DNA of 63,002 bases, counting the filler, from Actinomycetota bacterium (GTDB taxonomy: Bacteria; Actinomycetota; Acidimicrobiia; IMCC26256; VFJJ01): assembly GCA_009886115.1 (NCBI GenBank). It is 4 parts of 4 records of this genome, joined end to end, with 100 filler letters (N's around TTAATTAATTAA, not from the genome) between each part and the next. Parts side by side here need not be neighbours in the genome. Positions count along the whole stretch, not along the records: positions 1 to 10,799 come from VFJJ01000036.1; 3 more parts are not named here. The stretch is one strand, 5' to 3'. The position numbers and the translations under genes were made by a program. A model generated the notes under the pieces. The model worked only from the letters and a program-made list of their open reading frames with translations, was not told the DNA's origin and made no database searches. Below are positions 1-63,002 of the stretch, piece after piece. Position 1 is the stretch's first letter; each line of letters begins with the position of its first letter.

Positions 1-1
1 C

Positions 2-286
2 CTCGACGCGCTCACCGACTCCGCAGCCGTGTGGGACGTGCTGTGCAACGACGTGATCCTCTCGGGGTTCGACTTCGATCCCGATCCCGCGCCCGACAAG
101 GCCCTGTACAACGCGCACGTCCGCTTCTACGACGAGCGCAAGGGCTACGTGCTGTGTCGCGTCACCCGCGACGAGTGGGTGGCCGACTTCCGCACGACGG
201 ACGCCCAGAACCGCGACTCCCGGGTGGAGTCGACGGCCACGTTCACGATCACCGCCGGGACTCCGGGAGCCGTCAAGACGTCGTGA
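2..286 (+). CDS. PhoD-like alkaline phosphatase D, C-terminal fragment (5' partial)
   Basis: Frame open from the window start; ...YNAHVRFYDERKGYVLCRVTRDEWVADFR...STATFTITAG resembles the PhoD C-terminus. Confidence 0.65.
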   Translation, partial: LDALTDSAAVWDVLCNDVILSGFDFDPDPAPDKALYNAHVRFYDERKGYVLCRVTRDEWVADFRTTDAQNRDSRVESTATFTITAGTPGAVKTS

Positions 287-1037
287 CCAACCTGACCGTC
301 GCGGCGTGCGTGGCGTCCTTGGTCACGACGATGTCGGCTCCGGCTCGGGTCGGAGCGATGTGGTCTCGGAGGTTGGGCCCGTTCACCTGGGCCCAGACCA
401 TCTCGGCCATGTCGAGCTGCTCGGGCACGCTCAGCGTCGCGAACTGCCGGTAGAACGAGCTCTCGTCGTCGACGGCGTCCTCGCACAACCGGAGGAAGCG
501 ATCGACGTACCACGCTTCGACGTGCTCCTCTGCCGCGTCGACGTAGATCCGGCAGTGCAACCGATCGGCGAACACGGGTTGCAGCACGTTGACCCCCTCG
601 ACGATCACGACCGTCGGGTTCTCGATGCGATGCCGGCGCACGGGGTCGACGTCATAGCGCTCGTGCGAGTAGAGGGGTGCCTCGACGACTCGGTGGCCGG
701 CGCGGAGCCCGTCGAGGAACGCTGCCAAGGCCTTCTCGTCATAGGTATCGGGAAAGCCCTTGCGGTACATGGCACTCCGCTCCCCGAGGACGATATTCGG
801 GAGGAGGAAGCCGTCGGTCGACACCACGACCGCGCCGAGGTCGACGGCCAGCGCGTCGGCGATGGAGGTCTTGCCCACCGCCACGGCACCCGCGATGCCG
901 ATCAGGAACGGCCGGGGGTTCGAACGTTCGTTCGCGATCGACGCCACCGCTTCGAGCACGGCTCCGAGCGCGCTGGGCTCGGCGCGCAGGCCGGGCGCGG
1001 CCGGCGTGTGCCGGACCGTGGGCCGCTCGCCGCTCAC
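273..1037 (-). CDS. coaA: Type I pantothenate kinase (short N-terminus)
   Basis: PFLIGIAGAVAVGKT Walker A, STDGFLLPN, KGFPDTYD, PLYSHERYD, IVEGVNVLQ, WYVDRF, INGPNL-like motifs. Confidence 0.9.
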   Translation of the reverse strand: MSGERPTVRHTPAAPGLRAEPSALGAVLEAVASIANERSNPRPFLIGIAGAVAVGKTSIADALAVDLGAVVVSTDGFLLPNIVLGERSAMYRKGFPDTYDEKALAAFLDGLRAGHRVVEAPLYSHERYDVDPVRRHRIENPTVVIVEGVNVLQPVFADRLHCRIYVDAAEEHVEAWYVDRFLRLCEDAVDDESSFYRQFATLSVPEQLDMAEMVWAQVNGPNLRDHIAPTRAGADIVVTKDATHAATVRLVTTS

Positions 1038-1720
1038 GACTTCGCGGCTCGCTTGGCGGCCTTGACCCGGGCGTGCTCGAGGTCGATGGGGACGGTGCGG
1101 TCGCGCTTGATCTCGGAGAAGCTCTCGTAGCGGGCGAGCCAGGAGACGTGGCGCCAGAGCTCGATCGCGTCGGCATCGTCGGGTGGGGAGCTGATGACAG
1201 GCCCGAAGATGGCCGGACCGTCACCGTCGTCGAGCACGATCGTGGCGACGCCGAAGGCCCCGACCCGGTCTCGGACGGCGCTGCACTCCTCCTGCAGCCG
1301 CTTCCACGTGGCGGGATCTGCGATCGCATCGTCGTACAGGGCGGGGTCGAGCCCGCTGTCGGTCAGCGCGGCCCTGACCACTTCAGGGTCGCCGAGTTGC
1401 TCGAGGCCGTCCCAGGTGCGGGTGCCCAGGGCGGCGTAGAACCGTCCGACACCGTCGTCGCCAGCCCCATCGCGCACGGCCAGCGCGGTTCGCAGCATCC
1501 TGATCCCCTTACGGGGCTCGGCCTGCGCCTCATCGAGCGTGAGCGTTCTCTCGGGCGCGTTGTGAAGCTCGAGCGAGAAGCACCGCCACGACACCTCCAC
1601 CACGCCAAGCTCGACCAGCCGGCGGACCCACTTCGAGGTCAGGTAGCACCAGGGTCACAAGGGGTCGAAGTAGAACGCGATGCGCTCGCGTGCGTCTGGT
1701 GAAGTCTGACCAGAGGGCAT
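1034..1720 (-). CDS. DsbA-family / Rv2466c-like thiol oxidoreductase with in-frame TGA at the first Cys of CxxC (probable selenoprotein, 228 aa)
   Basis: ATG at 1720 gives MPSGQTSPDARERIAFYFDPL-TGA(1657-1655)-PWCYLTSKWVRR, continuing in frame into ORF 1034..1603 (GVATI cis-Pro loop region, AIFGPVI, FSEIKR); TAGGCT -10-like hexamer 5 nt upstream of the ATG. Confidence 0.8.
1619..1652 (-). promoter_or_regulatory. Candidate bacterial SECIS hairpin just 3' of the UGA
   Basis: CUGGUG/CGCCGG lower stem, GACCU/GGGUC upper stem, apical CGAAGU with G 21 nt after UGA (folded by eye). Confidence 0.55.
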
Positions 1721-1743
1721 GCGGGAGCCTACCTCGTAGCGAC

Positions 1744-1988
1744 TCAGCCTCTTTCGAGCAAGGCCTTCAGCGTTCGGTAGTCGCGGCGGATGTTCCGGGC
1801 GACCATCATGCGCAACAGCGGCTGCATCACCCGGTAGAAGCCCGAGGGATCGCTCTCGACGATCTCGACGACCACGTGCACGACCGCATCCCCTTGAGCC
1901 ACGTGGTGTTGTTGGTGACGTCGTCGAGGAAGGCGAACACCTCGGCGGCCGACCGGTCGATGTCGACGCTGTTCAGAACGGGCTTCAT
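1744..1988 (-). pseudogene. SRPBCC-family gene with internal deletion and frameshift
   Basis: N-terminus MKPVLNSVDIDRSAAEVFAFLDDVTNNTTW and C-terminal helix VESDPSGFYRVMQPLLRMMVARNIRRDYRTLKALLERG* are in different frames; only 245 nt in total. Confidence 0.7.
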
Positions 1989-2188
1989 GATGCTTCCTCC
2001 GTGATCATCGGCGTGGTCGCAGTGGGCGCGGTCGCGCCCGGGCTCTCGTCGACCCCGGCCGCCTCGACCAGGGCCGCCAAGAAATGCGCCCAGCCCGATC
2101 GATGCGCCTCGGCGTGCTCCGCCGGGATACCGGTGTGGCGCAGCGTGAGGAGGGTCTGCTCCACGGTCCTGGTCTCGATCTCGGTCAT
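1985..2188 (-). pseudogene. SRPBCC/AHSA1-like gene with in-frame internal deletion (67 aa)
   Basis: MTEIETRTVEQT joins directly to the typical C-terminal LLTLRHTGIP...HRSGWAHFL; ATGA overlaps with both neighbours. Confidence 0.65.
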
Positions 2189-2547
2189 GGCGTCGTCTCC
2201 TTGTCGGCGGTCGGGTGCGACTGCTTCCTGGCGCGTGCGCGCTCGGGCCATTCCTCGCGCTCGGCTGCCGCCTTGAGGCGAGCGAGACCATCGGTCCACA
2301 TCTCGTCGAGGAACCCCGCGACCTCACGCAGGCCTTCCGGGTTCAGGCGGTACAGGCGCCGGTTCCCGTCGGGCCGGACCTCGACCAGCCCGGCATCGGC
2401 GAGGACCTTGAGATGCTGGGAGACCGCCGGCCGGCTCATCGCCGGGAACTCCCGCGCGATGTCTCCCGCCGCGACCTCTCCATCTCGCACGAGTCGCAAG
2501 ATCGCTCGACGGGTCGGATCGGCGACCGCTCGCAGCGTTTGGTCCAT
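2185..2547 (-). CDS. ArsR/SmtB-family transcriptional regulator
   Basis: AVADPTRRAIL...SRPAVSQHLKVLADAGLV...GNRRLYRL winged HTH. Confidence 0.9.
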   Translation of the reverse strand: MDQTLRAVADPTRRAILRLVRDGEVAAGDIAREFPAMSRPAVSQHLKVLADAGLVEVRPDGNRRLYRLNPEGLREVAGFLDEMWTDGLARLKAAAEREEWPERARARKQSHPTADKETTP

Positions 2548-2594
2548 CCCGGCTCCTCCTCCCGCAGACCGCTTGCGCCTGGGAAGATCCTACG

Positions 2595-2625
2595 CCATCA
2601 TGTAAGCACTATCTTACATAGATGG
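2595..2625. promoter_or_regulatory. Palindromic operator between divergent arsR and TIGR03086-like gene
   Basis: CCATC-ATGTAAG-cactat-CTTACAT-a-GATGG inverted repeat, AT-rich within GC-rich DNA. Confidence 0.7.
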
Positions 2626-2635
2626 GACGACGGAC

Positions 2636-2869
2636 ATGGACATCCTCAGCGCGCTCGACCAGACCTTCCGGCACGGCCACACCGTGATCGCCGCCGTTCG
2701 GCCCGACCAGCTCGACAACGCGACACCCTGCGAAGGCTGGACGGTCCGTGATCTCCTCGGGCACACCATCGGTGTCGTCGCCGGGATCGGCGGCGGGGTC
2801 TCGGGGCAGGCCCCCAAGGGAGACTTCGAGCTGAGCCTCGATCCCGCCGGCCACGCCTCGTTCGAGTGA
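2636..2869 (+). pseudogene. TIGR03086 / MDMPI-like metal-binding protein, C-terminally truncated (77 aa)
   Basis: PDQLDNATPCEGWTVRDLLGH signature; stops far short of the usual ~190 aa. Confidence 0.7.
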
Positions 2870-2984
2870 GCACAGTACGAATGGAACCGGCTCTGCGGCC
2901 CTCGGCGACTCCGGGTAGCGTGCCCGTCCGTTGATGGACTCTTTGTTCGCGGGTCCCTGTCCGGACGAGGATCGAGGAGTCACC

Positions 2985-3851
2985 ATGGCCATGCCGGCCG
3001 GCATCGGAGCCGTCGACCTGATGATCGGGTTCCCCGCGGCGCACGCTCGTGATCACTACGAGTTCCTGCGCAAGCTGGCCAAGGATTCCGAGAGCCAGGA
3101 CATGGAGTTCCCGGCCGAGTACATGTTCAAGGACGTGCCGAACCACCTCCCCGAAGGCGCCGACCCCGTCGAGGTGACGCTGGGGGAGATGGATCGTCAC
3201 GGAGTCGCCATCGGCCTGGTGGGGCTGGGCGGTGAGATCACGGTGCGCGCGCTACGCGATCATCCCGACCGCTTTCGGGCCTCGCTCGAGGTCGACCCCA
3301 ACGACATCACACGCTCGGTGCGCAGGATCCGGGCGGCACACGACAAGCACCGCATTGCCGCCGTCACCACCTTCCCGGCGGGCTGCAACCCGCAGGTCCC
3401 GGTGAACGACCGGCGTTACTACCCGATCTACCAGACGTGCATCGACCTCGACATCCCGATCATCTCCAATGCCGGTATCGCCGGTCCCCGGGTGCCGTCG
3501 GCCTGTCAGAACGTGATGCACTTCGACGAGGTCTGTTACGACTTCCCCGAGTTGCGGATCGTGATGCGCCACGGCGCCGAGCCGTGGGAGGCGCTGGCCG
3601 TCAAGCTCATGTTGAAGTGGCCCGGCCTGTACTACATGACCAGTGGCTTCGCGCCCAAGTACTACCCCAAGGCCATCATCGACTACGCGAACACGCGGGG
3701 TTCCGACAAGGTGATGTACGCGGGGTACTACCCGATGGGGCTGAGCCTGGAGCGCATCTTCACGGAGCTCCCGAAGGTGCCGCTCCGCGACAAGGTCTGG
3801 CCGGCGTTCCTCCGAGACAACGCCATCCGGGTGTTCAAGCTCGATCCCTGA
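2985..3851 (+). CDS. Amidohydrolase family protein (Amidohydro_2)
   Basis: YYPIYQTCIDLDIP, FPELRIVMRHGAEPW, DKVMYAGYYP, DNAIRVF; GAGGAG RBS before ATG 2985. Confidence 0.85.
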   Translation: MAMPAGIGAVDLMIGFPAAHARDHYEFLRKLAKDSESQDMEFPAEYMFKDVPNHLPEGADPVEVTLGEMDRHGVAIGLVGLGGEITVRALRDHPDRFRASLEVDPNDITRSVRRIRAAHDKHRIAAVTTFPAGCNPQVPVNDRRYYPIYQTCIDLDIPIISNAGIAGPRVPSACQNVMHFDEVCYDFPELRIVMRHGAEPWEALAVKLMLKWPGLYYMTSGFAPKYYPKAIIDYANTRGSDKVMYAGYYPMGLSLERIFTELPKVPLRDKVWPAFLRDNAIRVFKLDP

Positions 3852-3903
3852 GCCTCAGTTGCCACCGTGCGGGACGCGGCGCGGGACGGGGTGCGGGAGC
3901 GGG

Positions 3904-4809
3904 TTACCCCTCCCGGGTCGCGAACCAGTCGCCGCTGCCATCGCGAAAGCGCCGTAGGCCGTCGAGGGCGTCCCGGGTGCGGCTCCATGGTCTGACGACC
4001 AGGCGATCGACGCCCAGCTCGGCCCACCGGGCGATGGCGTCGGGGCCCACCATGGGATCGAGGGTGCACACCGTGACCGAGAACGGCCGGGCCGGCGCCG
4101 CTACCCCGTCGGCGACACCGGCGTCGATGGCATCCAAGCGGTGTCTGCGAAGCGCCTTGATCTGAACGGTCGCCGTCTCGAACGTGTGGGGCATGCTCAT
4201 CCAACCGTCGTGGCGCGCTGCCCGACGCAGCGCGGCCGGCGACTCGCCGCCGACGAGCACCGGCGGATGGGGCCGCTGCACGGGCTTGGGCTCGAACATG
4301 ACGGGACCGAACTGCCAGAACTCGCCGTCGTGGTCGACGACGTCCTCGGTCCACAGGCGCTTGGCGATGGTGAGCGCCTCGTCGAGCCGACGGCCCCGAG
4401 CGGCGAACGCGGCTCCGGGGTCGCCTCCCAGGGTGGCCGTCATCTCAGCCGCGAGCCACCCCGCGCCCACACCGATCTCGGCCCGTCCACCGCTCACCAC
4501 GTCGAGGGTCGTGAACGCCCGGGTCGCCACGAACGGGTGTCGGAGCCCGAAGAGATACACGAAGGTACCCAACCGGATCCGGGTGGTGCGGGCGGCGATG
4601 AAGCACAGCAACGCGGGGTAGTCGTGCAGCGGTGTCGACGGGGGCACCGGCGGCGCCGAGCCGTCGGCGTAGAGCTCGCCGGCCATGTCGAGCGGGAACA
4701 CGAGATGGTCGGGTGTCCACACCGACTCGTAACCCAGCTCGTCGGCCAGCACCGAAGCCTCGACCCACTGGCTCGTGTGCAGATGCGCCAAGGCGATCCC
4801 GAATCTCAC
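3904..4809 (-). CDS. LLM-class (probably F420-dependent) oxidoreductase, TIGR03619-like
   Basis: GYESVWTPDH, TTRIRLGT, LDVVSGGRAEIGVGAGW, PKPVQRPHPPVLVGG; start uncertain (4809 or 4821). Confidence 0.85.
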   Translation of the reverse strand: MRFGIALAHLHTSQWVEASVLADELGYESVWTPDHLVFPLDMAGELYADGSAPPVPPSTPLHDYPALLCFIAARTTRIRLGTFVYLFGLRHPFVATRAFTTLDVVSGGRAEIGVGAGWLAAEMTATLGGDPGAAFAARGRRLDEALTIAKRLWTEDVVDHDGEFWQFGPVMFEPKPVQRPHPPVLVGGESPAALRRAARHDGWMSMPHTFETATVQIKALRRHRLDAIDAGVADGVAAPARPFSVTVCTLDPMVGPDAIARWAELGVDRLVVRPWSRTRDALDGLRRFRDGSGDWFATREG

Positions 4810-4992
4810 TGCCCAGCCCACCTTTCGCCACCAGAGGGCGGTGCCACATCACCACCGTGCCGTCGATGCCGGACCGCCGGGCAGGCTACAGGGCTCCCGA
4901 GCGGACCAGCACTGGTCGTGCGTTCGATCGCATGTGATCGATTCCACGACCAGTTTCCGTCGGAGACTGCACGGGCTGCGGGTCAGGTCCCG

Positions 4993-5817
4993 TCAGGTCC
5001 GGTAGTTCGACTCGCGGGGGAGGCGGCGCCAGCCCTTGGCGGCGCCGTTGCCGCCGTCGACGGCGATCGAGCAGCCCGTGACGAACCGGGACAGGTCTCC
5101 CGCCAGGAACACGCACACGCCAGCGGCGTCATCGGCGTCGGCGAACCAGCCCAACGGCGGCGTGTAGGTGGGCTCGAAGGCGATGCCGGGCTGGTCGACC
5201 TGGGCCATCATGTTGGCGTCACCAGCGGTGTGCACGGCGTCGAGCGCGATCGCGTTCACTCGGATTCCCGCGGGACCGAGCTCCAACGCCAGGCTCTCCG
5301 TCAGGCTCTCCATCGCCGCCTTCATCGCTGCGTAGACGCCGAAGCCGGGCGCGGCCTGGCCGGCCTCGATCGAGGTGATGTTGATGATCGAGCCGCCGGC
5401 ACCTCGGCTCATGAACGGCACGCACTCGCGAATGAACGTGGTGCACTGCGTGAAGTTCTCGTCGATCATCGCTTGCTGGCCCTTGTCGTTGGTGGCCATG
5501 AAGTCGGCGAGGAACGACCCGCCGGCGTTGTTGACGAGCACGTCGATCTTCCCGAACGTGGCCGCCACCTCGGCGATGTGACTGCGGACGGCGTCGGCGT
5601 GGCGCACGTCGATCACCGCCTCGATGGCGCGCCGGCCGACAGCCCGCACGGCTGCCGCCGTCTCGGCCAGCCCCGCGGCGTTGCGGTCGCAGATCGCCAC
5701 GTCGGCCCCGAAACGGGCGTAGGCCCGGGCCGTCGCGGCGCCGACCCCGCTCGCGGCGCCGGTCACGACCGTCACCCGGTCCGTCAACACCACCGACTCC
5801 GGCCCGAGGATCACCAT
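4993..5817 (-). CDS. SDR-family oxidoreductase
   Basis: TGAASGVG, NNAG, YAAMK, GIRVNAI. Confidence 0.9.
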   Translation of the reverse strand: MVILGPESVVLTDRVTVVTGAASGVGAATARAYARFGADVAICDRNAAGLAETAAAVRAVGRRAIEAVIDVRHADAVRSHIAEVAATFGKIDVLVNNAGGSFLADFMATNDKGQQAMIDENFTQCTTFIRECVPFMSRGAGGSIINITSIEAGQAAPGFGVYAAMKAAMESLTESLALELGPAGIRVNAIALDAVHTAGDANMMAQVDQPGIAFEPTYTPPLGWFADADDAAGVCVFLAGDLSRFVTGCSIAVDGGNGAAKGWRRLPRESNYRT

Positions 5818-5906
5818 CGCACGCTACCCAACGGGCGCGAGCGCGTCCCAGGAGCGGCCCGGCGGGCGCAGCCTCACGCCAGCCCCGGGCCCCACGGCCG
5901 CACGTT

Positions 5907-6215
5907 GGTCAGGTTCGCCTGTGGTGGGACACCACCCCCGTCGACGTGTTCACCAACACCACGGAATTCCACCGCGCTGTCGCCGGCCGGACGGTGATCC
6001 ACGAGTTCGTCTCGACGCCGGTGCCGTTCCTCGGCTGTGGCGACCTCGCCGTGTTCAAGGCGTTCTTCAACCGCACGAAGGACTGGGCCGACATCGAGGA
6101 GATGATCGCCGCGCAGACGTTCGACGGCGACCGCGTCATCGGCGCTCTCGTGCGCCACCTGGGCGGGAGCGACGAACGCGTCGATCGGCTCCGCACCCTG
6201 CTCGGACCGATGTGA
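5907..6215 (+). pseudogene. C-terminal remnant of a nucleotidyltransferase-like hypothetical protein
   Basis: GQVRLWWDTTPVDVFTNTTEFH...DLAVFKAFFNRTKDWADIEEM resembles the K...R.KD..D tail of minimal NTase folds; no N-terminal half or start. Confidence 0.45.
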
Positions 6216-6399
6216 GACGGGATGCGCCGGCAGCCATCTCGTGATCGACCGGCAGCTCGCCGAGGCGTGGTCGCGACGGGTCCTGCCGACCGGAGCCATG
6301 TCCGAACCCGCTTCCGCGGAAGGATCATCGGACATTTCACCCGTTGGCTGGCGTCTCGGGTGAGTCCCGGCTGCTCGCCGCTAGGGTGCCATCCACCAT

Positions 6400-6465
6400 C
6401 GGCTCGGGCTCGGGCTCGAGGTGGGCACGGCACGGCACGGGCCTCGGGCACGGCACGGGCCCCGG
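6400..6465. repeat. Short intergenic tandem repeats (GGGCTC and GGCAC units)
   Basis: cggctcgggctcgggctcg and ggcacggcacggcacggg...ggcacggcacggg. Confidence 0.6.
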
Positions 6466-6506
6466 TTGGAGCCGCTGCCTTCGCGGCACCGGCGACGAGG
6501 AGACCC

Positions 6507-6989
6507 ATGACCGATCCGTCGAACGCTCCCACGGCCCCCCATCCTCCCGTCGACGCCGAGCGGCGAGCGCGCGGGCTGGCGATGTACCGGGAGGTGTACG
6601 GCGACGATGCGCCACTTCCCGAGGGCGACTCCGCCGCCGCGTTCTTCGAGCTGCTCGTGATCGACCAGCAGTTCGCCGAGGTGTGGTCGCGACGGGCACT
6701 GCCGATACCGACGCGCCGTCTGCTCACGATCGGCGTCCTGGCGGCAGTGCACCGCTTCGACATCCTCGAGTTCCAGTTCGCCCGGACCCTCGCCACCGGC
6801 GAGCTCACCCCCGAGCAGGTGCGGGAGGTGGTCATCCACCTCATCACCTACGTGGGCACACCGTCGAGCGGAAGCCTGTACCAGGCCGCCGAGTTGGCCA
6901 TCGCCGCCCACGCACGCGGCACCGCCGCCGACGCCGACGCCCGAGCCGACGGCACCGATACCTCCGGCAGTCACGGAGGAGCGTCGTGA
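6507..6989 (+). CDS. Carboxymuconolactone decarboxylase family protein
   Basis: FAEVWSRRAL...RRLLTIGVLAA...ELTPEQVREVVIHLITYVG; GAGGAG RBS. Confidence 0.85.
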   Translation: MTDPSNAPTAPHPPVDAERRARGLAMYREVYGDDAPLPEGDSAAAFFELLVIDQQFAEVWSRRALPIPTRRLLTIGVLAAVHRFDILEFQFARTLATGELTPEQVREVVIHLITYVGTPSSGSLYQAAELAIAAHARGTAADADARADGTDTSGSHGGAS

Positions 6990-7867
6990 ACGAGCCCACC
7001 CCGGTGGGGTTCGTCGGCGTGGGACGCATGGGCTCGGCCATGGCACTGCGGGTCCTCGACACCGGCGGAGCGGTCGTCGCCTACGACACCGCAGCCGAGC
7101 CCCTCAGACTGCTCGCCGAAGCCGGGGCCGCGATCGAGACGTCGCCGGCCGGTGTGGCCCGGCGTTGCCAGGTCATCTCGGTGGTCGTCAACGACGACGC
7201 CCAGGCCCGTGCCGCCGTGACCGGTCCCGACGGGATCCTCGACGGCGCCGCCTCGGGGTCGGTCGTCGCCATCCACTCCACGCTGCACGTCAGGACCCTC
7301 GAGGAGCTGGCCGCCGCTGCAGCGCCGCGTGACGTCGCCATCGTCGACGCCGCGGTCACCGGAGGGGCCGACGTGGCCCGGCGCGGCGAGCTGGCTGTGA
7401 TGCTCGGCGGCGCAGCCGAGCCTCTCGAGCGCCTGCGTCCCGTGCTCGAGCGCTATGCGTCGCTCATCGTCCATGCCGGCGACCTGGGCGCGGGAATGGC
7501 GGCCAAGGTCGCGCTGATGGTCGTGTCGTTCGGGAAGCTGGCCGCGGCCTCCGAAGGTCTGGCCCTGGCTCGGGCTGCTGGTGTCGATCTCGACGAGTTC
7601 GTGCAGATCGTGAGGCACACCGAGGCTCAGAGCGGCATCCACGACTTCTTCCTCCGCGAGCGCGCCCGGCTCATCGTCGAACCCGATGCGCCCCTCGCCG
7701 AGATCGCTCGCGTCGAGGCACCCAAGTCGCGCAAGGACCTCCACGCCGCGCTCGAGCTCGCCGCCCGCCTCGGCATCTCGTTGCCCATCACGGCGGTCAC
7801 CCACGACGAGATGCCCACGGTCTGGGGCGCCTCCCGAGCCGGGCCGCCTGAGAGCCGGTCCAGCTGA
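6986..7867 (+). CDS. NAD(P)-dependent oxidoreductase, 3-hydroxyisobutyrate dehydrogenase family
   Basis: GFVGVGRMGSAMA, VDAAVTGG, GAGMAAK, KDL; GTGA overlap with upstream gene. Confidence 0.9.
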   Translation: MNEPTPVGFVGVGRMGSAMALRVLDTGGAVVAYDTAAEPLRLLAEAGAAIETSPAGVARRCQVISVVVNDDAQARAAVTGPDGILDGAASGSVVAIHSTLHVRTLEELAAAAAPRDVAIVDAAVTGGADVARRGELAVMLGGAAEPLERLRPVLERYASLIVHAGDLGAGMAAKVALMVVSFGKLAAASEGLALARAAGVDLDEFVQIVRHTEAQSGIHDFFLRERARLIVEPDAPLAEIARVEAPKSRKDLHAALELAARLGISLPITAVTHDEMPTVWGASRAGPPESRSS

Positions 7868-7964
7868 GCCCCGGGTCGGCCGCCTCGCGGGTGGGACGCC
7901 CCACCAACTGCACCGTAGGGTGAACGGGGGTTCCGGCCGCTGGGTGCCGTCCCGAGGAGCGACC

Positions 7965-10418
7965 ATGAGCACGAGCCAGAACGAGAGCGCAGGAACCGAG
8001 GGGCTTCTCGCCGGGGTGCGGGTCGTCGATCTGGCCGGCGAGCCCGCGGCCATGACCGGACGGATCCTGGCCGACCTCGGCGCCGAGGTGGTCAAGGTCG
8101 AGCCGCCCGACGGAGATCCGCTGCGCCGGCGGGAGCCCTTGCACCCTGACGGGCGCTCGTTGCGCTTCGAGGCGTGGAACGCCGGCAAGGTCTCGGTGGT
8201 GGTCGAGAGCGCCGACGACGCGGCTCTCGACGCGCTCCTCGCACGCGCCGACGTGGTCATCGACACCCCCGGCTTCGCGGGCTCGTGGCTGATCGACCCG
8301 TCCCGGGCACCGGAGGCCGTGTGGGTCTCGGTCACCCCGTTCGGCCTCACCGGACCCCGATCGGCCTGGGTGGGCACCGACCTGGGGGCCATGGCGGCGT
8401 CGGGGAACATGTTCTCGACCGGAGATCCCGACCGACCTCCCGTGCGCTGCACCGAGCCGACGGCGTACGCGCACACCGGGCCCGAGGCCGCCTTCGCGGC
8501 GCTGTCGGGTCTGGCGTCGGGACGGCCGCAGCGCGCCGACGTGTCGATGACCGAGACCGTCGGCATCGCGTCGATGGGCGCGACCGGTCGGTACTTCCGC
8601 GACGGGGTCCGCGGGCAACGTCAAGGGGCCGTGACCGGGCGAACCCGCGAGATCTGGCCCACCGCAGGCGGTGGATTCGTGAGCTTCGGCCTCCGGGGCG
8701 GCAAGGCCCGCGTCCCCACCCTGGAGCTGATCACCAAGCTGGTGTACGAGGACGGGATCGAGAGCTCGGTACTCGACCGCGATTGGGACAGTTACTCCCC
8801 CACCACCGCGAGCGCCGACGAGCTGCGGGCAATGGAAGCAGCCATCGGCGAGTACTTCTCGCGTCACACGATGGGCGAGCTGTTCGACATCGCCTGCGAG
8901 ACGAACCTGATGCTGGCGCCCACGGCCACGAACCTCGTGATCCTCGAGTCGAAGCAGCTCGCCGCACGCGAGTGCTTCGGGCCGGTCGGCGACATCGCGA
9001 AGTTCCCCCGGTCGTTCACGATCGTCCGCTCTGCCGACGGTCGAGCTGCGCCGGCCCGCCCGAGCGCCGGAGCACCCCTCGTCGGTGCGGGCCCGACGCC
9101 GCGCTGGTCTTCCGACCGCGACCGCGACGGCGAACGCGACGGCGCACGGCCAGCGGGTGCAGCGGGACGCCCGGCCTGGGAGGGCACCCGCATCCTCGAG
9201 TTCGGGTCGGGTGCGGCGGGGCCCATCGCCACCCGGTTCTTCGCCGAGCACGGGGCCACGGTGGTGCGGGTCGAGTCGCGCACCCGTCCCGACTTCCTGC
9301 GCGTGTACGCGCTCGGCCCCCAGAACCCCCACGGCCTCGAAGGGGCCGACATGTTCGACGCGCTGAACGTGGGTAAACGCACGATCTCGCTCGACCTCAA
9401 GAAGCCCGAGGCCAAGGAGATCGCCGTCCGGCTCTTCCAATGGGCCGACGGGGTGTGTGAGAACTTCGCCCCCAAGGCGATGCGCAACTTCGGGCTCGAC
9501 TACGACACGATGGCGGCGCTCAAACCCGATCTGGTGATGATCTCGGCCTGCCTCAACGGCAACACCGGCCCGTACCGCGACTATCCCGGCTTCGGCGGCC
9601 AGGGCTCGGCGCTGAGCGGCTTCAACTGGCTCACCGGCTGGCCCGACAAGGAACCGGCCGGGCCGTTCGGCACGATCACCGACTCGTTGGCCCCCCGCTT
9701 CGTCGCCGCTGGCCTCGCTGCCGGACTGCTGTATCACCGGCGGACGGGTCGCGGGTGCTATCTCGACCTCGCCCAGGTCGAGGCCGGTATCTACACCCTT
9801 TCGACCGCCATCCTCGACGGAGCCGTCAACGCCAACGTCGTGACCCGCAACGGGAATCGCCACGATGCGGCTGTCCCCCACGGGGCGTTCCGGTGCGCCG
9901 ACGCACCCGATCGTGCGGCCGACGAGCGGGGCGCCGGGGTCGTCGGCGATCGTTGGATCGCCGTCGCCTGCTGGGACGATGAGCAGTGGGCCCGTCTGGC
10001 GAACGAGATCGGCGCCGGAGCGCGCGACCCGGCACTGGCCGAGCTCTCCGGTCGCCGAGCCCGCGTCGACGAGGTCGAGGCGCTGGTCAACTCCTTCACC
10101 GGCTCGCGCCAGGCCATCGAGATCGCGGAACGCCTGCAATCACTTGGTATCGAGGCGGTTCCGGTCAACGACTTCCACGACTGCTTCACCGATCCCCAGC
10201 TGGCCCACCGTCAGCACCTCGTCGCCCTGACCCACCCGTTCCTCGGCGAGGGTCGCTACGAGCGCAACGGCTTCCGGCTGTCCGATGCCGACGCGGTCGT
10301 CGACGGCTACTGGCGCGCTGGCCCGACCCTCGGACAAGACAACGCGTGGATGCTCGACCAGCTCGGCTACACCGCCGCCGAGATCGCTCACCTCCAGGAG
10401 CTCGGAGCCCTGGAGTAA
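7965..10418 (+). CDS. Two-domain family III CoA-transferase (CaiB/BaiF fusion)
   Basis: Two copies of the L.G.R..(D/E)...LA..GA.V..VE motif; ENFAPKAM; GPTLGQDN. Confidence 0.9.
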   Translation: MSTSQNESAGTEGLLAGVRVVDLAGEPAAMTGRILADLGAEVVKVEPPDGDPLRRREPLHPDGRSLRFEAWNAGKVSVVVESADDAALDALLARADVVIDTPGFAGSWLIDPSRAPEAVWVSVTPFGLTGPRSAWVGTDLGAMAASGNMFSTGDPDRPPVRCTEPTAYAHTGPEAAFAALSGLASGRPQRADVSMTETVGIASMGATGRYFRDGVRGQRQGAVTGRTREIWPTAGGGFVSFGLRGGKARVPTLELITKLVYEDGIESSVLDRDWDSYSPTTASADELRAMEAAIGEYFSRHTMGELFDIACETNLMLAPTATNLVILESKQLAARECFGPVGDIAKFPRSFTIVRSADGRAAPARPSAGAPLVGAGPTPRWSSDRDRDGERDGARPAGAAGRPAWEGTRILEFGSGAAGPIATRFFAEHGATVVRVESRTRPDFLRVYALGPQNPHGLEGADMFDALNVGKRTISLDLKKPEAKEIAVRLFQWADGVCENFAPKAMRNFGLDYDTMAALKPDLVMISACLNGNTGPYRDYPGFGGQGSALSGFNWLTGWPDKEPAGPFGTITDSLAPRFVAAGLAAGLLYHRRTGRGCYLDLAQVEAGIYTLSTAILDGAVNANVVTRNGNRHDAAVPHGAFRCADAPDRAADERGAGVVGDRWIAVACWDDEQWARLANEIGAGARDPALAELSGRRARVDEVEALVNSFTGSRQAIEIAERLQSLGIEAVPVNDFHDCFTDPQLAHRQHLVALTHPFLGEGRYERNGFRLSDADAVVDGYWRAGPTLGQDNAWMLDQLGYTAAEIAHLQELGALE

Positions 10419-10431
10419 AGGGTCGTCGAGA

Positions 10432-10799
10432 TCACCGCACGGTCACGTCGTCGAAGCGCGTGCGTGACGGGGTGGAGGGCGCGTTGTCGTCGTGGCTCAC
10501 CAGGCGCAACGTCACCCGGTGCCCGATGTAGGGCCGAAGGTCGAAGCTCAGCTGGCCCCACGTCGTGGTCACCCACCGCCGCCACGCGGCGACGAAGTCG
10601 GCGACCTCCGACTGGTCGACCCCGTAGTGGAACCAGTTGCCGTTGAACTCGTGGGCGCCGCGCAAGATCGCGTCCTCTTGGCCGGTGGCCACGAGGCGCT
10701 GGCCCAGTTCGAGCCAATGAGTGTCATACGTCCCTTGGGCACCCGCCCGCCACGTCCCGCCGACCGGGAAGATACCGGTGCCGCCGAGAACCATCCGAT
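10432..10799 (-). CDS. Partial GH26-like glycoside hydrolase segment joined to a short beta-sandwich tail (5' end lost at gap)
   Basis: GTYDTHW...ILRGAHEFNGNWF...FVAAWRR (GH26 acid/base region) then WGQLSFDLRPYIGHRVTLRL...FDDVTV. Confidence 0.55.
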
Positions 10800-10899
10800 N
10801 NNNNNNNNNNNNNNNNNNNNNNNNNNNNNNNNNNNNNNNNNNNTTAATTAATTAANNNNNNNNNNNNNNNNNNNNNNNNNNNNNNNNNNNNNNNNNNNN
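10800..10899. other. Artificial contig spacer
   Basis: N-run, TTAATTAATTAA (six-frame stop), N-run. Confidence 0.98.
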
Positions 10900-10900
10900 C

Positions 10901-12340
10901 ACCACGACCACCACGACCACCACCACGACCACCACGACCACCACCACGACCACCGCGACCACCGCGACCACCGCGGTCGAGCCGCCGCCGCCGTGCCGGC
11001 CCGGGACCTCGCTCGACGGTCTCGAGACCCTGCGCAAGCTCACGGGGCCCGACGGGCGGGGGCGCTTCGACGTGCTCCGCCAACCGTACGTCCCCCTCGA
11101 CCTCCCGGGGATGGAAGCTGCCAACCTCGACGTCGAGATTCGCGAGCAGCTCAACCGGGGGCGGCTGGTGCTCGACGAGGCCCTCGGCTCGCGGGCCGAC
11201 ATCGACACCACCACGATGCTGCTCGATCGGGCCGACGTCGACGTGCTGGTGCGTCTGCGCGACAGCGGCATCACGCGAGTCGTCGTCGAGCCATCGCAGC
11301 TCGCCGCCGTGGTTCCCGTCGACGGCGTCACGATCGGACGACCGACCACCATCGGCATCGCCGATGACGACCGCGCCGACGCCGCCGTGACCCATCCCGG
11401 CATCGAGGCGCTCCTGCACGACCAGGCACCAGCGCCGCTGAAGGTGCACCGATTCCTCGCCGCCGTGTCGTTCGCAGCGCTCGAGCGACCGAGTGAGGCC
11501 CGGGGCGTGGTGTTGCTGAGTCGCTGGGAGTCACGGCCTGATCCCGACGTCGTGCAGGCGCTCCTCGGCCTGCTCGACGACCACCCGCTGATCCGGATGC
11601 GGACCCTGAGCGACTACTTCGGCACCGTCGAGCGGGAACAAGGGGAGTCGGCCCTCATCGAACGCGAGTTCCAGCTCGTCGAGCAGCGACCGCTGGTGGT
11701 CAACGGCAGCACCATCGCCGACACCCGCAACATCCTCGGCGCCTACGAGAGCTGGATCGGAGCGGACGCCGCGGCCGACGTCCTCAAGGGGCGCCGCAAC
11801 GTGCTCATCGCCGAGCGCGCCGGTCTCGACGTCGAGACCGCCAAGGCCTTCCTCGACGAAGCCACGGCCCCGATCAACGCCCTCCTCAGCCAGGTGACGT
11901 TCAGGACGTCGTCGCAGCTGACGATCACCGCCCGCCAGGCCCAGCTCGGGGTGCAGTTCACCAATGACAGCAACCGGACCGTCGAGGTACGGCTCGAGCT
12001 GTCCGGGCCCAAGGTCAACTTCCTCGACGCGCCGAGACCGGGCGAGACCATCGAGCTCCCGCCCGGTCCGTTCGAACAGACCTTCCACTTCGAGGTTCAA
12101 GCGTCGGGTGACAGCTCGTTGCGGGTCACGATGTCGTCGCCCGACGGGGGCATTCCCCTGGGCACGAACGACGTTCGGATCCGCAACTTCGCGTTCCGGG
12201 GCCTGGCCGCGTGGATCACCGTCGCCGCCGCCGTGTTCCTGGCCCTGTGGTGGGGAACCCACATCCGGCGCAACCGGCGCCGGAGCGCCAACCGGTCCCG
12301 GGTCGGGCGATCGGGTCCCGAGCTCCCGGCCGACCCGTGA
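10901..12340 (+). CDS. DUF6049-like membrane-anchored protein upstream of murJ (5' partial, begins in poly-Thr tract)
   Basis: PYVPLD, LTITARQAQLGVQFTNDSNRTVEVRLEL, ASGDSSLRVTMSSPDG, C-terminal TM; conserved position before murJ in actinobacteria. Confidence 0.7.
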   Translation, partial: TTTTTTTTTTTTTTTTTTATTATTAVEPPPPCRPGTSLDGLETLRKLTGPDGRGRFDVLRQPYVPLDLPGMEAANLDVEIREQLNRGRLVLDEALGSRADIDTTTMLLDRADVDVLVRLRDSGITRVVVEPSQLAAVVPVDGVTIGRPTTIGIADDDRADAAVTHPGIEALLHDQAPAPLKVHRFLAAVSFAALERPSEARGVVLLSRWESRPDPDVVQALLGLLDDHPLIRMRTLSDYFGTVEREQGESALIEREFQLVEQRPLVVNGSTIADTRNILGAYESWIGADAAADVLKGRRNVLIAERAGLDVETAKAFLDEATAPINALLSQVTFRTSSQLTITARQAQLGVQFTNDSNRTVEVRLELSGPKVNFLDAPRPGETIELPPGPFEQTFHFEVQASGDSSLRVTMSSPDGGIPLGTNDVRIRNFAFRGLAAWITVAAAVFLALWWGTHIRRNRRRSANRSRVGRSGPELPADP

Positions 12341-13926
12341 GCACCGGGTTGGAAGCAGCTCGGGTGACCGCCCGATCGGGGGCGACGGTCGCGCTGGGGA
12401 CGGCGCTGTCCCGGGTCACCGGTGTGGTTCGGCTGGCCGCGTTGGCCTACGCCCTGGGCCGGGGCACGTTCAGTGACGCCTTCAACGCCGCCAACACGAC
12501 GCCCAACGTCCTGTACGAGTTGGCGGTGGGGGGGATCCTCACCGCCACGCTCGTGCCGGTCTTCGTGGAGCACCTCGACGACGACGACCACGACGCCGTC
12601 TCGGCCGTCGCCACGGCCGTCGCCGCGGTGCTCGCCGTCATCACCGTCCTCGGGATCGTGGCCGCTCCGCTGCTGGTGCAGGTCATCACCAGCCAGCCCG
12701 AGCAGCGCGAGATCGCGACGCACCTGCTCCGGTTCTTCATGCCGCAGGTCCTGTTCTACGGCCTGGCGGCGGTCGGTGGTGCCGTGCTCAACGCTCGACG
12801 GTCGTTCGCCGCTCCCGCGTTGGCGCCGGTCCTCAACAACCTCGTCGTCTCGGCCATGTTCGTGGCCGTGCCCCACCTGTACGCCACCGATCCGATCACC
12901 GACGTGGCCGGGGCCGCCGGCGACCGTGGCTATCTGACGTTCCTCGGGGTGGGGACGACCCTGGGTGTCGTCGCCATGGCCCTGGCGTTGCTCCCCGCGT
13001 TGCGCCGTTCGGGCGTGCGCATCCGGCCCTTGCTGGCGTGGCGGCATCCGGCCGTGGTGTCGGTCGTCAGGCTCTCGGGGTGGACGGTGGGGTACGTCGT
13101 CGCCAACCAGATCGCGCTCATGGTCGTATACCGGTTGGCCCTCGGCAACGGCGACGGCGACCTCACCGCCTACCAGTTGGCGTTCACGTTCTTCCAGCTC
13201 CCCCACGGGTTGATCGCCGTGACCGTGATGACCACCCACGGGCCGGTGTTGGCCCGATTGGCCGTCGCCGAGCACTGGGGACGATTCCGCGCCCGTTTCG
13301 GCTCGGGGCTGCGGATCTTGGGGTTCTTCGTGTGCCCGGCTGCAGCAGGCCTCATCGCGCTCAGCCGCCCGACGATCTCGGTCGTCCTCGAGCACGGGAA
13401 CTTCGCCGCGGCCGACACCCGAAGCACCGCCGCCGTGCTGGCCTGGTTCGGGGTGGGGCTCGTCGGGTTCTCGGTGTACCTGTACACCCTGCGGGCGTTC
13501 TACGCGCTGCGCGACACGCGCACGCCCTTTTGGCTCAACGTGATCGAGAACGCGCTCAACATCGCCCTGGCCATTCCGCTCGTGTCGGTCATGGGGGTCG
13601 AGGGCCTGGCGCTGTCGTATGCCATCGCCTACTCGGTGGCCGCCGTGCTGGCCCTGGTGGCACTGGGACGCGCCGTGGGACCTGCGGTCGCCCCGTCGAC
13701 GGTGGGCGTCCTCATCCGGGTGATCGCCGCTGCGGCCGTCATGGGCGAGCTCGTCGGCATCGTCATCCGCCGCTTCGGCTCCGATCACGGCCTGGGAGCC
13801 GCGGCCCGATTGACGGTCGGGATCCCGCTGGGAGCCGTGATCTATCTCGGCCTCCTCGCGCTCACCCGACCCGGCGGGCGACCCGGCGGGCGACCCGGGC
13901 GTGCTCGAGCCGTCACGCCGGTGTAG
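12337..13926 (+). CDS. murJ: Lipid II flippase MurJ (MviN)
   Basis: LSRVTGVVR, DAFNAANTTPNVLYEL, FFQLPHG, RAFYALRDTRTP; multiple TM segments. Confidence 0.95.
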   Translation: MSTGLEAARVTARSGATVALGTALSRVTGVVRLAALAYALGRGTFSDAFNAANTTPNVLYELAVGGILTATLVPVFVEHLDDDDHDAVSAVATAVAAVLAVITVLGIVAAPLLVQVITSQPEQREIATHLLRFFMPQVLFYGLAAVGGAVLNARRSFAAPALAPVLNNLVVSAMFVAVPHLYATDPITDVAGAAGDRGYLTFLGVGTTLGVVAMALALLPALRRSGVRIRPLLAWRHPAVVSVVRLSGWTVGYVVANQIALMVVYRLALGNGDGDLTAYQLAFTFFQLPHGLIAVTVMTTHGPVLARLAVAEHWGRFRARFGSGLRILGFFVCPAAAGLIALSRPTISVVLEHGNFAAADTRSTAAVLAWFGVGLVGFSVYLYTLRAFYALRDTRTPFWLNVIENALNIALAIPLVSVMGVEGLALSYAIAYSVAAVLALVALGRAVGPAVAPSTVGVLIRVIAAAAVMGELVGIVIRRFGSDHGLGAAARLTVGIPLGAVIYLGLLALTRPGGRPGGRPGRARAVTPV

Positions 13927-13936
13927 GAAGGCGACC

Positions 13937-14803
13937 ATGCCTGCGAACGCCATCCACGTCGTGACCGACAGCGCCTGCGATCTCCCCCCGGCCGTGCTCG
14001 AGCGACACGGCATCGCCATGGTCCCCCTCACGATCCGCTTCGGCGCCGAGGAGCTCGTCGACCGGATCGACGTCTCGCCGGCGCAGTTCTGGAGCCGGGT
14101 CTCGGGCTCGGCGGTCCTTCCTGAGACATCGGCGCCTTCACCCGGGGCCTTCGAGGAGGTGTTCCGCCAGGCCATCGACGGCGGGGCCGAGGCGATCGTC
14201 TGCGTCACGTTGTCGTCGCGGCTCTCGGCGACCGCGCAATCGGCCACGCTGGCCGCCACCGCGGTCGCCGACCGGGCCCGGGTGATCGTCGTCGACTCGA
14301 TGAACGCCAGCGCCGGACAGGGGCTGCTGGCCCTCACAGCAGCCCGGGCCGTCGCCTCGGGGGCATCGCTCGAGGAGGTCGTTGCGGTCACCGAACAGGC
14401 CCGATCGCGAACGGTTCTGCTTGCGGCGCTCGACACCCTCGAGCACCTCAAGAAAGGCGGCCGCATCGGTGGGGCACAGGCCCTGTTGGCGACGGCGTTG
14501 TCGATCAAGCCGATCGTGACGAACCGCGATGGCCTCGTGGCCGAAGGGGGAAAGGTGCGCACACGGTCTCGAGCGCTGGCGTTCCTGGCCGACGCGGTGG
14601 CTCGGGCGGCGCCGCTGGAAGCCCTGGCCGTGATCCACGCCGAAGCGCCCGATCTCGACGACCTGCTGGCATTGGTGGCCAAGCACCATGCACGCCCCGA
14701 GATCCTCGTCTGCGACATCGGCCCCGTGATCGGCACCCACGCCGGGCCTCGGACGATCGGCGTGGCATTCCAACGTCGTGCCGAGTCGACCCCGGCGAGC
14801 TGA
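13937..14803 (+). CDS. DegV family fatty-acid-binding protein
   Basis: VVTDSACDL, TSAPSPG, LSSRLSAT, LKKGGRIG, IKP, IGTHAGP. Confidence 0.95.
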   Translation: MPANAIHVVTDSACDLPPAVLERHGIAMVPLTIRFGAEELVDRIDVSPAQFWSRVSGSAVLPETSAPSPGAFEEVFRQAIDGGAEAIVCVTLSSRLSATAQSATLAATAVADRARVIVVDSMNASAGQGLLALTAARAVASGASLEEVVAVTEQARSRTVLLAALDTLEHLKKGGRIGGAQALLATALSIKPIVTNRDGLVAEGGKVRTRSRALAFLADAVARAAPLEALAVIHAEAPDLDDLLALVAKHHARPEILVCDIGPVIGTHAGPRTIGVAFQRRAESTPAS

Positions 14804-14914
14804 TCCGATCGGTGCCCGGCCAGCCGTCATCGCACCCGGCACCCGGATCCGACCCGGAGGCACCGGTCGCGATCCACCCGAGCACGACGGCGATCACACT
14901 ACGGTTGACGGACC

Positions 14915-16447
14915 GTGGCCGAGATCATTGCCACCGACACGCCTCTGCTCGAACCGGATCCCCAGGCCGGGCGCCCTGTCGCGGGCATGCTGCTGGCCGG
15001 GCGCTACCGGCTGCACCGTCCGATCGCCAACGGTGTGGCGTGCACGGTCTGGATCGCCGACGACGCCATTCTGGCCCGGCCGGTTGCCGTGAAGGTCCTG
15101 GCGGCCCATCTGGGGACTCATCCCGACCGGCGCACCGAGTTCCTCGAGCGAGCTCGTCTCACCACGCGCGTCGAGCACCCGGCGATCGCGACCACGTTCG
15201 ACTCCGGTGTCTCACCGTGCGTGTTCACGGTGGGCGAGCTCGTCGAAGGATCACGTCTTGAAGGCTTTGCTGTCGCCGAGGCCCCCATGGGGCTGGCGCG
15301 TGCCGTGCGCATCGTCATGCAGCTGGCGGCCCCACTCGAAGCCCTCGACCAGCACCGCATCCTCCACGGGGGCATCGATCTCGATGACATCCTGATCGGC
15401 GCTCACGATGCACTGACCGTCACGGCACTGCGGTGCGGACCCGCTGACGGCAACCCCGATGCAACCCGAGCCGCGGCCGTGGAAACGATCGGCACGGTGT
15501 TGTACACCCTGGCGTGCGGTCGTCCGCCCGACGAGCTCGCCCTGCGAGCCCGTCAGGTGCGAGCCGATGTCACACGCGAGCTCGACGATCTCACGACGCG
15601 AGCGCTCGAGGGCCGGTTCGAGTCGGTCGCCGAGCTCCGCCGGGAGCTGGGTCGTCTCGAGTTCACCGACGAACGGGTCGCGTCACCCGTCCACGACGGG
15701 CGATCGGCGCGGACACGCTCGCGTTCACGTCACGACGTGATGCTCGTGATCGGGGTGTTGGCCGTGGCGCTGGTAAGCGTGTTGATCGGAGTGCTGGCGT
15801 CGGAATCGGGACGGCGGGCGATCGGCCAGGTCGTCCCCGGGGGGTCCGACTCCGACCGAGCGGCCGGTACCACGACCACGGTGGACATCGCGGCCTCGCT
15901 CGCCGAGAGCGCCACCGAGGCCGGGGCCATCGACCTCGACGGCTTCGAGGGCCAGCAGACTCCAGCGCAGACCCCTCCCACGGTGGAGGTCACGCCGATC
16001 GGGGCCGACGACTTCGATCCGATGGGCGACGGGAGCGAGAAGCCCGACTTGGTGCCGCTCGCTGTCGACGACGACGCCACCACCGCATGGCGCTCCGACC
16101 TGTACAAGAACGTGCTGCTCGGAGGGCTCAAGGATGGCGTCGGGCTGATCGTCGAGATCCCCGATGGCGTCACCGTGACCGCCCTGCAGATCAGCAGCCC
16201 CGGCAACGGCTGGAGCGCTCTGGTGCACGGGGTGACCACCAGACCGCGGCCGTCGAACTACCTGGGCTGGGGCCAGCCCATCGCCATCATCACCTCCGGT
16301 ACCCGTCCCGACACGATCGCGACACTCGACGCCCCCCAGACCGGCGGCCACCTCCTGATCTGGTTCACGAGCCTGCACGAGTCGGCCGAACCCGACCGCT
16401 ACACCATCACGGTCAGCGAGATCGTCTTGCTCGCCGTGGCCGAATAG
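14915..16447 (+). CDS. Ser/Thr kinase-like (probable pseudokinase) with TM and extracellular beta domain
   Basis: LAGRYRL, RPVAVKVL, HPAI; HRD replaced by HGG and no DFG; TM segment then DFDP.GDGSE...AVDDDATTAWRS...KDGVGL. Confidence 0.8.
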   Translation: MAEIIATDTPLLEPDPQAGRPVAGMLLAGRYRLHRPIANGVACTVWIADDAILARPVAVKVLAAHLGTHPDRRTEFLERARLTTRVEHPAIATTFDSGVSPCVFTVGELVEGSRLEGFAVAEAPMGLARAVRIVMQLAAPLEALDQHRILHGGIDLDDILIGAHDALTVTALRCGPADGNPDATRAAAVETIGTVLYTLACGRPPDELALRARQVRADVTRELDDLTTRALEGRFESVAELRRELGRLEFTDERVASPVHDGRSARTRSRSRHDVMLVIGVLAVALVSVLIGVLASESGRRAIGQVVPGGSDSDRAAGTTTTVDIAASLAESATEAGAIDLDGFEGQQTPAQTPPTVEVTPIGADDFDPMGDGSEKPDLVPLAVDDDATTAWRSDLYKNVLLGGLKDGVGLIVEIPDGVTVTALQISSPGNGWSALVHGVTTRPRPSNYLGWGQPIAIITSGTRPDTIATLDAPQTGGHLLIWFTSLHESAEPDRYTITVSEIVLLAVAE

Positions 16448-16455
16448 CTCGATCG

Positions 16456-17067
16456 ATGGCCCCCGACCGTCTCAGCAGCGCGTCCGACAACGACCTCGCC
16501 CACGCCTCCGCCGCCGGTGACCGCCGAGCGCTCGAGATCCTCCTCGAACGCCACTTCGACTATGTGCACGCCGTGTGTCGGCGCGTCACCGGGCACAGCG
16601 AAGACGCGCTCGACGCGACACAGGAGGCGTTGATCTCGGTGTCGCGCCGCATCTCGTCGTTCGATGGGCGCTCGCTGTTCACCACTTGGCTGTACCGGGT
16701 GGCCACCAACGCGGCCCTGGACGAGGTGCGTCGACGCAAGCGGCGACCCACCCCGAGCGACCCCTCGATCGACAGGGGGCCGGTCCCCACCGACGCCATC
16801 GTGTCGTCCCCCGAGTCGGCGGTGACGGCCCGCATCGACGTCGACGCCGCCCTGGCCCGGATCCCCGAGGAGTACCGGACGGCGGTGGTGCTGCGCGATC
16901 TCGCCGACCTCGACTACGCCGAGATCGCCGAGGCCCTCGACATCCCCATCGGAACCGTCAGGTCCCGCATCGCCCGAGGTCGCCAGGCGCTGGCCGCGAT
17001 CCTCGGGAACTCCACCCCTGATCCCGACGTCACACCACCGACACGCCGCGATGAACGTCCATCGTGA
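16456..17067 (+). CDS. sigM: ECF sigma factor (SigM-like)
   Basis: DALDATQEA, FDGRSLFTTWLYRVATN, YAEIAEALDIPIGTVRSRIARGR; synteny with trxB. Confidence 0.8.
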   Translation: MAPDRLSSASDNDLAHASAAGDRRALEILLERHFDYVHAVCRRVTGHSEDALDATQEALISVSRRISSFDGRSLFTTWLYRVATNAALDEVRRRKRRPTPSDPSIDRGPVPTDAIVSSPESAVTARIDVDAALARIPEEYRTAVVLRDLADLDYAEIAEALDIPIGTVRSRIARGRQALAAILGNSTPDPDVTPPTRRDERPS

Positions 17068-17136
17068 TGGCCGTTTTCTCCCTTCCGGCGCTGTCCTTTC
17101 CCGCCCCGGCCCCACTCAGCCAGCATTGAGCTCTCG

Positions 17137-18144
17137 ATGAACGACGCCGACAACCCACAGTTCGACCCCATGAGCGAACCCGACAGCGCGGTCAGTCCAG
17201 CCGAGCTGCAGGCGATCCGATCGGCGCTGCGCGACATCGAGCCGGTCGACGCCCTCACCCGCCGGCGTGTCCTGCGTGCAGCACTGGCAGCGTTCGACGA
17301 CGCGGGCCTCGATGCCGGGGTCGCAGCCGCCGCTGACGCCGCCGTCGCTGCGCAGCCCACGCCGCTGCGCAGGCCACGTCAGCGGTGGTACCAGAAGACG
17401 GCGCTGCTGGGCGCGGCTGCGGCCGTCGTCGTGGTGGCGCTCGTCGTTGCCACCTCGGGCGATGGCTCCCGCGACGACGCGGCCTCCGACAAGCTCCCTG
17501 CGGACGAGCTCACCGTCGAAGCTGGCGCGGCTGCCGAGCCGGCTGCCGATGCTGCTGCCGACGGCGTGGCCGAGTCGGTGCCCTTCGACGCCACGACCGA
17601 CGCGGCCGGCAGCGACACGTCGACCGCAGCCGAGCTCAGCGACCAGGCCACCTCCGCGAATGCCGCCGAGGCCACGGCTGTCGTGGAGACCCAGGACGCG
17701 ACGCCGCCCGCCGCCGGCGGCGCACCGGCCGCAAGCACCACGGGGGGTGGCAGCCTCGGCTCGGCGCCGCTCCCCGACCCGGCCAGCGATCGATTCGACG
17801 GTGTCGACCTCGGCGATCTGGGCACGTTCAGCGACCCCGCCAGCTTGGTCACCACCCTGGTCCGACGTCTCGACGCCTCGTCTCCGACCGCTCTGACGAC
17901 CGGGCCCGCCCATGCCACCACCACAACCTCGGCCGCCAACGCCGAACGAGCCGATGAGGCCTTCTGTTCGATCCCCGACACGGGGTCGCTCGCGGCGTCG
18001 ACCCGGGCCCGGGCCCGGGCCCGGGTCGACGGTGTCGTCGTGCAGGTCACCGTGGTGGGTGAAGGCAGCGACCGGATCGTGATCGGCCTCGACGCCGCGA
18101 CCTGCACGGTCGTGTTCGAGCTCGCGGCGCCAGTGCGTCCGTGA
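17137..18144 (+). CDS. Putative anti-sigma factor (single TM, Ala-rich)
   Basis: Follows ECF sigma; LLGAAAAVVVVALVV TM; two C-terminal Cys, ending DAATCTVV. Confidence 0.6.
   Translation: MNDADNPQFDPMSEPDSAVSPAELQAIRSALRDIEPVDALTRRRVLRAALAAFDDAGLDAGVAAAADAAVAAQPTPLRRPRQRWYQKTALLGAAAAVVVVALVVATSGDGSRDDAASDKLPADELTVEAGAAAEPAADAAADGVAESVPFDATTDAAGSDTSTAAELSDQATSANAAEATAVVETQDATPPAAGGAPAASTTGGGSLGSAPLPDPASDRFDGVDLGDLGTFSDPASLVTTLVRRLDASSPTALTTGPAHATTTTSAANAERADEAFCSIPDTGSLAASTRARARARVDGVVVQVTVVGEGSDRIVIGLDAATCTVVFELAAPVRP
17996..18031. repeat. Perfect 36-bp palindrome
   Basis: CGTCGA-(CCCGGG)x4-TCGACG. Confidence 0.9.
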
Positions 18145-18230
18145 GCACGTGGGCCGCGACCGGCCCGGGTTGGGGCCAGCGGAGGGCTCAGACATGCGGT
18201 TGACGAGGGCGCTTGGCTAGCCTGGCGCCC

Positions 18231-18509
18231 GTGAGTGACTGGACCACCCAGGCTGCCGATCTCGTCGAGACCGCCGTCGGCGCCGTTCGCGACAAGGCCG
18301 TCGTCCCGACGAAGTCCGTGGCCCGAGCCATCGTCTACGGCCTGCTCGCCGCGTTCTTCGCGGTGGCGGCCCTGGCGCTGTTGGCCATCGGCGCGTTCCG
18401 GCTCCTGGTCATCGCCATGCCCGGCGATCGAGCCTGGGCCGCGCACCTGATCGTGGGCGGAATCTTCGTCGTCCTGGGCATGTTCGTCTGGACGCGCCGC
18501 GCCCGGTAA
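18231..18509 (+). CDS. Small two-TM membrane protein
   Basis: Two hydrophobic helices; TAGCCT -10-like hexamer 7 nt before the GTG. Confidence 0.7.
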   Translation: MSDWTTQAADLVETAVGAVRDKAVVPTKSVARAIVYGLLAAFFAVAALALLAIGAFRLLVIAMPGDRAWAAHLIVGGIFVVLGMFVWTRRAR

Positions 18510-18559
18510 GCAGCACCGCGGTCCTCCGCCCGTCCATCGCTCGATCCCCGAGGTTCTCC

Positions 18560-19498
18560 ATGTCCGACGTCCGCGACGTCATCATCATCGGTTCGGGCCC
18601 TGCCGGGCTCACCGCCGCGATCTACGCCGCCCGAGCGAACTTGGCGCCGTTGATGATCGAAGGCGTCACGTGGGGTGGTCAGCTGCAGCTCACGACGGAG
18701 GTCGAGAACTTCCCGGGTTTCGTCGACGGGATCATGGGCCCGGAGCTCATGCAGACCCTACGTGACCAGGCTGCCCGCTTCGGCACCGAGTTCGTCACCG
18801 ACAACGTCGATCGCGTCGACTTCTCGGCCCGTCCCTTCCGCGTGTGGGTCGGTGATCGCGAGTTTCGGTCACACTCCGTGATCATCTCGACAGGGGCCAC
18901 GGCCAAGATGCTCGATCTCCCGTCCGAGCAACGACTTCTCGGGCATGGCGTCTCGACGTGTGCCACATGCGACGGCTTCTTCTTCCGGGGCCAGGAGATC
19001 GCCGTGGTTGGCGGTGGCGACTCGGCCGTGGAAGAGGCCAACTTCCTGACCCGCTTCGCCAGCACCGTCCACCTGATCCACCGCCGCGATTCCCTGCGAG
19101 CCTCGAAGATCATGGCCGATCGAGCAGCGGCGAACCCCAAGATCACGTTCCACTGGAACACCGTGGTCGACGAGGTGCTCGGAGACGGCCGGGTCGAAGG
19201 TCTGGCCCTCACCGACACCACGACCGGTGTCTCGTCGACGCTCCCGGTGGGGGCGCTGTTCGTCGCCATCGGGCACGACCCCAACTCCAGCCTGTTCACC
19301 GGCCAACTCGCGCTCGACGAAAACGGCTACCTGCTCACCTCCGGCGGTTCGACCAGCACCTCGATTGAAGGTGTGTTCGGGTCCGGCGACGTCGTCGACC
19401 ACGTCTACCGCCAGGCCATCACCGCTGCTGGGTCAGGATGTCAAGCCGCGATCGACTGCGAGCGTTGGCTCGAGTCCCAGCACGCCGGTGCCCACTGA
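18560..19498 (+). CDS. trxB: Thioredoxin reductase
   Basis: GSGPAG, CATCDG, GGGDSA, YRQAITAAGSG. Confidence 0.97.
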   Translation: MSDVRDVIIIGSGPAGLTAAIYAARANLAPLMIEGVTWGGQLQLTTEVENFPGFVDGIMGPELMQTLRDQAARFGTEFVTDNVDRVDFSARPFRVWVGDREFRSHSVIISTGATAKMLDLPSEQRLLGHGVSTCATCDGFFFRGQEIAVVGGGDSAVEEANFLTRFASTVHLIHRRDSLRASKIMADRAAANPKITFHWNTVVDEVLGDGRVEGLALTDTTTGVSSTLPVGALFVAIGHDPNSSLFTGQLALDENGYLLTSGGSTSTSIEGVFGSGDVVDHVYRQAITAAGSGCQAAIDCERWLESQHAGAH

Positions 19499-19573
19499 CC
19501 CACCGTCGGGAACAACCCGAGCCCGGACGTGGTTCCAAGCCCTGGCTACACTCCGCCCAACGAAAGGACCCCC

Positions 19574-19903
19574 ATGGCTGACGGAATCGTGACTCTCAGT
19601 GACGCCACCTTCGACGAGAGCGTCGCCTCGTCCGACACGCCCGTGCTGGTCGACTTCTGGGCCGAGTGGTGTGGCCCGTGCAAGATGATCGCCCCCGTGC
19701 TCGCCGAGATCGCGACCGAGTACGCCGGCAAGATCACCATCGCCAAGCTCAACGTCGACGACAACCCCAACGCGGCCCGTCGTTTCGATGTCATGAGCAT
19801 CCCGACGCTCATCGTGTTCAAGGATGGGGTCCCCGCCAAGCGCCTCGTCGGAGCCAAGGGCAAGGGCGCCCTCCTGCAAGACCTCGCCGAGTTCATCGCC
19901 TGA
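19574..19903 (+). CDS. trxA: Thioredoxin
   Basis: DFWAEWCGPCK, SIPTL. Confidence 0.97.
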   Translation: MADGIVTLSDATFDESVASSDTPVLVDFWAEWCGPCKMIAPVLAEIATEYAGKITIAKLNVDDNPNAARRFDVMSIPTLIVFKDGVPAKRLVGAKGKGALLQDLAEFIA

Positions 19904-19965
19904 ATCCCGAACGATCGGGTCCCAGCTGGCCACGCGGCCGCCCGGGCCGGATCATGGGTGATCTC

Positions 19966-20976
19966 ATGGCCGATCCCGTCTGGATCGAACGATCTCAGCA
20001 CGGCGAATCCGTGCGCGATCTCCAGCGACGTTTGCTCGATCTCGGCCACTCCATCCCTCTGGTGGAGCGTGAGGGTGTCTTCGGTGAGGGCACCGAGGAC
20101 GCCGTGCGTTGCTTCCAGCACCAGCGGGGACTGCGCGTCGACGGGATCGTCGGGGCCCAGACCTGGCGGGCCCTCGACGAGAGCCGCCACAAGCTGGGTG
20201 ACCGTCTGCTGTACCTCAAGGCACCGATGATTCGCGGCGATGATGTCGGGAGCCTGCAACGTCAGCTCAATGCGCTCGGGTTCGACGTCGGGCGGGAGGA
20301 CGCCATCTTCGGGCCCTCCACGCAAACCGCACTGCGTGAGTTCCAACGCAACGTCGGTCTGTCGGCCGACGGTATCTGCGGGCCCGACTCGGTCGCGGCC
20401 CTGGCACGATTCGGTCCGCCTCGCGACGACTCGATTGCGCAGGTGCGTGAGCTGGAGGCCCTGCGATCAGCGCCAGCCCAGTTGCGCGGCCGAAGCATCC
20501 TCGTGGTGGTCGAGCCCGGGCTCGACGTCATCGCTGCCGCGGTCTCACGGAGCCTGGCCCAGAGCGGCGCCGACGTCCTGGCTGACGTGTGCGGCGACGA
20601 CCACGGTCACGTCGCTGCCCGGGCCAACCAGTTCGCCGTCGACGCCCTCGTGGCGCTGCGCTGGGCCTCGAACGACGGGAGCCCGTCCTGCTCATACTTT
20701 GCCTCGGGTCCGTTCCGGTCCGAAGCGGGCTATCGCATGGCCTCACGGGTCAGCCTGGCACTGGCCCGACTGCTCCCCATGCCACCGGAGCCGGTGGGTG
20801 GCCGGGTCTCGCTGCTCCGTGAGAGCCGTATGCCCGCGGTCGTCATCGAGCTCGTCCGGTCGGACGATGCCGCAGCCATGGCGGAACTGGTGCGTCACCC
20901 CTACGTGATCGGTGAGGCCATCGCCGCCGGGCTCCGTGAGGCCATCGAGGAGCACACCGAACCAGCCCCGTCGTGA
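19966..20976 (+). CDS. CwlM-like protein: two peptidoglycan-binding domains plus degenerate amidase_3 domain
   Basis: VRDLQRRL...FQHQRGLRVDGIVG, GDRLLYL, LQRQLNALGF...FQRNVGLSADGICG, LLRESRMPAVVIE; position after trxA. Confidence 0.8.
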   Translation: MADPVWIERSQHGESVRDLQRRLLDLGHSIPLVEREGVFGEGTEDAVRCFQHQRGLRVDGIVGAQTWRALDESRHKLGDRLLYLKAPMIRGDDVGSLQRQLNALGFDVGREDAIFGPSTQTALREFQRNVGLSADGICGPDSVAALARFGPPRDDSIAQVRELEALRSAPAQLRGRSILVVVEPGLDVIAAAVSRSLAQSGADVLADVCGDDHGHVAARANQFAVDALVALRWASNDGSPSCSYFASGPFRSEAGYRMASRVSLALARLLPMPPEPVGGRVSLLRESRMPAVVIELVRSDDAAAMAELVRHPYVIGEAIAAGLREAIEEHTEPAPS

Positions 20977-21021
20977 GCTCGAAGCGGTGGCGAGTCGCCG
21001 TTGGTGTCGTGGCCCGATCGG

Positions 21022-21921
21022 CTACAGGGACGGGTCCCGGGTCGGCGAGTCGCCCGCACCGCTCATGATGCGGTAGATGCGTTCGAGATCCTCCACCGTG
21101 GCGAAGTCGATCACGACCTTGCCCGCGCTCTTGGTTCCCATCGAGATCTGCACCCGGGTCGAGTAGAGGTCGCAGAGACGTTCCTCGAGCTCCAGGAGAC
21201 CGGGCGAGCGCAGCCGCGGTGGCGATGTCGCCGCCGGTTGCCGGGACGCGCCAGCCCCTTCGTTACGGAGCCGAACGGCGTCTTCGACCTCCCGAACCGA
21301 CAACCCGTCGCTGGCCACGCGTCGAGCGAGGTGCTCCTGGAACGCACGGTCGGGAGTTCCCAACAGCGCCCGCGCGTGGCCCATCTGGACCTGGCCCAGC
21401 TGCAACAGCCGCTGGATCGCAGGCGGGAGCTGCATCAACCGCAGGGTGTTGGACACCGTGGCCCGGCTGCGGCCGACGCGAGCCGCCACTTCGTCGTGGG
21501 TGAGCTCGAAGTCCTCGATGAGCTGCTGGTAGGCGGCGGCCTCTTCGAGCGGGTTCAGGTCGGAGCGGTGGAGATTCTCGACCAAGGCCTGCTCGAGGGC
21601 GCCAGCATCGTCGACATCGCGCACGAGGGCCGGGATGGTCTGGAGACCGGCCCGCCGAGCTGCCCGCCACCGGCGCTCACCGGCGATGAGCTCGTAGCCC
21701 CCGTCAGCGAGGGGTCGCACCAGGATCGGCTGCAGAACTCCGACCTCACGGACCGAATCGGCGAGGCTGGTCAGCAGCTCCTCATCGAAGTGCTGTCGGG
21801 GCTGGAACGTGTTGGGTCGCACGTCCGAGATGGGAAGATCCTGGAGACCACCACCTCCCGGCATCGAGGCCGTCGGAATGAGCGCTCCGAGACCCTTGCC
21901 CAAACCTCCACGCTGAACCAC
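21022..21921 (-). CDS. parB: Chromosome partition protein ParB
   Basis: GLGKGLGALI, QPRQHF, IAGERRWRA, ENLHRSDLNPLEEA, HTH. Confidence 0.97.
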   Translation of the reverse strand: MVQRGGLGKGLGALIPTASMPGGGGLQDLPISDVRPNTFQPRQHFDEELLTSLADSVREVGVLQPILVRPLADGGYELIAGERRWRAARRAGLQTIPALVRDVDDAGALEQALVENLHRSDLNPLEEAAAYQQLIEDFELTHDEVAARVGRSRATVSNTLRLMQLPPAIQRLLQLGQVQMGHARALLGTPDRAFQEHLARRVASDGLSVREVEDAVRLRNEGAGASRQPAATSPPRLRSPGLLELEERLCDLYSTRVQISMGTKSAGKVVIDFATVEDLERIYRIMSGAGDSPTRDPSL

Positions 21922-21976
21922 CAGAGCTTCCTCCCTCGTGAGACCGAAGACGTGTCACGAGCACCCTGTCAGGTGC

Positions 21977-22909
21977 TCACGGGCTCCGACGTTGCGCTCC
22001 CCGACTGACCTCTTTGGCCAGCTCTCGATAGGCGATCGCCCCTCGGCTGGTGGGGTCGAAGGTCGTGATCGGCTGCCCGAACGAGGGGGCCTCCGAGAGA
22101 CGAACCGTGCGCGGAATCACCGTTCGGTACACCGTCGATCCGAAGTGCTCGCGAACGTCGGCCTCGACGTGTTCAGCCAGCTTCGTACGACCGTCGAACA
22201 TCGTCATCACGATGCCCCGGATCTCGAGGGCGGGATTGAGGTTCGTCTTGATGAGCTGCACGTTCTTGACCAGCTGCCCGAGTCCTTCCAGCGCGTAGTA
22301 CTCGCACTGAATCGGGACGATGACGTCGTCGGCACTGGCCATGGCGTTCACGGTGAGCAGGCCCAGCGACGGCGGGCAGTCGATGAGCACGTAGTCATAG
22401 TCGTCACGGACGTGGCTCAACGCTCGCCGGAGCCTGAACTCACGGCTGAACATGGGGACCAGCTCGATCTCGGCGCCGGCGAGATCGATCGTGGCCGGGG
22501 CCACGAACAGGTTCTTGACACTCGTCGGTTCGATGCAATCGTCGATCGGCATGTCCGTCATCATCACGTCGTAGATCGACGCGTCGATGCTCCGGAGGTT
22601 GAGCCCCAGCCCGGTGGTGGCGTTGCCTTGCGGATCGAGGTCGACGAGCAGTACCCGGAACCCCGACTCGGCCAACGCAGCACCGAGATTCACGGTGGTC
22701 GTCGTCTTGCCGACACCACCCTTCTGGTTGGCCAGGGCGATGATCCGGGGGAGCTCGTAGGTGCCATCGCGATCGCCGCTCGGGCTCGTCCCCAGACGGG
22801 CAGCGGCGTCCTTGATCCCGGTCAGGTCGGGCGTCGGGGCCTGTGGATTGTCAGCTGAGCGCCGCATCACCCTCGCCTCGTCGCCAGGGATCGTGGTCGT
22901 ACGGTCCAT
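21977..22909 (-). CDS. parA: Chromosome partition ATPase ParA/Soj
   Basis: NQKGGVGKTT, DLDPQGNAT, IDCPPSLG, QCEYYALEG, LSEAPSFG; start uncertain. Confidence 0.97.
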   Translation of the reverse strand: MDRTTTIPGDEARVMRRSADNPQAPTPDLTGIKDAAARLGTSPSGDRDGTYELPRIIALANQKGGVGKTTTTVNLGAALAESGFRVLLVDLDPQGNATTGLGLNLRSIDASIYDVMMTDMPIDDCIEPTSVKNLFVAPATIDLAGAEIELVPMFSREFRLRRALSHVRDDYDYVLIDCPPSLGLLTVNAMASADDVIVPIQCEYYALEGLGQLVKNVQLIKTNLNPALEIRGIVMTMFDGRTKLAEHVEADVREHFGSTVYRTVIPRTVRLSEAPSFGQPITTFDPTSRGAIAYRELAKEVSRGAQRRSP

Positions 22910-22960
22910 TGATCACTCCCAGGAAAGGGCACCGTCGCCCAGCCTAGACCACATGGTCGA

Positions 22961-22976
22961 CGTTCCACGTGGAACC
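22961..22976. promoter_or_regulatory. parS site 1
   Basis: cGTTCCACGTGGAACc matches the parS palindrome consensus. Confidence 0.85.
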
Positions 22977-24413
22977 AGCGTGCCTCGATATGAACGACGC
23001 TCCGCCACGACACCTCCATCTCCATCGAGCGGTGCACACCGGCAGCCCAGCATTCGAGCTGAAACCCGTGTCAGTACCCGGTCTCCGTCGACCTCGCCGA
23101 TCACGCCGAGGTCCATCGTGGGCGCCGAGGGGGATCACCATCCACGCCCGTGACAGCCTCGGCGTGAGCTACAGCGGGCGCGCCGCGAGCGTCGCGCTCG
23201 GGTGGAGAGGACTCGGCGTCGGGCGTCGGTGGTCCGGGGCGCGACGTCCACGGTGTGGTGGATCTCGGCGGTCCCGGCGTTGATCGTCCGACACGTCCAT
23301 GCGCTTTCAGCCACCCGCGTGCGAGGCCACGATCCACCACCGGGGACGAGGTCGGAGCTCTGGCCCCGGTGGTGTGGACGAGCGTGCGCTGCGATCGGGT
23401 CAGCGGCAGTGTGGTTGTGGCTCCTCGCCGGAACTCTGGGCGACCTGCGCGGGCGACCGGAGCTGCTCCGACTCGCGGTCGGTACCTTGGCGCTGTCGCC
23501 CATGCCCGGGGTGATGCGGCACGGTCGATGGCCAGTCGATCGAGGCTCCCGCGGCGTATGTGGGCGGCCCCAGGGAAGGATCAGCGGTGGCGTGCTCAGC
23601 CGCATCGGTGAGCGTCCTCGACCGGGGCGCCTCCGGTCCATCAGGTCGCGCCCGTCCGCTCTTCCTTGCCTCGCTGGGCGGCGGCGCCGTGGTGACCGTT
23701 CGGTATCCAACATTGCGGCGTCAGCGGACGACCGAGCAGTGACCGGCGGCGACCGTCGCGTCGGCCCCCCGCTCAACTCCTTCGGCCCACCATGAAGCGG
23801 CCAGGCCTCGATGCACGTGATTCCACCTCGGCGTCATCCTCGCTCACCAGGACACGACCGTCCCTGCTCGCAGCGCACACCATCGTCGTCCCGATGCATC
23901 CGTGGCGGGACAGACACCGGTCGTTTACGAGGCGAGCGGCCGCTCACGGCGTGCGGCCGTGGCTCAGAATCGTGCGGCGAAGCGGCCGACACACACGGCT
24001 CAAACCAGGACCACACGACACTGCGAGCGACGAAGGGGAGCCGATCATCGCGGCGAACCCTCGCTGGCATGCCTGAGCAGTGCCGCCGTGGACCGGCATC
24101 GATCCTCCCGGCCTCGGTTCGTCATCGGCTGGTCGCCCGGCGCGCCACGACACCGCTCGTCGAAACCCAGCCCCTGGTTCGTCGAGGGGCTCAGCTGCGC
24201 TCGCATCGGGCACGGACGACGAATTGCCCCACCCGTGGCGGCTGCCGACCCGGCGACCTGGCGGAGGGGTCCGCGGCGACGCGCCCCCTTCGTCGGAGCC
24301 GGCGCGGCACGTTCGGCCCCGAGGGTCCGGCCCGGGCCCAAGGTTGCTCCATCGAGGACGCGCCCATCGGGAAGGGGGCTCGGTATGTCTGGCCATATCG
24401 AAAGCTGGGGGGC

Positions 24414-24521
24414 CGCACTCGGTTTCCGGGCGCACACGAGCGCATGCACTCGACAACACTGGGTCGCACCCTGCGATTCTCGACATGTCGCACTCGGTTT
24501 CCGGACGCCAGTGGCGCATGC
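24414..24521. repeat. Direct repeat pair, 75-bp spacing
   Basis: CGCACTCGGTTTCCGG at 24414 and 24489, each followed by RCGC and then GCGCATGC. Confidence 0.7.
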
Positions 24522-25323
24522 CCGAAGGTCTCGAGACCGACACCCGTATGAGGGCCGCCGAGCACCGGTGCTGGGCGAGGGCAACGCTCGAGAGCCCGAT
24601 CGCCGCCGAGCAGGGCTCCGAGGGCTGTGGTTGATCACTGACGAACCGGTCGAGCGCGTCGAATAGCGGCAGGCGACCGGGGAACGTCGAGGTGTCCCGC
24701 ACGTATCGCGATGATGTCTCCACCGTCCGGAGATCCAAGCGCCCCACATGCCGCCCAGGCGACCGGGGCCTGACGCAGTCTCGATGCGGATCACGCCGGC
24801 ACCCGCGAAGCCAGGCAGTCCCGATGGCTCATGCCGTGCGGCCGGCGATGGCGAGCCAGCACCGCAACGGTCTCCACGACCCGACGGTTGAGCGGGTCCT
24901 TGAGCGCTGTCACCTGAGAGCCCACGAGAAGTCCCGGTCAGCGAGGCCACGGATTCTGGAAGGCGACGTGAACTGCGCCTGCTCGCTGTACGCCGGACTC
25001 CAGGGCCATGGGGACAAGCGCAACGGCGCCGAGATCGGCTCGCTCGACCCGGGCCCTCTCGACGTCGAGCAGGTGATGCACGCCGTTGCCACGTACGGCG
25101 ATCCGGCCAAGGCAGCCAAGGCGGCGGTGATCGGGTCAGGACCTGGCTCACGAGCGAAGTCCTCTGTGGGGTCACAGCCCGATTCCCCAAGCTGGGTCTG
25201 GGCTCATCATGAACAACGCCGCGATCGTTCGGGGATGCCCGGCGTCCCGCCCTGCCGTCAACCACGGTTCAGGCCGGGCCAGAACCCGGGCAGATCGTCA
25301 ACACCGAAGGCGGCGCAGGCCGA

Positions 25324-25339
25324 TGTTCCACGTGGAACA
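25324..25339. promoter_or_regulatory. parS site 2
   Basis: Perfect 16-bp palindrome TGTTCCACGTGGAACA just past the rsmG stop. Confidence 0.92.
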
Positions 25340-25343
25340 ACGC

Positions 25344-25964
25344 TCACCAGAGGGGCCGCTTGGCCGGGACACCGTCGCGCCTGGGAAAGCGATCATCCGT
25401 CCGTCGGGAGCACCGGAGCACCGCGAAGTGGACCGCGTCGAGCGTGACCACCTCGGGAGGATCGAACCCGAGGCTCAGGAGCGCAGCGTCGTTCCATCGT
25501 CCGTCCATGAGCACCGGCGGCTCACTCACCACGAGCACGCCTCCGGGCTCGAGAAACGCCGCGGCACACTCAGCGGTCACCGCCGGCGGACCGAAGGAGC
25601 GGCTGAGGACGACAGGGAACGTGCCTCTGAGCTCGGGATCGTGAGCCAGCACCTCGGCCCGTCCCAGCATCACCGTGACTCGATCGTGCAGACCGAGCAT
25701 GGCCGTCGCCTCGACGAGAAACCGACAACGACGCTCACTGGCATCGATCAGCACGGCGTGGGACCCCGGCCAGTGGGCTACGGCCACCAGGCCGGGCACG
25801 CCCCCGCCTGCACCGAGATCGAGGAACCGCAGAGGTACGCACGGCACGCAGGCGATGTGGGTGAGGGCATGGGCGAGTTGGGTTTCGACCGGCCCGGGGC
25901 CCAAGAACCCCAGGGAGCGGGCGCGCTCGAGCACGGCGAGGAGCTCGAGATCCCAGGTCGTCAT
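25344..25964 (-). CDS. rsmG: 16S rRNA m7G methyltransferase RsmG (GidB)
   Basis: LDLGAGGGVPG, GRAE, SRSFG, FPRRDGVPAKRPL; synteny. Confidence 0.9.
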   Translation of the reverse strand: MTTWDLELLAVLERARSLGFLGPGPVETQLAHALTHIACVPCVPLRFLDLGAGGGVPGLVAVAHWPGSHAVLIDASERRCRFLVEATAMLGLHDRVTVMLGRAEVLAHDPELRGTFPVVLSRSFGPPAVTAECAAAFLEPGGVLVVSEPPVLMDGRWNDAALLSLGFDPPEVVTLDAVHFAVLRCSRRTDDRFPRRDGVPAKRPLW

Positions 25965-26070
25965 GCTGATCGACCAAAGGAGGTGGATCGGGCGCACCGG
26001 CCAAACCCTGCTCCCCAACCGGACGGATCGTCGCTCGGCATCGTGTCCCGACCGACGATCCGTCGTGAGG

Positions 26071-26997
26071 TCACGCCGATGGCTTGATCACCACGCGTCG
26101 GCGGGGTTCTTCACCCTGCGACTCGGTCGCAATCCCCTCGATACCGGTGACGGCATCGTGCACGATCTTTCGATCGAGCGAGCTCATGGGCTCGAGTACC
26201 TGGTCCCGCCCAGTTTCGTGGGCCTGCATGGCGATGTTGCGAGCAAACTCCTCGAGGGCGATCTGGCGACGCTCGCGGTAGCCGGCGATGTCCACCGACA
26301 TTCGCGCACCATGGCCCCCGGTGAACTGCTGCAGCGCCGAGCGACAGAGCTCGTGCGTCGACTCGATCGTGGCTCCACGGGGGCCGATGAGGATGCCCAG
26401 CCCGTCCCCGTCGACGGTCACCGCGATGGCGTCGTCGGTGACAGCGGCCCGCACGGTGGCGGTCAGGCCCATCGTTTCGACCAACCCCACCATGAACTGC
26501 CGGACGTGCTCGGCCTGCTCTTCCAGGGGGATCTCGTCGACCATGGTCTGCTCCTGTTCCGTCGGTGCCGGACGTTCCCGGCGTTCCCTCGCGGGCTTCG
26601 AACCACCATTGCTTCGGGCCTTGGGCGTCGCAGCGCCATCGTCCGCCGCCGGTCTCCGAGCGCCGCCGTTCGAGGCTTCGCTCCGGGCTCGGTCGCCGCT
26701 GCGAGGGCTCGCGCCCTCGGGAGTTGCCGCCCCTCCGCCGTTCGAGCTCGGGCGGTCACCGCCCTCATCGCGTCCTGACGGGCGGCGTCGACGTCGGCGA
26801 GTGTCGGGCTTCTCACGCGAGACCGGACGTACTCGAGCTCGGATCTGGGCGGGCTTGGAACCGAATCGTCCGAGAATGCCCTTCTGTCCCTCGTCGACGA
26901 CCTCGTGCTCGAGCTCGCTCTCGTCGACTCCCAGCTGGTCGAGAGCGCGTTCGAGTGCTTCGTCAATCGTTTTGGCGCTGATGACAACCCACTCCAT
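26071..26997 (-). CDS. jag: Jag/EloR (KhpB) RNA-binding protein
   Basis: Jag_N AKTIDEALERAL, KH ILIGPRGATI, R3H RKIVHD...GEEPRRRVVI. Confidence 0.95.
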   Translation of the reverse strand: MEWVVISAKTIDEALERALDQLGVDESELEHEVVDEGQKGILGRFGSKPAQIRARVRPVSREKPDTRRRRRRPSGRDEGGDRPSSNGGGAATPEGASPRSGDRARSEASNGGARRPAADDGAATPKARSNGGSKPARERRERPAPTEQEQTMVDEIPLEEQAEHVRQFMVGLVETMGLTATVRAAVTDDAIAVTVDGDGLGILIGPRGATIESTHELCRSALQQFTGGHGARMSVDIAGYRERRQIALEEFARNIAMQAHETGRDQVLEPMSSLDRKIVHDAVTGIEGIATESQGEEPRRRVVIKPSA

Positions 26998-27048
26998 CGA
27001 TGCGTTTCCTTGCCCGTGACGGTCAGCCGGTCATGCCGGCCACCGCGC

Positions 27049-28230
27049 TTATGGTCGTTTGCGATTCTTGTTGTTGGAGCCCTTGGGCGTGACTCGACCC
27101 GAACCGGCCGACTGTCCACCCGGACCCTTCCTCGCCGTCCCCGACGAACCGGACCCCGGTTTCGACGGCTTGGTCGATTTCCCCAGGTCCGGCTTCTTGG
27201 CGGCCGATCGAGCCGACGCGGACGACGGTTTCTCCAACGACGGTGGCGTCGCCGGAGGCTTGGCGGCGCGTTTCCAGGGCAGCGCGGGCTTCACGTCGGT
27301 ACCCGACGAGCGGTCGGCCTCGGCGATCGCCGTCTTCTTGGACGACGAGCCGGTGTCTCGAGCGGAGTCCGCCGCGGAATCTCCGTCATTCTCATCACGG
27401 ACCTTGATGGGCGGCATCTTCACCTCGCGGTTGAACACCAGCCGCTGCTGACCGATCTGCCACAGGTTGCCGACGAGGAAGTACAAGACGATGCCAGAAG
27501 GCATCCCGAAGGAGATGAATCCCATGATCAGCGGGAAGATCTTCGAGATCATCTGTATCTGCTGCGCCTGGGCGCTCGGTGCGGCGTCCTTCTGCTGGGC
27601 CTGCATCATCCGGCCCTGGTACAGACCCGTGAGGATCACCAGCGCGATCAGCACGAAGTAGGGGAGGGCCTGGGTGAACCCGTCGAAACCACCGTCGGGC
27701 CCGTCACTCGCCTTGACGAACATGTCCATGCCCAGGAACTTCGCCGGGTTCGGGAACGGCGCCTTCTTGCACGCGTCCACCGCGGCCAAGACGCCATCGG
27801 CGCCCACGCAGATCTTGGCGAACAGCTCCGATGCCCCGGGGATGTGCTGCGCGGGCTCGCGCAACACCCGGAACAGCGCGAAGAAGATCGGCATCTGGAG
27901 CAGGATGGGCAGGCACCCGGCCGCCGGGTTGATCTGATTCTCTTTGTAGAACTTGAGGGTTTCCTCGTTGAGCTTTTGACGATCGTCGCCGTACTTGGCC
28001 TTCAGGCGCTTGATCTCGGGCGCCATCTGGCTCATCCGCTTCATCGAGCGGACCTGCTTGGCCGTTAGCGGGAACAGCAGCAGGCGCACGGCGATCGTGA
28101 GCAGGATGATCGAGATGCCGTAGTTGGGGATGAGCCCGTAGAAGAACGCCAGCAGGGACCCGAGGCCATCGACGAGCGAGTCGAAGATGGCGATGGCCAC
28201 CACGGTGGCACCGGTCAACGAGGAGAGCAT
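27049..28230 (-). CDS. yidC: Membrane protein insertase YidC
   Basis: [43 protein letters not shown]. Confidence 0.95.
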
Positions 28231-28622
28231 GGTGATCCCACTTCGTCGGGGACCGAGAAGTCATCGGCCCGGAGAGGGTGAAGATGGTCGAGCGAACTGG
28301 TGTTCGAGCACCCGGACGGGGCGTGCGCTGCTCGCGGGGGAACGGGATCGAGGCCGCTGCCGCCCCAGGGATGGCAGCGACCGATCCGTCGCAGTGCCAT
28401 CCACGAACCCCGAATCGCACCCCACCCCGAGACCGCGTCGAGCGCATACTGCGAGCACGTGGGCCAGTACCGGCACCGATTGGGCACCAGGCGGGAAAAC
28501 CATCGGTACCCCCTGATGATCCCGAGCAGCACGCGAGCCGGAACTGCTGGTCGGGGGTTGTGAGCAGCCTCCAGACCCGGGTGCATTCGGGCCTCAGGCT
28601 CGACACCCACCACGGTGCTCAT
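28215..28622 (-). CDS. yidD: Membrane protein insertion efficiency factor YidD
   Basis: [11 protein letters not shown]...[17 protein letters not shown]. Confidence 0.93.
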
Positions 28623-28948
28623 CGGGCGTCCCGCACGGCGCTCAGCGCCGACCCGACGTGCCCCGACAGCTCGGTGTAACTCATCGAGACCGCCGCCGGA
28701 CCAACACTCAGGAGATACGAACCCCCGGCGACGAGGGACCCGACGTGCTGGTGAACACACGTCCGGAGACGTCTCCGGACGCGGTTGCGCTCCACAGCGG
28801 AACCCACGCGCTTTCCGATCGCGTAGGCGACGCGCGGCGGCATGATCGAGTCGGTACGCACGAGGGTCACCGACACCGGACCTCGGCGGTGACGGATACC
28901 CGTTGCGAACGACCGGAAGGTGGCCCGGTCCCTGACACGCCAGATCAG
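28619..28948 (-). CDS. rnpA: RNase P protein component (probable CTG start)
   Basis: [28 protein letters not shown] overlap with rpmH stop. Confidence 0.9.
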
Positions 28949-29079
28949 GCCGACAGTCGCTCCCGGCCCTTGCGGCGCCGGGCAGCCAGGACAGCACGTC
29001 CTGCACGGGTACTCATGCGTACCCGAAACCCATGCGTCTTCTTGCGCTTGCGATTGTTCGGCTGGAACGTGCGCTTCAC
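28945..29079 (-). CDS. rpmH: 50S ribosomal protein L34 (not in ORF track)
   Basis: GTG start, [44 protein letters not shown]. Confidence 0.98.
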
Positions 29080-29541
29080 AGTGTTGTCTCCTGGACGATC
29101 CGCAAACACCCACCCCATCGGGGCCGTGCGAGCGTTGGGATTCCGGCCGTGCGACTCGCAGGAGGCTGGCCGAATCCCGAGGAACCCGCTTCGGGCGAAT
29201 CGGATCAGGTGTCCCGACCGCCGACGAATGCCGTGTTCGACGCACAGACGCGTCGATCAGCGGCGAAGTGTACCGGCTGCCATGACCTCGGTCACACTCG
29301 GCCCTCGGGCGTCTGGCTGGGCTCGCCGCGGGCTCGTTCGACCTCGCTTGCGACGTTCGAGGACCGCACGATCCGGCGCCCGGTCATGTTGAGTGCGCGA
29401 GGGTCGCCTGATAGCGTGCGCCCCGCTCCAACGGCCGGGTTGGTCCCCCACAGGAACGCCGGCGACCACTTCCCCGCGGCGCCGACCCACAACTCGCGAG
29501 CCTCATTCTGTGAACGCCGCCTCGAAGGAGGTGGCCAGGAC

Positions 29542-31020
29542 GTGTTCCTATCGTCCACACCTGTGGAAGAACCTGTGGAAAACGCAGCATCCGACGCCAG
29601 CTCGTCCCCCGAGCTCACAGCTACAGCACTCTGGGAACGAGGCGCGTCGGCGCTCCGTTCGCATCTCAGCGACGCGACCTGGCTGACCTGGTTCGAAGGG
29701 GTCCGGGCGCTGCGCCTCGAGGACGAGACCCTGTTCCTCGCCGTGCCGAGCACCGTCGTTCGCGACCGGATCTCATCCACGTACAACGGTCTCATCCGTG
29801 ACGTGCTCCGAGAGGCTGTCGGCGAAGAGCTCCAGATCGAGCTGGTGGTCGAGGTTCCCAAGCGCGACCCCGATGCGTCGAGTCGCTCCGTGCCGGCCGA
29901 CCATCGGTCGGTCGGACCAACGGCCAAGGCCGTCGAACCCGTCACGACCGAAGCGCTACCACTGACGACTCGAGCCACCACCGACCCTCTGAACCCGCGG
30001 TATTCGTTCGAGGAGTTCGTCATCGGCGCGTCGAACCGGTTCGCCTGGGCCGCGGCGCTCTCGGTGGCTGAGACCCCGGCCAAGTCGTACAACCCTTTGT
30101 TCATCTACGGCGCTGCGGGGCTGGGCAAGACCCATCTACTCCAGGCCATCGGGCACTACGTGCTCCAGCAGTTCCCCCACATGCTGGTGCGGTACGTGTC
30201 GACCGAGACCTTCATGAACGAGTTCGTCGATGCCATCCGCACCAACACCATGCCCGACTTCAAGCGGCGCTACCGCAGCGTGAACGTCCTCCTCGTCGAC
30301 GACATCCAGTTCATGGAGAGCAAGGAAGGGCTTCAGGAGGAGTTCTTCCACACGTTCAACTCGCTGTACGAGAACCACAACCAGATCGTCATCTCGTCCG
30401 ACCGGCCCCCGAACAGCATCGCCACGCTGGAGGATCGCCTCCGCACCCGGTTCGGCTGGGGGCTCATCACCGACATCCAGCCACCAGAGTTCGAGACCCG
30501 CCTGGCCATCCTCCAGAAGAAGGCCGAACTGAAGGGGTTCACGGCGATTCCCGATGCCGTGTACGCGTTCATCGCGGCGCAGATCACCGACAACGTCCGC
30601 GAGCTCGAAGGGGCGCTCATCCGGGTGGCGGCCTACGCCAACCTCAACCGGGTCCGAGCGACCGCCGAGCTGGCTCGCCACGTCCTGTCCGACCTGCTTC
30701 CCAGCAGCGAACCCCGCGTGATCACGCCACAGATGATCCTCGACGAAACGGCCAAGATGTTCGGTTGGACGGTCGATGAGCTCATCGGAAAGAGCCGTCG
30801 CCGCACCCTGGTGATCGCTCGCCAGATCGGCATGTACGTCTTCCGCGAGCTCACCGACTACAGCTACCCCCAGATCGGCAAGGTCTTCGGTGGTCGAGAC
30901 CACACCACCGTCATGCACGCCGTGACCAAGATCGACGCCCTGATGGGTGAGCGCCGAGCCATCTTCGATCAGGTCAACGAGCTCACCAGCCGCATCCGTC
31001 ATGGCTCGTCCGGTTCATGA
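29542..31020 (+). CDS. dnaA: Replication initiator DnaA
   Basis: LNPRYSFEEFVIGASNRFA, YNPLFIYGAAGLGKTHL, DDIQF, GGRDHTTVMHA; AAGGAGGT before GTG 29542 (GTG 29575 is an alternative). Confidence 0.97.
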   Translation: MFLSSTPVEEPVENAASDASSSPELTATALWERGASALRSHLSDATWLTWFEGVRALRLEDETLFLAVPSTVVRDRISSTYNGLIRDVLREAVGEELQIELVVEVPKRDPDASSRSVPADHRSVGPTAKAVEPVTTEALPLTTRATTDPLNPRYSFEEFVIGASNRFAWAAALSVAETPAKSYNPLFIYGAAGLGKTHLLQAIGHYVLQQFPHMLVRYVSTETFMNEFVDAIRTNTMPDFKRRYRSVNVLLVDDIQFMESKEGLQEEFFHTFNSLYENHNQIVISSDRPPNSIATLEDRLRTRFGWGLITDIQPPEFETRLAILQKKAELKGFTAIPDAVYAFIAAQITDNVRELEGALIRVAAYANLNRVRATAELARHVLSDLLPSSEPRVITPQMILDETAKMFGWTVDELIGKSRRRTLVIARQIGMYVFRELTDYSYPQIGKVFGGRDHTTVMHAVTKIDALMGERRAIFDQVNELTSRIRHGSSGS

Positions 31021-31250
31021 CCTGTGGATAACCTTGTGGACATCTGGGGACAGAGTCACCCTGAGATGTGGAGGAACCCCATGAAATATCATGGTTGTGA
31101 CTCCGAGGGTGGGGGTGACTGTGGACGACCACGGGACAACAATTTACGCTCTGACCTGCAGACTTCGTCAGTTGTCCACAATCCACAGGCCTTATTACTG
31201 CTGACCTTGAATTTCAATTCTTCTTACCCCTACAAAGAATGGAGCCCGAC
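31021..31250. other. oriC (dnaA-dnaN intergenic)
   Basis: DnaA boxes TGTGGATAA 31023, TGTGGACAT 31035, TGTGGACGA 31120, TTGTCCACA 31172 plus overlapping AATCCACA, then GGCC, TTATTACTGCTG and an AT-rich stretch. Confidence 0.9.
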
Positions 31251-32345
31251 GTGAAGTTTCGCTGCGATCGTCTCGCGCTCGTCGAGGCCATTGGCACCGC
31301 CCTCCGTGCTGTCACCTCCCGCTCGGCCGCCATGCCTGTCCTCTCCGGGCTTCTCGTACGCACCGGTGACGGATGTGTCGAGCTCATCGGCTCCGACCTC
31401 GAGCTCACCATCGAGACCTCGGTGCCGGTGGACGTGCTCGTCCCTGGCGCGGCCGTGGTGCCCAAGCTCGTGGGCGACATCGTGAAGTCGATGTCGGCGG
31501 CGACGGTCACGATCGAGATCCAAGACGACGAGGCCACGATCTCAGCCGACCGTTCCGAGTTCAGGATCCCGGTGCTACCCGTCGAGGACTTCCCCCGACT
31601 GCCCGCGATCGAGCTCGCCGGCGTGGTGGTCGCCGGCGCCGTGCTGAGTGAGGCGCTGCGGCAGGTCGTTCCGGCGGCTTCTCGCGACGACGCCCGTCCG
31701 ATCCTCACCGGTGTGCTCTTCGAGTCCGATCCCAACGGGCTCCGGCTCGTGGCCACCGACTCGTACCGCCTGGCTGTGCGTGACCTGCCCGGAGAGCACC
31801 TGTTGGAGGAGGGTCGCCGCGTGCTCGTGCCCGCCAAGGCCCTCGCCGAGCTCCTGCGTGTGCTCGGAACCAACGACGTCACCGTGGTGCTCGGCACCCG
31901 TGAGGCTCAGTTCGTGGCCGGTTCGACGCGTGTGACCACTCGTTTGATCGAGGGTGAGTTCCCCAACTACCGCCAACTCCTCCCCAACGACTATCCGAAC
32001 CGCTTGACCTTGGCCAAGGAGCCCTTCGCCGACGCCGTGCGTCGGGTTCGTCTCGTGGCCCAGGGCCGTGACAACACGCCGGTGAAGCTCTCGCTGTCGA
32101 GCGAAGGCATCGAGCTCACGGCCAGCGCCCAGGATGTCGGCCGGGCCTTCGAGTCCCTCGACGCCAAGTACGAGGGCACCGAGATGACCGTGGCCTTCAA
32201 CCCGGAGTTCCTCATCGACGGGCTCAACGCCATCGACGGCGCCGAGGTCTACCTGGACACGCTCGATGGCCTGAAGCCGGCAACGCTCAAGAGCGCTGAA
32301 CACGGCAACTACACCTATCTGCTGATGCCTGTCCGTATCCCGTGA
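31251..32345 (+). CDS. dnaN: DNA polymerase III beta clamp
   Basis: SDLE, RPILTGV, ATDSYRL, EGEFPNY, AFNPEFL, YLLMPVR. Confidence 0.97.
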   Translation: MKFRCDRLALVEAIGTALRAVTSRSAAMPVLSGLLVRTGDGCVELIGSDLELTIETSVPVDVLVPGAAVVPKLVGDIVKSMSAATVTIEIQDDEATISADRSEFRIPVLPVEDFPRLPAIELAGVVVAGAVLSEALRQVVPAASRDDARPILTGVLFESDPNGLRLVATDSYRLAVRDLPGEHLLEEGRRVLVPAKALAELLRVLGTNDVTVVLGTREAQFVAGSTRVTTRLIEGEFPNYRQLLPNDYPNRLTLAKEPFADAVRRVRLVAQGRDNTPVKLSLSSEGIELTASAQDVGRAFESLDAKYEGTEMTVAFNPEFLIDGLNAIDGAEVYLDTLDGLKPATLKSAEHGNYTYLLMPVRIP

Positions 32346-32381
32346 CGGTCCGGGGCGGCTGAGGACGGGCGTCGACCACGG

Positions 32382-33524
32382 ATGGTGCTGCTCCAGCGGC
32401 TCTGGCTCCAGGATTTCCGCTGCTACGAAGAGCTCGACATCGAGCCCGGCTCGGGGGTGACCCTCGTGGTCGGTGCGAACGGCCAAGGCAAGACCAGCCT
32501 GCTCGAGGCACTCTCGTGGTTGGCGGCAGGACGATCGTTTCGAGGAGTTCCCGACAGCGCGCTGGTTCGGACGTCGGCGTCGGCCGCGATCATCCGGGCG
32601 GTGGTGACCCGGTCCGGTCATGACCGGACCGTCGAGGTCGAGATCGCTCCCGGAGGCCGGACCCGGATCCAAGTCAACGGAACCCGGGTGCCGCGCCTGC
32701 GGGCCCTGGCCGAGACCGTGACCACGACGGTGTTCTCCCCCGACGATCTTCAACTCATCAAAGGTGGTCCAGCCCTTCGGCGCGAGTACCTCGATGACCT
32801 CCTGGGTGTCCTCGCTCCTCGTTACGATGCAGCGAGCCGTGATCTCGAGCGAATCCTCAAGCAGCGCAACGCCTTGCTACGGGGTGGGGTTCGCTCAGCC
32901 GACGATCGCGCGACGCTCGAGGTCTGGGACGCGCAGCTGGCTCGGGTCTCGGGCGTGATCGTCGACGGCCGCCTCCGCCTCCTGGACCGCCTCGCGACGC
33001 CCCTGCGGGAGAGCTACCGGGAGCTGGCCGGCACGGCCGACCAGACCCGCACGAACGACGCGCACGGTGTCTACGTGACCGACTGGGCCGACGTGTCGAC
33101 GTGTCAGGCCTCGTCGGGGGCTGAGCGCATCGACCGCCTGGGTGCCGACTTGCTGGGAGCCCTGGAGCGACTGCGGCCCAAGGAGATCGTTCGCGAGACG
33201 ACCCTGGCCGGTCCCCAGCGCGACGAGTGGGACCTCTTCGTGAACGAGCTCCCGGCCCGCACCCACGCCTCGCAGGGCGAACAACGGTCGCTCGCTCTGG
33301 CGTTGCGCCTGGCGGGCCACGGGACGGTTGTCGAGGTCACGGGGGAGGCGCCTCTCCTCCTGCTCGATGACGTCTTCAGCGAGCTCGATCCGGGGCGTAC
33401 AGCCGCCCTGGTGACGAATCTTCCCAAGGCTCAGGCCATCGTGACCACTGCCGGGCTCCTTCCCGAAGGCCTCAGGGCCGACGCCGTCGTACGGATCCAC
33501 GGTGGCCGCCTGGTGGGGTTGTGA
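32382..33524 (+). CDS. recF: RecF
   Basis: GANGQGKTSLLEA, GGPALRREYLD, ASQGEQRS, LLLDDVFSELD. Confidence 0.97.
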   Translation: MVLLQRLWLQDFRCYEELDIEPGSGVTLVVGANGQGKTSLLEALSWLAAGRSFRGVPDSALVRTSASAAIIRAVVTRSGHDRTVEVEIAPGGRTRIQVNGTRVPRLRALAETVTTTVFSPDDLQLIKGGPALRREYLDDLLGVLAPRYDAASRDLERILKQRNALLRGGVRSADDRATLEVWDAQLARVSGVIVDGRLRLLDRLATPLRESYRELAGTADQTRTNDAHGVYVTDWADVSTCQASSGAERIDRLGADLLGALERLRPKEIVRETTLAGPQRDEWDLFVNELPARTHASQGEQRSLALALRLAGHGTVVEVTGEAPLLLLDDVFSELDPGRTAALVTNLPKAQAIVTTAGLLPEGLRADAVVRIHGGRLVGL

Positions 33525-33826
33525 ACGAGCGGCCGGTACGGCGCCTCGGAGATGCGCTCAACGACGTGGCCCGCTCGCTCGGCATGCCCGAGCCCGATGG
33601 GCTGAGTCGGATCATGGCGGCGTGGAGCGAGCTGGTGGGCGAGGCCGTCGCTCGTCACGCCCGCCCGGGACGCCTCCGTGACCACGTGCTGACCGTCGAG
33701 GTCGACGGGGGTGAATGGGTCACGCAGCTGCGCTACCTGGAGTCGTCGATGGTCTCGGCCATCACGGAGCGTGTCGGTGCGGGACTCGTCGAGCGTGTGA
33801 CGTTCGTGGTCGCCCGGCCCGTGTGA
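33521..33826 (+). CDS. dciA: DUF721 / DciA helicase-loader family protein
   Basis: WSELVGEAVARHARP...LTVEVD...WVTQLRY; between recF and gyrB. Confidence 0.85.
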   Translation: MNERPVRRLGDALNDVARSLGMPEPDGLSRIMAAWSELVGEAVARHARPGRLRDHVLTVEVDGGEWVTQLRYLESSMVSAITERVGAGLVERVTFVVARPV

Positions 33827-34042
33827 GAAGCCCCGCCGAAACCCGGGTGGTGTCCACGGTTCCGGGCGCTCGATCTGGTACGATTGACCGAGATTGATCC
33901 GTAGTTGACCTGCGGTTTCGCGCTGATCGGCTGCGATTCGGAAACGACAGACCACGATCCCGTCCCGAGCGCCGTTCTGGATCCGGTCGACCGTCCGACC
34001 CGAGGGTTCGGAGGTTCGCCCGGGGTCGGCATTTGCGGTTGA

Positions 34043-36049
<2,007 letters not shown>

Positions 36050-36099
36050 CGCCGTCACACCGGCCGCCACCACGACGAAGCGACGTCGGGGCCTGGCCA

Positions 36100-36147
36100 G
36101 CCGTACAGCGACACCGCCGTACAGCGACACCGCCACACAGCGACACT
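36100..36147. repeat. 16-bp tandem repeat x3 between gyrB and gyrA
   Basis: GCCGTACAGCGACACC twice, then GCCACACAGCGACACT. Confidence 0.85.
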
Positions 36148-36172
36148 TCTGGGAACGACGAGGGGCGCACCG

Positions 36173-38806
36173 ATGCCGGACACAGGCTCACAGCAGGACT
36201 TCGGCCACGTCAACGTGGAACCGGTCGAGATCCAAGAGGAGATGGAGCGGTCCTTCCTCGACTATGCGATGTCGGTCATCACGGCCCGGGCCCTCCCCGA
36301 CGCCCGTGACGGGTTGAAGCCGGTCCACCGTCGGATTCTCTATGGCATGTTCGAGGACCGCATGCTCCCCGACCGGGCCCGAAAGAAGTCGGCCACGGCC
36401 GTCGGGTACGTGATGGGCCGCTATCACCCTCACGGCGACACCGCGATTTACGACGCCCTGGCCCGCATGGCCCAGGACTTCTCGCTGCGCTACCCGTTGG
36501 TCGACGGCAAGGGGAACTTCGGATCGCCCGACGACCGTCCGGCGGCGATGCGCTACACCGAGTCGAAGCTCTCACGGCTGGCCATGCACCTGATCGGGGA
36601 GATCGACGAGGACACCGTCGACTTCACGGCGAACTACGACGGCTCCCAGCAAGAGCCCGTGGTCCTGCCGGCTCGCTACCCGAACATGCTCGTCAACGGG
36701 GGCGGCGGGATCGCCGTCGGCATGGCCACCAACATCCCGCCCCACAACCTCCGAGAGGTGATCGACGCCACGCTGCACGTCATCGACCATCCGCAAGCGA
36801 CGCCCGACGATCTGATGGCCTTCGTGAGGGCGCCCGACTTCCCGACCCGGGCCCAGATCCTCGGCCGGTCGGGCATCATCGAGGCGTACCGCACCGGACG
36901 GGGCTCGATCCGCATGCGGGCCCTGGCCGAGATCGAGGCCACGTCCACGGGTATGCAACGCATCGTCGTGACCGAGATCCCGTACCAGACCTCGGTGGAG
37001 GGCATCGCCACCAAGATCGAGGAGCTGGTCAACGAGCGCCGGATCGAGGGCATCCGCGACCTGCGCAACGAGTCGGCGGGCAACGACATCCGGCTCGTCG
37101 TCGAGCTCAAGCGCGACGCCAACGCGCAGGTCGTCCTCAACCAGCTCTACAAGAACACCCCGCTGCAGAGCAGCTTCGCGATGAACATGGTGGCGCTCGT
37201 CGACGGAGTACCGAGGCTGCTCAACCTGGCGCAGGCGCTCACGGTCTACGTGAACCACCAGATCGTGGTGATCACCCGGCGCTCGGAGTTCCGACTGCGC
37301 AAGGCCCGCGATCGAGCCCACATCGTCGAGGGTCTGCTGCGGGCCCTCGACATGATCGACGCCATCATCACCGTCATCCGGGGATCGGCCGACGTCGACA
37401 CGGCCCGAACGGCACTGATCGCCGAGCCCTTCTCGTTCAGCGAGGTGCAGGCCAACTACATCCTCGACATGCAGCTGCGGCGCCTCACGGGTCTCGAGGG
37501 TCAGAAACTCCGTGAGGAGCACGAGGAGCTCGTGGGCAAGATCGCCGAGCTCGAGGCGATCCTGGCCGACGACGGCATGCTGCGCGGTGTCATCAAGGAG
37601 GAGCTCGGCGCCATTCGCGAGGAGTTCGGCGACGATCGGCGATCGCAGCTCGTGCACGATCCCGGTGAGATGGACGTGCTCGACCTCATCGACGACGAGG
37701 ACCTCATCGTCATGTTGTCGAAGGGCGGCTACATCAAGGCGGTCAAGGCCGACACCTTTCGGGCCCAGGCCCGCGGCGGGCGGGGCATCGCCGGGGCCAA
37801 GCTGCGCGAGGAGGACTTCGTCGAGCATCTGCTCACGACCACGGCGCACGCCTACCTCCTGTTCTTCTCGAACCGGGGTCGGGTGTACCGGGTCCGTGCT
37901 CACGAGCTCCCCATGCTCGATCGAACGGCGCGGGGCACGGCGCTCGTCAACCTGATCCCGCTCGTGGCCGACGAGCGCATCCAGGCGGTGATCGACACCC
38001 GTACGTACGAGGACGGCGTGTTCTTGTTCTTCGCGACCAAGAACGGCATCGTGAAGAAGACGCGCATGACCGACTACGACAGCTCGTTGCGGGCCGGGCT
38101 CATCGCCGTGAAGCTCCGCGAGGACGACGAGCTCGTCCGTGTCATCCAGACCAACGGGACCGACGACATCTTGATGGTGTCGGGTTCGGGCATGACCGCG
38201 CGTTTCAGCGAAGACGACGTGCGCGCCATGGGACGTGATGCGACGGGCGTCATCGGCATGAAGCTCAAGGACGGGGAACCCATCGTGAGCTGCGACGCGG
38301 TGCAGCCCGACACCGAGCTGCTCTTCATCACGTCGGCCGGGTTCGGAAAGCGGACGCCCGTCGACCGGTTTCCCAAGCACCATCGGGGTGGGCAAGGCGT
38401 CCGGGGCATCAGGGTCACCGAGGCCCGGGGTCGCGTGGCGGCCGCGTTCATGGTGGGCCAGGATCAGGAGATACTGGTGTTCTCGTCGAGCGGGACGGTC
38501 GTCCGGGTCAGGGTGGCCGAGATCTCCTCGCAGGGTCGCGACGCCACCGGAGTGCGTCTGGCCCGAGTCGGCGAAGGCGAAGAGGTGGCTGCCGCGGCCC
38601 CGGTCCTCGACAGCGACGAAGACATCGTGAACATCGACGGTATGGAGAACATCGACGTCGAGAACATCGAGGGTGAGGGCGATTCGGAGGGAGATTCTGG
38701 GGACGACCCCGTTGGGGATACTTCCGAGGGGCTCGACGCCGGGGGCGGCGTGGCGACTTCCATCGACGAGGATGCCCCGGATGACGGCCAGAACGAGTCA
38801 TCATGA
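36173..38806 (+). CDS. gyrA: DNA gyrase subunit A
   Basis: [29 protein letters not shown], GyrA-box-like QARGGRG, acidic tail. Confidence 0.98.
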
Positions 38807-38828
38807 GTGACGTGGAGCGAGGCGGCGG

Positions 38829-39950
38829 ATGAGCGACATCGGCACGGACGAGGCGAGCGAGGCCCCGGTGGTTCCCGACGCCGACGCCGCCCCACCGTCG
38901 GTGCCTCGGCAGTCGTCGCGGCCCGTGTCCGATTCCGGGGTGCGATCTGGGAGTCCCCAGGATTTCGGGAACGATCCGGCGAGCACCCAGGTGCACCGGC
39001 CCGTGGGCACCGCCGTCGGTGCCAGCTCCGGTCGTCCCTCGATCGCCAATGCCACGCGAGCCTTCGAGTCGGTTGCCGCATCGATTCCCTCCGGTGAGCC
39101 CGCCGCGGCTGAGCCTGCGGTGGCGCGTCCGGTGGTTCCGGCGCCGCCATCTCGTCAGCCTCTGCCACCGTCGATGCCTCGGAGCCTGCCCGAGGGATCG
39201 GGGGCCGGCACTCTGGGCCCGGCTCCGGGTTCAACGGTGCTGGCGTCGTTGCCAGGCGGCGCTTCCGGAGGCCCAGCCGCCGGAGGCCCAGCCGCGACGT
39301 CCGCTCGCGTCGGGGGCCCGAACCGCCCGGGCCCGCCGACCTCAGCGCCCAGCCGCGTGCCACCGCCAAGCCCGATCGACACCCCGTCATCAGCGGCGCC
39401 CGCCACGGTCATGGTCGGAGCGAGCCGCCGACTCGAGTCCCCCCCGCGCCCCGCGAGCCACACGTTCGTCCCCAAGACCCTCACTGCCGTCACCCCGGTC
39501 ACCTCACTCGCCAGCCGCCGCATCATTCGCCGGGTCAACCTCTGGTCGGTGCTCAAGGTCTCGGTGATCCTCTACGCAGCCCTGTTCGCGGCCTTCTCGA
39601 TCGCCGCGATCGTGGTCTGGAAAGCGGCGAACTCGTCGGGGGTTGTTACCAAGATCGAGGAGTTCATCGACGATCTGGGCTTCACGAACTTCGAGTTCGT
39701 CGGTGAGAAGATCTTCTTCAACTTCCTGCTCTTCGGCGTGCTCGGTGCCGCCCTCGCCGTCGCCGTCACCCTGCTGGCTGCCGTCATGTACAACCTCATC
39801 TCTGAGGTCGTCGGAGGCATCGAGATCACCGTCATCGAGCAGGTGGCGTTCCTCGAGGAGGCCGTGGTCGAGGAGATCCCCGAGTACGAGTTCGACGACG
39901 GCCCCGAGCCACCCCGACTGTCGTTGCGGCGGCTGCTCGGTCGAGGTTGA
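38829..39950 (+). CDS. DUF3566 membrane protein with long Pro/Ala/Ser-rich N-terminus
   Basis: IRRVNLWSVLKVS...MYNLISEVVGGIEIT; conserved position after gyrA. Confidence 0.85.
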   Translation: MSDIGTDEASEAPVVPDADAAPPSVPRQSSRPVSDSGVRSGSPQDFGNDPASTQVHRPVGTAVGASSGRPSIANATRAFESVAASIPSGEPAAAEPAVARPVVPAPPSRQPLPPSMPRSLPEGSGAGTLGPAPGSTVLASLPGGASGGPAAGGPAATSARVGGPNRPGPPTSAPSRVPPPSPIDTPSSAAPATVMVGASRRLESPPRPASHTFVPKTLTAVTPVTSLASRRIIRRVNLWSVLKVSVILYAALFAAFSIAAIVVWKAANSSGVVTKIEEFIDDLGFTNFEFVGEKIFFNFLLFGVLGAALAVAVTLLAAVMYNLISEVVGGIEITVIEQVAFLEEAVVEEIPEYEFDDGPEPPRLSLRRLLGRG

Positions 39951-40003
39951 CCCATTGCTTGGGAACAGCGCTGGGTCCCGCTGCTACGATCGGCCGGCCC
40001 TCG

Positions 40004-40077
40004 GGGGCTATAGCTCAGTCGGTTAGAGCGCATCCCTGATAAGGATGAGGTCGCAAGTTCGATTCTTGCTAGCCCCA
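40004..40077 (+). tRNA. tRNA-Ile (GAT)
   Basis: GGGGCTA/TAGCCCC acceptor stem, CATCC-CTGATAA-GGATG anticodon arm, GTTCGA T loop; CCA not encoded. Confidence 0.97.
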
Positions 40078-40269
40078 CAAACACGGACAACCTGCAGGTC
40101 AGAGGCACCGAGTTGTCGAGCAGCACCGCTGGTGTACGCTAGCGCAGCGCTCGAACAACTGATTACTCCACCATTTTGGAGGTGCGGTGGAAACGCCTCT
40201 GGCCCCAGCTGCGGGTTCGATCCTCCGCCTCGCCGAGTCCTGGCGGCGGAGCCTCGAAGCCTCCAACCG

Positions 40270-40369
40270 NNNNNNNNNNNNNNNNNNNNNNNNNNNNNNN
40301 NNNNNNNNNNNNNTTAATTAATTAANNNNNNNNNNNNNNNNNNNNNNNNNNNNNNNNNNNNNNNNNNNN
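40270..40369. other. Artificial contig spacer
   Basis: N-run, TTAATTAATTAA, N-run. Confidence 0.98.
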
Positions 40370-40371
40370 CG

Positions 40372-40422
40372 CCAACGCCGACGCCCCCCGAGCCGACGGA
40401 AGCGCCGACGCCGCCGCCGTGA
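40372..40422 (+). CDS. Pro/Thr-rich C-terminal tail of a gene lost at the gap
   Basis: PTPTPPEPTEAPTPPP* with GC-ending codons. Confidence 0.4.
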   Translation, partial: PTPTPPEPTEAPTPPP

Positions 40423-40495
40423 CCATCGCGCCCCGACGGGTGGGCCGACGAGCCCGGCCCGCGAGCCGCGAGCCGGACGCGCCATCGCGACCCGC

Positions 40496-41284
40496 ATGAG
40501 CCCTCCCGTCCCGTCGACCGTCGAGTGCCCGGCGTCGAGCCCCGACGGAGGCGACACCGCCGGCGCCCGCGGCGTCGAGGTCGGGCTCGCCCGCATGCTC
40601 GACCGCCTGCCGGCGAGCATGCTGTTCATCGTCCGGGCCGTGTCGGCGCTGGCCCTCGTGGCGTTGACGGCTTGGTGGGTGATTCCCCGGCATTCGTTCA
40701 GCGGACCCGTCCTCTACATCGTCGACGCCGAGAGCGAGCACGGGCTACATCTGGGCGATCTCCCGGCGGGCCTGTACCTCCTGAGCGCGCTGTGGCTCGT
40801 CTGGCCGCTCGCCCGATCGGAGAGCCAGGGACGGCGACTGGTCGACGCCGCCCGGCTGGTCGGTGTGGGCGCCATCGTGGGTGCCGCCCTCTGGTGGGTG
40901 ATCCCGCGCCACGGCTGGAGCGGGCCGGTCATCCTGGGCTTCACCGGCGCGCATGGCGTGCACCTCCTCGATGGCCTGGCCCCGGTCTTCCTGCTCGCCG
41001 CCCTGGCGGTGGGCTGGCCCTGGCGCCACGAGCTCGTCGCTGGCGGGTTCATCGGCATCGCCTTGTGGTGGACGGCCGGCAACCACGAGAGCTTCTCGGG
41101 GCCCGTGCTGTTCCGGCTGGGCTCGCGAGCGTTTCGTCGGGGCGATCTCGCCGCGTTCTTGTGGCTGGGGCTGGCGTGGGTGACTCTCCATTCAAGGTGG
41201 CGTGAAAACCGGCGATACGAGAGAGACCGAGCACTCAACGCGGCGCCATCCCCCTCGGAGCGGGGATCTGCCCTCCACCCCTAG
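40496..41284 (+). CDS. Membrane protein with three internal repeats
   Basis: WW....H..SGPV(L/I) at 40673, 40892 and 41066, each between hydrophobic helices. Confidence 0.75.
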   Translation: MSPPVPSTVECPASSPDGGDTAGARGVEVGLARMLDRLPASMLFIVRAVSALALVALTAWWVIPRHSFSGPVLYIVDAESEHGLHLGDLPAGLYLLSALWLVWPLARSESQGRRLVDAARLVGVGAIVGAALWWVIPRHGWSGPVILGFTGAHGVHLLDGLAPVFLLAALAVGWPWRHELVAGGFIGIALWWTAGNHESFSGPVLFRLGSRAFRRGDLAAFLWLGLAWVTLHSRWRENRRYERDRALNAAPSPSERGSALHP

Positions 41285-41442
41285 GTCATCTCAGTCATGG
41301 GACCCCGATCCCATGCGCGCCACAATTACCTCATAGAGCAACCATCCTGTGACGGATGGTGCGCGAGATGATCTTCGCCTTGGCCGCGCCTCAGTTATCG
41401 GCGATGTGGTACCGAGAGCGCTCACACGTGGAGGACGGCCAG

Positions 41443-43626
41443 GTGAAGTTCCGTAAGGGCGACAAGGCATTTGAGACTCCGACCCCGCCCATTCGCGGCA
41501 CAGAGAACGTGCCTCCAAGTGCTCCCGTACCGAGCTCGATCGCCCTCCCGCCTTTGCCGCCGCTACCGCCCTTGGCGCCGGTCAACGGCGTGGCGCCCAT
41601 CACCGGCATGACGCTGGTCACCGGCACGTCACCGAGCAACGGCAGCGCGCCCCCGCCCGTAGCGGCAGCCCCGCCCGCACCGGCGACCTCGGTCGCGGCC
41701 CCGGTCGCAACCCCGTCAGCCGTCTCCACGCTGTCACCGCCGGGTGACGCACCTGCGAGCGCCCTGCCTGCGAGCGCCGATGCGCCGTCGTCCCCGCCTC
41801 CCCCGGGTGAAGCCGGGGCGAGCCCGGAACCGAGCCTCCTCCCCTTCCACGCGCCGCTCCCAGCCCGCAAGCGCATCGGCGACATCCTCGTCTCGAACGC
41901 CTCGGTCACCCCGGCGCAGCTCGTGGAAGCCCTCCAGCGCCAGGAGCAGGCCCGCATCGCGGCCAACGGTCAGGGTGGGGCTCCCCGCCTGGGCCAGATC
42001 CTCATCGACCTGGGCGCGCTCGACGAGCACGAGCTCATCGGCGGTCTCGCCCGACAGCTCGATGTCGAGTTCTTCGACCTGGCCAACTCCGAGCCCTCCC
42101 CCGAGGCCATCGCCCTGCTCGACGAGAGCTTCGCCCGCTCCCACCTGGCGATCCCTGTGCGGTGCACCGTCAGCACCGTCGACGTCGTCGTGGCCGACCC
42201 CACCGACGAAAGCCTCGAGCCCGCGCTGCGAGCCCGAACCGGACGTGATGTCCGCCTGTTCGTCGCTCCCGCCGACGAGATCAGGGCCACCATCGCCCGC
42301 AACTACTCGGCCCTCGCCGGTACCCACGACATCGTGCAGGCCTTCGAGATCGCCGAGCAGGCCCGTCCCCGCGGCCGGGCTCCCGCCGCCCCGTCAGCCC
42401 TCGCCACGGCCGCCGCCGAGGCCGCGGCTGCGGCCACCACGGGCGGCGCCATCACCGACGATCTCGCGCCCGTCATCCAGATCGTCAGCCTGATGCTCAC
42501 CCAGGCCGTGCGCGACCGAGCATCCGACGTCCACATCGAGCCGCAGGAGCACGAGCTGCGGGTGCGGTTCCGGATCGACGGATCGCTGCGCGAGGTGCTG
42601 CAGCTCCCGCTCACCATGGCTGCGGCGATCACCAGCCGCATCAAGGTCATGGCCGGCATGAACATCGTCGAGCGCCGTCGACCCCAGGACGGTCAATTCG
42701 AGACCACCGTCGACAACCGGGCGCTCGACGTGCGGGTCTCGACCACAGCCACCGTCCGGGGCGAGAAGGCCGTCCTCCGAATCCTCGACAAGAGCCGCTC
42801 CCTCTACACCATGCCCGAGCTGGGCATGCCCGCCAGCGTGGCGCCCATCTACTCACGGCTGGTGAACCAGCCGTTCGGGATGGTCATCTGCGCAGGGCCC
42901 ACGGGGTCGGGCAAGACGACCACGCTGTACGCCACGGTCAACGACATCAACGACCTCGAGCGCAACATCATGACCATCGAGGACCCCGTCGAGTACGTCT
43001 TCCCGGGCGTCAACCAGATCCAGATCAACGAGACGGCCGACATCACCTTCGCCGGAGGCCTCAAGTCGATCCTGCGTCAGGATCCAGACATCATCCTCGT
43101 CGGCGAGGTGCGCGACGCCGAGACCGCACGCATCGCAGTCCAGTCGGCGCTCACCGGCCACTTGGTGCTCTCGTCGTTGCACGCCACCGACGCGGCATCG
43201 GCATTGCACCGCCTCCTCGACATGGACATCGAGTCCTTCCTCATCGCAGCGGCGATCACCGGCGTCGTCGGCCAACGCCTCGTGCGCCGGGTGTGCCGGT
43301 CGTGCCGCGCCCCACACTCGCTCACCCCGGAGGAGCTGACCGTCTTCGAGGCGGGCGGCGGACGAACCGAAGGCGCCCGCTTCGTGAAGGGCACCGGGTG
43401 CAACTTCTGCTCCGGCACCGGCTATCAGGACCGCATCGGCGTCTACGAGGTGCTCGTCGTCACCGAGAGCATGCGTCAGCTCATCCTCGAGCGGGCATCG
43501 CACCGGGCCATGCGCGATCACGCGATCGCCAACGGCATGCGCACCATGCAAGAAGCCGCGTTCGACCTCGTGGCTGCCGGCGTGACGACCGTCGACGAGG
43601 TTCTCCGCAGCGTCTACTCGACCTGA
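41443..43626 (+). CDS. pilB: Type IV pilus assembly ATPase PilB (GspE family) with Pro-rich leader and MshEN domain
   Basis: RASDVHIEP, RRPQDG, GPTGSGKTT, TIEDPVE, RQDPDIILVGEVRD, CRSC/CNFC; GGAGG before GTG 41443. Confidence 0.92.
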   Translation: MKFRKGDKAFETPTPPIRGTENVPPSAPVPSSIALPPLPPLPPLAPVNGVAPITGMTLVTGTSPSNGSAPPPVAAAPPAPATSVAAPVATPSAVSTLSPPGDAPASALPASADAPSSPPPPGEAGASPEPSLLPFHAPLPARKRIGDILVSNASVTPAQLVEALQRQEQARIAANGQGGAPRLGQILIDLGALDEHELIGGLARQLDVEFFDLANSEPSPEAIALLDESFARSHLAIPVRCTVSTVDVVVADPTDESLEPALRARTGRDVRLFVAPADEIRATIARNYSALAGTHDIVQAFEIAEQARPRGRAPAAPSALATAAAEAAAAATTGGAITDDLAPVIQIVSLMLTQAVRDRASDVHIEPQEHELRVRFRIDGSLREVLQLPLTMAAAITSRIKVMAGMNIVERRRPQDGQFETTVDNRALDVRVSTTATVRGEKAVLRILDKSRSLYTMPELGMPASVAPIYSRLVNQPFGMVICAGPTGSGKTTTLYATVNDINDLERNIMTIEDPVEYVFPGVNQIQINETADITFAGGLKSILRQDPDIILVGEVRDAETARIAVQSALTGHLVLSSLHATDAASALHRLLDMDIESFLIAAAITGVVGQRLVRRVCRSCRAPHSLTPEELTVFEAGGGRTEGARFVKGTGCNFCSGTGYQDRIGVYEVLVVTESMRQLILERASHRAMRDHAIANGMRTMQEAAFDLVAAGVTTVDEVLRSVYST

Positions 43627-43639
43627 CAGGAACGATGCG

Positions 43640-44848
43640 ATGCCGATCTACAAGTACAAGGCAACGAACGAGCAGGGCAAGCAGGTCAAGGGCCGGCTCG
43701 ACGCCACGTCGGAGGCGGCGGCTCGCTACGAGCTGGCCCGGCTGCATCTCATCCCCACGTCGATACGCGAGCGGAAGTCGATCCTCCAGATCGAGATCAC
43801 CGCGCAACGGGTGAAGCCGGCGGACGTCATGAACGCGTCGCGGCAGCTGTCGGCATTCGTACGCGCCGGTATCTCGATCCTCGATGCCCTGCAGATCATC
43901 GCCGAGGAGGTCGAGAACAAGCGCTTCCGAGGGATCCTCGACGACATCCGCATCCGGGTCCAGGGTGGCGAGCCGCTCGCTGTGGCCGTGAATGCCCACA
44001 CCGACGTGTTCCCCGAGTACTTCGTGGGCATCCTCCGGGCGGCCGAGCTCACCGGTCATCTCGACGACGCGCTCGACCAGCTCGCCGACTACATCGACCG
44101 CGACCTCGAGGCCAAGCGCAAGATCAAGTCAGCGATCACGTACCCCACCGTCGTGATGGGCTTCGCCGTCGTCACCGTGGTGGTGCTCTCGGCCTGGGTG
44201 CTTCCCCGGTTCAAGACCTTCTTCCAGAGCCTCGACGCCGACCTGCCCCTCTCGACCCGGATGCTGCTCGGCATCACCGACTTCCTCACCGGCTGGTGGT
44301 GGCTGCTCACGGGCCTCATCGTCGTGGGCGTGCTCGGTCTCGTGGCCGGGTTGCGGACGGAGGCCGGGAGAACCGCTCGCGACAAGGTGCTCCTGCGCCT
44401 CCCCGGGCTCGGCAACGTCGTGCGCTTCGCGATCATCGAGCGATTCTGCCGCATGCTCTCGTCGATGGTGAAGGCCGGTGTCCCGCTGCCCGACGCCATG
44501 TCGGTGGCCACGGCGTCGACCAACAACCGGGTTTTCCAGAAGGGCCTGACCGGCGCACGCGACGCCATGGTGCGCGGAGAAGGCCTCGCCCGGCCGATCG
44601 CCGAGACCGGCTTGTTCCCGGGGAGCGCAAACCAGATGCTGCGTGTCGGCGAGAACACGGGCACCCTCGACACGCAGCTCGCAGGCGCGGCACGGTACTT
44701 CGAGCGGGAGCTCGGTTACAGGATCAAGAAGTTCACCGACATGTTCGAGCCCGCCATCATCCTCGTCGTCGGCCTCGTCGTCGGCTTCGTCGCGGTGGCG
44801 CTCGTGCAGGCGATGTACGGCGTGTTCGGGCAGGTGAACACGCAGTGA
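43640..44848 (+). CDS. pilC: Type IV pilus platform protein PilC (GspF family)
   Basis: Two T2SSF domains: AELTGHLD...KIKSAITYP and VGENTGTLD...FEPAII. Confidence 0.92.
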   Translation: MPIYKYKATNEQGKQVKGRLDATSEAAARYELARLHLIPTSIRERKSILQIEITAQRVKPADVMNASRQLSAFVRAGISILDALQIIAEEVENKRFRGILDDIRIRVQGGEPLAVAVNAHTDVFPEYFVGILRAAELTGHLDDALDQLADYIDRDLEAKRKIKSAITYPTVVMGFAVVTVVVLSAWVLPRFKTFFQSLDADLPLSTRMLLGITDFLTGWWWLLTGLIVVGVLGLVAGLRTEAGRTARDKVLLRLPGLGNVVRFAIIERFCRMLSSMVKAGVPLPDAMSVATASTNNRVFQKGLTGARDAMVRGEGLARPIAETGLFPGSANQMLRVGENTGTLDTQLAGAARYFERELGYRIKKFTDMFEPAIILVVGLVVGFVAVALVQAMYGVFGQVNTQ

Positions 44849-45291
44849 AGGCTTCACAGCCGACGCGCCGCGGTCCCCGTCTCTCCCACCTCGCGCGCCC
44901 GCGGCTCTCTGCCGATCGGCGCGCTGCGGGGCAGGCGGGCTCGACGCTGGTCGAGGTGCTCCTGGCGGTGGCCATCCTCGGCATCGTGGTCGTCGCGCTC
45001 ATGACCGGCCTGCTGACCCTGGCCCGCTCGACACGCATCCATCGCAACCACTCGAACGGGCTCGCGGTGATCACCTCGGCCGCCGAGTACGCATCCGACA
45101 ACTCGCAGCTCGTCTACCAAGCGGGCTGCCCATCGGCGCCCCCTGCGTACACCGTCCCGTCCGGATCGTTCCCCGGCGTGAGCGTGGCGACGAGCTGCGT
45201 CGACACCACGCTCCAGAAGCTCACGCTCACACTGGCCTTCACGAACCCGGCCGGGTCTTGGACGCTCGAAGTGCTCAAGAGGCCCGCGTGA
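44845..45291 (+). CDS. Minor pilin (PilV/GspI-like)
   Basis: Class III signal AG|STLVEVLLAVAILGIVV; GTGA overlaps at both ends. Confidence 0.85.
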   Translation: MKASQPTRRGPRLSHLARPRLSADRRAAGQAGSTLVEVLLAVAILGIVVVALMTGLLTLARSTRIHRNHSNGLAVITSAAEYASDNSQLVYQAGCPSAPPAYTVPSGSFPGVSVATSCVDTTLQKLTLTLAFTNPAGSWTLEVLKRPA

Positions 45292-47489
45292 AGGCCGTTC
45301 GCCGTGCTCGCCGTGCCGCCGAGACCGGGCGCGCCACCGCTCGGCGCGAGGGCGGGTTCACGCTGCCCGAGCTGCTCGTCACCATCGTGATCACCGGGCT
45401 GCTCGTGAGCGTCATCGCCGTGGCGATCATCACCAGCCTGCAGAACCAGAACCGATCCAGCGCACAGCTCGCGGCCTCCCACGACGCGCAGCTCCTGTCG
45501 GTGTACCTCCCGAGCGACATCGCCAGCGCATTCGCCGTCGACGAAGACGCCGGCCGGCCCACCGACTGTGTGAGCCCGACCGACCCCCGTTACACCAAAG
45601 TGCTCGGATTGACCGTGCTCGACGCGGCGGCATCCAGCACCTCGTATGTGGCCTACTGGGCAGAGGCAAGCGAGCTCGTCCGCTACACCTGCGGGGGCTC
45701 GACCTCCCGGCTCGTCGTCGCCCACGAGGTCACCGCTGCCGACGCGACGCCTCCGACAAGTGGTTTCGCTCACTGGACCGTCAGAGTCACATCGACGGTG
45801 CGTGGCGTCACCTTTCCGTTCACCTTCACGGCCACACCGCGGACCCCCGGCGTGAACCTGGGGAACGGCAATGCGCCGCCGCCTCCCCCGGCACCGCCTC
45901 CTCCACCGCCGCCCCCCGGTCCTCCACCGCCGCCACCGCCGCCACCGGCTCCAGGAACGTGCACGGCGGTCACTTCCGGTGGGGCCACGCCGAACCCGAC
46001 GACGCTCGCCAACGGTGGCGCGCTGGCCCAGCCGGTGCGGTTCGCGGTCGTGGCCACCGGCTGTACCGGTGCGCTCTCGGTCACCTACACACCGGGGAAT
46101 GCCGGAAGCTCCGCGGTCACCCTGCCGTTGACGCTGTCGAGCGGCGTGTACCGCTCGGCCAGCGCGCCCAACACCGGCTGGACCGCCGGGACCAAGACGT
46201 TCGTCGTCAACAACACCGGGATCGTTCCCGCACCCTCGTTCACCTTCGTCGTGAACCCGGCACCGGTGCCCTGCACCTACACCTCGGGATCGGCGACACC
46301 CACGACCGTCCCAGTCACGACCACCGGGACGGCGATCCCGTCGAGTGGCATCGCCTTCACCTTCGCCACGACGGGAACCACCTGCCCGAACACGTTGTCG
46401 GTCCAGTTCCAGCGAGGCAACGGCAGCACCAACGGCACGTACACCGCCACCAACAACGGCACCGGCATCTACTCGTTCTTGGTGCCATCGACCGACTGGA
46501 CGACCGGCTCGAAGACCGCCACGATCACCTCGGGTGCCAGCACCTTCGGCACCTTCACCGTCACGACAGCCACCGCATGCCAGCTCTCGACGCCGGCACC
46601 GACACCCACCGCACTCCAGGTCACCAGCGGCGGGCTCGTCATCGGAGGAGCTCCCACGGCCAGCGTGTCCACAACAGGCACCTGCTCAGGCTTGACGATC
46701 ACCATCCCCGGCGTCACCACCAACCTCGCACTCTCCGCTGCCGGCACCGCCACCCTGCCCGCCTCGGGCTGGCCCACCAACACGCCGACATCGGTGACGG
46801 CAACCGTGAACGGCGCTCACACCGCAGCCGGCGTAGCCGCCACTTGGGCCATCACGCTAACGACGCCCTGCACCTACGTCTCGGGATCGCCGCCGGCGTC
46901 GGTCACCGTGTTCGACAACGGCGCCCTCACCGCCGCCGCGCCGACCTTCTCGCTGGTCACCATCGGGAGCTGTGCAGCAATCACGGTCAGCAACGGCTCG
47001 GGGAGCGGAAGCGTGACCGCGTCGGGCGCCAGCCGGACCGTCACCCTGCCGGCCACCGGTTGGCCCAACAACCGCACCAACGCATCGGTCGGCGCAACGC
47101 TGAGCTTCACGGGCATCGTCCGCCCCGACGGCACTGGCCTCACGCTCGGCCCCATCGCCGTCACCCAGGTCTGCACCGTCGCGACACCGACCCCGACCGC
47201 CCTGACCGGCACCGTGAGCGGATCCAACCTGGCCATCGCCGCCAACACCCGATTGCGCTTCACCACGGTCGGGAACTGCTCGACCAACTTCACGTCGGCA
47301 ACGGTCACCGGAACCGGCGGGTTCAGCACCGGTCCTTTGGCCCTGAGCCTCACGAGCGGGGTCTGGACCTCGGCTCCGTTGCCGACAACCGGGTGGCGGA
47401 CGGGCCGGACCTACCAGGTCACGCTGGCCCCGTCCGGCACTGGATTCAACGCCAACGGATCCGCGGGCGGCTGGAGCATCACGACATGA
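45288..47489 (+). CDS. Giant modular minor pilin (PilW/GspJ-like N-terminus, poly-Pro linker, five ~100-aa repeats)
   Basis: GG|FTLPELLVTIVI; poly-Pro at about 45875-45953; repeats starting with Cys at 45960, 46272, 46578, 46869 and 47172. Confidence 0.85.
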   Translation: MKAVRRARRAAETGRATARREGGFTLPELLVTIVITGLLVSVIAVAIITSLQNQNRSSAQLAASHDAQLLSVYLPSDIASAFAVDEDAGRPTDCVSPTDPRYTKVLGLTVLDAAASSTSYVAYWAEASELVRYTCGGSTSRLVVAHEVTAADATPPTSGFAHWTVRVTSTVRGVTFPFTFTATPRTPGVNLGNGNAPPPPPAPPPPPPPPGPPPPPPPPPAPGTCTAVTSGGATPNPTTLANGGALAQPVRFAVVATGCTGALSVTYTPGNAGSSAVTLPLTLSSGVYRSASAPNTGWTAGTKTFVVNNTGIVPAPSFTFVVNPAPVPCTYTSGSATPTTVPVTTTGTAIPSSGIAFTFATTGTTCPNTLSVQFQRGNGSTNGTYTATNNGTGIYSFLVPSTDWTTGSKTATITSGASTFGTFTVTTATACQLSTPAPTPTALQVTSGGLVIGGAPTASVSTTGTCSGLTITIPGVTTNLALSAAGTATLPASGWPTNTPTSVTATVNGAHTAAGVAATWAITLTTPCTYVSGSPPASVTVFDNGALTAAAPTFSLVTIGSCAAITVSNGSGSGSVTASGASRTVTLPATGWPNNRTNASVGATLSFTGIVRPDGTGLTLGPIAVTQVCTVATPTPTALTGTVSGSNLAIAANTRLRFTTVGNCSTNFTSATVTGTGGFSTGPLALSLTSGVWTSAPLPTTGWRTGRTYQVTLAPSGTGFNANGSAGGWSITT

Positions 47490-48898
47490 CACGGCGAGTT
47501 GACATGACGACAGGCCGGCGTGAGCGCGGGTCGGTGTTGATCCTCGTGCTGGTGTTCATGTCGGCGGTGGGGCTCGTGACGATCGCCCTCCTGAAGCAGA
47601 CAGACACGAACTTCCGGTTCGGCAGGGTCGCCAAAGCCGAGCAGGCGAGGAACTACGCCGCGCAGGCCGGCATCGACGCCGCGATCGATCGCATGCACCA
47701 GGCCGGCGGGTGCGACTCGACGCCGAGCCTCACCGGACTCCCGGTCGTCAACACCCGCACCCCGAGCGTCACGATCGAGTGCCTGGCGCTGTCGCAAATC
47801 TCGAGCGCAGCCGCTCCGTGGTCGGTCTTCATCACCGGAACGACCGGTACCACTCCCGGGTTCACGACCATCGGTGGTTCCACGACGATCGACGGCCCGT
47901 TCTACAACGGTCTGCCCGGGCCGTCGGCCTGGGGCAATCAGCTCGACCTCACGGTTACTGGCGGCGACGTGCAGCAGGTCCAGATCCCGGGAACCGGATG
48001 CTCAACGCAGCCCTCGAACCTCGATGTCGACACCGCTGCCGGGTACGGGTATTACGGCTGTCTCGACCCGCTGCCGACGCCGACGTACACGTCAGACCTC
48101 CCATCCGGTCTGGTTGCTGCACCGGCACCAGTCACCAACGGCGCCGGTACGTGCCGGGTCTTCTTCCCCGGGATCTACCAGGGCAACCTGCCAGCGCTGC
48201 TCGAGGGCCCCGGTACGGTCAACTACTTCGCGAGCGGCGTCTACTTCTTAGACGGCATGGGAAACATCGTACTCAACCCCTCGGCAGGGTCGGTCATCAA
48301 TGTCCTGGGTGGCAAGCCCCACTTGACCCAGCAGACGCAGCTCGGCCTCTCGTGCAGCGCATCGCAGTACGCCAGCGACCCGGCAAACGGTGTGCTCTTC
48401 GTGCTCGGGGGCACGTCGAAGATCCGAGCCAACTCCAACGTCAACATGGAGCTCTTCGGATGGACGGCTCCGAGCGGCATCGAGCTCAGCCTCTACCAGG
48501 CAACCACCACGCTGGATGCCACTGCCCCCGCACCCTTTGCCGGGGTCGCCTCCAATCCGCAGGGAGGTGAGACCCTCCGAGTGTCTTCGGGAGGCTCAGG
48601 CAGCGACGTCGTGATCCACGGCCTCGTGTACTCGCCCGGAGCGTCGGTCGACGCCTCAGGGTCCGACTCGTTCGGGCGCGTCGAGCTGCGCGGGGGCGTC
48701 GTCGCTGATCAGCTCACCATCAAGCGAACCGCCACGGTGGCGCTGGGACTGCCGGCCGGGTACCGGTCCACCGCCATCGTCACGTCCACCGCCGTCCCGA
48801 TCTCGGGCGAAGGCGGTCAACCAGTCACGGCCACCGCAGTGGTGCACATCGGAGGCACCAGCGACAGCCCCGTCATCGCCTCATGGCGACTCAGCTAG
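47486..48898 (+). CDS. PilX/GspK-like minor pilin with large C-terminal domain
   Basis: ERG|SVLILVLVFM (no Glu5), ARNYAAQAGIDAAI; Gly/Thr-rich beta region. Confidence 0.8.
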   Translation: MTRRVDMTTGRRERGSVLILVLVFMSAVGLVTIALLKQTDTNFRFGRVAKAEQARNYAAQAGIDAAIDRMHQAGGCDSTPSLTGLPVVNTRTPSVTIECLALSQISSAAAPWSVFITGTTGTTPGFTTIGGSTTIDGPFYNGLPGPSAWGNQLDLTVTGGDVQQVQIPGTGCSTQPSNLDVDTAAGYGYYGCLDPLPTPTYTSDLPSGLVAAPAPVTNGAGTCRVFFPGIYQGNLPALLEGPGTVNYFASGVYFLDGMGNIVLNPSAGSVINVLGGKPHLTQQTQLGLSCSASQYASDPANGVLFVLGGTSKIRANSNVNMELFGWTAPSGIELSLYQATTTLDATAPAPFAGVASNPQGGETLRVSSGGSGSDVVIHGLVYSPGASVDASGSDSFGRVELRGGVVADQLTIKRTATVALGLPAGYRSTAIVTSTAVPISGEGGQPVTATAVVHIGGTSDSPVIASWRLS

Positions 48899-48973
48899 CC
48901 GCTGAGAACCCAGGACCTCAGCAGCGAAGCGGCTGAGTCCACGTCACGGAAGATCCAATGAAAGGAAAACCCG

Positions 48974-49318
48974 ATGTTCAAGCATGTCAAGCGGCTCCGC
49001 ACCGAGGAGGGCTTCACCCTCATCGAGCTCCTCGTGGTGATTGTCATCCTCGGCGTCCTCGCCGGCATCGTCGTGTTCTCCGTCTCGGCCATCGGCGACA
49101 AGGGCCAGACCAGCGCGTGCCAGGCAGACCTCAAATCGATCCAAATCGCAGAAGAAGCCGCATTCGCCAATAGCGAACCCGGCATCTACCTCGACGAGGC
49201 GGGCCTTGTCGCTGGTGGCTACCTTGCCGAACTCTCAACGCTCCATGCAGCCACCGTCACGGGGGGTGGGACGGGCTACGCGATCGCCGCAGTCGCGCCC
49301 TGTACGAACTCGATCTAG
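48974..49318 (+). CDS. pilA: Major type IV pilin
   Basis: EEG|FTLIELLVVIVILGVLAGIVV, 114 aa, two Cys, AAAGGA RBS. Confidence 0.88.
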   Translation: MFKHVKRLRTEEGFTLIELLVVIVILGVLAGIVVFSVSAIGDKGQTSACQADLKSIQIAEEAAFANSEPGIYLDEAGLVAGGYLAELSTLHAATVTGGGTGYAIAAVAPCTNSI

Positions 49319-49344
49319 TACCGACTGGACTCGAAGCATCCAAG

Positions 49345-49360
49345 AAAAGGTGGCGCGGCC
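49345..49360. terminator. Left arm of a terminator hairpin split by the IS (right arm at 50307-50318)
   Basis: AAAA-GGTGGCGCGGCC pairs perfectly with GGCCGCGCCACC beyond the IS; the A-run is a U-tract for the minus strand. Confidence 0.75.
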
Positions 49361-49364
49361 CTCA

Positions 49365-50303
49365 GAGCCTGTTGGCAAAGTTTTGGCTGGTAGTGTGCTG
49401 GATTGCCACTATCTCGGGCGGTAACTCTGATATAATATATTCATGAACGAACCTCGACAACCATATATGCCTACCTGGCGTACCGCGCATGGCGATATGA
49501 GCGATGAAGAGTGGGCTCTTATCGAGGATCTTGTTGCCCCAGCTTCGGGTGGGGGTCGGATGGGTCGACCGGTGCGCAACGACCGTCGCCGGATCGTCGA
49601 CGCGATCTTCTTCGTCGCTGCGACCGGCTGCCAGTGGCGGGCTCTGCCGTCGTGTTACCCGAACTGGAACAGCGTGCACCGCTATCACCTGACCTGGTCC
49701 AGGGATGGGACCTGGGAACAAATCGCGACCCGCCTCGCCCAGCAAGTCCGGGAGCTCGAGGGCCGCCACCCTGAGGCCTCGGCCGGGATCATCGACGCTC
49801 GCAGCGTCCGCGGTGCCGCCACTGTCACCAGCACTACCAGGGGATACGACGCCGGGAAGAAGATCTCGGGCCGAAAGACGTTCGGGATCGTCGACACGCT
49901 GGGTCTGATCATCGCAGTGGTCGTCATGGCGGCGAGCACCTCCGACAACGCTGGCGGGATCGCCGTCGTGGACCGGGCCCGTCCCAAGACCAAGCGGCTC
50001 TCGAAGCTCTGGGCTGACGCCGGGTTCAAAGTCGTGTTCGCCCAGCACTGCCGACGACAGAACATCAACGTCGAGGTCGTCCACAAGATCCATCCGCACA
50101 CCTTCGAGATCCTTCCTCAACGCTGGATCGTTGAACGGACCTGGTCCTGGCTCATGAACAACCGCCGCCTCCAGATCGACTATGAACGCGACCCCCAGAT
50201 CACAGAAGGCTTCATATGGGCCGCCCACACCCGTATGTTGCTCCGCCGTCTAACCGATCCGCATAACACCTGATCGCGCTGCATAAACATTCGCGACAGC
50301 CTC
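49365..50303 (+). mobile_element. IS5-family insertion sequence (IS1031-like), 939 bp, TCA target duplication
   Basis: Imperfect TIRs GAGCCTGTTGGCAAAGTTT / GAGGCTGTCGCGAATGTTT (rc); TCA at 49362-49364 and 50304-50306; lower GC. Confidence 0.9.
49443..50273 (+). CDS. IS5-family DDE transposase
   Basis: DMSDEEW, TGCQWRALP, IIDARSV, GYDAGKKISGRK, ADAGF, RWIVERTWSWL...RRL..DYE. Confidence 0.95.
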   Translation: MNEPRQPYMPTWRTAHGDMSDEEWALIEDLVAPASGGGRMGRPVRNDRRRIVDAIFFVAATGCQWRALPSCYPNWNSVHRYHLTWSRDGTWEQIATRLAQQVRELEGRHPEASAGIIDARSVRGAATVTSTTRGYDAGKKISGRKTFGIVDTLGLIIAVVVMAASTSDNAGGIAVVDRARPKTKRLSKLWADAGFKVVFAQHCRRQNINVEVVHKIHPHTFEILPQRWIVERTWSWLMNNRRLQIDYERDPQITEGFIWAAHTRMLLRRLTDPHNT

Positions 50304-50338
50304 TCAGGCCGCGCCACCGGCGCGTTCGGGCGTGATCC

Positions 50339-50544
50339 TCAGCCCGCCCAGCGCTCCGGCACGGCGCCCCGAGGCGGACTCGGCACCGTCGGGGCCGGTA
50401 CCGCGCCGCCGTCGGCCGGCCTCACGACCTCGGCGGGCCAGAGGCTGACGGCCACGGCGTCGTCGTAGGTCACCAGGCGGCGCTCGACGAGATCGGTGAG
50501 CGACATCTCGAGGGTCTGCATGCCCTCACGTTGGCAGGTGGCGA
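50339..50544 (-). CDS. PilT/PilU retraction ATPase, C-terminal fragment (5' end lost at gap)
   Basis: ...QREGMQTLEMSLTDLVERRLVTYDDA matches the GMQT C-terminal motif. Confidence 0.7.
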
Positions 50545-50644
50545 NNNNNNNNNNNNNNNNNNNNNNNNNNNNNNNNNNNNNNNNNNNNTTAATTAATTAA
50601 NNNNNNNNNNNNNNNNNNNNNNNNNNNNNNNNNNNNNNNNNNNN
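50545..50644. other. Artificial contig spacer
   Basis: N-run, TTAATTAATTAA, N-run. Confidence 0.98.
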
Positions 50645-51443
50645 CCGTGTCGCCGCAGTTGAGGACGCCGTCGATGTCGACGAGATGGAACAGCGAGTCG
50701 TTCGTGTTGAGGTTCAGCGGGTCGCCGAGGCCGCCGGGCTGCGGAAGGGTGCCGTCGGCCCCACCTTCGAGCGATATGGCCCCATCCGGCGTGGACGCGT
50801 CGACGGTCAGCACCAGCTTGTCGAAGGGAACACCACTGTCGGGTGCGACCAGCCAACGGAAGTTGTCGCCGTCGGTGGAGTCGGGGCCGGAGTCGGAGTT
50901 GGCTCCGGTCGTAAGTAGGTCGGTCCCCATCACGACGCCGTCGAGGTACATCACGGCCTTGGCCGTGGCGCCCCCCTTGGCCTCGATGTCGAGCTCGGCG
51001 TAGTCGATCTCGTAGGTAGCGATGGAGCTGATGGGGCTGATGAGGTCGTTGAGATCGAGCACCAGGGCCTGGCTCGTGCCGTTGATCCGCCCGCACGGCG
51101 TTCCGGTTCCCTCACCCTTGACCCGCACGCCCAGCCCGTTGTCGAACAGGCCGACGGTGCCCTGGCTGGGAGCCGGCTGCGGCGTGAGGTTCACCAGCGT
51201 GGTGTCCGGGGTAACGGCACAGCCCGAAGGGACGGCGATCGACTGCGTCACAGCCGAACCGACGACCGGGTCGAAGCGGAAGTAGTCGGTGGCCCCGAGG
51301 TGCAGGCGCAACACGCCGACCTCGGGTGGGCTGAACGGCGGAGCCGACGGAACCAGGCCTGAAGCGCCGGTGCTCGTCCCGACGAGTGCCACCAGCGATG
51401 CCAGCACAGCAACCTTGGCGATGCTCCGAGTTGATCTACCCAT
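50645..51443 (-). CDS. Secreted hypothetical protein (3' partial)
   Basis: Signal-peptide-like MGRSTRSIAKVAVLASLVALVGTSTGASG; acidic Gly/Asp-rich beta region (SDSGPDSTDGDN). Confidence 0.7.
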
Positions 51444-51639
51444 GGTTCGCTCCACCCCTCGTGTCTGAGTTGCCGCCAGCATGCCCGAGTCGCCGCTCTG
51501 GCGCCACCATCGAGCACGCCTTAACTTAGCGATTTCCCGCGGCCGGCGTCGGCAAGCGCACCCTTTGTGGTAGATGAACAACTCGAGCGGTCCCGCTCCG
51601 TACGCTCGGTGTCGCTGGCGTCCTCGATGAGCGTGAGCG

Positions 51640-51912
51640 TCAGCGGGAGAGGATGTCGCCGTAGGTGTTGCACAGGCCGTAGGCGTTGATCGTCAGGAAC
51701 GCCACGATGACGATGACCGCAGCCCGGCGGCGCCATCCCGGGCGGGGAGCCGTCCCGCCGGTCGCCGGCGGCATGTACCACAGCGGCAACGGCGATCGGC
51801 GGTCGATCCCGAGAGCGGTCCACACGCTCACGGCGTCGTCGCCGAGGTTCTCTGAGGGGTCGGCGGCCAGGGCCAGCGCCGCCAGCTCGTCGTCATTCAC
51901 ATCGTCGTTCAT
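51640..51912 (-). CDS. Small membrane protein
   Basis: DDELAALALAADP...LPLWYMPP, one TM, then YGLCNTYG. Confidence 0.7.
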   Translation of the reverse strand: MNDDVNDDELAALALAADPSENLGDDAVSVWTALGIDRRSPLPLWYMPPATGGTAPRPGWRRRAAVIVIVAFLTINAYGLCNTYGDILSR

Positions 51913-52000
51913 GGCGCCTTCTTTGTGTCCAGGGTCATCGTACAGGCGGTTGTAGACGCAAAGAACGCCGGTGTGTGGTGTGGGGGCAGCCGGCAGCCGG

Positions 52001-53260
52001 TCAGGTCCAGAGATCGGCGATGGGTAGCCCGACGAGGCGGTCGCCGAGGGTCACTCGCCGATCGCCGGTGTGGAAGACGATCCCGGCCACAAAATCGTGT
52101 CCGACCCGATCGAGTCTGTCTCGCAGCGTTGCCATGGGTGCCGCGTCGATGGGGCGGGCGATCGTGGAGGATTTGCCCTCGACCGCCACGACCCGGCCGT
52201 CGCTCGCCTCGACGATGGCGTCGACCTCCAGGCCATCGCGATCGCGCAGGTGGTGCAGTCGAGCGGAGACTCCCGACCAGGTGAGCTGCTTGGCGATCTC
52301 GGCGATCACGAACGACTCGACCAGCGCCCCGACCGACGGGTCGTTGAGGCGGCCCAGTGCATCGGGGCCCTTGCCCATGATCGCGGCCGCCAGCCCGGTG
52401 TCGCACACGTGGAGCTTCGGGCGACGGATGATCTTGGACGCGACCTTGCGGCCCCACGCTGGGAGGCGGTGGACCAGGAAGGTCGTCTCGATCCAGGGCT
52501 CGTAGGCCTCGGCAGTGACGCGATTGATACCGAGGTTGTCGGCGAGCTGCGCGAGCACCAGCTCCGAGCCGGTGTTCACCGTGAGCAATCTCGCCATGCC
52601 CAGCAGGGCGTCGAAGCGGCGGAGGTCGACCGCGGTCTCCACCTCCCGGCGGAGCACAGTCTCGAGGTACCGCTCGAACCAGCGGCGGCGGGCCCGGTCG
52701 GTGAACCGCTGCTGTTCCGGGAAGCCACCGCGGCAGATGAGCTCGAGGTACTCACGTCGACTCGGCGTACCTGCGCCATGACCGAGGAGCTCGGAGGCGC
52801 CGGTGAACGACCGGTCGACGAATCCGTCGGAGCCACCCATCAGCTCGCCCATCGACAGCGGCCACAAGGTGATCAGGTCGATGCGCCCGGCGAGGCTCTC
52901 CGAGATCGTCGGGGTGGTCAAGAAGTTGGTGGAGCCGGTCAGAACGTACTGGCCGGCAGCACGAGACTGGTCGAGTCGTTGCTTGAGGGCCAGGATCAGC
53001 TGATCGCCTCCCCGCTGCACCTCGTCGATGACGGCTGGTGTTCCGAGCGCATCGAGGAACAGTGCCGGGTCGTCACGGGCTGCGCTCAGGTCCTCTTCCC
53101 GATCGAGGGTGACCATCGGAGCCGCCAGCTCCCCGGCGACAATGTGGGCCAGGGTCGACTTGCCGACCTGACGGGCGCCCTGGATGACCACGGCCCGGAA
53201 GCTCGTGAGCGATTCGACGGCACTCCCGAGGGCCCGCCTCGCGATCAGTGTTGCGTCCAT
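52001..53260 (-). CDS. AAA_14 ATPase with DUF4143 domain
   Basis: GARQVGKST, IDEVQR, LTGS, ESLAGR, GGFPE, PKLHVCDTG, LRDRDGLEVDAIVE...VAVEGK. Confidence 0.92.
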   Translation of the reverse strand: MDATLIARRALGSAVESLTSFRAVVIQGARQVGKSTLAHIVAGELAAPMVTLDREEDLSAARDDPALFLDALGTPAVIDEVQRGGDQLILALKQRLDQSRAAGQYVLTGSTNFLTTPTISESLAGRIDLITLWPLSMGELMGGSDGFVDRSFTGASELLGHGAGTPSRREYLELICRGGFPEQQRFTDRARRRWFERYLETVLRREVETAVDLRRFDALLGMARLLTVNTGSELVLAQLADNLGINRVTAEAYEPWIETTFLVHRLPAWGRKVASKIIRRPKLHVCDTGLAAAIMGKGPDALGRLNDPSVGALVESFVIAEIAKQLTWSGVSARLHHLRDRDGLEVDAIVEASDGRVVAVEGKSSTIARPIDAAPMATLRDRLDRVGHDFVAGIVFHTGDRRVTLGDRLVGLPIADLWT

Positions 53261-53278
53261 CGGGCAGACCGTAGCACT

Positions 53279-53366
53279 CCAACCAGACTTTTGTCGCCAA
53301 TCAAATAATACTTTGGTCGAAGCTCTACCGTGAGTTTCGTCGAATACCCAACCATACTTTTGCCGC
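53279..53366. repeat. Four 23-bp-periodic imperfect direct repeats upstream of the AAA_14-DUF4143 gene
   Basis: ACTTTTGTCG 53287, ACTTTGGTCG 53310, AGTTTCGTCG 53333, ACTTTTGCCG 53356. Confidence 0.85.
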
Positions 53367-53414
53367 TACCCAGAGATGCAGTTCGTCGACAGGAGATCAG
53401 CGGTTCGTCGTCGG

Positions 53415-55508
53415 TCAGGCGGGGGATCGACCGGCGGCGTCGGCGAGCACGAAGGGGTGCACGGGCCCCGAGCCTTCGTCGAGCAGCTTCCAGGCGATCG
53501 CCGTGAGCGTCCACCGTGAGTCGACGGTGTCGTCGACGAGGAGGACAGGCCCCGAAGGGACGGGTCCGGCGACGGTGAACGCGCCCCGGACGTTGGCGTG
53601 CTGCTGCGCGCTGTTGTGCATGGCGGCCTGGGGATCGGTCTCGCGCACCTTGATGATGACGGGCTCGCACGCCAGCCCGAGCGCGGCAGCGATGCGCTGA
53701 GCGAGATCGGCGACGAGATCAGGTCGGCGCAGCGACGGGACGAACGTCACCCACGTCGGCGCCGGTCGAGGCAGCCATCGGCGTTCGAGCAGGGCGACGG
53801 CCGCGTCGACGAGCGGGTCGGCGAAACGACCGTCGACCTCTCGGCCGTGGCGCACCTGGTCGCCCCAGCCTCCGTCGGCCCACAGCGCGAGTGCCCGACC
53901 GGCCTGGAGACGATGGCTCAGCGCGATGGCCTTGCCGTTGGGGAGCTGCTTGCGCGGCTCGATCACCCGATCGGCGCCGCGCAGGTGGTCGGTGGCCAGC
54001 TGCTGCAACATCGGGTCGATCGGGAAGCCCGCTGGACCGGCCGAAGCCCGGCAGTTGTCGCAGATAGCGCAGGGCCCGGCTTCCGGGTCGTCGAGGTAGC
54101 TCCGCAGTTGTTCCATCCGACAGCGGTCGGTCGCGGCGTAGTCGTTCATCTGCTGCTGCTCGGTGCGCCGCAGCGCCATCACCGACGCGGCCCGGTCGGC
54201 GTCGAACGACCAGGGCTGGGGGGTACGCAACCACGTGTTGCCGCGACGCTCGACGGCACCGTCGACCTCGAGGGTCTTGAGCACCTGCTCCAGCAGGCTC
54301 TTGCGGAGGTTGACGTCGTCGAGCAACGCCGTGGTCGACATGGGCGCGGCCCGTTCCTCGAGGATCGTCACGATCCGCTCGGTCAGCTCGGCCGGGGGAA
54401 ACGCCGTGCGGATGAAGTACTCCTGGATGTCGCGGTCTTCGGCCCCCCGCAGGAGAACACCCCTCGACTCGTCGAGCGCTCGCCCGGCCCGCCCGACCTG
54501 TTGGTAGTACGCGATCGGCGATCCGGGCGCCTGGTAGTGGATGACGAACGCCAGGTCGGGCTTGTCGAAGCCCATGCCCAGCGCCGAGGTGGCCACGACG
54601 ACCTTCACCTCGTTGGCGAGCAGCGCCTGCTCGATGCCCGGCCGCTCGTTCGCGGCCGTCGCCCCGCTGTAGGCCACGGCGTCGATTCCCCGCGAACGCA
54701 GCCAGGCCGAGACCCGTTCGGTGTCGGCGATCGTGAGGCAATAGACGATGCCCGTCCCGGCCAGGCGCGGGATCGTATCGGCCAGCCACGCCATGCGGTC
54801 GGCGGGCCGAGGAAGGTCGAGCACCTGGAGGGCCAGCCCCTCGCGCCCCAGTGGGCCCCGCACGGGTGCCAACGCAGAGCCGAGCTGCGCCGTGACATCG
54901 GCGACGACCCGGTCGTTGGCCGTGGCCGTGCAACACAGCACGGGAACGCCGGGCGGCAGCAGGTCGAGCACCCGCACGAGGCGCCGGTAGTCGGGGCGGA
55001 AGTCGTGGCCCCAGTCGGAGATGCAGTGGGCCTCGTCGATCACCAGCAGGCCACTGCGCCGACCGACCTCAGGCAGCACGTCGGATCGGAACTGGCTGTT
55101 CGCGAGACGCTCGGGCGAGATCAGGAGGATGTCGATGGCTCCGGCCTCGAGCTGGTCTTCGATCTCCTGCCAGTCGGCGCGGTTGGCGCTGTTGACGGTG
55201 GCCGCGCGAACCCCCATCCGCTCGGCGGCTTCGATCTGGTTGCGCATCAGCGCCAGCAGCGGCGAGACGAGCAGCGTCGGGCCGGCGCCGCGCTCGCGGA
55301 GCATGCGGGTGGCGATGAAGTAGACCGCGCTCTTGCCCCAGCCGGTGCGCTGCACGAGGAGCACCCGTTGGCGGTCGCTCACCAGGCGGCGGATCACGTC
55401 GAGCTGGTCGTCACGGAACTCGGCTGCCGGGTTGCGGGTGAGCTGGCGGAGCAACCCGAGCGCCTCGCCATCGAGCGCTTCGGTGTCGATCTCGGCGTGG
55501 ACGGACAC
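53415..55508 (-). CDS. RecQ-like helicase with C-terminal phosphoribosyltransferase-like domain (RqlH-like)
   Basis: QRTGWGKS, DEAHCISDWGHDFRP, ATSALGMGFDK, YYQQVGRAGR, CRM...CAICDNC, VLLVDDTVDSRWT; AAGGAG RBS. Confidence 0.9.
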   Translation of the reverse strand: MSVHAEIDTEALDGEALGLLRQLTRNPAAEFRDDQLDVIRRLVSDRQRVLLVQRTGWGKSAVYFIATRMLRERGAGPTLLVSPLLALMRNQIEAAERMGVRAATVNSANRADWQEIEDQLEAGAIDILLISPERLANSQFRSDVLPEVGRRSGLLVIDEAHCISDWGHDFRPDYRRLVRVLDLLPPGVPVLCCTATANDRVVADVTAQLGSALAPVRGPLGREGLALQVLDLPRPADRMAWLADTIPRLAGTGIVYCLTIADTERVSAWLRSRGIDAVAYSGATAANERPGIEQALLANEVKVVVATSALGMGFDKPDLAFVIHYQAPGSPIAYYQQVGRAGRALDESRGVLLRGAEDRDIQEYFIRTAFPPAELTERIVTILEERAAPMSTTALLDDVNLRKSLLEQVLKTLEVDGAVERRGNTWLRTPQPWSFDADRAASVMALRRTEQQQMNDYAATDRCRMEQLRSYLDDPEAGPCAICDNCRASAGPAGFPIDPMLQQLATDHLRGADRVIEPRKQLPNGKAIALSHRLQAGRALALWADGGWGDQVRHGREVDGRFADPLVDAAVALLERRWLPRPAPTWVTFVPSLRRPDLVADLAQRIAAALGLACEPVIIKVRETDPQAAMHNSAQQHANVRGAFTVAGPVPSGPVLLVDDTVDSRWTLTAIAWKLLDEGSGPVHPFVLADAAGRSPA

Positions 55509-55635
55509 GTGTTCGCTCCTTCCGGTCTCGAGCGATGTGCGAGAGCGTACGGGGCCGGTGAGACACTCCAGACTCGGTACCCCCGATCTCGTGAATCCGC
55601 ACGGGTTCGACGGGGGGCGTTCGTAGACTCGGCCC

Positions 55636-57684
55636 ATGTCCACGCAGACCGTCCTCGGTACCTGTCACCACGACTGCCCCGACTCGTGCGGATGGATCGC
55701 CACCGTCACCGATGGTGTGGCCGTGTCGCTGCGGGGCAATCCCGAGCACCCGTTCTCGCAGGGCGAGCTGTGCCCCAAGGTCAACCGGTTCCTCGAGCGC
55801 GTGTACCACCCCGACCGCATCCTCACGCCGCTGCGGAGGGTCGGAGCCAAGGGCGATGGCGCGTTCGAGCCCGTTTCGTGGGACGACGCGCTCGCCGAGG
55901 TCGCCGCGAGGTTGCACGAGATCCTCGACGAGCTCGGCGGCGAGTCCGTGCTGCCCTGGCGCGACGCCGGCACCCAGGGCCTGCTGCAGATGAAAAGTCT
56001 CGACCAACGGTTCTTCGCCCGCCTCGGGGCGAGCCGTCAGGTGGGCGAGCTGTGCGGTGCCACGGCGGCGGCGGGGACGGCCACCACGCTCGGGTCGGGA
56101 CGCGCGTCCGATCCGAGCGACGTGCGCCACGCCGAGCTCGTGCTGTTGTGGGGCACGAACACCCGCCTCACGAACCGCCATCTGTGGCCGTTCGTCGAAG
56201 AGGCCCGGGCCAAAGGGGCCACGATCGTGGTGATCGACCCGTTGCGGACGGCGACGGCCGAGCAGGCCGATTGGTTCCTCCAGCCGCTGCCGGGCACCGA
56301 CGTGGCGCTGATGCTCGGCGTGGTGCACGTCCTCGTGCGTGACGACCACCTCGACCACGACTACCTCGAGCGCCACACCACCGGGTTTGAAGCGCTCGCC
56401 GAGCAGGCGGCCGGGTGGACCCCGGCCCGGGCCGCTGCTGCGTGCGGACTCGATCCCGCCGACGTCGAACGTCTCGGAGCGCTCTACGGCAGCACCCGCA
56501 AGTCGTTCATCCGCACGCTCATCGGCGCCGAGCACCACGAGCACGGCGCCATGTTCTTCCGCACGCTCTCGTGCCTGCCCGCGCTCACGGGGGCCTGGCG
56601 CGAGCGCGGTGGCGGGTACGCGCGCAGCGTCGGCACCTGGTTCGACGGCGTGGTCGACGTCAACGCGTTCGCAGCACCACAGCTCTGGCCGGCAGGCGAG
56701 CCACGGGCCATCAGCATGAACCATCTGGGCCGGGCCCTCACCGACGAGTCGCTCGTCCCCCCGGTGCGGGCGCTGTTCGTGTGGAACGGCAACCCGGTGG
56801 TCACCGCGCCCCATGCCGGGCTCATCCGGCAGGGCCTGGTCCGCGACGACCTCCTGTGCGTGGTGAGCGAGCAGTTCCTCACCGACACCGCCCGTTTCGC
56901 CGACATCGTGTTTCCTGCGACGACGCAGCTCGAGCAACGCGATGTCGTGCCGGCGTGGGGGCACCTGTATCTCGGCTGGAACGAGCCGGCCATCGCCCCG
57001 CTCGGCGAAGCGGTGCCCAACACCGAGCTGTGGCGGCGACTGGCCCGGGCCATGGGGTTCACCGAGCCCGAGCTGTTCGCAACCGACGACGAGCTGCTCG
57101 CCATGGGGCTGGCGCCGACGGGCGGGGTCGACGTCGCCGCGTTGCGAACGCGGGGCTGGGCCCGGCTCGACCTGCCCGACGATCTGGGCCCGTACCGCGA
57201 CGGGGGTTTCGCGACGCCGACGGGTCGAGCCGACCTGGGCGAGGTCAACCCGCCGGAGTACGTGGGGGCAACCGAGGGCCCAGATGGCGATCAGGAAGCA
57301 CGGCGACGTTTCCCGCTCCAGCTCCTGACGCCCAAGCAGCACACCCGGTTCCTCAACTCGTCGTACGGCCACCTCCCGGCCCATGCGCCGATCGAGGGCC
57401 GTCCGTTCGTCGAGATCCACCCGGTCGATGCCGCCGCTCGGGGCATCGGCGACGGCGATCGCGTGCTGGTGCACAACGACCGGGCCACGCTCACGCTCCC
57501 GGCCCGCCTGGGCACCCGGGTGCGCCCCGGGCTGGTGTCGGTCCCGTTCGGGTGGGGTCAGGTCCAGCACGGTGAAGCGGCCACGGCCAACTCGCTCACC
57601 AACGACGCCCTCGCCGACTGGGGTGGCGGCGTCGCGTTCTCGAGCACGCTGGTCGAGGTCTCGCTGGCGGCCGTCGAGCAGTAG
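55636..57684 (+). CDS. Molybdopterin-dependent oxidoreductase (DMSO reductase superfamily)
   Basis: CHHDCPDSC...LCPK Fe-S motif, VSWDDAL, PGTDVAL, TDTARFADIVFPAT, IHPVDAAARGIGDGD. Confidence 0.92.
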   Translation: MSTQTVLGTCHHDCPDSCGWIATVTDGVAVSLRGNPEHPFSQGELCPKVNRFLERVYHPDRILTPLRRVGAKGDGAFEPVSWDDALAEVAARLHEILDELGGESVLPWRDAGTQGLLQMKSLDQRFFARLGASRQVGELCGATAAAGTATTLGSGRASDPSDVRHAELVLLWGTNTRLTNRHLWPFVEEARAKGATIVVIDPLRTATAEQADWFLQPLPGTDVALMLGVVHVLVRDDHLDHDYLERHTTGFEALAEQAAGWTPARAAAACGLDPADVERLGALYGSTRKSFIRTLIGAEHHEHGAMFFRTLSCLPALTGAWRERGGGYARSVGTWFDGVVDVNAFAAPQLWPAGEPRAISMNHLGRALTDESLVPPVRALFVWNGNPVVTAPHAGLIRQGLVRDDLLCVVSEQFLTDTARFADIVFPATTQLEQRDVVPAWGHLYLGWNEPAIAPLGEAVPNTELWRRLARAMGFTEPELFATDDELLAMGLAPTGGVDVAALRTRGWARLDLPDDLGPYRDGGFATPTGRADLGEVNPPEYVGATEGPDGDQEARRRFPLQLLTPKQHTRFLNSSYGHLPAHAPIEGRPFVEIHPVDAAARGIGDGDRVLVHNDRATLTLPARLGTRVRPGLVSVPFGWGQVQHGEAATANSLTNDALADWGGGVAFSSTLVEVSLAAVEQ

Positions 57685-57720
57685 GCATGGCCCTCGCTGT
57701 GCACACGACGCCGCTCGGTC

Positions 57721-57765
57721 GTGCGATGCGTGCGATGTGTGCGATGTGTGCGATGCGTGCGATCC
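57721..57765. repeat. 9-bp tandem repeat x5
   Basis: GTGCGATGY four times, then GTGCGATCC; intergenic. Confidence 0.9.
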
Positions 57766-57807
57766 GATCCCATGACGGGCACCGGGGAGCGGCGTTAGGG
57801 TGCGGCC

Positions 57808-58902
57808 ATGCGCGCTGCGGTTCTCGATGCTCCGGCCACATCCCTGGTGATCGACGACATCACGATCGCCGACCCTGGTCCGGGCCAGGTGCTCGTGCGG
57901 GTTCACCATTGCGGGATCTGCCACTCCGACCTCACGGTCATCGACTCGCCGTCGACCACGGCGGTCCCGGTCGTGCTCGGCCACGAAGCCACCGGTGTCG
58001 TGGAGGCCGTCGGCGCCGGCGTGACCCGGGTGGCGCCGGGGGATCCCGTCGTCATCAGCCCCATGCCCGCGTGCGGCCAGTGCTACTACTGCACCCGCAA
58101 CCAGCCCACGCTGTGTGCAGCGGCCATCACGTTCTCGGGGCTCTTCCCCGACGGCACGTCGCCGCTCTCGCGTGGTGCGGCACTGGTCTATCGAGGCCTC
58201 GGCGTCGGCGGTTTCGCCGAGCACGCGTTGATCGACCAGAACGCCGCGGTACGCATCCCGCCCGACGTGCCGCTCGATGTGGCCAGCGTGATCGGCTGCG
58301 CGCTCCAGACCGGCGTGGGCGCCGTGCTCAACACGGCCCGGGTCGAGGCTGGCGCAACGGTCCTCGTGATGGGCCTGGGAGGCATCGGTATCTCGATCGT
58401 GCAGGGGGCCCGGGTGGCCGGGGCTTCACGGATCATCGTGTCCGACCCGGTGTCGAGCCGCCGCGACGCCGCTTCCGATTTCGGCGCCACCGACGTCCTC
58501 GACCCGACCGCCGACGACGTGGTCGCCCGCTCCTACGAGCTCACGGGCGGGATCGGCGTCGACTACGCGTTCGACGCCGCGGGCAGCGTCGCGCTCGTCA
58601 AGCAGGGCCTGTTCGCCACCCGCAACGGCGGCACCACGGTCATGGTGGGCGCGCCATCGGCCAGCGAGTCGTTGAGCATCGAGCCGGCCGTGTTCCTGCT
58701 CGCCACCGAGAAGCGTCTCATCGGCTGCCTCTTCGGCTCCTGCCACAGCCAGCGCGACGTTCCCAAGATCATCGGCCTCTGGCGCCAGGGCCGGATCGAT
58801 CTCGAACGCATGATCACCGCCCGGCGCCCCCTGAGCGACATCAACCTCGGCCTCGACGACCTCCGCGCCAGCCGCGGCCTCCGCACCGTCCTCAGCTGCT
58901 GA
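57808..58902 (+). CDS. Zn-dependent alcohol dehydrogenase
   Basis: GICHSD, GHE, CGQCYYC...C, GLGGIG. Confidence 0.95.
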   Translation: MRAAVLDAPATSLVIDDITIADPGPGQVLVRVHHCGICHSDLTVIDSPSTTAVPVVLGHEATGVVEAVGAGVTRVAPGDPVVISPMPACGQCYYCTRNQPTLCAAAITFSGLFPDGTSPLSRGAALVYRGLGVGGFAEHALIDQNAAVRIPPDVPLDVASVIGCALQTGVGAVLNTARVEAGATVLVMGLGGIGISIVQGARVAGASRIIVSDPVSSRRDAASDFGATDVLDPTADDVVARSYELTGGIGVDYAFDAAGSVALVKQGLFATRNGGTTVMVGAPSASESLSIEPAVFLLATEKRLIGCLFGSCHSQRDVPKIIGLWRQGRIDLERMITARRPLSDINLGLDDLRASRGLRTVLSC

Positions 58903-58923
58903 CGGGGCGCACGCCCGGAGGCG

Positions 58924-59769
58924 TCAGCTCGGCCCGGCCTTGCCGAGATGGAGCGCGGCGAACGTCGGGAAGTGGCTGAGGAGGCCCCCGTCGACGCTCA
59001 CGATCTGACCGGTCACGAAACGGGCGTCGTCGGACGCCAGGAACGCCACCACCGCGGCGACGTCCTCGGGCGAGCCCAAGGTGGGGGTCAGGTGATGGTC
59101 TTCGTAGATCCCGAGCAGCACGGGGTCGAAGTGCTCCCGGGCGTTCGGCGTCACCACCACGCCCGGGGCAACGGCGTTGCAGCGCACACCCCGCTTGCCG
59201 TACATGGTCGCCACGTACCTGGTGAACGAGTTCAAGCCGCCCTTCGACGATCCGTACGCCGCGTACACGCCGTCGCCCGTCAACCCGGCGGTGGACGAGG
59301 TGTTGACGATCGAGCCCCGTCCCACCGCCAGCATGTGGGGAAGGGCGTGCTTCACCCCGAGCATCGGGCCCCGCAGATTCACCGCCATCATGTGGTCCCA
59401 GAGCTCGACGTCCATCGCTTGGATGTCGCCGTCTCGCCCGACGACGGCGGCGTCGGTCACGCCGGCGTTGTTGTGCAGGACGTCGAGCCGTCCCCAGGTG
59501 TCGACGGCCGCCTCGATCATGGCGACGACGTCGGCCTCACGTGACACGTCGGCCCCGACCGCTATCGCCTCGCCCCGCGGTCGATCGCTCGCCCTGCCAA
59601 CGGCACCGCCGCCGGCTGTGATCTCGTCGGCCACGGCTGTGGCACCGAGCGCGTTGATGTCGGCCACGACGACCCGTGCCCCGTCAGCAGCCAACCGCAG
59701 GCACGTCGCCCGACCGATGCCCGACGCCCCGCCCGTCACCACCGCCACCCGCCCGTCCAATGCTCCCAT
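58924..59769 (-). CDS. SDR-family oxidoreductase
   Basis: TGGASGIG, NNAG, YGSSK, VRCNAVAPG. Confidence 0.93.
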   Translation of the reverse strand: MGALDGRVAVVTGGASGIGRATCLRLAADGARVVVADINALGATAVADEITAGGGAVGRASDRPRGEAIAVGADVSREADVVAMIEAAVDTWGRLDVLHNNAGVTDAAVVGRDGDIQAMDVELWDHMMAVNLRGPMLGVKHALPHMLAVGRGSIVNTSSTAGLTGDGVYAAYGSSKGGLNSFTRYVATMYGKRGVRCNAVAPGVVVTPNAREHFDPVLLGIYEDHHLTPTLGSPEDVAAVVAFLASDDARFVTGQIVSVDGGLLSHFPTFAALHLGKAGPS

Positions 59770-59840
59770 GGTCGGCAACGTACCGCGCTGCTCGACGCGG
59801 CGCCGCGAGATCGCCAGGCTCGGACCCCACAGCGAGCCGG

Positions 59841-60752
59841 TCAGTGCACCGCGAGGTCGGGATAACGGTGTCGGGCCAGGGCGACGAGGCCGTCGCGCCA
59901 CCCCACCGAGCAGCCGCCGATGAGGGCCTGGCGTCGGGTGTTGTCGAGCGCTCGCCCCGGGATACCGGCGGCGGTGTAGTCGATCGTGACCTTCCTGCCC
60001 ACGAGCGCCGCCAGGTGCTCGAGGTACTCCTCGGAGCTGACCGCGTCGTCGCCGCCCCAGTTGACGATCGTCGCGGGGACGGTCGCCGCGTCGAGCAGCT
60101 TCGGGACCTGCGCGTTGATGTCGGCCTGCTCGATGGGGTTGAACCAGGCCCCGCCTGTCATCACCGGCACCGGCATGTCGTTGACGATCATGTCGAGCTG
60201 GTATGCAGGCAGACCGCCGGTGGTGCTGTACGACACGTTCATGCGGGCGATGGTGGTCGGCAGGCCCAGCGCACGGGCGAGTCCGCGGGCCACTCCCTCC
60301 TGAGCCACTTTGGTGATGCCGTACGCCGGCGAGTACGGCGCCCGGTTGTCGCCGAGTGGATCGGTCTCGACGAAACGGTGCGCCCCGTCGGCGACGTTGG
60401 CGTACACCACCGATGACGACACGATCAGGCACGACTCGGCGTTGGCGAACCTGCTCATGAGCAGCGCGGTGCCTTCGGCGTTCACCCGCATCGCCTGTTC
60501 GTAGTCGGGCTCTGCAGTCTGGAAGATCGCCAGGTGCAGCACGTGGTCGAAGCGGTCGGGGAGCCCGGTCCAGTCAGGCTCGGCCAGGTCGACCTGCGCG
60601 GTCGCGCAGCCGAGGTCGTCGACCCGTTGGCGCGTCGCAGGATCGCCGAAGCGGGCGATACCCCACACCTCGTTGTCGCGGGCCAGCTCGGCCACGAGAG
60701 GGAAGGCGATCTGACCCGCCGGTCCGGTGACGAGGATCCTCTTGTCCCGCAT
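59841..60752 (-). CDS. NAD-dependent epimerase/dehydratase family protein
   Basis: ILVTGPAGQIA, SSSVVY, YGITK. Confidence 0.88.
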   Translation of the reverse strand: MRDKRILVTGPAGQIAFPLVAELARDNEVWGIARFGDPATRQRVDDLGCATAQVDLAEPDWTGLPDRFDHVLHLAIFQTAEPDYEQAMRVNAEGTALLMSRFANAESCLIVSSSVVYANVADGAHRFVETDPLGDNRAPYSPAYGITKVAQEGVARGLARALGLPTTIARMNVSYSTTGGLPAYQLDMIVNDMPVPVMTGGAWFNPIEQADINAQVPKLLDAATVPATIVNWGGDDAVSSEEYLEHLAALVGRKVTIDYTAAGIPGRALDNTRRQALIGGCSVGWRDGLVALARHRYPDLAVH

Positions 60753-60882
60753 GGTCGTGCTCCCGTGTCGTCGTGGTGGTTAGGGTCGCAATCCGCGGCG
60801 TTGCCCAGACTCCTGCGTCATCATCGCAGGGGCGGTCACCAGCGTCACGCCAGGTAGGCAACGACGACGGGAGTCGGCAGGC

Positions 60883-61692
60883 ATGGATCTTCAGCTTCAG
60901 GGAAAGCGTGCGCTGGTCACGGGGAGCAGCTCGGGAATCGGCGCGGGTATCGCCAAGATGCTGGCCGACGAAGGCGTATCGGTCGTCGTGCACGGGCGCA
61001 ACGAAGAACGTCTGGCCCGGGTGGCTGCCGAGATCGCCGAGCGGGGAGCGACGGTCGCCTCGGCCATCGGCGACCTGGCCACCGACGAAGGGGCAGAGGC
61101 CGTGGCAACGGTCGCCCTGGAAGCCTTCGGCGGTATCGACATCCTCGTCAACAACGCCGGGGGCGCGTCGGAGGAGGAGAAGAAGTCCTGGTTCGATGTC
61201 GACGTGAGTGAATGGGTGGCGACGTACCAGAAGAACGTCATCGCGGCAGGCCGGCTCATCCACCGCCTCGCGCCGCCGATGCGAGAACGGGGTTGGGGCC
61301 GCATCATCCAAATCGGCAGTGCCGCCGGCACCATCCCCACCTCGGCCCAGCCCGACTACGGGCCGTCCAAGGCGGCCATGATCAACATGTCGTTGGGGCT
61401 CTCCAAGGCGTTGTCGTCAACGGGTGTCACGGTGAACACCGTGACACCAGGGATGATCATGACCGCCGGCCTCATGGACTTCCTGCTCGTGTTCGCGGCC
61501 AAGCGGGGCTGGGGCGACGACACCGCCCGAGCGGCGGAGTACATCCTGAAAGGCACCGGGCAGACCGTGAACCGGATCGGCCAGGTCGAAGACATCGCCT
61601 TCGCCGTCGCCTATCTCGCCAGCCCCCGCGCCAGTTTCGTCAATGGCGTCAACATGCACCTCGACGGCGGCGGCACGTCGAACATCTACTGA
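60883..61692 (+). CDS. SDR-family oxidoreductase
   Basis: TGSSSGIG, NNAG, YGPSK, VTVNTVTPG. Confidence 0.93.
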   Translation: MDLQLQGKRALVTGSSSGIGAGIAKMLADEGVSVVVHGRNEERLARVAAEIAERGATVASAIGDLATDEGAEAVATVALEAFGGIDILVNNAGGASEEEKKSWFDVDVSEWVATYQKNVIAAGRLIHRLAPPMRERGWGRIIQIGSAAGTIPTSAQPDYGPSKAAMINMSLGLSKALSSTGVTVNTVTPGMIMTAGLMDFLLVFAAKRGWGDDTARAAEYILKGTGQTVNRIGQVEDIAFAVAYLASPRASFVNGVNMHLDGGGTSNIY

Positions 61693-61763
61693 CCGACCGG
61701 CGCCTCGGGCGGAACGGGCGGCATCGCGTGCTTATCGGGGGGTGGCCGCTGACCTGCTCGCGG

Positions 61764-62456
61764 TCAACCCAGGCCGCGGGAGTCCTGCTTCAGCGCAGTG
61801 TCGATCGACAGCGCCGAGGCCACCACGAGGGTCCGGAGAGGATCGACGAGCGGTTCATGGAACTGCACGACGTAGTTGTCGGCAGTCGTGAAAAGCGTCT
61901 TGGCCACACCCTCGAAGGTCTTGGTGACCCGGGCGACCTCGCGGCCTTCGTGGTTCTGCACCGAGAAGTTCCAGGCTCGCCAGTTCTCGGCATGGATCGA
62001 TCCGTAGCTGTGGCCCCCCGACTCCAAGCCGAAATGGATCTTGCCGATCACGTTCTGTTGCACGATCCGACCGATCTCGGCTCCGTTGGCGTCGGTGACC
62101 ACCACCGTCGACTTGAACACCTTGGCCGGACGGGTCAGCTGCACGAGCACGTTCCCGCCCATGTCGCAGACCTGCAGGGTGTGGGTCAGGAACTGGTCGA
62201 GCGACGAGACGACGCGGAGGATCTTCTTGGCCGTGCTCTGGCCGACCTGGGTGACGTAGCCGAGCTGGATGCCGTTGCGGTCGAAGACCGCGTACTGGTT
62301 CGTGATCTCGATGAGCTTGGCCTTCTGGTTCACGACCAGGATCGGCTCGGTGAAGATCGTGCCGCCCCCGCTCGCCGTCGCGTGAGGATCGATCCCCGCG
62401 CCTCGCGAGCCGCCGCCGCTGACTTGGTGCTGGATCTTCTCGGCCGTGCCCCCCAC
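61764..62456 (-). CDS. Phospholipid scramblase / LURP-one family protein (N-terminus possibly lost)
   Basis: FTEPILVVNQKAKLIE, LTRPAKVFKS, AENWRAWNF, FTTADNYVV, SIDTALKQD. Confidence 0.8.
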   Translation of the reverse strand: MGGTAEKIQHQVSGGGSRGAGIDPHATASGGGTIFTEPILVVNQKAKLIEITNQYAVFDRNGIQLGYVTQVGQSTAKKILRVVSSLDQFLTHTLQVCDMGGNVLVQLTRPAKVFKSTVVVTDANGAEIGRIVQQNVIGKIHFGLESGGHSYGSIHAENWRAWNFSVQNHEGREVARVTKTFEGVAKTLFTTADNYVVQFHEPLVDPLRTLVVASALSIDTALKQDSRGLG

Positions 62457-62567
62457 CGTGACGGGGGCCTGCGCCGGGACCGGAGCGATCGGGGCGTCGG
62501 AACCGGTCGTGCTATCGACCGTATGTGATCGATTGCACGACCAGTTCCCTGAACTGCAGTTCTTCAG

Positions 62568-62640
<73 letters not shown>

Positions 62641-62783
62641 GAGCCCACGTGTCGCCGTCGTGGGGAGGGCGAGTGTACCGAAGCGGGTCGCGCTGGGCCA
62701 TGCGAGATCGGGGTGACCGGGGGGCCCGGCGATGAGAGCGGGGGCAGCAGAAGGGCTCCGCCGTGGCGGAGCCCCGCTGAGAG

Positions 62784-62858
62784 GGTGGATGAGGGGACTT
62801 GAACCCCCGACTTCCAGGACCACAACCTGGCGCTCTAACCGCCTGAGCTACACCCACC
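62784..62858 (-). tRNA. tRNA-His (GTG) with encoded G-1
   Basis: G-GTGGGTG/CATCCAC-C acceptor stem, CCAGG-TTGTGGT-CCTGG, GTTCAAGTC. Confidence 0.97.
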
Positions 62859-62907
62859 AAGGTGTGGTTGGATGCTACCGCTCGCCTCGGTGGGCGACGA
62901 ACCCGTT

Positions 62908-63002
62908 TCACGAACCCCCGCTGAAGCCTCCGCTGAAGTCGCTCGAACCCGAATCGGAGCCCGAGTTCGAGCCTGAGTCCGAGTTCGAGCCTGAGTTCGA
63001 GC
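62908..63002 (-). CDS. Ser/Gly/Asn-rich C-terminal tail of a gene entering from outside the window
   Basis: Open frame SNSGSNSDSGSNSGSDSGSSDFSGGFSGGS* built from hexamer repeats. Confidence 0.45.
   Translation of the reverse strand, partial: SNSGSNSDSGSNSGSDSGSSDFSGGFSGGS

Follow-up and report, generated by a model that had tools for sequence, protein, structure and literature searches.

An in-frame TGA at the catalytic cysteine codon points to an overlooked selenocysteine-containing Rv2466c-like reductase in Actinomycetota

Does a TGA codon that interrupts an otherwise open frame at the active site of a thioredoxin-fold enzyme encode selenocysteine (Sec), or does it end a broken gene? The question is raised by the minus strand of the window, the 63,002-nucleotide stretch of actinomycetotal DNA that was analysed, where a frame begins with an ATG at 1720-1718, runs through 21 sense codons to a TGA at 1657-1655, and is then open to a TGA stop at 1036-1034. 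Read through, this frame (1034..1720) gives a predicted selenoprotein of 228 residues, an Rv2466c-like/DsbA-like thioredoxin-fold oxidoreductase whose translation is MPSGQTSPDARERIAFYFDPL, the TGA as codon 22 (Sec22), and then PWCYLTSKW.... The sequence and its translation agree with an earlier note on this DNA, which had described an ORF continuing 5' through a single TGA to the ATG at 1720. The mechanically called ORF is shorter, with a GTG start at codon 40 and 189 amino acids (1034..1603, minus strand), and is best regarded as an annotation artefact rather than a separate gene. Because the protein collection's own entry for this gene (P0002) is exactly the 189-aa form, gene callers do truncate it, as the same note had stated. 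The truncation drops the 21 codons 5' of the TGA (1658..1720, minus strand; MPSGQTSPDARERIAFYFDPL), which include strand β1 of the thioredoxin fold.

The full-length protein falls clearly within the family proposed for it, that of Rv2466c and DsbA-like oxidoreductases. All 180 positions of the Pfam model of Rv2466c-like proteins (PF22234) are covered by the match, which scores 83.3 bits where the cut-off is 27, and the DSBA model (PF01323) is matched with 49.4 bits, the cut-off there being 25.6. In addition, four PDB sequences, those of Rv2466c and its orthologues, match the window protein with E values from 2e-23 to 3e-22, while NCBIfam contains no model that matches either this protein or that of L002, a relative described below. 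The structure model (pLDDT 94.1) places strand β1 at residues 12-18 and helix α1 from residue 23, with a DsbA-type helical insertion in the thioredoxin fold, and each of its 10 top-ranking structural matches in the PDB is an entry for Rv2466c or for the orthologue from M. leprae (TM 0.67-0.84, E 2e-12 to 6e-11).

The TGA lies exactly at the nucleophilic cysteine, as had been claimed: FDPLCPWC in the PDB sequences aligns with FDPL-TGA-PWC in the window, setting the TGA on the first Cys. The active-site codons are TGA-CCC-TGG-TGC, giving U-P-W-C and not C-P-W-C, in which the in-frame TGA (1655..1657, minus strand), read as Sec, replaces the first, nucleophilic Cys, and the TGC codon at 1646..1648 (minus strand) specifies Cys25, the resolving Cys. 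The motif is therefore retained in a Sec form, with its place and its three other residues unchanged. Among the matches listed, the first Cys is never lost: 110 of the 120 homologues have CPWC and 6 have CPWA or CPWS, the remaining 4 being N-terminally short forms, such that a Cys is aligned to the TGA in 116 of 120. The same position (C22) is invariant in an alignment of 80 sequences in which the window residue was entered as C for U. The cis-Pro position before strand β3 is occupied by Ala159 (GVAT) in the window protein and likewise by Ala in L001, P0003 and P0004, and by Pro in L002 and at least 90% of the 80 aligned homologues.

The earlier note had taken the absence of the TGA from every relative as grounds for refutation. 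Instead, two genes from other metagenome-assembled genomes (MAGs), those with the contigs JANLSK010000006.1 and CAWFWE010000001.1, carry it at the same codon within a full frame, namely L001, with 175 of 226 aligned residues identical to the window protein (about 77%), and L002, from a third MAG, with 122 of 215 (about 57%). As the note had anticipated, homologues have TGA or a Cys codon at this position: among the 16 loci in which the motif could be located, the codon is TGA in these 2 and TGC or TGT in 14. No further stops or frameshifts occur in the three TGA genes that were read. Predicted proteins reveal a wider distribution. The called ORF of the window and P0003, P0004 and P0005 (72-77% identity) have a common start at Val40, and 35 more cluster representatives, with 136 member sequences that are 68-91% identical to L002, begin at [M/V]TS[K/R]WV, which corresponds to a GTG five codons past the TGA of L002. 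In these 38 metagenomic protein clusters, each of which begins precisely at the first start that follows the TGA position, the TGA is deduced from the start positions, and it was read in DNA in the window, L001 and L002. The artefactual start differs by lineage, lying at codon 40 in clade A, which includes the window gene, and at codon 27 in clade B, which includes L002. The TGA forms make up these two clades, of 4 and 36 members, and because Cys forms separate them, the tree requires at least two changes between Cys and Sec.

The pattern of substitution indicates that the codons upstream of the TGA are translated, because codons 1-21 of the window gene and L001 differ by five synonymous changes and only one non-synonymous change (pS 0.341, pN 0.021). 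The rest of the gene has a pN of 0.16 and a pS of 0.47 in the same comparison, residues 23-39 are identical, and the similarity between the two loci begins at the ATG and vanishes 5' of it. A genome-wide change of code, with TGA as a sense codon, was considered and is ruled out, as TGA is the commonest stop in the window and terminates 36 of the 58 ORFs with high GC3. In combination, the shared TGA, the translated upstream codons, the normal use of TGA as a stop and the hairpins that follow codon 22 make decoding of the UGA as Sec the best explanation of the locus, and one that can be held with considerable confidence. Very probably, then, the gene encodes a thiol-disulfide reductase with Sec in place of the catalytic cysteine.

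Two hairpins directly 3' of the UGA are candidates for a SECIS element or parts of one. The first, H1 (1625..1640, minus strand), spans +18 to +33 from the U of the UGA and has a 5-bp stem and the hexaloop CGAAGU. All five of its pairs form in three of the three TGA genes and in none of the 14 Cys-type genes, which form 2-4 of the 5, though these counts are not independent because the three TGA genes are related. The sole difference in H1 among the three is in the loop, a G or A at +27, and its stem is without covariation. The second, H2 (1603..1624, minus strand; +34 to +55), has an 8-bp stem with one bulged U and the apical loop GGUCG, and forms 8, 8 and 6 of its 8 pairs in the TGA genes. 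In L001 the pair G38-U51 is replaced by G38-C51, and in L002 a compensatory change turns G35-C54 into A35-U54. H2 is not specific to the TGA genes, because the Cys-type genes also pair in part there, with 2-7 of the 8 pairs; L003 forms 7, and L007 has an identical GGUCG loop. A G is present in the loops of both H1 and H2 in the TGA genes.

Other signals of a structured element are mixed. After the TGA, synonymous change is low in the close pair of TGA genes (2 of 16 codons, versus 53 of 131; one-sided p 0.023), and the same suppression is not significant in the distant pairs (p 0.27 and 0.14). The 71-nt stretch analysed folds no better than its shuffles (z = -0.86), and folding energy does not separate the classes, since Cys-type loci fold about equally well. 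A search of positions 1480-1760 against Rfam, with E values up to 10, returned no SECIS family and only a spurious CRISPR-DR36 match; according to the available text of a 2026 preprint, the Rfam SECIS models likewise fail in Sec-using Acidimicrobiia. The long-range minimum-free-energy structure of the window RNA was also considered as a conserved fold; L001 and L002 have A in place of G at +27, which disrupts one of the pairs in that structure, and it was therefore rejected. From sequence comparison, the assignment of a SECIS function to H1, H2 or both is suggestive at most.

Conservation on both sides of the UGA demonstrates decoding but not which residue enters, and the SECIS is a candidate, which gives read-through that involves no selenium some plausibility. 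The UGA might be read at low efficiency by a near-cognate Cys or Trp tRNA, or the stop might serve as a regulatory device that limits expression. We consider this very improbable. The codon falls exactly on the redox-active Cys of a thioredoxin-fold CxxC motif, a position at which exchange of Sec and Cys is documented for many families, DsbA-like proteins among them, in the available portions of the published surveys. Trp at the nucleophile position would kill the enzyme, and if Cys were inserted, the codon TGC would be one mutation away, yet TGA persists in two clades. Furthermore, all three genes have a structured region after the TGA.

The genes for Sec insertion were sought around the three TGA genes. 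Pfam searches found no SelA, SelB or SelD among 79 ORFs of the window or among the 20 and 21 ORFs in about 20 kb around L001 and L002, respectively, and no tRNA-Sec was detected by ARAGORN, either in the 63-kb window or in 14 loci. At gathering thresholds, Rfam models detected only three tRNAs in the whole window. Besides the gene of L002, a scan of the window, L001 and L002 for in-frame TGA codons yielded only antisense frames or adjacent genes that share a frame; as it recovered the L002 gene and missed those of the window and L001 themselves, this is a weak negative. The in-frame TGA at 6213-6215, between an ORF at 5946-6215 and a CMD-domain ORF, was examined as a possible second selenoprotein and rejected, as the sequence after it is of low complexity and the domain lies about 150 residues further on.

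This lack of Sec machinery in the window and in about 20 kb around L001 and L002 would fit a pseudogene, in which a nonsense mutation, private or ancestral, has struck the catalytic Cys codon and the gene is decaying. The SRPBCC gene adjacent upstream, which looks frameshifted at about 1900, could be read in the same way, as a sign that the stretch holds broken genes or assembly errors. Even so, such decay is very improbable. An identical TGA is kept down to 57% identity in otherwise open, full-length genes, the feature appears to be common to about 40 lineages, and purifying selection is strong upstream of the TGA (five synonymous changes to one non-synonymous) and likewise in the remainder of the gene (pN 0.16 versus pS 0.47). 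Decay would also add stops and frameshifts, of which the three genes read contain none.

That the 189-aa product from the GTG at 1603 is itself a functional protein, with the upstream frame as a separate small ORF or leader, is what gene callers report in effect, and is highly improbable. A protein starting at Val40 would, judging by the structure model, be without β1, the active-site motif and helix α1. The internal start is not conserved; clade A has it at codon 40 and clade B at codon 27, both of these being the first start past the TGA, and the window and L001 are identical over residues 23-39, which such a product would omit. Finally, although the window appears to be metagenome-derived and a neighbouring gene has a possible indel, a sequencing or assembly error hiding a true TGC or TGT has a negligible chance of being correct and, like a private nonsense mutation, is effectively excluded because the same TGA occurs in L001 and, at 57% identity, in L002, making three independent assemblies with that of the window, and the same truncation is seen in predicted proteins from numerous further datasets.

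Sec decoding of codon 22 is also in keeping with the lineage. The window GyrB is nearest to those of Acidimicrobiia MAGs, and Ilumatobacter is a genus in this class. The earlier note had described Actinomycetota as a phylum in which Sec use is uncommon, and this is overstated: in the available sections of a 2006 survey, Actinobacteria are one of the three phyla with the most selenoprotein families, the available supplement of a 2016 survey includes two Ilumatobacter genomes with SelD, SelA and SelB and with 15 and 10 selenoproteins, and the accessible part of the 2026 preprint describes Sec machinery in all 84 genomes of Actinomarina, likewise a member of the Acidimicrobiia. What stands of that note is its central claim of a hidden UxxC selenoenzyme, strengthened by the shared TGA, the purifying selection upstream and the aligned Cys homologues. 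Its remark on the phylum goes too far, and its link to mycothiol comes from the family name alone.

Among characterized proteins, the closest is Rv2466c (mycoredoxin-2) of M. tuberculosis, with its M. leprae orthologue (PDB 4NXI, 4ZIL, 5XUR and 4WKW). The window protein shares PF22234 with it over the whole profile, is alike in fold (TM 0.67-0.84 among the best 10 structural matches) and carries the motif in a corresponding position, where β1 ends and α1 begins. In the available text, Rv2466c is described as a DsbA-like mycothiol-dependent reductase with monothiol and dithiol mechanisms (PMC6178380). The two differ in that Rv2466c has the first Cys where the window protein has Sec, identity in structural alignments is just 28-32%, and clade A has Ala at the cis-Pro position. 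The hosts differ as well, with Rv2466c from Mycobacteriales and the window from an uncultured actinomycetotal lineage nearest to Acidimicrobiia.

The enzyme would be a new branch of a known class of selenoproteins, as Sec in place of the CxxC nucleophile, in DsbA-like proteins included, has been known for two decades. FrnE structures, whose group we take to be COG2761, are distant matches to the window model (E about 1e-6 to 1e-5, TM about 0.5). The published DsbA-like "form 1" family is assigned to COG2761 in the accessible text. DsbA-like selenoproteins have been catalogued since 2005, and form 1 (UxxC, PF01323) is described, in the available portions of these sources, from the Sargasso Sea metagenome, Anaeromyxobacter dehalogenans, Desulfovibrio desulfuricans and Desulfotomaculum reducens, and from 41 organisms in the 2016 survey (PMC1088965, PMC1794560, PMC5029168, PMC13188914). 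Like the window protein, form 1 has UxxC, Sec in place of the N-terminal Cys and widespread Cys homologues; the window protein passes PF01323, and the two are likened here by description and not by sequence. The hosts named for form 1 in these portions are Deltaproteobacteria, Clostridia or marine metagenomes, unlike that of the window, and DsbA-like selenoproteins are not broken down by organism in the available supplement of the 2016 survey. Other bacterial UxxC selenoproteins in an accessible table, namely thioredoxin, glutaredoxin, Prx-like and thiol-disulfide isomerase-like proteins, follow the same logic, with Sec at the CxxC nucleophile and Cys orthologues elsewhere (PMC1088965). These are different families, from which the window protein is set apart by its membership of PF22234 and its DsbA-type helical insertion. 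A search of the accessible literature found no paper that pairs Rv2466c with Sec.

From these comparisons we infer Sec insertion itself, the choice of SECIS hairpin and the chemistry of the enzyme, as follows. The gene at 1720-1034 (minus strand) would produce a cytoplasmic reductase with a thioredoxin fold and the site U-P-W-C, belonging to the Rv2466c-like branch within the DsbA-like superfamily. During translation, SelB carrying Sec-tRNA(Sec) would bind an mRNA stem-loop just 3' of the UGA at codon 22, for which H1 (1640-1625) and H2 (1624-1603) are the best candidates. Sec22 would then lie at the N-terminus of helix α1, where all thioredoxin-fold enzymes have their nucleophilic Cys, and may form a selenenylsulfide by attack on S-thiolated proteins or on the disulfides of substrates. 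Either Cys25 or a thiol of low molecular weight could resolve this bond, in line with the dithiol and monothiol mechanisms of Rv2466c. The thiol might be mycothiol, going by the family name, or another.

The two hairpins, present in both TGA clades, consist of conserved codons (T-S-K-W-V and L-V-E-L), suggesting that a SECIS-competent structure in the coding sequence may predate the first TGA. Tentatively, and as a possibility that we hold to be rather unlikely when taken as a whole, the subfamily switches repeatedly between Cys and Sec, had a SECIS-competent fold before its first TGA, and includes the first selenium-dependent enzyme of the mycoredoxin-2 type. If all of this were true, it would be a natural example of the birth of a new selenoprotein. 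With near-related Sec and Cys forms and the same hairpins in one subfamily, these genes offer a compact system for studying both the origin of a SECIS element within coding sequence and the advantage of Sec over Cys in reductases of the monothiol kind. Sec decoding would also extend selenium use to the Rv2466c/mycoredoxin-2 branch of the DsbA-like reductases in soil and environmental Actinomycetota. At present the window gene, the two genes from public MAGs and about 38 metagenomic clusters are reported as proteins of 187-207 amino acids that lack the active site, some of them labelled 'hypothetical protein'; read correctly, they would be full-length UxxC enzymes.

Between 200 and 2700, neither a sigma-70-like promoter nor an intrinsic terminator was found. 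Downstream lies a gene for a P-loop kinase resembling type I pantothenate kinase (273..1037, minus strand), which scores 214.7 bits with TIGR00554, below the cut-off of 235, and matches PF00485 with an E value of 3e-5. Its GTG start overlaps the stop of the selenoprotein gene (GTGA), and the two are probably co-transcribed. The kinase neighbour is conserved in L001 alone (1 of 20 loci). As part of the same rather unlikely reading of repeated switching, the loss of the cis-Pro in the window clade and a translational coupling to this kinase-like gene would hint at a thiol partner other than mycothiol, for example CoA. The SRPBCC gene that adjoins upstream shows an apparent frameshift, possibly due to an indel.

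On the minus strand of the window, a frame runs from an ATG at 1720-1718 to a stop at 1036-1034, and the sequence bears out the earlier note's claim that it contains a single in-frame TGA (1657-1655). Reading this TGA as selenocysteine (Sec) at codon 22 gives a protein of 228 amino acids, MPSGQTSPDARERIAFYFDPL-U-PWCYLTSKW.... Gene callers shorten it, as had been suspected: both the mechanical ORF (1034-1603, minus strand) and the entry for this sequence in the protein collection (P0002) are 189-aa forms starting at a GTG. Genome-wide reassignment of TGA is ruled out, since TGA serves as an ordinary stop more often than either other stop codon in the window, ending 36 of its 58 high-GC3 ORFs. 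This is very probably a real, conserved and mis-annotated selenoprotein gene.

The predicted protein matches the entire Pfam profile of Rv2466c-like proteins (PF22234; 83.3 bits, cut-off 27) and that of DSBA (PF01323; 49.4 bits, cut-off 25.6); no NCBIfam model matched it. Four PDB sequences, those of Mycobacterium tuberculosis Rv2466c and its relatives, match with E values of 2e-23 to 3e-22, and their FDPLCPWC motif aligns with the TGA on the first Cys, confirming the proposed location at the nucleophilic residue. In the AlphaFold model (pLDDT 94.1, pTM 0.91; input, an 80-sequence alignment), strand beta-1 covers residues 12-18 and residue 23 is the first of helix alpha-1, placing residue 22 at the classical nucleophile position. 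The best ten structural matches in the PDB are all Rv2466c or its M. leprae orthologue (TM 0.67-0.84), and FrnE-type DsbA-like proteins are distant matches. Rv2466c, or mycoredoxin-2, is described as a DsbA-like reductase that depends on mycothiol and can act by monothiol and dithiol mechanisms (PMC6178380). The window protein, which passes the profile and fold tests, is its predicted Sec version, differing by U in place of C in the motif and, throughout its clade, by Ala at the cis-Pro position of the thioredoxin fold. This Ala (codon 159, window 1244-1246, minus strand; GVAT rather than GVPT) is common to the window, the locus L001 of another genome and the homologues P0003 and P0004, while Pro is retained in a further locus, L002, and in 90% or more of the 80 homologues aligned.

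A homology search with the window protein found 593 proteins at E <= 1e-10. Among the best 120 listed, CPWC is present in 110, CPWA or CPWS in six, and the N-terminus is missing in four; wherever the motif is present in these 120, its first Cys is retained. The six (P0046, P0048, P0057, P0074, P0096 and P0111), which keep the first Cys alone, are natural monothiol forms and fit a monothiol mechanism in the Rv2466c-like family. The best four matches, the window's own included, are 187-189 aa long, and the remainder of the 120 about 205-240 aa. P0003, P0004 and P0005 (72-77% identity) begin at the same Val40 as the window's called ORF.

A genome scan gave 20 loci, and a motif search placed the site in 16 of them (L014, L015, L019 and L020 were not caught by the pattern). 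L001, on the MAG contig encoding P0005, reads MPSGQTAPDARERIAFYFDPL*PWCYLTSKW with an identical TGA at the same codon; L002, in a third MAG, carries TGA at this site as well, and the other 14 located loci have TGC or TGT. The TGA is hence not private to the window. At L002 the frame is complete and encodes a 221-aa protein, MAEQVVFWFDPL-U-PWCFVTSKW..., identical to the window protein at 122 of 215 aligned residues. Searching with this protein gave 694 matches at E <= 1e-20, and the best 120 listed included 73 new representatives: 35 (136 member sequences, 200-207 aa, 68-91% identity to L002) that open with (M/V)TS(K/R)WV, corresponding to a GTG five codons past the L002 TGA, 37 with CPWC, and one fragment. 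From these start positions, we infer a TGA in the 35 short-start relatives, P0003 and P0004. Five further proteins (P0198, P0200, P0207, P0213 and P0214; 40-56% identity) are N-terminally short too, with starts at query residues 32-48, and may represent either more TGA-type lineages or just fragments.

In codons 1-21, five synonymous differences and one non-synonymous difference separate the window from L001 (pS 0.341, pN 0.021), compared with a pS of 0.467 and a pN of 0.162 in the remainder of the gene, and nucleotide similarity begins at the ATG and is gone upstream of it. For the window's clade the artefactual internal start is codon 40, for that of L002 codon 27; by its position in the sequence, it is in each clade merely the first start codon past the TGA. 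According to the model, a product from this start would be without beta-1 and the active site, and would also miss some or all of alpha-1.

Downstream of the TGA, two hairpins are common to all three TGA genes (window, L001 and L002). With the U of UGA as +1, the first (H1; +18 to +33, window 1640-1625, minus strand) has 5 bp and a hexaloop of CGAAGU or CGAAAU, and the second (H2; +34 to +55, window 1624-1603, minus strand) is an 8-bp stem with a single bulged U and a GGUCG apical loop. Just two differences separate the window from L001 in the 62 nt counted from the TGA, one in the H1 loop and the other changing G38-U51 to G38-C51; in L002, a compensatory change replaces G35-C54 by A35-U54, and the bulge is shifted. 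All H1 pairs form in 3/3 TGA genes versus 0/14 Cys genes, and of the eight H2 pairs the TGA genes form 8, 8 and 6 versus 2-7 in Cys genes, though the three TGA genes are related and thus not independent observations. Same-residue codons are changed in 2/16 cases within the 18 codons past the TGA versus 53/131 elsewhere for window-L001 (one-sided p 0.023), 4/11 versus 49/96 for window-L002 (p 0.27), and 3/12 versus 42/91 for L001-L002 (p 0.14). The counter-evidence to a structure specific to TGA genes is real: in addition to this kinship, the folding of the region is not better than that of shuffled sequences (z = -0.86), an Rfam search near the TGA gave no SECIS match, and among Cys genes L003 forms 7/8 H2 pairs and L007 has a loop identical to that of H2. 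In the Escherichia coli fdhF SECIS, an apical loop with GGUC lies about 20 nt past the UGA; H1 resembles it in spacing and H2 in the apical-loop motif. Each hairpin also has G in a small apical loop, as expected of a bacterial SECIS. A SECIS downstream of the TGA is plausible, with either hairpin only a candidate for SelB binding.

No tRNA-Sec, SelA, SelB or SelD was found in the 63-kb window or in about 20 kb around L001 or L002. The window's GyrB has its nearest named relatives, at about 75% identity, in MAGs that carry the label Acidimicrobiia. A 2016 survey lists Ilumatobacter coccineus and I. nonamiensis with SelD, SelA and SelB and with 15 and 10 selenoproteins, respectively; Sec machinery is reported in 84/84 Actinomarina genomes, where Rfam SECIS models fail (2026 preprint); and a 2006 survey places Actinobacteria in the top three phyla for richness in selenoprotein families (PMC1794560). 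Together, these reports and the GyrB affinity provide a precedent for Sec use in the lineage. The window also holds the chromosomal origin region (18560-39950; trxB-trxA, parB-parA, gidB, jag, yidC, dnaA, dnaN, recF, a DciA-family gene, gyrB and gyrA) and an IS4/5-family transposase (49443-50270). Molybdopterin oxidoreductases that have an Fe4S4 domain at the N-terminus are encoded in the window (55636-57681, plus strand) and at L002 (419-2551, plus strand), both as uninterrupted ORFs without in-frame TGA.

A careful 41-row tree groups the four TGA forms of the window's clade (A4) together (100/100) and places L002 with 21 tightly clustered Cys forms (93/85); all of these share one clade (87/95). 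Holding the five TGA rows together was not rejected (AU test, p 0.353). A quick tree of 80 rows, with the 35 short-start relatives added to L002 (B36), has the topology (A4, (Cys21, (P0158 Cys, B36))). On it the TGA label must change twice, and the starred branches force just one of these changes, implying that TGA was gained either twice or once with later reversions.

Published DsbA-like UxxC selenoproteins include nine Sargasso Sea sequences from 2005 (COG2761; PMC1088965), members in Anaeromyxobacter, Desulfovibrio and Desulfotomaculum (PMC1794560), 41 organisms in 2016 (PMC5029168), and the 2026 review entry 'DsbA-like protein form 1, PF01323, UxxC' (PMC13188914). A word search of that review found no Rv2466c, mycothiol or Actinobacteria, and our literature search found no paper with both 'Rv2466c' and 'selenocysteine'. 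Compared with published examples by description only, this probable selenoprotein is of a known kind, from a subfamily and a host group not previously reported.

A second candidate (5946-6986, plus strand), in which an ORF at 5946-6215 ends in a TGA in frame with a CMD/AhpD-like ORF from 6222, was rejected as a coincidence of frames: the intervening sequence is low-complexity and the domain lies about 150 residues later. Upstream of the selenoprotein gene, an SRPBCC/polyketide-cyclase-like gene (1744-1988, minus strand) is split over two reading frames near 1900, its first piece matching only profile positions 6-42 of 142, which reflects either a frameshift in a pseudogene or an indel in the assembly; an ArsR/SmtB regulator (2188-2547) adjoins it. 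On the other side, the GTG start of a type I pantothenate-kinase-like gene (273-1037, minus strand) overlaps the selenoprotein stop (GTGA). This gene scores 214.7 bits with TIGR00554, just below the cut-off of 235, and lacks the first ~75 positions of the profile. The pairing recurs at one of the 20 loci, L001 (about 10729-11394), and may hint at a link to CoA thiol metabolism.
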